DNA of 27,307 bases, from the IMG/VR virus record IMGVR_UViG_3300034110_000285, positions 1 through 27,307 of that record; one strand, 5' to 3'. The notes beneath the pieces were generated by a model. That model worked only from the letters and a program-made list of their open reading frames with translations, did not search any database and was not told where the DNA came from. The stretch comes from a virus (Duplodnaviria > Caudoviricetes). Within the stretch, counting starts at the first letter, position 1. Every line of letters begins with the position of its first letter. Shown piece by piece: positions 1 to 27,307 of this stretch. Both the position numbers and the translations under genes were made by a program.

Positions 1-786
1 GCATCACATACGATTAACATCACTGAAGTAACTGCACAGAAAGCTCAGTATGAAGATGGTGCTAAACTGGTCAACACTAAGATCACAGATGTCCAGTCTA
101 AACTCAAGTTAGTACAAGACAATAACATGCAGGTTAGGCTAATTGATCAGAACATCCGAACAGAGCAGAACATCATCGACAACAGCAAAAGACAGGCGGT
201 GCTATTGTCCAAAAAGAAAGCCAACACATCATACGTCCAAGAACTGTTTGACTTAGAAGCAACTGAGAAAAAACAAGAAGACGAACTGAACTTGCTGTTG
301 GCAGAAAACGATGTGTTGACTAAGTGTAAAGAGCTTCTGAAAGATGAAGCCATCAAGGCAGCGGTCGTTGCTGAATACATAGAGTTTATCAACACTCGTG
401 TGAACGAATACCTGAACGCGATGGAGTTCTACATCAACATCAGACTAGACGAAAACTTCAACGACAAGATTGAGTCAGTGAACCGGGATGGCTTTACTTA
501 TGACAACCTGTCTACTGGCCAGAAGTGTCGTGTGTCGCTTGCAATATGCCTGGCGCTAATGGAAGTTGCTTCACTTAAAAACTCAGTGACGTCCAACGTT
601 ATAATGATAGACGAAATACTTGAGCCATTAGACACTCAAGGCGTATCGTTGTTCATGAAACTGGTTAGAGAAAAGTTAGCACACAAGAACGTCTTTGTTA
701 TCACACAACGTTCTGAAGAGTTTGCCGACTACTTCCGTAACCAAGTTAATTTCAAATTAGTTGACGGATTTACAGAAATTTTCTAA
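1..786 (+). CDS. 46: Recombination endonuclease subunit gp46 (SbcC/Rad50-like ABC ATPase), 3' part
   Basis: The frame is open from base 1, so the gene starts before the window. Coiled coil, then ABC signature LSTGQ, Walker B/D-loop IMIDEILEPLD and VFVITQ switch. Confidence 0.93.
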   Translation, partial: ASHTINITEVTAQKAQYEDGAKLVNTKITDVQSKLKLVQDNNMQVRLIDQNIRTEQNIIDNSKRQAVLLSKKKANTSYVQELFDLEATEKKQEDELNLLLAENDVLTKCKELLKDEAIKAAVVAEYIEFINTRVNEYLNAMEFYINIRLDENFNDKIESVNRDGFTYDNLSTGQKCRVSLAICLALMEVASLKNSVTSNVIMIDEILEPLDTQGVSLFMKLVREKLAHKNVFVITQRSEEFADYFRNQVNFKLVDGFTEIF

Positions 787-793
787 AAAGTTG

Positions 794-822
794 TTGACGC
801 CTAGATGAAGTCCTGATATACT
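794..822 (+). promoter_or_regulatory. sigma70-type (early) promoter
   Basis: TTGACG(794-799)-17 bp-TATACT(817-822) with an upstream TG; overlapped by inverted repeat 805-815/836-846. Confidence 0.75.
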
Positions 823-867
823 CAATCACGTAGAGCAGGACTTCATTATGAAACAAGGTGAAATATT

Positions 868-1215
868 ATGTCAACACAATTCAGCACTTACCAAAAACCA
901 GCACAAGAGCGTATCGTTAACGCAATCATCAACGGTGCGAACGATCACTTAGCCAACAATCAAATCGGTGAAAAGCATTTAGGCCTTAGTAGCTTCTACT
1001 GGATTCACATGGATTGTACTGACCCTCTAACAAAAGCAGTGACAGCTAAGTTAGCAAAAACCACAACACGTATCTTCAACAACTATCGCGGTTCTAAAAA
1101 GGCATGGTATTTGTGCAGCCAGAACGATAGCCGAGTGATTGCATCGTTCGAACGTGCAGTAGCATGGTTAGAGCAACAAGGTGTTAAATGTTATCTATGT
1201 TCGGAGTATGATTAA
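868..1215 (+). CDS. Hypothetical protein (115 aa)
   Basis: ORF with AAGGTG RBS directly after the promoter; no recognised motif. Confidence 0.8.
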   Translation: MSTQFSTYQKPAQERIVNAIINGANDHLANNQIGEKHLGLSSFYWIHMDCTDPLTKAVTAKLAKTTTRIFNNYRGSKKAWYLCSQNDSRVIASFERAVAWLEQQGVKCYLCSEYD

Positions 1216-1397
1216 TGAAAAGAGAAATCTTCTTACTCATTCGTGTAGACCAGTGTTGTCCGGGCCATGATGATTGGCCCAACCAAACTTACAAAAACAA
1301 CAGAAGCAAACGGGCTCGTTCTAACGATATTAAGAAAGAGCATCGGTTTGTTCGCCGCAAACAGAAACATCTTCTTCGCACTGAGATGATGCTCTAA
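1215..1397 (+). CDS. Small basic hypothetical protein (60 aa)
   Basis: TAATG stop/start coupling with the previous ORF; Arg/Lys-rich, with a CCPGHD motif. Confidence 0.65.
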   Translation: MKREIFLLIRVDQCCPGHDDWPNQTYKNNRSKRARSNDIKKEHRFVRRKQKHLLRTEMML

Positions 1398-1403
1398 TAA
1401 ATA
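1396..1403 (+). promoter_or_regulatory. Probable T4-type late promoter (one mismatch)
   Basis: AATAAATA versus consensus TATAAATA, about 30 nt upstream of the Alt-like gene. Confidence 0.5.
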
Positions 1404-1432
1404 AGGTTAGTCTAACTAAAAGGATTAACCTT

Positions 1433-4400
1433 ATGCTTCCTCCTGAAAATATTCTAGCAGAAGAACTGCTAACCGAGGTGTTAGACATTAACACCTCAAA
1501 ATCTTATGACTTCGTAGAAACAGACCCAAAGGACATTCCTGCCTGGGCGGGTACGCCTATCGTTTATGAAGTAACATTCGAAACTGAAAACAAAAAGCAA
1601 TACGCAGTTCGTGTCTTTAAAAATAACCGGTATGGTGCAAACACACGTTGCATCTGCGTTATGCTCAAGAAACAAATTAGATGGTCGCGTACCCTTGTTA
1701 TAGACCCATCAACATTCAAAGCTGTTATGGTTACATTGCTGAAAGCGTACTCTGCATACAAAGATACCACTGATGGTAAAATGGCATCTGGTATGATGGT
1801 GATCATGCAGAACGGCATTAACGATAGAGCAGGGTTGCTTGTAAAGGCGATCTCTAGATCATTCAAAGCAGAGCCTAAGAAAAAACTGTCGTTCTACGCG
1901 GCCACTGATGAAGGTAAACGAGACAGCACGTGGTTGTTCTTCACTATCAACTCCTCACCATATCCTTTCTTCAAAGGTAAGCAGTTTAAAGCGGAATGGA
2001 CTGTATCACCACTGTTTAAGAAATTGTCTGGCGCCGATTCAGTTATAGCAGCGAAAGAAACACCTGTTATGGCAGTGGGTATAGACCAACAGAAATCCAA
2101 GCCTGATGAGACGGAAGAGAACTACGCCTATGCTGAAATATTGTCAGACAAGGTTAGATACGAGTATCATGGTGCTGTTGTTGAGAAGGGTTCAATATTC
2201 AAGTTCAAAACAGCTTACGTGAAAGTCTTAGAAGATCATGTGATTGCAATAACCTCTGAAATAGTTTCACCTGAAAAGGGCGTCCAAGCAGCTGGTGTTA
2301 GAATCAGAGTGCCTAAAGCAGGTAACGACAATACTAAGATGCTCAGTGCCGCCGAGTACATTCAGAAAAAAGCAGACCTGCTAGAAAAAGGCGAAAAGCC
2401 TAAAACAGCGCAGTCGCCTACACAAAAATCACAACCTACGGCGATTGAGTACATCTACGTTGAACTCATAGGAGATGGTGCAAAACTTAATTTCCCTGGT
2501 TCACCTTTGCCAGTAGGCACCTTACTTAAATTCATGAAAGGTGATAGTAAGGTATTGTCCAATAGCAAGATGACAATCCAGGTAAGAGTCCTTATCACAC
2601 CTGATGGCAAAACAGTTTATGACAGGGCCGTGACAGTACCTATGTCAGGAGATATCACATCTGTTATTCCTATGGAAGTGTATGAGAAGAAAAAAGCAGC
2701 GATTGAATATGGTGAGGTAAGTGGTGAGCCAACACCTGTTACTGTAGCAGAGCCAGTGAAGGTAGAGGTAGAGCCTACATACACGTCGAAGGAATGGAAG
2801 TTCATGTTCAAGAATGGATATGAAATCACAGTGGACAATTTCGTAACATTTGACGATGATTTCAACTACTTCATAACCAAGACGGATGCGATAACAACTG
2901 TTCTAGAGGTACCACTGCCAGTGGGGACTTTTGTTAAGTACAAGTTTAATGGTCAGGCATCTGGCAACAACCAGTACATCATCGTTCATGCCGAAGAAGT
3001 CATTTACCCTAATGGCTCTTATGCAAACAATCTGGATTTGATTGTAGAAGATGACTCGTTTGTAAAACATTCAAATGAAACTGCGTTCAACACGAAAAAA
3101 GATGAGGCTGTTCAGGCGGGTACTCTTAAGAGCCTTAACAACGTGGGGAAGGTTAAACAAGATACACTTGCATCAACTGAGCTAGACGCAGCACCTAAAG
3201 TGATTAAGATGATAACACAATCGGGATCATCATCACTTCCGGCAGGAGCATTAGCAAACGTTATTGAGTTCTTCCCCGCAATCACCTCTCATGCGGTGAT
3301 AAACTATAAGATACCTAACTCAGTAGAAAACTATTTCCTGAACAGTGGTGACCCTCTGATCATAGTGTCACCAACAGACAACTCTAGTAAGTTTGTTGCG
3401 TTAAGCGTTATGAAAGAAGGCATTGGTTATGTCTATGTGAGCGGTAAAGGGTATAAAGATAAGTTAGCACAGGCCAAGGCCAACACCGCTGTGGCAGAAG
3501 TGCCAGACTCACTACCACCTGCGCTTAAGATAACCGATAAGCCTGTGTCTGAGTTTTATAGCGACCGCTTCAAAGATTGGGTGAAAGCAAATAGACCTAA
3601 CCTTACGAGCTCAGTTGAGTTTATGCCTGGAGTGACTATTGACTTGCCTGAGTACGACTTCTTGGCATTAGGTGAAAAACTTAGAACCATTGGTGAGGCA
3701 TTCGGTACTCAAGCTGCCATCACTAGAGACAGAGCAAACGTTCTGTTAGGTCAATTGAGAAACAAGTCAAGTAGCATTGCGGACTTTATAGAGTCCCAAA
3801 TTGAACAAACAGGGTTATACCTCAAGCCAGGATCAAAAGGTGTTGCTGGTGTCAAGGCATATAGCGGAACAGACTATTCTAGAATCAACGACTACATCAG
3901 AAAACCACCTGAAGAAGTGTCCTCATACAACACAGAGACCTTGGATAAGATTAGAAAGATAGATGACGCCTTCAGACTGTATGGCATACGTTTACCTAAA
4001 GATCTTCCAGTATATCGTGGTGCGTCTATATCAGATGCTGATGTTGCGGCTTTGGACAAGGGCGGTGTTCATGTGATGGATTCATATTCTTCTGCTTCAC
4101 TTAAAACGTATACAGCAGAGGATTTCTTCAGAGCGCACCCTGAAGTTGGTGTACTGAGTATCACACAGACTAAAGACAATACTCCAGTCACTATAGACTA
4201 CTCTATTGGCAGTAAACAAGGTAATAAGATATTCTTTACCATTAGAGGACTGGACAGATGTATCTCGTTATACATTGCTCAAGTATCACAATTCTCCCAT
4301 GAGAAAGAACTACTAATCAACAGAGGTACCTCAGTTAAGTGTGAAGTGTCTCCAACGACAGGCGGACTTACAAAACCTGTTTTGGTTCATAAGTCTAAAA

Positions 4401-4600
4401 ACGGGGTAAAATGTTGGGCGGCAAGGGTAACCGTTGCTAACTCACTCACTGAGTCCACAGTTAGTTTCAGATCGCTGTTAGAACAAAGATCACCTGACAT
4501 GAAGGAGCTGTTAGACATGAACGATAAGTATGGATTGATCATGTATAAACTGCAACTCATCTTGGACGACGCGGAAGAAGAAGAGTTAAACAAAGATTAA
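1433..4600 (+). CDS. alt: Alt-like NAD:protein ADP-ribosyltransferase, probably virion-packaged (1055 aa)
   Basis: C-terminal VIP2/C3-type ART motifs: YSGTDYSRINDYIR, VYRG (catalytic Arg), SYSSAS (STS-like), HEKELLINRG (ExE). N-terminal ILAEELLTE resembles gp21 prohead-protease L/I-x-E sites, as in T4 Alt. Confidence 0.82.
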   Translation: MLPPENILAEELLTEVLDINTSKSYDFVETDPKDIPAWAGTPIVYEVTFETENKKQYAVRVFKNNRYGANTRCICVMLKKQIRWSRTLVIDPSTFKAVMVTLLKAYSAYKDTTDGKMASGMMVIMQNGINDRAGLLVKAISRSFKAEPKKKLSFYAATDEGKRDSTWLFFTINSSPYPFFKGKQFKAEWTVSPLFKKLSGADSVIAAKETPVMAVGIDQQKSKPDETEENYAYAEILSDKVRYEYHGAVVEKGSIFKFKTAYVKVLEDHVIAITSEIVSPEKGVQAAGVRIRVPKAGNDNTKMLSAAEYIQKKADLLEKGEKPKTAQSPTQKSQPTAIEYIYVELIGDGAKLNFPGSPLPVGTLLKFMKGDSKVLSNSKMTIQVRVLITPDGKTVYDRAVTVPMSGDITSVIPMEVYEKKKAAIEYGEVSGEPTPVTVAEPVKVEVEPTYTSKEWKFMFKNGYEITVDNFVTFDDDFNYFITKTDAITTVLEVPLPVGTFVKYKFNGQASGNNQYIIVHAEEVIYPNGSYANNLDLIVEDDSFVKHSNETAFNTKKDEAVQAGTLKSLNNVGKVKQDTLASTELDAAPKVIKMITQSGSSSLPAGALANVIEFFPAITSHAVINYKIPNSVENYFLNSGDPLIIVSPTDNSSKFVALSVMKEGIGYVYVSGKGYKDKLAQAKANTAVAEVPDSLPPALKITDKPVSEFYSDRFKDWVKANRPNLTSSVEFMPGVTIDLPEYDFLALGEKLRTIGEAFGTQAAITRDRANVLLGQLRNKSSSIADFIESQIEQTGLYLKPGSKGVAGVKAYSGTDYSRINDYIRKPPEEVSSYNTETLDKIRKIDDAFRLYGIRLPKDLPVYRGASISDADVAALDKGGVHVMDSYSSASLKTYTAEDFFRAHPEVGVLSITQTKDNTPVTIDYSIGSKQGNKIFFTIRGLDRCISLYIAQVSQFSHEKELLINRGTSVKCEVSPTTGGLTKPVLVHKSKNGVKCWAARVTVANSLTESTVSFRSLLEQRSPDMKELLDMNDKYGLIMYKLQLILDDAEEEELNKD

Positions 4601-4602
4601 TG

Positions 4603-4639
4603 AAAAGGGCTTGTTTTACACAAGCCCTTTTGTTATACT
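4603..4639 (+). terminator. Intrinsic terminator overlapping a sigma70-type promoter
   Basis: AAAAGGGCTTG/CAAGCCCTTTT stem (4603-4613/4621-4631); TTGTTT(4611)-17-TATACT(4634). Confidence 0.7.
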
Positions 4640-4672
4640 CCCTACATAGAAATTGTGATTAGGAATTTTATT

Positions 4673-4927
4673 ATGAAAACAGCAATAAACATGAAAAACG
4701 CCCATCTGATCTTAGAGTTCGTATCTGGGTTAGAGAACTATTATGACGGAAGCTTCTTTCCTAAGACTGAGAACGACTTGCTATTCTTCATATGCCATGA
4801 AAACAAAATGGCATACGACGATGCTAACTACAACGAGTTCTTAGCATGCTTTCCTAACTTCTTCCAATACATCGACCACCTGGAAGCATTTCTTGAGTGG
4901 TTCTCAACACAAGAGCTCACTAAATGA
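4673..4927 (+). CDS. Hypothetical protein
   Basis: ORF 4655..4927; the ATG at 4673 follows an AGGA RBS, and the stop overlaps the next start. Confidence 0.7.
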   Translation: MKTAINMKNAHLILEFVSGLENYYDGSFFPKTENDLLFFICHENKMAYDDANYNEFLACFPNFFQYIDHLEAFLEWFSTQELTK

Positions 4928-5568
4928 GAAAAATTTTGATATTCGACGTAGAATGCCTGGGTAACAGGCCGTCGTCAGTTGTGTTAGACATAGCTGCAAT
5001 CATCGTGGACTTCGACAGTAACTTTACATTCAGTTCTTTGTTGAAAGATGGTGCACTATTCTACAGAAAACTTGATGTGAAAGATGGTCAAGAAAAACGG
5101 ACAGTTGACTTATCAACATTGGACTGGTGGAAGGGACAAAGTTCAGAAGCAAAAGCAGTTCTGAAGAAGTCACCTCATGATGTTCATATCTCTAAAGCAA
5201 TGTTAGACTTCAAGGACTTCCTTGAGCAAAACAATTTCAGCCTGAAGTACGACCTTGCTTACTGCCGTGGTCAGAGTTACGACTTCCCGATTATTGCTGA
5301 TATTGTGCATGGTCTGTTTGATACGTGGGGGTTAGGGTATAGCATGTTTCCTTGCGCGTTCTGGAATCAACGTGACATCAGAACAGCAATTGCTCATACC
5401 ATGCTATCACTTGATCTCAGAAAGCTGCCTGTTGCTAAAGGCACCTTCGAGGGGTTTGTTAAACACAACTCAATCCACGACTGCTGCAAAGACGCTGTTC
5501 TGCTTAAGACAGCAGTGAATTATGCAAAAGGCGTACTAGAAATCCCAGAAGAGTACGATCTCATATAA
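4924..5568 (+). CDS. dexA: DexA-like DEDDh 3'-5' exonuclease
   Basis: ExoI FDVECLG, TLDWWKGQ, ExoII RGQSYDFPI, FWNQRDIRT and ExoIII HNSIHDCCKD, matching T4 DexA motifs. Confidence 0.9.
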   Translation: MRKILIFDVECLGNRPSSVVLDIAAIIVDFDSNFTFSSLLKDGALFYRKLDVKDGQEKRTVDLSTLDWWKGQSSEAKAVLKKSPHDVHISKAMLDFKDFLEQNNFSLKYDLAYCRGQSYDFPIIADIVHGLFDTWGLGYSMFPCAFWNQRDIRTAIAHTMLSLDLRKLPVAKGTFEGFVKHNSIHDCCKDAVLLKTAVNYAKGVLEIPEEYDLI

Positions 5569-5571
5569 ATA
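5564..5571 (+). promoter_or_regulatory. T4-type late promoter
   Basis: Exact TATAAATA, 27 nt upstream of the ATG at 5599. Confidence 0.75.
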
Positions 5572-5598
5572 GTTCAATTTAACTGAGGAATACCCTAA

Positions 5599-5940
5599 AT
5601 GTTACAGTTGAACGAGTTTATAGAGATTCAAGAAAAAGTGGAGTCATTATGTGAAGCAGAGCAATCGTTCTTCACAGACGAACAGGTAGATGCTGCAGAG
5701 TTTTTTGATCTGAAGTGGAACCCTGTTAGTTGTTGCACAGTGTTCTCCATCTACAACGAAGCAGGTGAGAAGTTAGCATCCATTGAGTTTGAAGATGAAG
5801 ATATTGCTTTAGAATACGCAACGTCAATGTTCGAGTTCGATGAAGAAGACTATCGCGACCTTGATAGTTACGCATGGGCAAACGATGGTAAAGAAATGCG
5901 TGAGTATAGTGTTATGCAGGACGACGGCACTTCAGACTAA
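5599..5940 (+). CDS. Acidic late protein, possible internal head protein
   Basis: Late promoter and GAGGA RBS; very Asp/Glu-rich; N-terminus MLQLNEFIEIQE resembles capsid-targeting leaders. Confidence 0.7.
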   Translation: MLQLNEFIEIQEKVESLCEAEQSFFTDEQVDAAEFFDLKWNPVSCCTVFSIYNEAGEKLASIEFEDEDIALEYATSMFEFDEEDYRDLDSYAWANDGKEMREYSVMQDDGTSD

Positions 5941-5958
5941 AATATTTCAACTTTTCTT

Positions 5959-5997
5959 AAAGAGGTACTTGACAAGGTACCTTTTTTCTTCTAATAT
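5959..5997 (+). promoter_or_regulatory. sigma70 promoter with the -35 in the loop of a terminator-like hairpin
   Basis: TTGACA(5969)-17-TAATAT(5992); stem AAAGAGGTAC/GTACCTTTTT. Confidence 0.75.
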
Positions 5998-6031
5998 GTA
6001 CAAGTAGACAATGAACTAACGGAGAAACACT

Positions 6032-6568
6032 ATGTTATCAACAAAGAAAGTTTTAGTTAAGAACGAACATGGTTATTTAACTAACCGCGGCAAGTCACGT
6101 TACTGGGGCGTCACAACTGGTATCGACGCAATCGGTAAAGATTACTGGATTGTATCGTTCAACGCATTAGACTTGAACCAAACAGTCACTTTACGCTCAC
6201 CAAGTTTCACATTAACGGAAACTGACGCAGCACGTGTTGCAGCATACATTTACGAACAAGGCCAGACTTACGCAGGTTTGGATTCAAATCCAATTCGTTC
6301 AAGCTGTGGTCGTTACTTAATGCACATCAACCGCACTTTACGTTCAATTCATAGAACACGTTACAACAGCGAGTTCTTAGTTGACTCAACTGTAGAACGT
6401 TTAGACGATCATTTAGCAAGTGGTCCTACAACGAACAAGCCAGCTGCACCAGCAACACGTTCGCCAATTCCACAAGGCCCATTCGAAGTGTTGTTAGCAC
6501 TAATCGACAGGATGGAGTTAACAACAGAGCAACGGTTACAACTGATTGCACGTGTTACTGCTAAATAA
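6032..6568 (+). CDS. Early protein with AP2-like DNA-binding domain
   Basis: KSRYWGV...YWIVSF...FTLTETDAARVA follows the AP2/ERF pattern (SxYxGV..W....F.T..EAAR); no HNH motif seen. Confidence 0.55.
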   Translation: MLSTKKVLVKNEHGYLTNRGKSRYWGVTTGIDAIGKDYWIVSFNALDLNQTVTLRSPSFTLTETDAARVAAYIYEQGQTYAGLDSNPIRSSCGRYLMHINRTLRSIHRTRYNSEFLVDSTVERLDDHLASGPTTNKPAAPATRSPIPQGPFEVLLALIDRMELTTEQRLQLIARVTAK

Positions 6569-6582
6569 CAGTTGAAAAAATA

Positions 6583-6613
6583 AAAAAGCCGTGTAATAAT
6601 AGCACGGCTTTTT
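6583..6613 (+). terminator. Intrinsic terminator with a -10-like element in its loop
   Basis: AAAAAGCCGTG/CACGGCTTTTT; TAATAAT in the loop and TTGAAA at 6572. Confidence 0.7.
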
Positions 6614-6632
6614 ACATTATAAGGAGTCTAAT

Positions 6633-7508
6633 ATGGACTTGCGTTACACAGAAATTTTCTACTCCATTCAGGGCGAAGGCAAGAACACAGGTCGTTTGTG
6701 TACATGGCTCCGCACTTTCAGCTGCACATTAGAATGTATGGGGTTTGGACAGGAAGAGCCAGGCAATCCTGAAACATGGCAACCTCAGTACAGCAACGAA
6801 GAAGTGATTGCTATTAAGACTGTTAAGGACGTACCTACGCCTAAATACGGTTGCGACTCTGCATACAGTTGGTCTAAACAGTTCAGACATGTTGCTCTGA
6901 AAGAAGACACTGCCGTCATTGCAGAAAAAATTAAAGCATTAACTCCGAACAACTCGTTCCAGTCTAAGATAGGGCATGTCTTTACTGGTGGTGAGCCTTT
7001 AATGCACCAACGAGCACTGGTTGAAATCCTTCAGCATTGGTTGGACATGGGCGATATCCCTGCTTGGGTATGCTTCGAGACTAACGGCACTGTAGAATTA
7101 TGCGAAGAGCTGATTGACATTCTACTCACTTATGAGTCCTTTCAAACAGAAGTCTACTTCTCAATCTCTCCTAAGTTGTTACATGTTGCAGGTGAACAAC
7201 CAGAGAAAGCGATTAAGCTAAGCGTGATTAAAGACATTACAGCTAACTTTCCGTATTCTTACCTTAAGTTCGTGCTTAACATGGACACTCGTGCATGGGT
7301 ACAAGCACACGATATAGTCAGACGACTGAATGAAAATACTGCGCTGACAGTGCCATATGATGTTTGGGTAATGCCTGTGGGTGCTACGTTCGAACAACAA
7401 GACGACGGTCAAGCAGGCAAGATTGCAGACATTGCAATCAGCCACGGTTGGAACGTGAGCCCTCGTGTTCATGTTATGTTATGGAAAAATGATCAGATAG
7501 GTAGATAA
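6633..7508 (+). CDS. queE: 7-carboxy-7-deazaguanine synthase QueE (radical SAM)
   Basis: EIFYSIQGEG, LRTFSCTLEC...GCDS, FTGGEPL, FETNGT, SISPKL and SPRVH are the QueE signature motifs. Confidence 0.93.
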   Translation: MDLRYTEIFYSIQGEGKNTGRLCTWLRTFSCTLECMGFGQEEPGNPETWQPQYSNEEVIAIKTVKDVPTPKYGCDSAYSWSKQFRHVALKEDTAVIAEKIKALTPNNSFQSKIGHVFTGGEPLMHQRALVEILQHWLDMGDIPAWVCFETNGTVELCEELIDILLTYESFQTEVYFSISPKLLHVAGEQPEKAIKLSVIKDITANFPYSYLKFVLNMDTRAWVQAHDIVRRLNENTALTVPYDVWVMPVGATFEQQDDGQAGKIADIAISHGWNVSPRVHVMLWKNDQIGR

Positions 7509-7510
7509 CC

Positions 7511-8137
7511 ATGATTGAAGTTCACAGCACTAAAAAATATGTAAACCTTCCTTGCGGACACGCACAGTTTTTTGACAAGAAGGCAAATGGTACTCCAGGT
7601 CATTGCGCAGCTGTTCACGGCTACGACCGATCAGTGGAGATCACGTTCTCTGGCACTGTCGATGAAAATGGATGGATTGTTCCGTTCGGTGGACTGCAGA
7701 AAGTTAAGCAGTTCATTGAATACTACCAAGACCACGTGACGTGCTTGCCTGCTAATGATCCTCGGTTGGAAAAACTTATCCAAGACGGACACACAGCAGT
7801 GGGTGGTGTATTAGGTACACTTCGCGTTCTGCCTTATGGCGTATCGATGGAAATGACATCACTGTTCTTATGGGAACATTTATCTCTTTTCATTACACAT
7901 ATGACTCAAGGGCGTTGCTACATCTCTAAACTTCAAGTGTTCGAGCATGAGCGGAACTCCGGCTTTGTAACAGTGGATCGCAAAACAGCGATGACTCATT
8001 ACGACAACTATAAGAAATCCATTATGGAGACTGATCCACTTGGAGAAGGTTTGTTGACGTTAGAGTGGTATGACTATTCGCCTATCCTGCCATTCGAAGC
8101 ACCACAAGACGCACTCAACCGGCTAAACGAGCAATAA
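7511..8137 (+). CDS. queD: 6-carboxy-tetrahydropterin synthase QueD (T-fold)
   Basis: GHAQ...HCAAVHGY zinc/catalytic motif, NGWIVPFG, QDH, SMEM and VFEHERN; adjacent to queE. Confidence 0.88.
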   Translation: MIEVHSTKKYVNLPCGHAQFFDKKANGTPGHCAAVHGYDRSVEITFSGTVDENGWIVPFGGLQKVKQFIEYYQDHVTCLPANDPRLEKLIQDGHTAVGGVLGTLRVLPYGVSMEMTSLFLWEHLSLFITHMTQGRCYISKLQVFEHERNSGFVTVDRKTAMTHYDNYKKSIMETDPLGEGLLTLEWYDYSPILPFEAPQDALNRLNEQ

Positions 8138-8145
8138 AACACGAT

Positions 8146-8178
8146 AAATAGCACTTTTAAAAAAAGTGCTATTTTTTT
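8146..8178 (+). terminator. Probable intrinsic terminator
   Basis: AAATAGCACTTTT/AAAAGTGCTATTT followed by a T-run. Confidence 0.6.
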
Positions 8179-8284
8179 GAAAAAAGACTTGTACATATTC
8201 TGAAAGATGTTATTATAAATGTGTGGGCAGGAACAACAACTGCAAAACAAAGTGAACACTAACTAAACAATGAAGGATTTTATT

Positions 8285-8731
8285 ATGAACGCAATCAAAA
8301 CTGTAGCAAAAGAAGTTAAAGTAGCAATCGCAGTAGAAGCAGTAAAAACTCCAGGCACTAAAGCAATCGTTTTAGCAACTCAATTTAACGTGAGCGAAAG
8401 CACAGTGCGCCGCGCGATCAAAGAGTTTGAAGCAGAAGCTAAAGCATTGATCGAAGCAGAAGCTAAGGCTCAAGCAGACGCAGCAACAAAACCAGTTAAA
8501 GCAAAACGTGTTAAAACTCCAACTGTACCGACTGGCCCACTGGGTTATAAAGGTCGCAACGGACGTTGGAATATCATCAACAGCGTGATCAGCGAACTGG
8601 GCTACGATGCAGAATTCAGCACAATCTACGTAGAAGTATGCAAACGTTCAGTAGCACAAGGCCTAACTGAACTAAACAAGAACAGCTTCCGTGCAATGTT
8701 CGCATACGCTAAGAAGAACGCTAAAAAATAA
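8285..8731 (+). CDS. Basic HTH DNA-binding protein
   Basis: ATG at 8285 after AAGGA; AIVLATQFNVSESTVRRAI is a typical helix-turn-helix; Ala/Lys-rich linker. Confidence 0.7.
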   Translation: MNAIKTVAKEVKVAIAVEAVKTPGTKAIVLATQFNVSESTVRRAIKEFEAEAKALIEAEAKAQADAATKPVKAKRVKTPTVPTGPLGYKGRNGRWNIINSVISELGYDAEFSTIYVEVCKRSVAQGLTELNKNSFRAMFAYAKKNAKK

Positions 8732-8786
8732 TGAAAGCAACTGAAACGCCCTTAATGGGCGTTTCATCACCATAGGAATAAAGTCG

Positions 8787-10091
8787 TTGAAAAATAGAAT
8801 TGAATATGTCATTTCAGGCACCACCCATACCAAGATAACAATTCCTCTTGCTGACGACCCTACTCTTATAGATGTGGTAAGAAAAGCCATCACAAGAGTT
8901 AACACGTTCTCTGATAACTCTAGTTTTGGCATACTGTATAACGCTATGACAGAGAAAAACCTAGTTGAGCGTATACTTAGATATGAAGAATGCTTCAGCT
9001 CTATACACTCCGACTCAGGCGGGTTACAGGTTATGCAGCAAGGCAGGGTATTGGACGAGTCCTTACTCAGTACGATATTTGCAAACCAGGTGAACGGTTC
9101 ACACGTTGCAATGAGCTTCGATAGCATCCCTATTAAAATTGTTGGTCCAGGCGACCCTAGAACTAACATGGCAATCAAGCGATACATTGCATCTGAAAAC
9201 CTTGAACATGGCATCAAGAGCGGCAAGTATCTCAGAGCCCAGTTGGAATACTTTGCAAACAACCCAACACGTTTCAACTGCAAACCCCTAGTTATCTTAC
9301 AAGGTAACAGCCTACAAGACTATCAGGTATACCACGACGCTATTATGTCACAAGTTCCTGCAGAGTTACATTCAGGTATCGGTGGTTATGCAATTGCAGG
9401 TAGCGCAATAGGTATCGGTGCTCTAGAGGCACTTGATAGCATATACTCATTTGACTGTTTAGAAAAACCAGATGTGGTTGGCAACCGTCTGCACTTCTTA
9501 GGCTATGGTTCAATTTCACGCCTAGCACCGGTTATCATATGCAATAATGCAGGTGTATTGAGTAAAAACCACCTAAGCTACGACTCAACAACACACTCCT
9601 CCAAATACAACATGGGGTCTGTAACAGGGCCTAATCTGAAAGACATGGAGTATGGAAAAATTGCAAACAACCCGAAAGCAAAACGTATTTTCGGTATGGT
9701 GTATGACTGCTTCGCGGACATTCTTGCAGCTAGTGGGTACGCACGTGACGAGTGGGTGAATACAGTTGCATCTGAGTTAGTAGGCTCAGAAAAGTTTCAT
9801 ATTGAAGACACTAAGGCTAAGGTTGCACATCTGTCTGGTGTAGCACTCAGTGCATTATACAGTGCCAAAAATTTCATGAGTGCAGTGGACAGCATCAGTG
9901 CGGACCCACAAAAACTCTACGAATATCCAGGCAACAAGAAAAGCATTGGTGCTATGTTACACTTATTAGAGTGTAAGAGTGGCAAAGAATGGTTCAAAAC
10001 ATATCGCCCGAGGGTTGCACGTTACATAACGTCCGACCGTATTGAAAGGGTAGAAGATAAAGAGGTGAGCTTTGAAGACTTGTTTATTTGA
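8787..10091 (+). CDS. dpdA: TGT-fold guanine transglycosylase (DpdA-like, probably DNA-directed)
   Basis: TGT motifs HSDSGGLQ, SFDSIP, ILQG, GGYAIAG, LHFLG and SYDST; no canonical tRNA-TGT zinc motif seen; lies among que genes. TTG start after AGGA. Confidence 0.75.
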   Translation: MKNRIEYVISGTTHTKITIPLADDPTLIDVVRKAITRVNTFSDNSSFGILYNAMTEKNLVERILRYEECFSSIHSDSGGLQVMQQGRVLDESLLSTIFANQVNGSHVAMSFDSIPIKIVGPGDPRTNMAIKRYIASENLEHGIKSGKYLRAQLEYFANNPTRFNCKPLVILQGNSLQDYQVYHDAIMSQVPAELHSGIGGYAIAGSAIGIGALEALDSIYSFDCLEKPDVVGNRLHFLGYGSISRLAPVIICNNAGVLSKNHLSYDSTTHSSKYNMGSVTGPNLKDMEYGKIANNPKAKRIFGMVYDCFADILAASGYARDEWVNTVASELVGSEKFHIEDTKAKVAHLSGVALSALYSAKNFMSAVDSISADPQKLYEYPGNKKSIGAMLHLLECKSGKEWFKTYRPRVARYITSDRIERVEDKEVSFEDLFI

Positions 10092-10500
10092 TGTTGACGG
10101 TGTCATTGTTGATACAGTGACACCTTTCCTTGAGCAGGGCAGTGACATGAACTACTGGCTCAACCCAAAACTGTACGATAATCTCGACCCTCATCCTGAC
10201 ACATATAAAGCAATGGATATGTTGAAGCATGCTGGATATCATGTGGTCATCTGTAGTACCACGTTCTGTGAACATGTATATAGCAAGCATAAGTTTTTAC
10301 GCTTACATTTCCCACATGTAGACAGTGTGTTCATGCGTAATAAGCACCTATACCCGTGTGATTTGGTTATAGACGACCGAGAAATTGTTATGGACGGCTT
10401 TAAAACTGCTCAGCCTGGTGCTAAACTTATACTGACGTCTTATGGACGTGTTTTATCAGATGTTAAGAAATTTCTGGAGGATAGCAATGTTTGCACCTAA
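10072..10500 (+). CDS. HAD-superfamily phosphatase, 5'(3')-deoxyribonucleotidase-like
   Basis: Motif I FDVDGVIVD, motif II ICST, K..FL..HFP, motif IV K....D LVIDD. Confidence 0.85.
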   Translation: MKTCLFDVDGVIVDTVTPFLEQGSDMNYWLNPKLYDNLDPHPDTYKAMDMLKHAGYHVVICSTTFCEHVYSKHKFLRLHFPHVDSVFMRNKHLYPCDLVIDDREIVMDGFKTAQPGAKLILTSYGRVLSDVKKFLEDSNVCT

Positions 10501-11329
10501 TAACGTACCACACTTCCACCACAGATCAACGGAGTTCATGAACACGTATGAAAATTGTGTGAAGCTGTTCAAGTCGAAGTTTTCAATCCCACAAGAAAGC
10601 ATTGTGTTGTTCGTCACGGGCTCAGCCACGACGGCTTTAGAGTCTGTCCTGTTCAGTATTAATAAAGATGTTGAGGTAGTCACAACGGGTGGGTTCAGTT
10701 CTCGTCTGTTGAAATCTGCCATCGTGTATGGAAAATACTCTTTACAAGATCAAGATTCAGCGACAATGTCTGTTAACTATGAAACAGGCAAGTCTGAAGT
10801 CTATGTAGGTGATCTAGCAACACTTGCTGACTGTACATCTTCATTTCCATACTACACACCTCAAGAAGATGTGTGGGTAACTACGACATCAAAACAACTG
10901 GGTTCAGTGACAGGGTTGTCTGTTATTGTTATCCGTAACCAGGAAGTGATGGATCAGTTGTTTTACGGAGAATGTCAATCATACTTGAGTGTTGCACGTT
11001 ACTACGAATTCAGCAAAAAGAACCAAACACCAAACACACCTAACATTGACGCGTTCGTGGACTTAGAACAAAGACTGCGCCAGTTCGACTTAGATGCATT
11101 CCGCGCTAAGGTAGACTCACGTCGTACTATGGTTGTAGACATGTTGAACTCTAAAGGTGTTGCAGTGATTGGTGAAGGGCCTGTTGTGACTGTGGCTCAA
11201 CGTCTAGGCGTATTGGAAGATGAATTTGGTATGTACAAAAATACCTTAGGCCAGCCTCAGTTGTTTTTATGGTCTGGTACTGATGCGCAATACGAACAAT
11301 TCATTAAACGTGGGAGCGAGTTATTATGA
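10487..11329 (+). CDS. PLP-dependent class V aminotransferase (serine-pyruvate/alanine-glyoxylate/PhnW-like), compact
   Basis: ATG at 10487 after GGAGG; HRSTEF, TGSATTALE, YETG, ADCTSS (PLP Asp), TTSKQLG (PLP Lys) and QTPNTP. Confidence 0.85.
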   Translation: MFAPNNVPHFHHRSTEFMNTYENCVKLFKSKFSIPQESIVLFVTGSATTALESVLFSINKDVEVVTTGGFSSRLLKSAIVYGKYSLQDQDSATMSVNYETGKSEVYVGDLATLADCTSSFPYYTPQEDVWVTTTSKQLGSVTGLSVIVIRNQEVMDQLFYGECQSYLSVARYYEFSKKNQTPNTPNIDAFVDLEQRLRQFDLDAFRAKVDSRRTMVVDMLNSKGVAVIGEGPVVTVAQRLGVLEDEFGMYKNTLGQPQLFLWSGTDAQYEQFIKRGSELL

Positions 11330-11946
11330 AAGGTGTTGTATGCCATCTAAGCGGTGGTTTTGATTCACTAGCATCCACATTGCTAGTAGCAGTCACAGGC
11401 GCACAGTTCTGCACCGTGTTTTATGACATCGGGCAACCGTATGTTTCACAAGAGAGACAGGCGGCTAGAATTGCGTCCGCTCGCCTGACTCAGCTGTTCA
11501 CAGAATACAAAGGGCATTATGAGTATTCATTGCCTCTGATGTTGGCGAACACTGTTAATGCTGATTATGTACCGGTTAGAAATTTGGTACTAGGCGCACA
11601 CTCTTGCAACATGGCAGTATCTTTAGGTTATGACCATATTGCAGTAGGCAACAAAACTCTAGAAGTAAGAGAAGGCGATAGTCACTCATTTTCAGACTGT
11701 TCTGTGCCTTTCTATTCAATGCTCGGCGATGTTGCCACATTTGCGTCTGAAAAGCAGAAACTGACATTCCTCATGCCTCTGATTGTAGACGGGGTGCCTA
11801 TGAGTAAGGCCGATGTTATTGATTACATCAGCTCACATGGCTTTGACGTCAGTAAACTGTGGTCTTGTTATAACAATGAAGAAACTCCTTGCGGTGTATG
11901 TTACCACTGTGAAGAAATTAAGAAAGCAAACCGTTGGACCTTCTAA
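11326..11946 (+). CDS. queC: 7-cyano-7-deazaguanine synthase QueC-like
   Basis: PP-loop LSGGFDS, YVPVRN, FSDC, MSKADV and zinc site WSCY...PCGVCYHC. Confidence 0.88.
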   Translation: MKGVVCHLSGGFDSLASTLLVAVTGAQFCTVFYDIGQPYVSQERQAARIASARLTQLFTEYKGHYEYSLPLMLANTVNADYVPVRNLVLGAHSCNMAVSLGYDHIAVGNKTLEVREGDSHSFSDCSVPFYSMLGDVATFASEKQKLTFLMPLIVDGVPMSKADVIDYISSHGFDVSKLWSCYNNEETPCGVCYHCEEIKKANRWTF

Positions 11947-11984
11947 CAGGCCCTTCAAATCAATATCAAAAATTAGGAAATTCT

Positions 11985-12668
11985 ATGAATATTACACGTC
12001 TGAACGAACAGGTTGCTCAAGTTACAGCATGGAACCAAGTTGCACAAAACATGGTTGAAGACTTCTCGAAAGAGAAGGCAATTGCACAAGCAAGTTATGT
12101 GTTCGAAGAGGCAAAGGAAACTATTGATGCCATTCTCACTAATAACAACCAAGAGCACCTTGACGGCGTTGCTGACATCTTTGTGACATTGACATACCTA
12201 ATCCGCGTCCTCTCTAATGAAGACGTTGTATTTGAGCCACAAGACTTCTTAGGTTACGGTGAGCCTGTTGAAGGTTTTGATTTACGATACGGTAACTTAG
12301 GCATCGCTGCATCTATCATGGGGATTGTGGATATGGTCCACCGTGATACCTACAACGAACTAGACACAAATAGCATCCTCTTTGCACTGAAAGAGCTAAT
12401 GGCAGAGATGTTTAATAACGTCAACCTCTGCTATAACATCGACGTCACTGATGTGATCCAAAAAGTTCTTGACAGTAACTGGTCTAAGTATCTTCCAGCT
12501 ACCACTGAACCTGGTAAAGTGTTAGAAGAAGTTCGCTGGATCAATGAGAACGGTTTTATGGATATTGCTCCAGTGTATTCAGGTGACTACATTGTGTTCC
12601 GCGACAAACATGGTAAAGGTAAAATTCGTAAGCCATCAACCTATGCTGCTCCGGGTAGCTTCTTTTAA
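11985..12668 (+). CDS. MazG-like all-alpha NTP pyrophosphohydrolase
   Basis: ATG at 11985 after AGGA; EEAKE...EHLDGVADIFV acidic motif, SNWSK and GKIRKP, with a central insertion. Confidence 0.8.
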   Translation: MNITRLNEQVAQVTAWNQVAQNMVEDFSKEKAIAQASYVFEEAKETIDAILTNNNQEHLDGVADIFVTLTYLIRVLSNEDVVFEPQDFLGYGEPVEGFDLRYGNLGIAASIMGIVDMVHRDTYNELDTNSILFALKELMAEMFNNVNLCYNIDVTDVIQKVLDSNWSKYLPATTEPGKVLEEVRWINENGFMDIAPVYSGDYIVFRDKHGKGKIRKPSTYAAPGSFF

Positions 12669-12733
12669 GCCTGCCTAGATCCGATTGTGCTGCTCTTGCT
12701 TTTATGTTAGAGTAACACTCCACTTCACCTATT

Positions 12734-12765
12734 AAAGTGCGTCAAACTGCGACGCACTTTGTTTT
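12734..12765 (+). promoter_or_regulatory. Hairpin upstream of the polymerase RBS (terminator or translational operator)
   Basis: Perfect 10 bp stem AAAGTGCGTC/GACGCACTTT, 8 nt before AGGAG. Confidence 0.55.
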
Positions 12766-12778
12766 ACTAGGAGTTAGC

Positions 12779-15373
12779 ATGTCTACATCAGACAAACCGT
12801 TATACACGTTCTACAAAACGTGGGGCAATAAAATTTTATTCAAGTATCGTAAGAACGGTAACTCGTATTCGAAGTTAATCGACTTCTACCAGCCGTCCTT
12901 ATTCAGTGTTGACAATAGCGCAGTTGATCCAGAGTTTGTGTCGATTTACAACACACCTTTGAAACGACATTCGTTTGCTGACATAAGAGAAGCGAAGTCA
13001 TTCATTCAGACATACAAAGATGTTGAAGGTTTTGAGATTCATGGGAACTCAAACTACGCCAACCAGTTCATTGTAGAGTTCTACGACGGTAAGATGCCTA
13101 AGTTCAGTACGAATGACATTCGTGCAGCGATACTCGATATCGAGGTGCTGTCCCCTGATGAATTCCCTGAGCCTGCACAAGCAAAACATCCAATCAATGG
13201 TGTCACAATATACGACAGTTTCACCAAGAAGTACCATGTACTCGGCATGGTGGATTATGTTCACAACGAGCAGCACAAGCGAGTAGGTCAACTCAGCGTA
13301 GAGTATACCAAGTTCGTAGATGAGATTGCTTTGTTGCGAGCAATGTTGGAACACTTCAAAACAACCTGTTACGACTTGACATCAGGGTGGAACTCTGAAA
13401 CGTTCGACATGCCATACATCGTTAACAGATGTTTTTCACTGTTAGGTTCAGATTATACCACGTCAATGTTATCGCCGTTCGGTCACATTAGCATAGACAC
13501 ATTCACCAATGACTTCGGTAAAGAAAGTGTTAAGGTTAACATCTTAGGTCTGCCTCATCTTGACTATCTTATCTTATATAAGAAACACGTATTCACTCCA
13601 AGAGAGTCTTACAAGTTAGGGTTCATCGCACAAGAAGAACTAGGCACAGATAAGATAGACTATACGGACGAAGGTACGTTAGCAAACTTATACCACAAGA
13701 ACCCTCAGGCGTTCACTGAATACAACATATACGACGTTGACATCATCAGACAGCTAGACGACAAACTTGGTTTGTTTGCAGTTACATACACTCTTGCTTA
13801 TTACACGTTGTCTAACTTCGAAGATACTCTAGGCACCGTTAAAGCATGGGAACAATTGGTAGCAAAGTTCCTGTATGGTAAAAATGTAGCACCTTTGTTC
13901 AAAGCAAAACGTGAAGCAATTCGTGATTATCCTGGTGGGTATGTCCGTGATCCTATTGTTGGGATGGTGGAGTGGTTAATGTCTGTGGACTTAAACTCAC
14001 TATATCCTCACTTAGAGATGCAGGTGAACATCGGGCCTGAAACTTACATTCCGCGCCATAAGTTGCCACCTGAGCTTGCAGTTCTCAAGTCGAAGTACAC
14101 GTTAGATGACTTGGTTAAAGGCACTGCTGACCTGAGTGCTGTTAAGAAACATAACTTGTCAATGGCAGCGAACTTCGAGTTCTACAGTAAAGAGCGTAAG
14201 AGCTTCTTCTCTGAAATTAAAGAAGAACTGTACAGCATGCGGAAAGTGTATAAGAAGCAGATGTTACAAGCCGAAAAGGATTACATTAAGGCTAAGTCTG
14301 AAGATACATCGCATGAAGACCTTTTCCACTTAGAGGAAGCCATAGCACTGTTCAACAACCTTCAAATGGCGATGAAGATCTTGTTAAACGCTGGTTATGG
14401 TGCTTTAGGTAACGAACACTTCCTGTATTTCAAAATCGAAAACGCTGAGGCAATCACGTTGACAGGACAACTCGTCAACATGTATACATCAAGCAGAGTA
14501 GAAACCCACTTACAGAAAATGTTCAACACCAATGAACCGTTATGGATCTATTCAGATACGGACAGTGGATATTTCACACTGAAGAAATTCCATGATGCTG
14601 TGTTGTCAGATGTGACGGACATCCATAAGAAAGTTGATGTTATTGACAGTTTCATTAAAACTAAGATCACACCGTTCATTGACAAAACTACAGATGTGCT
14701 TGCTGACTATCTGAACTCCTATGCTAACAAGATGGTATGGGAACGTGAAGTTATAGCAGAGTCTGGTGTGTTTGTTGCGAAGAAGCGGTATGCTCTGAAA
14801 GTATGGGACTCAGAGGGCGTTAGATACAACGATCCTAAGATTAAGATCATGGGCTTGGAAGCTATCCGTTCATCGACACCTCAGTGGGCTAGGAAGTATC
14901 TGAAAGAGTGCTATGCTATTGCACTGGATAGGGACGAGAAGAAGTTACAGTCTCGATTCGCGGAAATGCGTGCAGAGTTTATGGCTATGCCGGTGGAGAA
15001 GATCGCAATCCCTCGTGGTGTTAACGGACTAGAGAAATGGGGCAGTAAGGATGCAAGTATCTATACATCAGGTACGCCTAACCATGTTAAGGCAGCGTTG
15101 ATTCATAACTACATGATTGACCTGTTAGGCTTGAAGATTAATAAAATAGTATCAGGCAACAAGATTAAGTTCGTGAAGCTTAGACAGCCTAACCCAATCA
15201 GACAAGACATAATCGCGTTTGATAACAAACTGCCGTCAGAGTTCGGGTTAGACGACTATGTTAACAGGCCAGAAATATTTGAATCGGGCTTTGTATCGCC
15301 ATTGACGTTGTTCATTCAAACACTCAATTGGAACTATGAAGAAACTGTATCCTTGGAAGATTTCTTTAGTTGA
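12779..15373 (+). CDS. 43: Family B DNA polymerase gp43
   Basis: ExoI DIEV, ExoII GWNSETFDMPY, ExoIII YNIYD; motif A SVDLNSLYP, motif B KILLNAGYGALGN, motif C YSDTDS, plus KKRYAL; C-terminal clamp-binding SLEDFF. ATG at 12779 after AGGAG. Confidence 0.97.
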   Translation: MSTSDKPLYTFYKTWGNKILFKYRKNGNSYSKLIDFYQPSLFSVDNSAVDPEFVSIYNTPLKRHSFADIREAKSFIQTYKDVEGFEIHGNSNYANQFIVEFYDGKMPKFSTNDIRAAILDIEVLSPDEFPEPAQAKHPINGVTIYDSFTKKYHVLGMVDYVHNEQHKRVGQLSVEYTKFVDEIALLRAMLEHFKTTCYDLTSGWNSETFDMPYIVNRCFSLLGSDYTTSMLSPFGHISIDTFTNDFGKESVKVNILGLPHLDYLILYKKHVFTPRESYKLGFIAQEELGTDKIDYTDEGTLANLYHKNPQAFTEYNIYDVDIIRQLDDKLGLFAVTYTLAYYTLSNFEDTLGTVKAWEQLVAKFLYGKNVAPLFKAKREAIRDYPGGYVRDPIVGMVEWLMSVDLNSLYPHLEMQVNIGPETYIPRHKLPPELAVLKSKYTLDDLVKGTADLSAVKKHNLSMAANFEFYSKERKSFFSEIKEELYSMRKVYKKQMLQAEKDYIKAKSEDTSHEDLFHLEEAIALFNNLQMAMKILLNAGYGALGNEHFLYFKIENAEAITLTGQLVNMYTSSRVETHLQKMFNTNEPLWIYSDTDSGYFTLKKFHDAVLSDVTDIHKKVDVIDSFIKTKITPFIDKTTDVLADYLNSYANKMVWEREVIAESGVFVAKKRYALKVWDSEGVRYNDPKIKIMGLEAIRSSTPQWARKYLKECYAIALDRDEKKLQSRFAEMRAEFMAMPVEKIAIPRGVNGLEKWGSKDASIYTSGTPNHVKAALIHNYMIDLLGLKINKIVSGNKIKFVKLRQPNPIRQDIIAFDNKLPSEFGLDDYVNRPEIFESGFVSPLTLFIQTLNWNYEETVSLEDFFS

Positions 15374-15412
15374 CACACCGTCGCCTTTCGTATACAATGT
15401 ACGACGGGCGAC
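15370..15412 (+). promoter_or_regulatory. sigma70 promoter with the -10 inside an inverted repeat
   Basis: TTGACA(15370)-17-TACAAT(15393); imperfect inverted repeat 15380-15392/15400-15412. Confidence 0.75.
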
Positions 15413-15434
15413 ATTTTAATTGAGGAGTTATAAA

Positions 15435-16169
15435 ATGGCGGTTATTGGTATTATAGGTTTGGCTGGCAGTGGCAAAGACACATTGTGCAACGCACTACTG
15501 AAGCAGCTTCCTGGATTTTCGCGGTATGCTTACGCGGATCCGTTGAAAGAGTTTACAATGTGTGTTCTACCTCTTAACAGACAACAATGTTATGACGTGG
15601 TCGCAAAAGAAACTGAAATTGAATTCGTTATAGACCACAACAAACTGAAGCAAGCGTTTGAGCTATGGTTCAGTACGATAGCACCTTGTTACATCATCAC
15701 TCATCGTTCACCGGAGTATTACTTCCAAGCGTTCATGGGTGCACTCTCAACAGAATACAAAACAAAAAACGCCTGGTGGGTGGCCGACATATTGGCTTTA
15801 CTGGGCATCAATCATGACTATGTTTTTAAGACCACTCCGAGAAAACTGTTACAGTTAATCGGTACAGACTTCTTCAGACGTCATGTAGATGAAAATTTTT
15901 GGATCAACTTAGCACCTAAGTCTAACATCATTGTGTCTGACGTACGGTTTGAAAACGAAATTGACCATATCCTACACAACGACGGTATCATGGTTAAGAT
16001 TGTAGATCCTGCCCTGAACGAAATTTCAAGTTCTTCTCATGTATCAGAGTCACTGTCTAAGCAAGACATTGAATGTGATATCACAGTAATTAACGATAAG
16101 ACAAAAGGCATCGAAGCCTTAGATGCCAGTGCGGCCCTTATCATCAACAAGTTGAAAAACAAATGGTAA
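15435..16169 (+). CDS. 1: Deoxynucleoside monophosphate kinase (T4 gp1-like)
   Basis: GIIGLAGSGKDT P-loop, YADPLK, TPRKLLQLIGTD, VSDVRFENE and HVSE. Confidence 0.9.
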   Translation: MAVIGIIGLAGSGKDTLCNALLKQLPGFSRYAYADPLKEFTMCVLPLNRQQCYDVVAKETEIEFVIDHNKLKQAFELWFSTIAPCYIITHRSPEYYFQAFMGALSTEYKTKNAWWVADILALLGINHDYVFKTTPRKLLQLIGTDFFRRHVDENFWINLAPKSNIIVSDVRFENEIDHILHNDGIMVKIVDPALNEISSSSHVSESLSKQDIECDITVINDKTKGIEALDASAALIINKLKNKW

Positions 16170-16696
16170 CCATTAAATTAGCAGTCTCACCTGGCGTACC
16201 TAATAGTGAAGACTATATGGTAGAATTAGAAACGTATGTCCGCGACGTACTGACAAAGGACCACAGCCTACCTACAATGGTATCTGTTTACAATGATCTG
16301 GTTGTAATTGAGTCCGACAAAGAAGGTGCGACGATGGTCATTAATCGTCTGATTGAAGACTATGCATCTCTGGGTACGGAATGTGATGTAGACATCTACA
16401 GCATTGTGACGTATTGCGATGATCCAGAGTTACAAAACTTCTTTGTGATAGAACGTCTGAATATCCAGGCAGCTTCACAAGAAAGTATGTTTGAAGCTCT
16501 TAATGACGATCGGGCAACGACGGATTCTGTCCTTAACTTGTCTAAGCGTATTGGCATGATGGATGGCCTATTGACGTTAAACGGGTGTTACCAGTTCAAG
16601 GCCATTGTTGAAGCAATAATTGAAGAATTGAAAACTGTTCACCGTATAGACTTATTAGATACAGTGAACGGCTGTTTTGACCATAAGGTTAACTAA
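16163..16696 (+). CDS. Hypothetical acidic protein
   Basis: 177 aa ORF filling the gap between the kinase and uvsX. Confidence 0.75.
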   Translation: MVTIKLAVSPGVPNSEDYMVELETYVRDVLTKDHSLPTMVSVYNDLVVIESDKEGATMVINRLIEDYASLGTECDVDIYSIVTYCDDPELQNFFVIERLNIQAASQESMFEALNDDRATTDSVLNLSKRIGMMDGLLTLNGCYQFKAIVEAIIEELKTVHRIDLLDTVNGCFDHKVN

Positions 16697-16705
16697 GAGG
16701 ACGAT

Positions 16706-17866
16706 ATGAGTTTATTTAAAAAGTTACAAAAAGCCACAGTGGTAAACAACTCCGCTGCTATGGACAAGTCAGCATTCTTTAACGCAGATGATCTTATTAG
16801 CTTACCAGTTCCAGCGATGAACTTGGCCTACTCTGGTTGGCTTAACGGTGGCTTCGGTCCAGGCATGCACTTAGTATGTGGTCCGTCTAAGCACTTCAAG
16901 TCTAACCTGTGTTTGGTTGCAGTGAAAGCATTCCTTGACAAGTATGCGGAATCTTTCATTGTGTTCTACGACTCGGAGTTTGGTTCATTACCAGATTATT
17001 GGAAGTCTATGGACATTGACGTGAGTCGTGTTCTTCACGTTCCGGTGCGTAACATGGAAGAACTCAAGTTTGACATTATGAAAAAACTTGAGACGTTTGA
17101 AGAAGAACAGAAAGCTGGCGACAATACACGAATCATGTTCTACGTGGACTCTTTAGGCAACTTAGCTTCTAAGAAAGAAGTTGACGATGCGCTGAAAGAA
17201 TCAGGTGCAGCAGACATGACACGTGCTAAAGTAGGTAAGTCACTTGCACGTATGATCACACCTTACTTGAAAACGTTAAAGATTCCTTTCTTTGGCATCC
17301 AACACACGTATGACACAATGGAAATGTACTCCAAGAAAGTTGTATCGGGTGGCCAAGGTTGGGTTCTATCTTCAGACTCTATCTTTATCATGGGTAAACG
17401 TCAAGTTAAAGATGGTTCAGAATTAGCAGGCTTCGAGTTTGTTATGAACACAGACAAGTCTCGTGTTATTAAAGAAAAGTCTGCAATTCCTATCACCGTC
17501 ACATTCAGTGGTGGTATTGATCGTTTCTCAGGTTTACTAGACATCGGCCAGGCATGTGGTTGGGTAACTAAGCCTAAGAACGGTTGGTACACTCGTCCGT
17601 CAATCAAGGATGACAGAAACTGGCGTGAAAAGGAAACTCGCTCTGAAGAGTTCTGGGGTCCATTGTTAGACAATCAGAAGTTCCAAGAAGCAGTATCTGC
17701 TCTATTCAAGTTAACATCACCTAAGTCGTTCGTGATGGACGAGGACGGCAATGTCGTATTGACAGATGGCACCAAATGTGATGCAAGCACAGGTGAGATC
17801 CTAACAGATGAAACAACAGAAGACTCAAATCTGTTAGATGCTTTCTTAGATGACCTTGAAGAATAA
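16706..17866 (+). CDS. uvsX: RecA-like recombinase UvsX
   Basis: GPSKHFKS Walker A, FYDSEFG, VDSLGNLASKKE, ADMTRAK and SGG. Confidence 0.96.
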   Translation: MSLFKKLQKATVVNNSAAMDKSAFFNADDLISLPVPAMNLAYSGWLNGGFGPGMHLVCGPSKHFKSNLCLVAVKAFLDKYAESFIVFYDSEFGSLPDYWKSMDIDVSRVLHVPVRNMEELKFDIMKKLETFEEEQKAGDNTRIMFYVDSLGNLASKKEVDDALKESGAADMTRAKVGKSLARMITPYLKTLKIPFFGIQHTYDTMEMYSKKVVSGGQGWVLSSDSIFIMGKRQVKDGSELAGFEFVMNTDKSRVIKEKSAIPITVTFSGGIDRFSGLLDIGQACGWVTKPKNGWYTRPSIKDDRNWREKETRSEEFWGPLLDNQKFQEAVSALFKLTSPKSFVMDEDGNVVLTDGTKCDASTGEILTDETTEDSNLLDAFLDDLEE

Positions 17867-17867
17867 G

Positions 17868-17905
17868 TAGACTTGAAGGGGTCGTCATGTTAATATTGAC
17901 GACCC
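17868..17905 (+). promoter_or_regulatory. Probable promoter with the -10 in a hairpin loop
   Basis: TAGACT(17868)-17-TAATAT(17891) with an upstream TG; stem GGGTCGTCA/TGACGACCC. Confidence 0.55.
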
Positions 17906-17923
17906 TGTCATATTGGAGCTGTT

Positions 17924-19312
17924 ATGATTTCAATCGAAACTTCGATTGTGAAAGGTCTTCTATTCGATCAAGAGTATGCGTCGAAGGTAGTACCACATTT
18001 AAAAGATGAATTTTTTGATGGCCACCACAAAGAACTGTATAAGATTTATAGCAAGTTGTATGACAAGTATGGCACGACGCCTACTATAGAAGCAATGGTT
18101 ATATCTCTAAAGCAGAGCGGGCTGAGTGAAAACATTTACGAAAGTGCTTTAGGCGAGATAGAGTTAGTAATCAAAAACAGATCTGAACGGCCAGACACAA
18201 CATGGCTGATAGACGAGACGCAACGTTACTGCTCAGACAAAGCATTGTTCAACGCACTTTACCAGTCTATCTCTATCATTGAAGGTAACGATAAGAGCCT
18301 AGATAAGCACTGTATACCTAACATCTTAGAAGACGCTCTGGCAATTAGCTTTGATCAGAACATCGGCTCGGATTACTTAGAAGATTTCCAAAAGCGCTTT
18401 GACTACTATACGAGCACCACTAACAAGTTACCGTTTCCACTGGCAGCATTAAACACCTTATCTAATGGTGGCTTACCACCTAAGACATTGTGTGCAATTC
18501 TCGCAGGTACGAACGTTGGTAAGTCTGCCATGATGTGTTACCTGGCAGGTGAGTGGCTAAGAGCAGGCCACGATGTATTATACATCACAATGGAAATGTC
18601 AGAAGAAGCAGTGCAAGAACGTGTTGACGCTAACTTGTTAGACATGACAACAGACGAACTGAAGAACCCTTCTCTTAATAAAGAAATGTTCCTATCTAAG
18701 GTTCAACAGTTGCGTTCACGTACTACGGGCAGATTGATTGTTAAGGAATACCCTACATCATCGGCACACGCAGGGCATTTCAGATACTTACTGAAAGAAC
18801 TGAAGCAGAAGAAAAAGTTCAAGCCTCGTATCATATTCATAGACTACATCAACATCTGTGCGAGTTCTAGATACAAGGCAGGTGCAGGCGCTAACTCATA
18901 CACAATCATCAAGTCTATTGCAGAAGAACTGCGTGGACTGGCTGTGGAAGAAGAAGTTACTATATTCACTGCTACACAAACAAACCGTGAAGGCATGAAG
19001 GATAATAAGCCGGATATGACGTCTACTTCAGAGTCTGTGGGCTTACCACAGTCATTGGACTGGTTTGTTGCAATGGTAACAAATGAAGAACTGATGGAAC
19101 TAGGACAGCAGCTGATACTTCCACTCAAAACAAGGTTTGGTAATAAAGCCGGCCTTAAGAGTCAGTTAGTTCGGATAGACTTCGATAAGATGCGTTATAC
19201 AGACGTGGTTAACGATTCTGCAGCAGATATGCAATCTACATTAGGCAAACATGTACCATCTACAACTAAGCCTAAGGTCAGTGGTATACCGACTGATATA
19301 GATTGGGACTAA
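17924..19312 (+). CDS. 41: Replicative DNA helicase gp41 (DnaB-like)
   Basis: AGTNVGKS, YITMEMSEE, VKEYPT, IDYINIC, IAEELRGLAVE and TATQTNR. Confidence 0.96.
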   Translation: MISIETSIVKGLLFDQEYASKVVPHLKDEFFDGHHKELYKIYSKLYDKYGTTPTIEAMVISLKQSGLSENIYESALGEIELVIKNRSERPDTTWLIDETQRYCSDKALFNALYQSISIIEGNDKSLDKHCIPNILEDALAISFDQNIGSDYLEDFQKRFDYYTSTTNKLPFPLAALNTLSNGGLPPKTLCAILAGTNVGKSAMMCYLAGEWLRAGHDVLYITMEMSEEAVQERVDANLLDMTTDELKNPSLNKEMFLSKVQQLRSRTTGRLIVKEYPTSSAHAGHFRYLLKELKQKKKFKPRIIFIDYINICASSRYKAGAGANSYTIIKSIAEELRGLAVEEEVTIFTATQTNREGMKDNKPDMTSTSESVGLPQSLDWFVAMVTNEELMELGQQLILPLKTRFGNKAGLKSQLVRIDFDKMRYTDVVNDSAADMQSTLGKHVPSTTKPKVSGIPTDIDWD

Positions 19313-19319
19313 GAAAAGT

Positions 19320-19347
19320 TTGACAAACTTTAAAAAATGTCTATAAT
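19320..19347 (+). promoter_or_regulatory. sigma70 promoter
   Basis: TTGACA-16-TATAAT with TG; the -35 lies in the palindrome AAAGTTTG-A-CAAACTTT. Confidence 0.8.
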
Positions 19348-19383
19348 GTACTTACTTTAACAACACAACACGGAAAACACACT

Positions 19384-19725
19384 ATGAGCGTCGAAACAAC
19401 AGAAATTATCGTTCCATCTAGCCCAGCTGATATCTTAGATATTTTCAAAGTTATCAAGCAAATTTCTGACAGCAAGACTCGCGCTAAAGGCGAATCGGAT
19501 TACCAGAAAGAAACTTTGAACGCATTGGCTGAAAAGTATTCAATTGATGTGAAGTTCCTCCGCCAGATGGCAAACGACTATCACAAAGACACGTTTGACA
19601 AAAAGTCAAATGAGTTCGACAATTACCAGCACCTGTACGAAACAGTGATTACTCGTGGTAATCAGCTGTACAAGCCAGGTCAACCATTAAGTGCATCAAC
19701 AGTCGTTTCAGACGAAGAGGAGTAA
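19384..19725 (+). CDS. dsbA: T4 DsbA-like double-stranded DNA-binding protein
   Basis: IKQISDSK...IDVKFLRQMANDYHKD...LYETV aligns by eye with T4 DsbA (IKEASDHK...VDGKMFNRLLALYHKD...LYDTV). Confidence 0.75.
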   Translation: MSVETTEIIVPSSPADILDIFKVIKQISDSKTRAKGESDYQKETLNALAEKYSIDVKFLRQMANDYHKDTFDKKSNEFDNYQHLYETVITRGNQLYKPGQPLSASTVVSDEEE

Positions 19726-19729
19726 GAAG

Positions 19730-19876
19730 ATGGCAAAGGGCAAACACGTCGGCCGCGATTGGTCAAAGGATCCAAAAGCAGCAGTTGAGTATGTATTTAA
19801 TACTCACTACTGGGGCAACCGCACCAACGCTGGTAAGGGCGAGAAAGGCACTTACAAACGCAAGAAAAAAGATTAA
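19730..19876 (+). CDS. Small basic protein, ArfA-like
   Basis: ATG at 19730 after GAGGAG; 48 aa ending GKGEKGTYKRKKKD, similar to the ArfA KGKGSYxRK motif. Confidence 0.55.
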   Translation: MAKGKHVGRDWSKDPKAAVEYVFNTHYWGNRTNAGKGEKGTYKRKKKD

Positions 19877-19931
19877 CCATTGTGTGGACAGGGATTGGCC
19901 CTGTCCACAATTTTAAAGAGCGAGAATTGCA

Positions 19932-21149
19932 ATGACAAGTAAGACCCTTCAGCAGTTTGCTAAGTTCGATGACAATGTCTATCCATTCCGTATTCAGGAA
20001 GGCACCATCATTGATTCAGTCCCACCTGCGTATTACCACGTGGCTTCAAACGGCCCTGGTTCATATTACCTGACACAAAAGTCAGAAGATTTAAAACTAC
20101 CTGAAAAAATCTACGGTTCAACTTTGCCTCGCGCAGCCCGTATTTGGTCAGCGTTCCACGCACAATCACAGCCAATGGCAGTAGGTTTGTTCGGCGCCAA
20201 GGGTGCAGGTAAAACATTGTTATCAACAGTGATTGCGAACCAAGCAATTGCTTTAGGTTTACCTGTTGTTGATGTTAGCGCATCGTTCAGCACAGACAAA
20301 GCATATCTTGCCTTCTTGAACTCTTTAGGCAACTGCGTGATCGTGTTCGATGAATTCTTAAAACATCTGAGCAAGCAAGGTGATGTTGTAGAACAGTCTA
20401 AGAGCGATATTGCACTTGGCCGCCAGGACGAGATGTTAACGTTCTTCTCTGGTTCAAACAACAGCAAGCGCCTGGTGATCTTAATTGACAATCAGCAATA
20501 CATGTTGTCTGACTTCTTCAAGAACCGTCCAAGTCGTATGCGCTACTCTTTTGATTACAAAGGCATCGAGACTGAAGTGGTAATGAGCATCGCTAAAGAT
20601 GCCGGATTAAATGAAGCCAAATCTTCAATGTTAGCCACCTACGCACAACGATACGGCTGTACTTTCGATACAGTTAAAGAAATTGTGAACGAATGGGTGC
20701 TATTCCCTGAAGACACTATCGAAGAAATCACTGGCATCATGAACGTTCCGCGTATCTACCAGCCTAAGAAGAACAATGCTCGTATCGTATCGTTCAAGCA
20801 CAATAACGTTGACTTTTCACTGGACAATGAGCTGGCTGAAGAGTGCGATGGTTCTGTCTACTTCTCGCTTTCTCGTACCAACCCGTTCTTCGGTAAAGTG
20901 TTTGAAACTGAAGAAGAGTTTAACAAATACCGCGACGAAGACCTGGAAGATTATAGCTGGATTGACTTTGACGACTATCAGAGCGACGTGAAAAACCGAC
21001 GCATGACTGAGCGATTCAACGTTGGAAACAGCAACCTCGTTGCAATGAAGTCTAACATGGTATTCTACAAAACACCTGACTTCACTTTACAAGTGGAAAT
21101 CATGGGCCTAGCGGAAGTAGAGCCAATCTTCGATGTTAACGCATTCTAA
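19932..21149 (+). CDS. AAA+ ATPase
   Basis: Walker A GAKGAGKT, Walker B IVFDEF, sensor LIDN and Arg finger NRPSRMRY. Confidence 0.88.
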   Translation: MTSKTLQQFAKFDDNVYPFRIQEGTIIDSVPPAYYHVASNGPGSYYLTQKSEDLKLPEKIYGSTLPRAARIWSAFHAQSQPMAVGLFGAKGAGKTLLSTVIANQAIALGLPVVDVSASFSTDKAYLAFLNSLGNCVIVFDEFLKHLSKQGDVVEQSKSDIALGRQDEMLTFFSGSNNSKRLVILIDNQQYMLSDFFKNRPSRMRYSFDYKGIETEVVMSIAKDAGLNEAKSSMLATYAQRYGCTFDTVKEIVNEWVLFPEDTIEEITGIMNVPRIYQPKKNNARIVSFKHNNVDFSLDNELAEECDGSVYFSLSRTNPFFGKVFETEEEFNKYRDEDLEDYSWIDFDDYQSDVKNRRMTERFNVGNSNLVAMKSNMVFYKTPDFTLQVEIMGLAEVEPIFDVNAF

Positions 21150-21168
21150 GATAGTTTTAGGTTAGATA

Positions 21169-21197
21169 AAAAATCCTGCAGAAATGTGGGATTTTTT
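21169..21197 (+). terminator. Intrinsic terminator
   Basis: AAAAATCCTGCA-GAAA-TGTGGGATTTTTT. Confidence 0.75.
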
Positions 21198-21209
21198 CTT
21201 TATAAGTAG

Positions 21210-21238
21210 TTGACACAAGTGGCAGAAGACAGTAAAAT
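21210..21238 (+). promoter_or_regulatory. sigma70 promoter
   Basis: TTGACA(21210)-17-TAAAAT(21233). Confidence 0.75.
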
Positions 21239-21275
21239 AACGACATACAGCAAACAATGTGAGAAGGAATACATT

Positions 21276-21581
21276 ATGAACTATTTGCCAGTTGATTACT
21301 ACGGAAACCCAGACCATTTGTTCGATGATCTGAGTGTTGTTAAGAACTTCAATCAGTTGTATGTTCCTTGTGTAGATGGATTCTTAACTGAAGAAGACAT
21401 GGCTAAAAAGCCTAATGCTACTGTTCTTGTGTTAGACACAATGGCAGATGGTTATAAACGCTTTAAGGTTAAAGGTGTACCTGGTACGATGAAAGGCTAC
21501 GGCTTTGTCTACAGTAGTGATGCACGTTTTAATCGCCACTTCGGCCGTTACCCGATTGCATTACACGATCGGAAAGAATAA
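21276..21581 (+). CDS. Hypothetical early protein
   Basis: ATG at 21276 after AAGGA; C-terminal FVYSSDARF...YPIALHDRKE. Confidence 0.8.
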   Translation: MNYLPVDYYGNPDHLFDDLSVVKNFNQLYVPCVDGFLTEEDMAKKPNATVLVLDTMADGYKRFKVKGVPGTMKGYGFVYSSDARFNRHFGRYPIALHDRKE

Positions 21582-21593
21582 CAAGCAAATCGC

Positions 21594-21644
21594 TTGTTTT
21601 CACTGTGTATTTCGTGTAATATATAAAGCATACAGTGAAAACAA
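21594..21644 (+). promoter_or_regulatory. Probable tRNA operon promoter inside a 13 bp inverted repeat
   Basis: TTGTTT(21594)-17-TAATAT(21617); TTGTTTTCACTGT/ACAGTGAAAACAA. Confidence 0.6.
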
Positions 21645-21669
21645 AATTGCTCTTTTAAAACATAGTTTC

Positions 21670-21746
21670 GGCCCTGTAGCTCAATTGGTTAGAGCGTACG
21701 ACTCATAATCGTCAGGTTCCTGGTTCGATCCCAGGTGGGGCCACCA
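21670..21746 (+). tRNA. tRNA with CAU anticodon, probably Ile2 (lysidine-type, reads AUA); elongator Met not excluded
   Basis: Full cloverleaf GGCCCTG...CGA-CTCATAA-TCG...GGTTCGATCC...GGGGCCACCA; acceptor and anticodon stems resemble enterobacterial tRNA-Ile2. Confidence 0.92.
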
Positions 21747-21748
21747 CA

Positions 21749-21825
21749 GCGCTCTTAGCTCAGTTGGATAGAGCATGTGCCTTCTAAGCACAGGGTCACT
21801 GGTTCGAATCCAGTAGGGCGCGCCA
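21749..21825 (+). tRNA. tRNA-Arg (UCU)
   Basis: Cloverleaf with anticodon arm TGTGC-CTTCTAA-GCACA, T loop TTCGAAT and encoded CCA. Confidence 0.95.
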
Positions 21826-21879
21826 TATACTTCTACAATGTATTTCAAGATAGATGCATTGTAGAAGTGTATAATAAAA

Positions 21880-22094
21880 ATGCACTTCATTAACCAACTT
21901 TCGGTTGGAGTTTGTCGTTGACAGCCGGGAAAGACCGGCATCTAACTAAGAGATTAGGTTACAGGCTGCTTAGTTAATGACCTGTAAGATGTGTTGTCCA
22001 GTTGTAGCAACGGACAAAAGAGTCTGAGCAATCGTAGTTTGTTTTATCTACGGCTGTAATTGATATCCTCTCCATAACAAGAGGGGATATTTTT
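21880..22094 (+). ncRNA. Candidate structured non-coding RNA(s)
   Basis: Consecutive hairpins CCAAC/GTTGG, GCCGG-GAAAGA-CCGGC, TTACAGG/CCTGTAA, TTGTCC/GGACAA and CGTAG/CTACG, ending in the terminator-like ATATCCTCT/AGGGGATAT+T; no credible ORF. Confidence 0.5.
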
Positions 22095-22104
22095 AAAATA
22101 GTTG

Positions 22105-22132
22105 TTGACAGCGTGAATAAACACTGTACAAT
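22105..22132 (+). promoter_or_regulatory. sigma70 promoter upstream of the ncRNA array
   Basis: TTGACA(22105)-16-TACAAT(22127). Confidence 0.7.
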
Positions 22133-22161
22133 AGACAACGTAAAGACGAAGAAAGTGTGTT

Positions 22162-22234
22162 TTAGAAAGGTTCCCATACAGCAAACAAAAACTTGCTTAC
22201 TTTTGGTGTTAGCGCACAAACGGGACCTGTCTAA
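22162..22234 (+). ncRNA. Array unit 1: possible Gln(UUG)-like anticodon stem-loop cargo
   Basis: Stem AGGTTCCC/GGGACCT; cargo GCTTAC-TTTTGGT-GTTAGC (7 nt loop, one mismatch). Confidence 0.65.
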
Positions 22235-22297
22235 AGGACACTTACAGCAACACAAACAAACATTTGACTTTTAATCAAAACCGTTAATTGTGTCCTG
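22235..22297 (+). ncRNA. Array unit 2: tRNA-Lys(UUU) anticodon stem-loop cargo
   Basis: Stem AGGACAC/GTGTCCT; cargo TTTGA-CTTTTAA-TCAAA (22263-22279). Confidence 0.8.
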
Positions 22298-22302
22298 CAC
22301 AT

Positions 22303-22447
22303 TAGAACATTGAAAAGGGCTCTTACAGCAACAAACAAATTGCACTCAGGAGCACGTGGGGCCGGTTCGAATCCGGCACTCCCGAACAGACGGGAGTTAG
22401 TGTATTGGTAGCACACGTAAAGAAAAAGAGCCCTGTTCAATGTTTTA
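22303..22447 (+). ncRNA. Array unit 3: circularly permuted tRNA-like body (YrlA/Y-RNA-like)
   Basis: Stem AGGGCTCTT/AAGAGCCCT; T arm GCCGG-TTCGAAT-CCGGC, closed acceptor ACTCCCG-AACAGA-CGGGAGT, then D arm TAGTGTATTGGTAGCAC. Confidence 0.82.
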
Positions 22448-22454
22448 AGGTGTT

Positions 22455-22582
22455 TTAGAAAGAACTCATACAGCAACCAAAAATACGCCTGCTAAGCGAG
22501 AGGTCGTTGGTTCGAGTCCAACCACTCCACTCCAGGAGTGTAGCTCAGTCGGTTAGAGCGCTTAAAAATGAGTTCTGTCTAA
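22455..22582 (+). ncRNA. Array unit 4: Ser(GCU)-type anticodon loop plus circularly permuted tRNA-like body
   Basis: Stem AGAACTCAT/ATGAGTTCT; CGC-CTGCTAA-GCG, T arm GTTGG-TTCGAGT-CCAAC, CACTCC-ACTCCA-GGAGTG, D arm TAGCTCAGTCGGTTAGAGC. Confidence 0.82.
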
Positions 22583-22696
22583 AGTGCCTTTACAGCAACA
22601 TTAAACCAAACCGAGGGTCGTTGGTTCAAGTCCAACCTAGTCGAAAGGCAAAGTAGCTCAGTTGGGAGAGCATCGGTCCAAAACCATGAGGCACTG
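22583..22696 (+). ncRNA. Array unit 5: circularly permuted tRNA-like body
   Basis: Stem AGTGCCTT/GAGGCACT; ACCGA/TCGGT closes T arm GTTGG-TTCAAGT-CCAAC, a GAAA-capped imperfect acceptor and D arm TAGCTCAGTTGGGAGAGC. Confidence 0.8.
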
Positions 22697-22726
22697 TCCT
22701 AAACCCTAATTAACAGGAGACATCAC

Positions 22727-22933
22727 ATGAGTGAAAAAAATGTTAGTATTATCTTAACACCACAGTTTCAAGCTGAAGCGGGTGTTAAAGGCCCTAATTT
22801 CATTGATGTCGAAGACGTCTTAATTGACGAAGCTGGTGTCTATGTTTGGGCAAAAGAACAAGAGGATAAAGAAGCAGCAATGTATTTTTATCCAACACAT
22901 ACCGTTGCTCGTGTTAAAGTGACTGGAGTTTAG
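22727..22933 (+). CDS. Hypothetical protein (68 aa)
   Basis: AGGAG RBS; directly downstream of the array. Confidence 0.75.
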   Translation: MSEKNVSIILTPQFQAEAGVKGPNFIDVEDVLIDEAGVYVWAKEQEDKEAAMYFYPTHTVARVKVTGV

Positions 22934-22934
22934 A

Positions 22935-23165
22935 ATGAATAAGCGCATCGGCGGTACAATCAACAACTGGTGGATCAACGACACTTTGTTCGGCAAAGAT
23001 AGTCCAGTGGTCATGGGTCGTCTACAAGACGATTCCAAATGGGGCGAGTCTACATTAATTCGCACCAGCACTATCGTTTCAATCAATGAAGATGAAACGG
23101 AATTGGAAACACTGAACACGATTTACAAATTAGGTGAAAAAAGAGTTGACGGGATGACCGCTTAA
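22935..23165 (+). CDS. Hypothetical phage protein (76 aa)
   Basis: GGAG RBS; coupled to the previous ORF. Confidence 0.75.
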   Translation: MNKRIGGTINNWWINDTLFGKDSPVVMGRLQDDSKWGESTLIRTSTIVSINEDETELETLNTIYKLGEKRVDGMTA

Positions 23166-23222
23166 CTGTATTATACTCAACATTGTAAGTTGATACGGCG
23201 AATAACGCCTAATGGAGCACCT

Positions 23223-24119
23223 GTGAAAAAACACATTATAGCACTTCTTTTATTTCCACTTGTTTCGGTAGCAACCGAAACATGTCCGACAGGTGGCTGT
23301 ACTCTGCCATCCGACGTGTTTAATCCTAATTTAAACAACAGTCAGATCAATAGTTCAACTGTATCGCCTACAGTTGTAATGCCTGTCAACAACACTCAAA
23401 CAATGGGAGGCAACAATAGCTACTCTACCATCGGAAGTGTTAGCTGTGCTGAGCCTACTGTTAGCCTAGGTGTACATACATCTAAGCAAGGGTTTGGTGG
23501 AAAGTCAATGGATAACGTAGGTGTATTCGCAGGCGTTAACATTCCTTTCGGCGGCGATTCATGTGAATACGCACAGAAAACAATTGTTGAAGTTCAACAA
23601 ATTCAGTTGCAGTCTTCCAGAATGGATCAGTTTGCTAAACTGTTTAAAAGTTGTGTAGACGCAAGAACAATGGGCTTTGATATTGTTGCACTTGCTCGAA
23701 TTGAGCCAGCACTATCTCAGTGTCCTGAAATCTTAGCAGCATACACTCCGCCTGCACCACAACAAGTGCAAGTGCAACAGGTTGTTCAAGTTGTAAACCA
23801 ACAACCACAGGTAGAAGTAAAGAAGGAGAAGCAATTTGGAGGTTATCGCAAGTATCGTGTTTGGTTGGGTAATTACTCAGATTGTTCGGCTTGTGGTCGC
23901 GGTTATAAAGAATTAGTCAGTTCTTTACCTGTTGAAGTTAAAAGCAATCTTAAAATTTTACCTTTTGCGTCTAGTAAATATGAGCAGTTGTTCAGTGTGA
24001 ACGTAGCAACAGAATTTAATAGTCACAAAGAAGCGCTTGACTTTGTACAAAAACACATATATCCTTTGAACATCCCGGCAGACGTTCGTGGTGTGAAGGG
24101 TACAGAAATTTACCGTTAA
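23223..24119 (+). CDS. Secreted/periplasmic Cys-rich protein with possible C-terminal SPOR-like domain
   Basis: GTG at 23223 after GGAG gives signal peptide MKKHIIALLLFPLVSVA; Gln/Val/Pro linker; YRVWLGNY...FSVNVATEFNSHKEAL resembles the SPOR pattern. Promoter TTGACG(23146)-17-TATTAT. Confidence 0.7.
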   Translation: MKKHIIALLLFPLVSVATETCPTGGCTLPSDVFNPNLNNSQINSSTVSPTVVMPVNNTQTMGGNNSYSTIGSVSCAEPTVSLGVHTSKQGFGGKSMDNVGVFAGVNIPFGGDSCEYAQKTIVEVQQIQLQSSRMDQFAKLFKSCVDARTMGFDIVALARIEPALSQCPEILAAYTPPAPQQVQVQQVVQVVNQQPQVEVKKEKQFGGYRKYRVWLGNYSDCSACGRGYKELVSSLPVEVKSNLKILPFASSKYEQLFSVNVATEFNSHKEALDFVQKHIYPLNIPADVRGVKGTEIYR

Positions 24120-24149
24120 TGTTTTAAACAAACCATTGAGGAAGAAGAT

Positions 24150-24881
24150 ATGAAATCTATCAAAGTGTTACTTTTAGGCCTGACGTTATCGTTATTAGCA
24201 ACATCTGCAGTAGCAGAAGTGTCATTTGGTACCACTACATCACGTGCAGTAACTTTCACTGATGTAAATCGTGTAACAACCGGCACCATCGACAACCGCG
24301 AAATCAAGTACAGCACTCAACGTGGTGTTGAAGATGTTGGCAGCCGTAACTGCGGCGCAGGTTGTTCTCCAGCAGATCATCGTTATGTGGTGGACACGAA
24401 GTTTGGTGTAACCGACACAAAAACGTTGATCAGTGAAAAGACAACTGGCACGTCTAACTCAGACACAACCAGCTGCTTCACTACACTGACAGCAGGTAAC
24501 TTGAACCACAGCGTTGGTGCAAGTGAAACGAATGCGTCTAGCGATACAACAACTCAACGCAACAACGTCTCGACCATTAAAGGTTACGAAGTGTCTGTGT
24601 CGACTATTAATGACAAAGATCACGGCGGCTTAGGCGTAGGTGATGACGTTACTGTTAAGTCTGGCAACCAGGTGTTGTTCGATACAGCAGGCAACTTCAA
24701 CTCGAATGTCAACGTGTTGAATACTAAAGATGTGTCAGTTGTAGGTTACAACGACGGCAACGGTCAACAATCAGGCGTGAACTTGAACACCACAATCACT
24801 GACTTGACACAGGTTGACACTTCTCGAGTACGCACCACAACAACTTCAAAGACTCGCTCAGTGTTCAGTGACTTCAATTAA
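24150..24881 (+). CDS. Secreted Thr/Ser/Asn-rich beta-strand protein
   Basis: GAGGA RBS; signal peptide ending SAVA; alternating Thr-rich pattern. Confidence 0.75.
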   Translation: MKSIKVLLLGLTLSLLATSAVAEVSFGTTTSRAVTFTDVNRVTTGTIDNREIKYSTQRGVEDVGSRNCGAGCSPADHRYVVDTKFGVTDTKTLISEKTTGTSNSDTTSCFTTLTAGNLNHSVGASETNASSDTTTQRNNVSTIKGYEVSVSTINDKDHGGLGVGDDVTVKSGNQVLFDTAGNFNSNVNVLNTKDVSVVGYNDGNGQQSGVNLNTTITDLTQVDTSRVRTTTTSKTRSVFSDFN

Positions 24882-24898
24882 TAAGTCACTAACACTTT

Positions 24899-24927
24899 GA
24901 AAGGGAGCCAATGCTCCCTTTCTTTTT
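24899..24927 (+). terminator. Intrinsic terminator
   Basis: GAAAGGGAGC-CAAT-GCTCCCTTTC-TTTTT. Confidence 0.85.
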
Positions 24928-24987
24928 ACGTTAAATACTTGACAAACCAACATCAGATACTATACTTAAATAGAGGAGGAGTTAAAC

Positions 24988-25389
24988 ATGAAAACATTAA
25001 AATTAGTATTAGCAGCATTAGCGTTTTTATCTTTAACAGCTTGCTCTACATTGAGTGACCAGGCAAAGGTAGGAAACATTCATAAGAACTACATAGGCCA
25101 ACATCAATACGTCAAAGATAATACTCAGTATGGCGTATCTGAAAAATGGACACCTAGCTTGGTAGGTGATTGTGAAGACTATGCACTGTTCATTTACAAA
25201 AAAGCTAAGAAGTTAGGTGTATCTACTTCAGTGTGGATCGTCAGAACAGAAACTAATGAGCCTCATGTTGTGGTTGTGGTTGGTGATAAATATGTTGTAG
25301 ACAATAGATTTAATTATGTTGTCGCTAAGGCTGATGTCCAATACAAATGGATCATAGCAGTACCACAAGCAACTTTAGAGAAGTATTAG
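24988..25389 (+). CDS. Lipoprotein, transglutaminase-like cysteine protease (BTLCP/LapG family)
   Basis: Lipobox LTAC; catalytic triad motifs GDCEDYA, EPHVVVVV and VVDN; own promoter TTGACA(24939)-16-TATACT. Confidence 0.8.
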   Translation: MKTLKLVLAALAFLSLTACSTLSDQAKVGNIHKNYIGQHQYVKDNTQYGVSEKWTPSLVGDCEDYALFIYKKAKKLGVSTSVWIVRTETNEPHVVVVVGDKYVVDNRFNYVVAKADVQYKWIIAVPQATLEKY

Positions 25390-25391
25390 AT

Positions 25392-25622
25392 GTGGAACAA
25401 GTCATCACTGAGGTATACCGTACAAACGAAAACAGGCAGGATTATACATTCACATCTTGCGTAACTTTGACCTACTTCGGCGATACAGTGTTTATCCAGG
25501 CTTTAAGTGGAACCTTCACTATTGCTTGTTGGCGTGAGTTAAGAACTTACTTGCAAGACAAGGGTATTAAAGAGGCAAAGTATTTAAGACGTGGAAAACT
25601 TGTGTCAGTGCAATACAAATAG
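25392..25622 (+). CDS. Hypothetical protein
   Basis: ORF 25347..25622; GTG at 25392 is the likelier start, as it avoids overlap with the upstream gene. Confidence 0.6.
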   Translation: MEQVITEVYRTNENRQDYTFTSCVTLTYFGDTVFIQALSGTFTIACWRELRTYLQDKGIKEAKYLRRGKLVSVQYK

Positions 25623-25650
25623 AAAGCCCCTCAACTGCGGGGCTTTCTTT
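25621..25650. terminator. Probable bidirectional terminator
   Basis: AGAAAGCCCC/GGGGCTTTCT between convergent genes. Confidence 0.7.
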
Positions 25651-25651
25651 A

Positions 25652-26054
25652 TTACTTGAGCCCTAATGCTTTTTCAATACGATCTAATCGTCTACGTTGA
25701 TATGCGTTTTCGATAACTTGTAAAGCACCATACAGCGCAGCTAATCCACCTTTATCTAAATCCTCATTACCAGCTATTGCAGCCCATCCTTTCCAGTCTA
25801 GACTGGCATGTTCAAAAGCCTTAATAACGTCTTGAGCAATTAAACCAAGTTGCTTTCTGATACCATTCAATGTCGATGTCTTCATCAATGTCAACAAGTT
25901 TGCCACCAAAGTAACCATATTCATCTAAACCATTCAGTGAAAGCCCAAGGTATTCTTGATCTCGGGTGAGGTCGTATATTGTAGTGAATATACCCCGCCA
26001 GATGCTTCTGAACATCGGTTTAAGAATGTTGGTTGTAATCACCGATGTGATCAT
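25652..26054 (-). pseudogene. Frameshifted remnant of a tail-fibre C-terminal chaperone (peptidase S74-like)
   Basis: LGLIAQDVIKAF...YGAL...QRRRLDRIE in one frame, with a second overlapping ORF in another frame; no intact N-terminal fibre. Confidence 0.55.
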
Positions 26055-26066
26055 CTGGTATACCCC

Positions 26067-26312
26067 TTATACGACATCAAATAAATCGTATTGGACTGTT
26101 CCGGTAACTTCAAATCGAATTGGTTGTGATCCTGTCTCAACGAAACGAGCAGTGGTGCTACGATGTGTTGCTACAGTAACCCAATCAGAACCTACCTTAA
26201 CTTGAATACGCAGAGCGTTATTAGACGTGTCTGAGTTATTGCTTACCTTCACAGATAAACGAAGGACAGGTACCGGGCTAGACTGTATCTGAGTTGTAGT
26301 GTATGTTGCCAT
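26067..26312 (-). CDS. Small late beta-rich protein
   Basis: Minus-strand GAGGA RBS and TATAAATA promoter upstream. Confidence 0.75.
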   Translation of the reverse strand: MATYTTTQIQSSPVPVLRLSVKVSNNSDTSNNALRIQVKVGSDWVTVATHRSTTARFVETGSQPIRFEVTGTVQYDLFDVV

Positions 26313-26338
26313 TTTAGTATCCTCTAGTTAGTTTTAAC

Positions 26339-26346
26339 TATTTATA
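26339..26346 (-). promoter_or_regulatory. T4-type late promoter
   Basis: TATTTATA on the + strand is TATAAATA on the - strand. Confidence 0.7.
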
Positions 26347-26362
26347 TTCTTAGAGGAGTATC

Positions 26363-26370
26363 TATAAATA
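26363..26370 (+). promoter_or_regulatory. T4-type late promoter
   Basis: Exact TATAAATA, back-to-back with the minus-strand copy. Confidence 0.75.
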
Positions 26371-26391
26371 TCTTCTTTAACTTTAAGGAAT

Positions 26392-26643
26392 ATGCAGATG
26401 AAGAGCTTTATACAATATCTTAATGAGTCTAATTACAAACTGTCTTTCAGAGCATCTGGTGCAAAGACATCCTCGGTAATGTCTACCGGCACTAAAGATG
26501 AAATGCTGGCACTGTTCAAAACGAAATATCCTAGCTACACTGTACATGACGATTTCGGATCTAAGTTTGCAGGTGGTGATGGGCTGTATGCAGCAAAAAC
26601 ATCAGGTAAAGGTGCAGGTGAAGTTTCTATCACTAAAGTCTAA
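26392..26643 (+). CDS. Internal head protein (IP-like) with capsid-targeting sequence
   Basis: Late promoter; MKSFIQYLNE matches the T4 IP leader pattern MKTYQEFIAE; small basic mature part. Start could be 26392 or 26398. Confidence 0.75.
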   Translation: MQMKSFIQYLNESNYKLSFRASGAKTSSVMSTGTKDEMLALFKTKYPSYTVHDDFGSKFAGGDGLYAAKTSGKGAGEVSITKV

Positions 26644-26651
26644 ATTGACTA

Positions 26652-26693
26652 TTGACTTACATAAAAGCCCACGTTAAAATGCGTGGGCTTTTT
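26652..26693 (+). promoter_or_regulatory. sigma70 promoter with the -10 as the loop of a terminator hairpin
   Basis: TTGACT(26652)-17-TAAAAT(26675); stem AAAAGCCCACGT/GCGTGGGCTTTT. Confidence 0.75.
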
Positions 26694-26702
26694 GTTTAAA
26701 GC

Positions 26703-26739
26703 GGATAGATTCAGCAACATGAACTATTCAACTATCCCG
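26703..26739 (+). promoter_or_regulatory. Leader copy of the stem-CAGCAA motif
   Basis: GGATAG-ATTCAGCAA-linker-CTATCC, between the promoter and the RBS of the DUF2828-like gene. Confidence 0.6.
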
Positions 26740-26760
26740 TACTATACAATGAGGTGAAAT

Positions 26761-27307
26761 ATGTCAAATTTATTTAATGCAGTTAACTCAGGCAACCATC
26801 GTACTCTAAACGGTGCAGCAACACATGGTACCACCAACAGCGCATGTTTAGATTTTTATTCTATCGCAGGGGCGTCTCGTGGTAAAGATATTAGCACTCA
26901 GTTTTCAGCAAGTTACCGCGAAGACCCTTCACTGACACTCAAAATTCTTTTCTGGTTGCGTGATGTTCGTGGTGGTGCAGGTGAGCGTACTCAATTCCGT
27001 AATCTCATCACTCAAGTTGTTACAGACAGCAATGTATTCGCTGTCATGCGTAAAATTGTAGAACTTGGCCGCTGGGATGACTTGCACGTCTTCTTAGAAA
27101 CCAAGTACGATGATCTGATGGTCTCAATCACCGCAGACGCTTTAGTCCAAGGTAATGCCTTAGCAGCAAAATGGACACCTCGTAAAGGCGTTATGTTCAA
27201 TCAGTTGCGTAAAAAGATGGAACTGACTCCAAAAGAGTTGCGTAAACTGTTAGTGAACTTGTCTAACACCGTGGAGCAAAAGATGTCAGCAGGCAACTGG
27301 TCAGAAA
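26761..27307 (+). CDS. DUF2828-like protein (Ro60/TROVE-related), 5' part; runs off the window
   Basis: Absent from the ORF track because it is truncated. GAGGTG RBS; my translation gives RTLNGA, ACLDFY, FWLRDVRGGAGER, GRWDDL, LAAKWTPR and VEQKMSAGNW. Confidence 0.82.
   Translation, partial: MSNLFNAVNSGNHRTLNGAATHGTTNSACLDFYSIAGASRGKDISTQFSASYREDPSLTLKILFWLRDVRGGAGERTQFRNLITQVVTDSNVFAVMRKIVELGRWDDLHVFLETKYDDLMVSITADALVQGNALAAKWTPRKGVMFNQLRKKMELTPKELRKLLVNLSNTVEQKMSAGNWSE

Follow-up and report, generated by a model that had tools for sequence, protein, structure and literature searches.

A tandem array of predicted handle-borne, tRNA-like RNAs in a phage genome fragment, candidate partners of a DUF2828 protein with a predicted Ro60-type fold

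The window analyzed here comprises all 27,307 nt of a 27.3-kb linear virus record with an estimated completeness of about 13%. It comes from a T4-like phage. Its replication genes (family B polymerase, UvsX, a DnaB-like helicase and a DsbA-like protein) are of the T4 type, and it also encodes an Alt-like ADP-ribosyltransferase and genes of the Que pathway. The Alt-like domain is C-terminal in a 1055-aa protein (1433-4600), and the family profile spans only 674 positions. QueE-like, QueD (PTPS) and QueC genes occur at 6633-11946, together with a 434-aa ORF of no assigned function; they probably form a 7-deazaguanine modification cluster. Two ordinary tRNA genes with anticodons CAT and TCT (21670-21825, plus strand) lie upstream of the array described below. 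Immediately 3' of the tRNA-Arg gene is an 18-bp near-perfect hairpin (region 21828-22060), and the non-coding stretch that follows it folds strongly (z -5.8 for 21828-21975). This region has no Rfam match and a 15-base piece of it occurs in 0 of 428 loci; it is possibly a further RNA.

We identified five clustered copies of the motif TACAGCAA (at 22177, 22243, 22324, 22469 and 22591; cluster 22177-22598). The whole window contains seven copies versus 1.39 expected, and none of 100 shuffles attains seven. Every copy in the array is preceded by the 5' strand of a 7-9 bp stem that begins AG, the 3' complement of which ends CTG, giving units of 62, 63, 120, 117 and 114 nt (units 1-5, all on the plus strand). 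The stems vary in sequence yet each pairs with its own complement, confirming the five-unit array on one plan reported in an earlier note on this DNA; the flank common to units 1 and 4 and the junction common to 1-2 and 4-5 are likewise present as it claimed. Computed folds contain the terminal stems, with pairing probabilities mostly of 0.86-1.0 (0.77 for two inner pairs of unit 1 and the final pair of unit 5). When the region was dinucleotide-shuffled 2000 times, 1999 shuffles contained zero units and one contained one unit. Whole-unit folding is strongest for units 3 (z -4.6) and 4 (z -2.8) and reaches only -1.1 to -1.4 in units 1, 2 and 5. The promoter that the same note placed ahead of the array corresponds to a predicted sigma70-type promoter-like site, TTGACA-16-TACAAT (22105-22132, plus strand), with 11 of 12 consensus matches, and no terminator-like site was found 3' of unit 5. 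Given a promoter-like site on the 5' side and no terminator-like site on the 3' side, the simplest inference is a single transcript that is processed at the spacers. The single sequencing run listed for the stretch, probably of DNA, contains only relatives and small pieces. A lone TACAGCAA without a full stem occurs at 21246-21253, near the predicted start of a promoter-like site (21210-21238), and is followed by a 101-aa ORF without a family; it could be either a chance occurrence or a weak operator.

The cargos carried by the handles differ. Unit 1 (22168-22229) has a 7-bp handle stem, TACAGCAA and an imperfect hairpin (22195-22213) whose 7-nt, anticodon-loop-like loop, UUUUGGU, possibly presents a Gln UUG anticodon. 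Cargos of this type recur in other phages (loci L024, L048, L058 and L080). Unit 2 (22235-22297) carries, on a 7-bp handle, a bare tRNA-Lys(UUU) anticodon arm (22263-22279) with a 5-bp stem and the loop CUUUUAA; 15 of its 17 nt match the arm of E. coli tRNA-Lys (lysT). Units 3-5 carry circularly permuted tRNA bodies in the order T arm, closed acceptor stem and D arm. Units 3 and 4 are opened within the anticodon stem, so that its lower pairs and loop come first and its upper pairs follow the D arm. In unit 3 (22316-22435; 9-bp handle), the split anticodon stem has an 8-nt loop containing CAG, and the closed acceptor stem has 7 bp. In unit 4 (22461-22577; 9-bp handle), the split stem bears a Ser(GCU) anticodon loop (22489-22495), and the loop closing the 6-bp acceptor stem ends CCA. 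Unit 5 (22583-22696; 8-bp handle) has the topology of the bacterial Y RNA YrlA, in which a complete 5-bp anticodon stem lacks its loop; its acceptor stem is degenerate. These assignments refine the earlier impression that all cargos look tRNA-derived, unit 1 least clearly. No unit is called as a tRNA by ARAGORN, and none contains a colinear cloverleaf with a free NCCA end.

At a distance of 4 kb from the array, the window encodes the first 182 codons of a DUF2828 (Ro60-like) gene (26761-27306, plus strand), which runs past the window end. The fragment was identified by tblastn (42% identity, E 5e-40), the Pfam DUF2828 profile (E 3.5e-12) and phrog_850, an RNA-binding protein family (E 5e-46). 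The window protein is cut at 182 aa, and the fold was taken from the model of a homologue that is 43% identical to the fragment (L018; pLDDT 80.8). That model is a ring of HEAT repeats plus a vWA domain with a Ro60-type fold (Foldseek and VIA), and the structures nearest to it are RNA binders. We predict, by homology to this model, that the DUF2828 protein of the window has a Ro60-type ring fold. Four divergent DUF2828 proteins were also noted (G003, G004, G018 and G019), some of about 580-605 aa, in which the profile is matched in two pieces.

The genomic linkage of handle units and DUF2828 was surveyed with a unit descriptor (a G-started stem of at least 6 bp, NNC[AC]GCA[AT], a CYG end and a length of at most 230 nt) in DUF2828 loci picked by protein alone. 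Units occur on the strand of the gene in 72 of 80 such loci, with two or more in 58, versus 2 of 80 gp41 control loci, although the counts are not independent trials because the loci are related and are the best 80 of 573. Opposite-strand units were found in 8 of the 80 DUF2828 loci (shuffles give 2). One of the gp41 loci has a DUF2828 gene at its edge, without a called unit. When no stem was demanded in advance, 84 of 138 TACAGCAA copies near a DUF2828 gene turned out to close one; the control counts were 0 of 42 and 0 of 153. Searching from the RNA side, we detected units in 43 of 124 pattern loci, which correspond to 38 contigs once four same-contig duplicates and one absent record are removed. 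DUF2828 is encoded in 30 of these 38 contigs (four alignment rows stem from these same contigs), including all 8 that are near-complete, whereas canonical TROVE (PF05731) was found in 0 of the 38; the window contig is itself a fragment. The co-occurrence with DUF2828 that had been put forward as a check is thus borne out from both directions. DUF2828 homologues were found in 710 of 50,697 phage records. An insensitive single-protein scan of cellular genomes found none, and a loose-pattern search of one of 64 parts of the cellular data returned 121 loci, none with a TACAGCAA unit or DUF2828.

All five cultured phages inspected carry units or clear variants of them: a Felixounavirus, a KVP40-like phage, a cluster L mycobacteriophage, a Listeria phage and a Campylobacter phage. 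The mycobacteriophage variants have other end bases and were identified by eye. In mycobacteriophage Miley16 (L300, 6535-6800), three handle units lie just 3' of a 'Ro-like' gene; their end bases differ from the AG/CTG type, and one unit has a T arm. In total, the family comprises 331 distinct units, a few of them probably false. The first pair is A-U in 296 of the 331, and T follows the CYG end in 250; the G-C pair and the CYG end are imposed by the descriptor and hence are not independent observations. About 76 long cargos have no tRNA likeness and, in the loci tested, no Rfam match, suggesting that the handle is a general platform. Conserved non-tRNA-like cargos of 155-240 nt occur on the same handle at L150 (7523-7919), L152 (2420-2819), L153 (3236-3633) and their relatives. 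In the loci tested, none of these cargos matched an Rfam family. One class combines an internal loop, CUGGAG...UGAAG, with a T-loop-like hairpin.

Some handles overlap translation starts, as could be the case if the repeats were DNA or mRNA signals (operators or processing sites) and yielded no stable RNAs. We find this hardly credible: long-range stems that vary yet pair, tRNA elbow nucleotides and anticodon loops are explicable only at the RNA level, and the nearest structures of the ring are RNA binders. Of 32 permuted units in the family, 20 pair across the anticodon-stem junction (shuffle mean 5.5, maximum 14 in 5000; 1-10 for slid registers). In a second alternative, the long units would be permuted pre-tRNAs processed to working tRNAs, and the short units decayed copies. 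The acceptor stems, which have at least 7 bp in 28 of the 36 permuted units, would suit this. M. smegmatis YrlA is cleaved by RNase P and acquires CCA, and permuted tRNA genes exist (bioRxiv 10.1101/312249). However, CCA is in place in only 2 of the 36, so the permuted units are not chargeable as encoded, and acceptor loops are mostly of about 4 nt. Unit 5 lacks an anticodon loop and has a broken acceptor stem, and bare anticodon arms with perfect stems recur across many phages, which decay would not yield. The closed acceptor stems argue against a decoding role, and we consider the pre-tRNA alternative very unlikely. We favor instead stable RNAs held by the DUF2828 protein.

On the basis of these sequence patterns, it is highly probable that the handle RNAs form a particle with the DUF2828 ring. 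The closest known counterpart is YrlA, which shares the terminal stem, the permuted tRNA body (T arm, closed acceptor stem and D arm) and a nearby gene for a Ro60-fold protein. A permuted body is found in units 3-5 and not in units 1-2. YrlA has the motif GNCGAAN0-1G, which occurs in none of the five window units and in 1 of the 331 family units; the phage handle motif is CAGCAA. The partner of YrlA is a TROVE Ro60, whereas the partner linked to the phage units is DUF2828/DUF7788. YrlA lacks an anticodon loop, as does unit 5 alone in the window (units 2 and 4 have canonical loops), and many phage cargos retain a loop or are a bare anticodon arm. Unlike YrlA, the phage units form arrays with several graft points. 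With the YrlA model (RF02553; cut-off 69), unit 4 scores 40.1 bits and unit 5 27.8, covering only model positions 23-87 of 114. The units fall outside YrlA by their score, their motif, the domain of the partner and the anticodon loop. In the broader sense of a Y RNA-Ro60 particle, the HEAT-repeat plus vWA ring expected of the partner is present in the homologue model.

No Rfam family attains its cut-off on the units, and in 10 DUF2828 loci tRNA families alone passed. The earlier proposal of a handle-plus-cargo RNA family with a tie to DUF2828 and a likeness to Y RNAs is upheld by the recurrence of units at DUF2828 loci and by the Ro60-type homologue model. We regard the family as a new member of the Ro60/Y RNA-like kind, which would give that system a second protein branch that has a motif of its own. 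It was not found in Rfam 15 or in a literature search with most subscription papers outside its scope. Among listings of the literature on DUF2828, none concerns RNA, and the main text of Weinberg 2017 does not mention DUF2828. JoeDirt, LeBron, KVP40, Felix and A511 are all absent from the 22 'phage' entries in the phage table of Chen 2014 (PMC4201824). The Ro60 of Thermus phage phiLo with its RNAs Yrl1 and Yrl2 (PDB 9KOP, 9L5Y) differs, with about 17% identity, a CGAA motif and, in the available text, no tRNA cargo described (PMC12135203). The T4 RNAs rnaC and rnaD and the T5 stable RNAs are similar in being stable RNAs of unexplained role in phage tRNA clusters; rnaC, rnaD and seven T5 RNAs were rejected as members, with the motif in 0 of 9.

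Anticodon content provides clues to what the cargos might do. A strict anticodon loop occurs in 78 of the 331 units, from 55 loci, compared with about 3.6 expected, and in 47 of 137 short units, compared with 1.0 expected. It is absent from 253 units, including window units 1, 3 and 5. The commonest anticodons are Lys UUU (13), Thr UGU (11), Arg UCU (10) and Asn GUU (6), and up to seven anticodons are found on one stem. U36 occurs in 56 of the 78 cargo loops versus 293 of 749 phage tRNA genes from the same loci, and C36 in 0 of 78 versus 127 of 749. The signal for t6A consists of U36-A37-A38. Lys UUU, Thr UGU and Asn GUU are the tRNAs cleaved by AriB of the PARIS system, which requires U39 and also contacts far from the loop (PMC12409363). 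U39 is present in 29 of 31 cargos with these three anticodons versus 61 of 113 phage tRNAs; the excess extends to non-target cargos (11 of 19 versus 77 of 217). The cargos show no enrichment of the full AriB site (6 of 31 versus 26 of 113 phage tRNAs), and a PARIS-specific bait reading was dropped. Overall, the anticodon pattern fits baits in general, and also the recruitment of enzymes that modify position 37.

Such recruitment would be one form of a tether, in which the cargos, as in Y RNA, would bring host or phage RNA enzymes (PNPase, ligases or tRNA-modifying enzymes such as those for t6A) to the ring, where they would serve RNA repair or decay and would not act by absorbing nucleases. 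Y RNA tethers Rsr to PNPase (PMC4201824), and the phiLo Ro60-Yrl complex binds PNPase (PMC12135203). RtcB and an RNA ligase are encoded near DUF2828 in Listeria phage LP-125, as is RNA ligase 2 in LAh_6. The U36 enrichment and lack of C36, matching the t6A signal, would also suit such a role, as would the diverse long cargos, which befit a general adaptor. However, a tether does not need many anticodons on one stem, the U36 bias may be partly explicable by A/T-rich cargos, and no ligase was found among the window ORFs scanned, though the contig is only 13% complete. We regard the tether as possible and somewhat doubtful.

Given the particle, we lean slightly toward cargos that act as baits; competitive inhibition of an anticodon nuclease was raised for YrlA by Hughes 2020 (PMC7790460). 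The complete scheme, in which a particle of DUF2828 ring and handle RNA shows tRNA-shaped baits to host tRNA-cutting defense enzymes, seems to us evenly poised. A single transcript from the promoter would be cut at A/U-rich spacers to give RNAs of 60-120 nt. The ring would hold the terminal stem and CAGCAA and shield the RNA ends, and the cargo, either a bare anticodon arm or a tRNA elbow, would engage anticodon nucleases so that real tRNAs are spared. Nuclease-evading phage tRNAs take part in the same conflict and have overlapping anticodons, but they are complete and cleavage-resistant and replace the host tRNA (PMC10264068, PMC12409363), whereas the handle units, not chargeable as encoded, can retain a host-like arm. 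Against baits stand the lack of enrichment of the full AriB site, the high U39 of non-target cargos and the many units without a strict loop. A cleavable bait would also be consumed unless tightly bound or repaired.

The handle may also have a regulatory role. In 41 of 76 loci, the end of a unit lies no more than 60 nt from the DUF2828 start codon, and in Vibrio phage phi-pp2 (L299, about 11930-11980) the leader handle encloses the ribosome-binding site, with the start codon within the 3' strand. This placement suggests that the DUF2828 protein binds the handle and could repress its own translation; in the proposed scheme, free protein would do so. In the window, a possible degenerate sixth handle (TTCAGCAA at 26710) was tentatively identified by eye in the DUF2828 leader (26702-26740, plus strand). 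It is missed by the unit descriptor, and RNAfold favors another partner strand.

Such leader units, beside the ribosome-binding site in the same 41 loci and some with anticodon loops (L001, L002 and L196), would also be compatible with a sensor or gate. The RNAs would hold the ring shut or the mRNA repressed until a host nuclease cleaves the anticodon loop, and the release would report tRNA attack. There is a parallel in Salmonella, where tRNA cleavage turns on the rsr-yrl-rtcBA operon (PMC7790460). However, the leader units mostly have empty or non-canonical loops, cleavage of a loop at the far end would not necessarily open the terminal stem, and the window array is 4 kb away from the DUF2828 gene. 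A sensor therefore appears unlikely, and the ring particle with its baits continues to be the reading that we prefer. With it, a common protein of unassigned function gains a testable role, as do handle RNAs that annotation has overlooked in cultured phages of all five kinds named above. If the cargos are baits, they would constitute an RNA-based counter-defense against anticodon nucleases, and their anticodon spectrum would map the tRNAs attacked by hosts.

The earlier note did not recognize the handle as a described Y RNA motif. The handle does differ from the YrlA motif; it resembles, below the cut-off, another described RNA, Dictyostelium Class I RNA (RF01414). With this model (cut-off 41.5), unit 1 scores 28.0 bits (E 4.5e-5) and unit 2 31.8 bits (E 4.8e-6), both aligning over the full length of the model (positions 1-56). 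Full-length matches at E <=0.05 occur in 26 of 33 family contigs versus 0 of 9 gp41 contigs; 3 of 14 named control genomes also gave hits. The best score among the 42 contigs is 39.7, and none passes 41.5. Class I RNAs start with AAG and end with CUGU; their stem is short, their motif spans 11 nt and their middle varies (Kjellin 2021, PMC7919456). The two kinds of RNA share these start and end sequences, the short terminal stem, an invariant 5' G, a motif (Class I consensus CCUUACAGCAA) beside the 5' strand, the variable middle and a length of about 60 nt. All five window units have the terminal stem with 5' G, the adjoining motif and the 3' CUG(U). Class I RNAs differ in being eukaryotic, with a DUSE promoter, binding to the RRM protein Rnp1A and, in the available text, no tRNA cargo described (PMC7919456); the window is a virus record with a sigma70-type site.

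Class I RNA genes were reported absent outside dictyostelids, the outgroups being eukaryotes and Myxococcus, and the word 'phage' does not occur in the main text of that report (PMC7919456). Its rejected outgroup candidates score 25-40 bits (Table S4), so RF01414 scores alone are no proof of homology. Given the ends and the motif common to both RNAs, it is plausible that they converged on a common reader or descended together with one. A bolder view would make the TACAGCAA handle one ancient RNA module for DUF2828 rings in viruses and eukaryotes, with Class I as a eukaryotic Y-like branch and phages using it as a swappable platform for anticodon baits; we consider this rather improbable. The match does make the question of the role of those amoebal RNAs directly testable. 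As a lead only, a grass encodes DUF2828, and ath_can_1, a rejected Arabidopsis candidate scoring 40 bits (PMC7919456, Table S4), has a G-started stem, TACAGCAA and a CTG end.

Follow-up and report, generated by a model that had tools for sequence, protein, structure and literature searches.

Units 3, 4 and 5 of a five-unit small-RNA array carried by a T4-like phage are circularly permuted tRNA bodies, in which the T arm is followed by a closed acceptor and then by the D arm. The array occupies positions 22167-22697 of the window, the whole 27.3-kb stretch of DNA analysed here (contig completeness 13%). By analogy with known Ro60 systems, the array RNAs are very probably Y-RNA-like partners of a second Ro60 lineage, the DUF2828 proteins. 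Our leading interpretation, held at a little under even confidence, is that units 3-5 belong to a set of five phage small RNAs that sit on DUF2828 and present tRNA look-alikes as decoys.

Permuted tRNA bodies in units 3-5

The T arm lies ahead of the D arm in all three units (22364-22404, 22509-22547 and 22623-22660), as the preliminary description of this DNA had proposed. This pattern is matched three times in the window, as opposed to no match in 100 dinucleotide shuffles of the window. The loops said to close the acceptors, AACAGA, ACTCCA and GAAA, are present in the sequence. The bodies placed at 22354..22677 are real, but that span leaves out the closing handle of 8-9 bp with TACAGCAA; similarly, the quoted anticodon-stem pairings exist, but the registers of units 3 and 4 need correcting.

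Unit 3 (22315..22436, plus strand) is closed by a handle of nine pairs, with TACAGCAA at 22324. It contains a T arm (22361-22377), a 7-bp acceptor (22378-22397) closed by AACAGA and a D arm (22400-22414). The upper anticodon stem is formed by 22354-22356 and 22416-22418, and only ACG/CGT of the quoted ACGTG/CACGT are anticodon-stem pairs. A Leu-CAG-like loop plus one extra base is found directly 5' of this stem, at 22341-22354.

Unit 4 (22460..22578, plus strand; handle of nine pairs, TACAGCAA at 22469) is a complete permuted tRNA, with a T arm (22506-22522), a 6-bp acceptor (22523-22540) closed by ACTCCA and a D arm (22543-22559). An anticodon hairpin, CGC-CTGCTAA-GCG (22486-22498, GCU at 22491-22493), fits tRNA positions 29-41, and pairs 27-43 and 28-42 are supplied from 22561-22562. 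Since the hairpin covers 29-41 and the two bases following position 26 are the partners of 43 and 42, unit 4 can be read as a whole tRNA opened between positions 28 and 29. The AAGCG/CGCTT pairing proposed earlier is real, but it is out of tRNA register, takes C25 of the D stem and destroys the anticodon hairpin. The alternative folds are energetically equal (-28.9 and -28.4 kcal/mol), which leaves energy undecided between the two registers, and the pairing in relatives supports the split one.

Unit 5 (22582..22697, plus strand; handle of eight pairs, TACAGCAA at 22591) has a T arm at 22620-22636, an acceptor at 22637-22653, a D arm at 22656-22671 and a 5-bp anticodon stem without a loop (22610-22614/22673-22677). 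The GAAA loop of its closed acceptor exists, but the stem is weak, with just three of seven pairs in register.

The three bodies have the features expected of a tRNA elbow: U8-A14, a D loop with G18G19, and a T loop of the standard form. Units 4 and 5 have G-C as their 15-48 (Levitt) pair, and unit 3 has U-G. The minimum-energy folds of units 3 and 4 include the T, acceptor and D helices (z -4.78 and -2.90, respectively), and unit 5 folds only weakly (z -1.30). In the thermodynamic ensemble, no anticodon-stem pair of units 3-5 exceeds a probability of 0.07.

As anticipated, a standard finder misses the bodies: ARAGORN calls none of units 3-5 as written. When excised segments were circularised in silico, all three units did score as tRNAs by ARAGORN, in 272/1640 segments for unit 3, 303/1517 for unit 4 (146 of the 303 as Ser-GCT) and 11/1353 for unit 5, and no tRNA was called in any of the ten circularised shuffles per unit. 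In a second ARAGORN round, the cuts were set by the tRNA register and the threshold was relaxed. Unit 4 was then called tRNA-Ser(gct), and the four cuts of unit 3 gave Leu(cag) in one, Leu/Pro in two and no tRNA in one. The ARAGORN call of unit 5 as a Gly-acc tRNA is an artefact from joined linker bases. That the bodies are not chargeable as transcribed is supported for units 3-5.

Array, handle and genomic setting

The handle common to the five units reads AAG-stem-UACAGCAA...stem-CUG, with stems of 7-9 bp, an AAG start and a CUG end in 5/5 units and CUGU in 4/5. The window contains seven copies of TACAGCAA (1.39 expected), five of them within 22177-22598. Another copy (21246-21253) lies directly 3' of a promoter at 21210-21238 that is strong and sigma-70-like; this copy has no closing stem and is probably a chance occurrence.

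Unit 1 (22167..22230, plus strand) has a handle with AAG, a 7-bp stem, TACAGCAA at 22177 and a CTGT end, and its cargo is an imperfect anticodon-like hairpin (22195-22213) with the loop TTTTGGT, that is, UUG with G37. Unit 2 (22234..22298, plus strand; TACAGCAA at 22243) carries a bare tRNA-Lys(UUU) anticodon stem-loop, TTTGA-CTTTTAA-TCAAA, at 22263-22279. Outer stems extend beyond the handle in units 1, 3 and 4, and could serve as processing sites.

A sigma-70-like promoter, TTGACA-16-TACAAT (22105..22132, plus strand, 11/12 consensus), precedes the array. Only three such sites were found as compared to 3.9 by chance, so this promoter is plausible because of its position alone; judged on that position, it is the likely start of a polycistronic precursor. 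A sixth, small handle-like hairpin, GGATAG-A-TTCAGCAA...CTATCC (26703..26737, plus strand), is located 51 nt 5' of the DUF2828 start. It ends in CG, unlike the TG of the handles, and might be a DUF2828-binding or autoregulatory site.

The T4-like replication genes in the window encode a family B polymerase, UvsX and a DnaB-like helicase; genes for DsbA and an Alt-like ADP-ribosyltransferase are also present. The latter (1433-4600, 1055 aa) has a long uncharacterised N-terminal part. The region 6633-11946 holds genes for a QueE-like radical SAM protein, QueD (PTPS), QueC and an aminotransferase, together with a 434-aa ORF without assigned function (phrog_10773), a gene set which we take to resemble a 7-deazaguanine modification cluster. 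Upstream of the array, ARAGORN and Rfam identify two ordinary plus-strand tRNA genes, tRNA-Met/Ile(CAT) at 21670..21746 and tRNA-Arg(TCT) at 21749..21825; the anticodon loop of the latter is one base apart from that of unit 4. The segment between tRNA-Arg and the array (21826-22060) is strongly structured (z -5.55), with a 20-bp hairpin and several small hairpins, one of them GCCGGGAAAGACCGGC. It has no Rfam match, and in three phage records only matches of 24-28 bases were found. Three wastewater runs (probably DNA, and stored as contigs) contained only short pieces of this phage and tRNAs of other organisms, and none covers the array.

The RNA family and its link to DUF2828

The RNA family is widespread. 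About 890 viral stretches match the pattern TACAGCAA-N10-40-GGTTCRARTCC, and 120 loci on viral contigs were examined. Across these loci and the window, a strict parser recovered 191 distinct units from 520 occurrences of the motif. Handle pairs are not independent evidence here, because the parser selects for them (null closing rate 123/1437), and related phages are unweighted, which inflates the family counts. Across the family the handle ends are weaker than in the array, with AAG in 52/279 and CTGT in 68/279 units.

A D arm lies within the handle in 60 of 87 strict T-arm units. In these 60, acceptor pairs form at 363/420 positions, compared to 169-191 when slid, and 30 units have AT and 23 have GC as the Levitt pair (53/60 together). 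The preliminary description regarded the bodies as tRNA elbows. An anticodon loop in register is, however, retained by 36 of the 87 T-arm units (null 1.7); with about two in five members, unit 4 included, having this loop, the RNAs are not elbow-only mimics. When 78 parsed units were scored, 24 had the loop in register, 36 were without it and 18 were too short. In the units with an in-register loop, the 3' end supplies pairs 27-43 (21/24) and 28-42 (22/24), and the 5' side supplies pairs 30-40 (22/24) and 31-39 (21/24). The split stem is formed by many different base pairs among relatives, i.e. by compensatory changes. The break point varies across the family, falling within the stem, within the loop or after the arm.

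Bare anticodon hairpins occur in 40/84 short units (null mean 4.05, maximum 10), and about half of the short units are without one. In an enlarged set of 79 distinct hairpins, G36 is followed by G37 in 8/9 cases (null 1.1), and U36 is the most frequent base 36 (44 of 79). Lys-UUU leads the short class with 7/41 distinct hairpins, in a spectrum of 20 anticodons in 41 short hairpins and 21 in 38 T-arm units. At seven loci (L013, L026, L034, L061, L081, L087 and L091), a shared short unit bears GUU or GCU while the hairpin stays constant. Long cargos of 130-230 nt that are not tRNA-like are also found inside handles (L392:1509, L392:2848, L418:2233 and L005:3268).

The DUF2828 gene of the window (26761..27307, plus strand; Pfam PF11443, E 3.5e-12) lies 4.06 kb downstream of the array on the same strand, and is cut by the contig end after 182 aa. 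Its product is also classified as phrog_850 RNA-binding protein. The gene is present in 38/49 motif-bearing viral contigs and in 3/35 tRNA-bearing controls. The motif contigs were 50 chosen from the 120 loci (the longer ones among the first 62, short and duplicate ones omitted), of which 49 were searched; the controls were 38 of 80 listed tRNA-bearing contigs, selected as being at least 26 kb long, with a duplicate and a giant-virus record omitted, of which 35 were searched. The control contigs are shorter on average, which somewhat favours the contrast; among near-complete contigs, DUF2828 is found in 15/17 motif-bearing ones and 1/14 controls. TROVE occurs in one of the 49 motif contigs, a complete one without DUF2828. 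The unit of this contig (L006 / G005) has TACAGCAA and an atypical closing stem. The motif lies at most 100 nt upstream of 8/13 related DUF2828 genes.

The window fragment is 35% identical to a full-length relative (463 aa), for which an AlphaFold model was obtained (pLDDT 92). The model agrees with the Ro60 architecture, in which HEAT repeats form a ring that is closed by a MIDAS-bearing vWA domain, and a DxSGS motif is seen in the DUF2828 alignment. In a Foldseek search with this model, the twelve rows listed at E<=0.001 are all Ro60 or TROVE structures (best E 6e-9, TM 0.62). PDB sequence searches with DUF2828 gave no link to Ro60, which emerged only from the fold search. On the analogy with Ro60 and Y RNA, we consider it very likely that the array RNAs are made and bind DUF2828 through the handle.

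DUF2828 is present in 652 cultured-phage records, and protein searches also returned matches in fungi, algae and an oomycete, with no dictyostelid named. Units were parsed at loci of 10/13 cultured DUF2828 phages examined: S13, SUSP1 (four units), R11Z, Aeh1, LP-Mix_6.1, CP39, Izhevsk, phiM12, phi1_175008 and EfV12-phi1. The SUSP1 units lie at about 84.8-85.6 kb of NC_028808, adjacent to the DUF2828 gene of that phage. Phage CBB has three clustered pattern matches that the strict parser did not close. Despite their DUF2828 matches, mycobacteriophage Kingsolomon gave no unit with whole-record patterns, and cyanophage B23 gave no confirmed unit at the loci parsed near the gene. In Listeria phage LP-Mix_6.1 (L408:2247-2798), a ROOL-like RNA scoring 87.4 bits (cut-off 99.1) lies near two handle units and DUF2828.

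In cellular genomes, about 570 pattern matches stand against about 540 estimated by chance, and this count is no evidence because it is so close to the chance estimate. A strict unit was found at 28/120 cellular loci. Among the cellular loci longer than 2 kb, DUF2828 is nearby in 12/16 with a unit and 7/64 without.

In full-text literature searches, no paper was found that describes these RNAs or pairs DUF2828 with a Y RNA, and the DUF2828 papers found were unrelated.

Comparison with known RNAs and possible functions

The handle strongly resembles the Class I RNA of Dictyostelium. As defined by Kjellin et al. (2021, PMC7919456), Class I RNAs begin with AAG, form a short stem, contain an 11-nt motif and finish in CUGU, and they are described there as unique to dictyostelids. 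The array units share the AAG start (5/5), a G-C first pair (5/5), the short terminal stem, a motif ending in UACAGCAA (5/5), the CUG end (5/5; CUGU 4/5) and a variable interior. Within the 11-nt motif, C6, C9, A10 and A11 are found in 5/5 units and T3 in 3/5. Units 1 and 2 fit the Class I length of 42-65 nt, whereas units 3-5, with their tRNA modules, are double this length (116-122 nt); the stem also usually starts one base nearer the motif in the array. Against Rfam RF01414, units 1 and 2 score 28.0 and 31.8 bits. As the cut-off of 41.5 bits is failed, Class I membership is rejected, and we regard the likeness as a strong resemblance. With at most 60 candidates scored per contig, RF01414 matches at E<=0.001 occurred in 10/50 motif contigs (including that of the window) and 0/30 controls, none over the cut-off.

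The direct Class I binder named by Kjellin et al. (PMC7919456; 10.1101/2020.04.05.026054) is an RRM protein, not a Ro-like one; DDB_G0281243 is an uncharacterised protein from their Class I pull-down. Among the outgroup candidates rejected in Table S4 of PMC7919456, Capsaspora cow_can_1 and Arabidopsis ath_can_1 (CM score 40) have a stem and TTACAGCAA. The annotation of the Aeh1 DUF2828 gene notes similarity to an Arabidopsis protein. We take these candidates and this annotation as a lead pointing to eukaryotic members.

The topology of the bodies is that of the YrlA tRNA-like domain, as had been recognised from the start, and YrlA has been identified as a permuted tRNA shape since 2014 (PMC4201824). 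Rfam RF02553 matches unit 4 with 40.1 and unit 5 with 27.8 bits, spanning only model positions 23-87/85 and below the cut-off of 69 bits, and unit 3 has no match. Both modules run V stem-loop, T arm, closed acceptor and D arm, the conserved tertiary positions of the tRNA-like domain recur in the array bodies, and in both cases several RNAs per locus lie near a Ro-fold gene; YrlA is also reported from 22 phages. The hairpin of unit 4 corresponds to the 'V' stem-loop of Chen et al., whose seed alignment contains CGCCTTCTAAGCG in Streptosporangium YrlA (PMC4201824), one base apart from the unit 4 hairpin. In Xanthomonas phage Tenjo, the hairpin in this frame is CGA-CTGTTAA-TCG, and it lies ahead of a TROVE gene. 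With these counterparts, the cargo can be identified as the known YrlA module. Tenjo (LR743531, L422:2020-2600) has an unannotated array of T-arm and permuted-tRNA RNAs ahead of that gene, and in one of these RNAs, which is built on a different handle, the split Asn-GUU anticodon arm is complete.

On the other hand, the array RNAs use the UACAGCAA handle, which is absent from the Chen supplements searched (PMC4201824), their probable partner is DUF2828 instead of TROVE (PF05731), and sister units bear bare anticodon hairpins. The ties of the bodies to the common handle and to the Ro-like DUF2828 gene, which the preliminary description did not draw, set them apart from YrlA. YrlA lies within about 4 kb of a same-strand TROVE Ro60, compared to 4.06 kb to DUF2828 on this 13%-complete contig. 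The YrlA motif GNCGAAN0-1G is found at no 5' end in the array, and its sole array match is in the unit 5 acceptor hairpin (22640). With scores below 69 bits and no 5' motif, YrlA membership is rejected.

Thermus phage phiLo likewise combines a phage Ro60 ring with phage Y-like RNAs (Yrl1/Yrl2) that act on a host enzyme, and its structures 9kop and 9l5y match the DUF2828 model. It differs in its CGAA motif, in that Yrl1/2 are stem-bulge-stem hairpins and not permuted tRNAs (PMC12135203), and in the Ro60 itself, with about 16% identity to the DUF2828 model. Jumbo-phage TROVE proteins with a tRNA-like partner (PMC7824862) and a Ro60-like phage ORF (PMC7765460) have also been mentioned. Thus, the permuted tRNA shape is already known from YrlA, and the literature searched does not describe the handle, the DUF2828 partner, the bare anticodon cargos or the Class I resemblance.

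We propose that the array would be transcribed from the promoter at 22105 and that single units would be freed from their long flanking stems. The handle would then likely bind the phage Ro60-like DUF2828 ring, which may protect the RNA ends, and host tRNA enzymes may modify the RNAs. In the least certain step, the exposed tRNA look-alike would occupy host enzymes that attack tRNA, anticodon nucleases above all; the closed acceptor would bar the mimics from translation and leave the elbow and anticodon loop open to the proteins that read them.

A cargo acting as a decoy for tRNA-attacking defences is an idea that we hold with slightly less than even confidence. We favour it because the smallest cargos are anticodon hairpins with real loop rules, tRNA-Lys leads among them and the acceptor is closed. 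tRNA-Lys is the target of PrrC, and unmodified tRNA-Lys is a poorer PrrC substrate (PMC13191261), which counts against the decoy insofar as the mimic would need modifications. Several other points speak against it as well. The range of anticodons is wide, and UUU may be favoured by an AT-rich composition; a cleavable decoy merely slows a catalytic nuclease; unit 5 lacks an anticodon loop, as do many relatives (36/60 scorable units), and about half of the short units carry no hairpin; the anticodon-stem pairs have low ensemble probabilities; DUF2828 is 4 kb away from the array; and the sole tested phage Ro-Y RNA pair, that of phiLo, acts on PNPase (PMC12135203).

This phiLo precedent sustains a rival that we consider possible, though doubtful: DUF2828 would hold the handle, and each cargo would bring in a different host protein (an RNase, a ligase or a tRNA-binding protein), by which host RNA decay is redirected or dampened. 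In phiLo, Ro60 together with Yrl1/2 attaches to host PNPase and reduces the activity of this enzyme (PMC12135203); in Deinococcus, Y RNA links Rsr to PNPase, and Salmonella YrlA is complexed with both (PMC4201824). The many cargos on one handle, some of them long and not tRNA-like, also suit a modular adaptor. However, PNPase recruitment leaves unexplained why anticodon-loop rules are kept and why bare Lys-UUU hairpins recur.

Improbable, in our judgement, is a gate in which the RNAs occupy the Ro-like ring until an anticodon nuclease cuts the cargo and frees the ring for repair or quality control. It would agree with the inhibition of Deinococcus Rsr by bound Y RNA (PMC4201824), with the regulation of the Salmonella rsr-yrl-rtcB operon by damaged tRNAs (PMC7790460) and with the display of nuclease-sensitive loops by the cargos. 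Yet cutting the cargo would not damage the handle, and a phage RNA ligase is not a regular partner, with the T4 Rnl1 family and RtcB each in 2/17 near-complete motif contigs; host RtcB could act as the ligase.

In red and green algae, permuted tRNA genes carry the 3' tRNA half ahead of the 5' half, like units 3-5, and their products are spliced at bulge-helix-bulge sites into working tRNAs. The array bodies differ in being fixed to a handle and mostly lacking a usable acceptor end. It is very improbable that they are permuted tRNA genes whose transcripts would yield working tRNAs after excision, ligation and opening by RNase P. The calls of circularised unit 4 as tRNA-Ser(gct) and of unit 3 as tRNA-Leu(cag) speak for it, as do the CCA exactly at 74-76 in 10/60 relatives (0-3 at other offsets) and the reported RNase P cleavage and CCA gain of M. 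smegmatis YrlA. Against it, none of units 3-5 combines the functional features (a 7-bp acceptor, CCA at 74-76 and a fitting anticodon), and CCA is in register in no window unit. The CCA which had suggested that unit 4 might still be processed is present in the acceptor loop, but at positions 75-77, one base out of register; together with the A1:A72 mismatch and a Ser anticodon on a short-arm body, this makes a usable tRNA from unit 4 unlikely. Unit 3 has no CCA and an extra anticodon-loop base, and unit 5 lacks an anticodon and has a poorly paired acceptor. In the family, the break point is variable and neither the T4 Rnl1 family nor RtcB is a regular companion. Usable tRNA genes are therefore rejected for units 3-5, and it is possible that RNase P cuts a minority into two-piece mimics. 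Least credible of all are decayed tRNA-gene remnants or repeats without RNA function, which would agree with units 1, 2 and 5 folding no better than shuffles (z -1.2 to -1.5) and are opposed by the constancy of the handle, by the DUF2828 link and by compensatory pairing in phages that are unrelated to each other.

The finding ties a different handle to a large uncharacterised Ro60-fold family that occurs in cultured phages, fungi, algae and oomycetes. We put forward, as a rather unlikely synthesis, that the DUF2828 proteins may form a second lineage of Ro60 served by a separate class of Y RNA, a phage display platform whose swappable tRNA parts would soak up tRNA-cleaving immunity and whose handle would survive as the amoebal Class I RNAs. 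If the cargos are decoys, they would represent an RNA-based counter-defence against tRNA-cleaving immunity. Should homology between the handle and Class I RNA be real, the role of the amoebal RNA becomes testable via a DUF2828 partner and, should this hold true, Class I RNAs would be the Y RNAs of an overlooked Ro-like protein.
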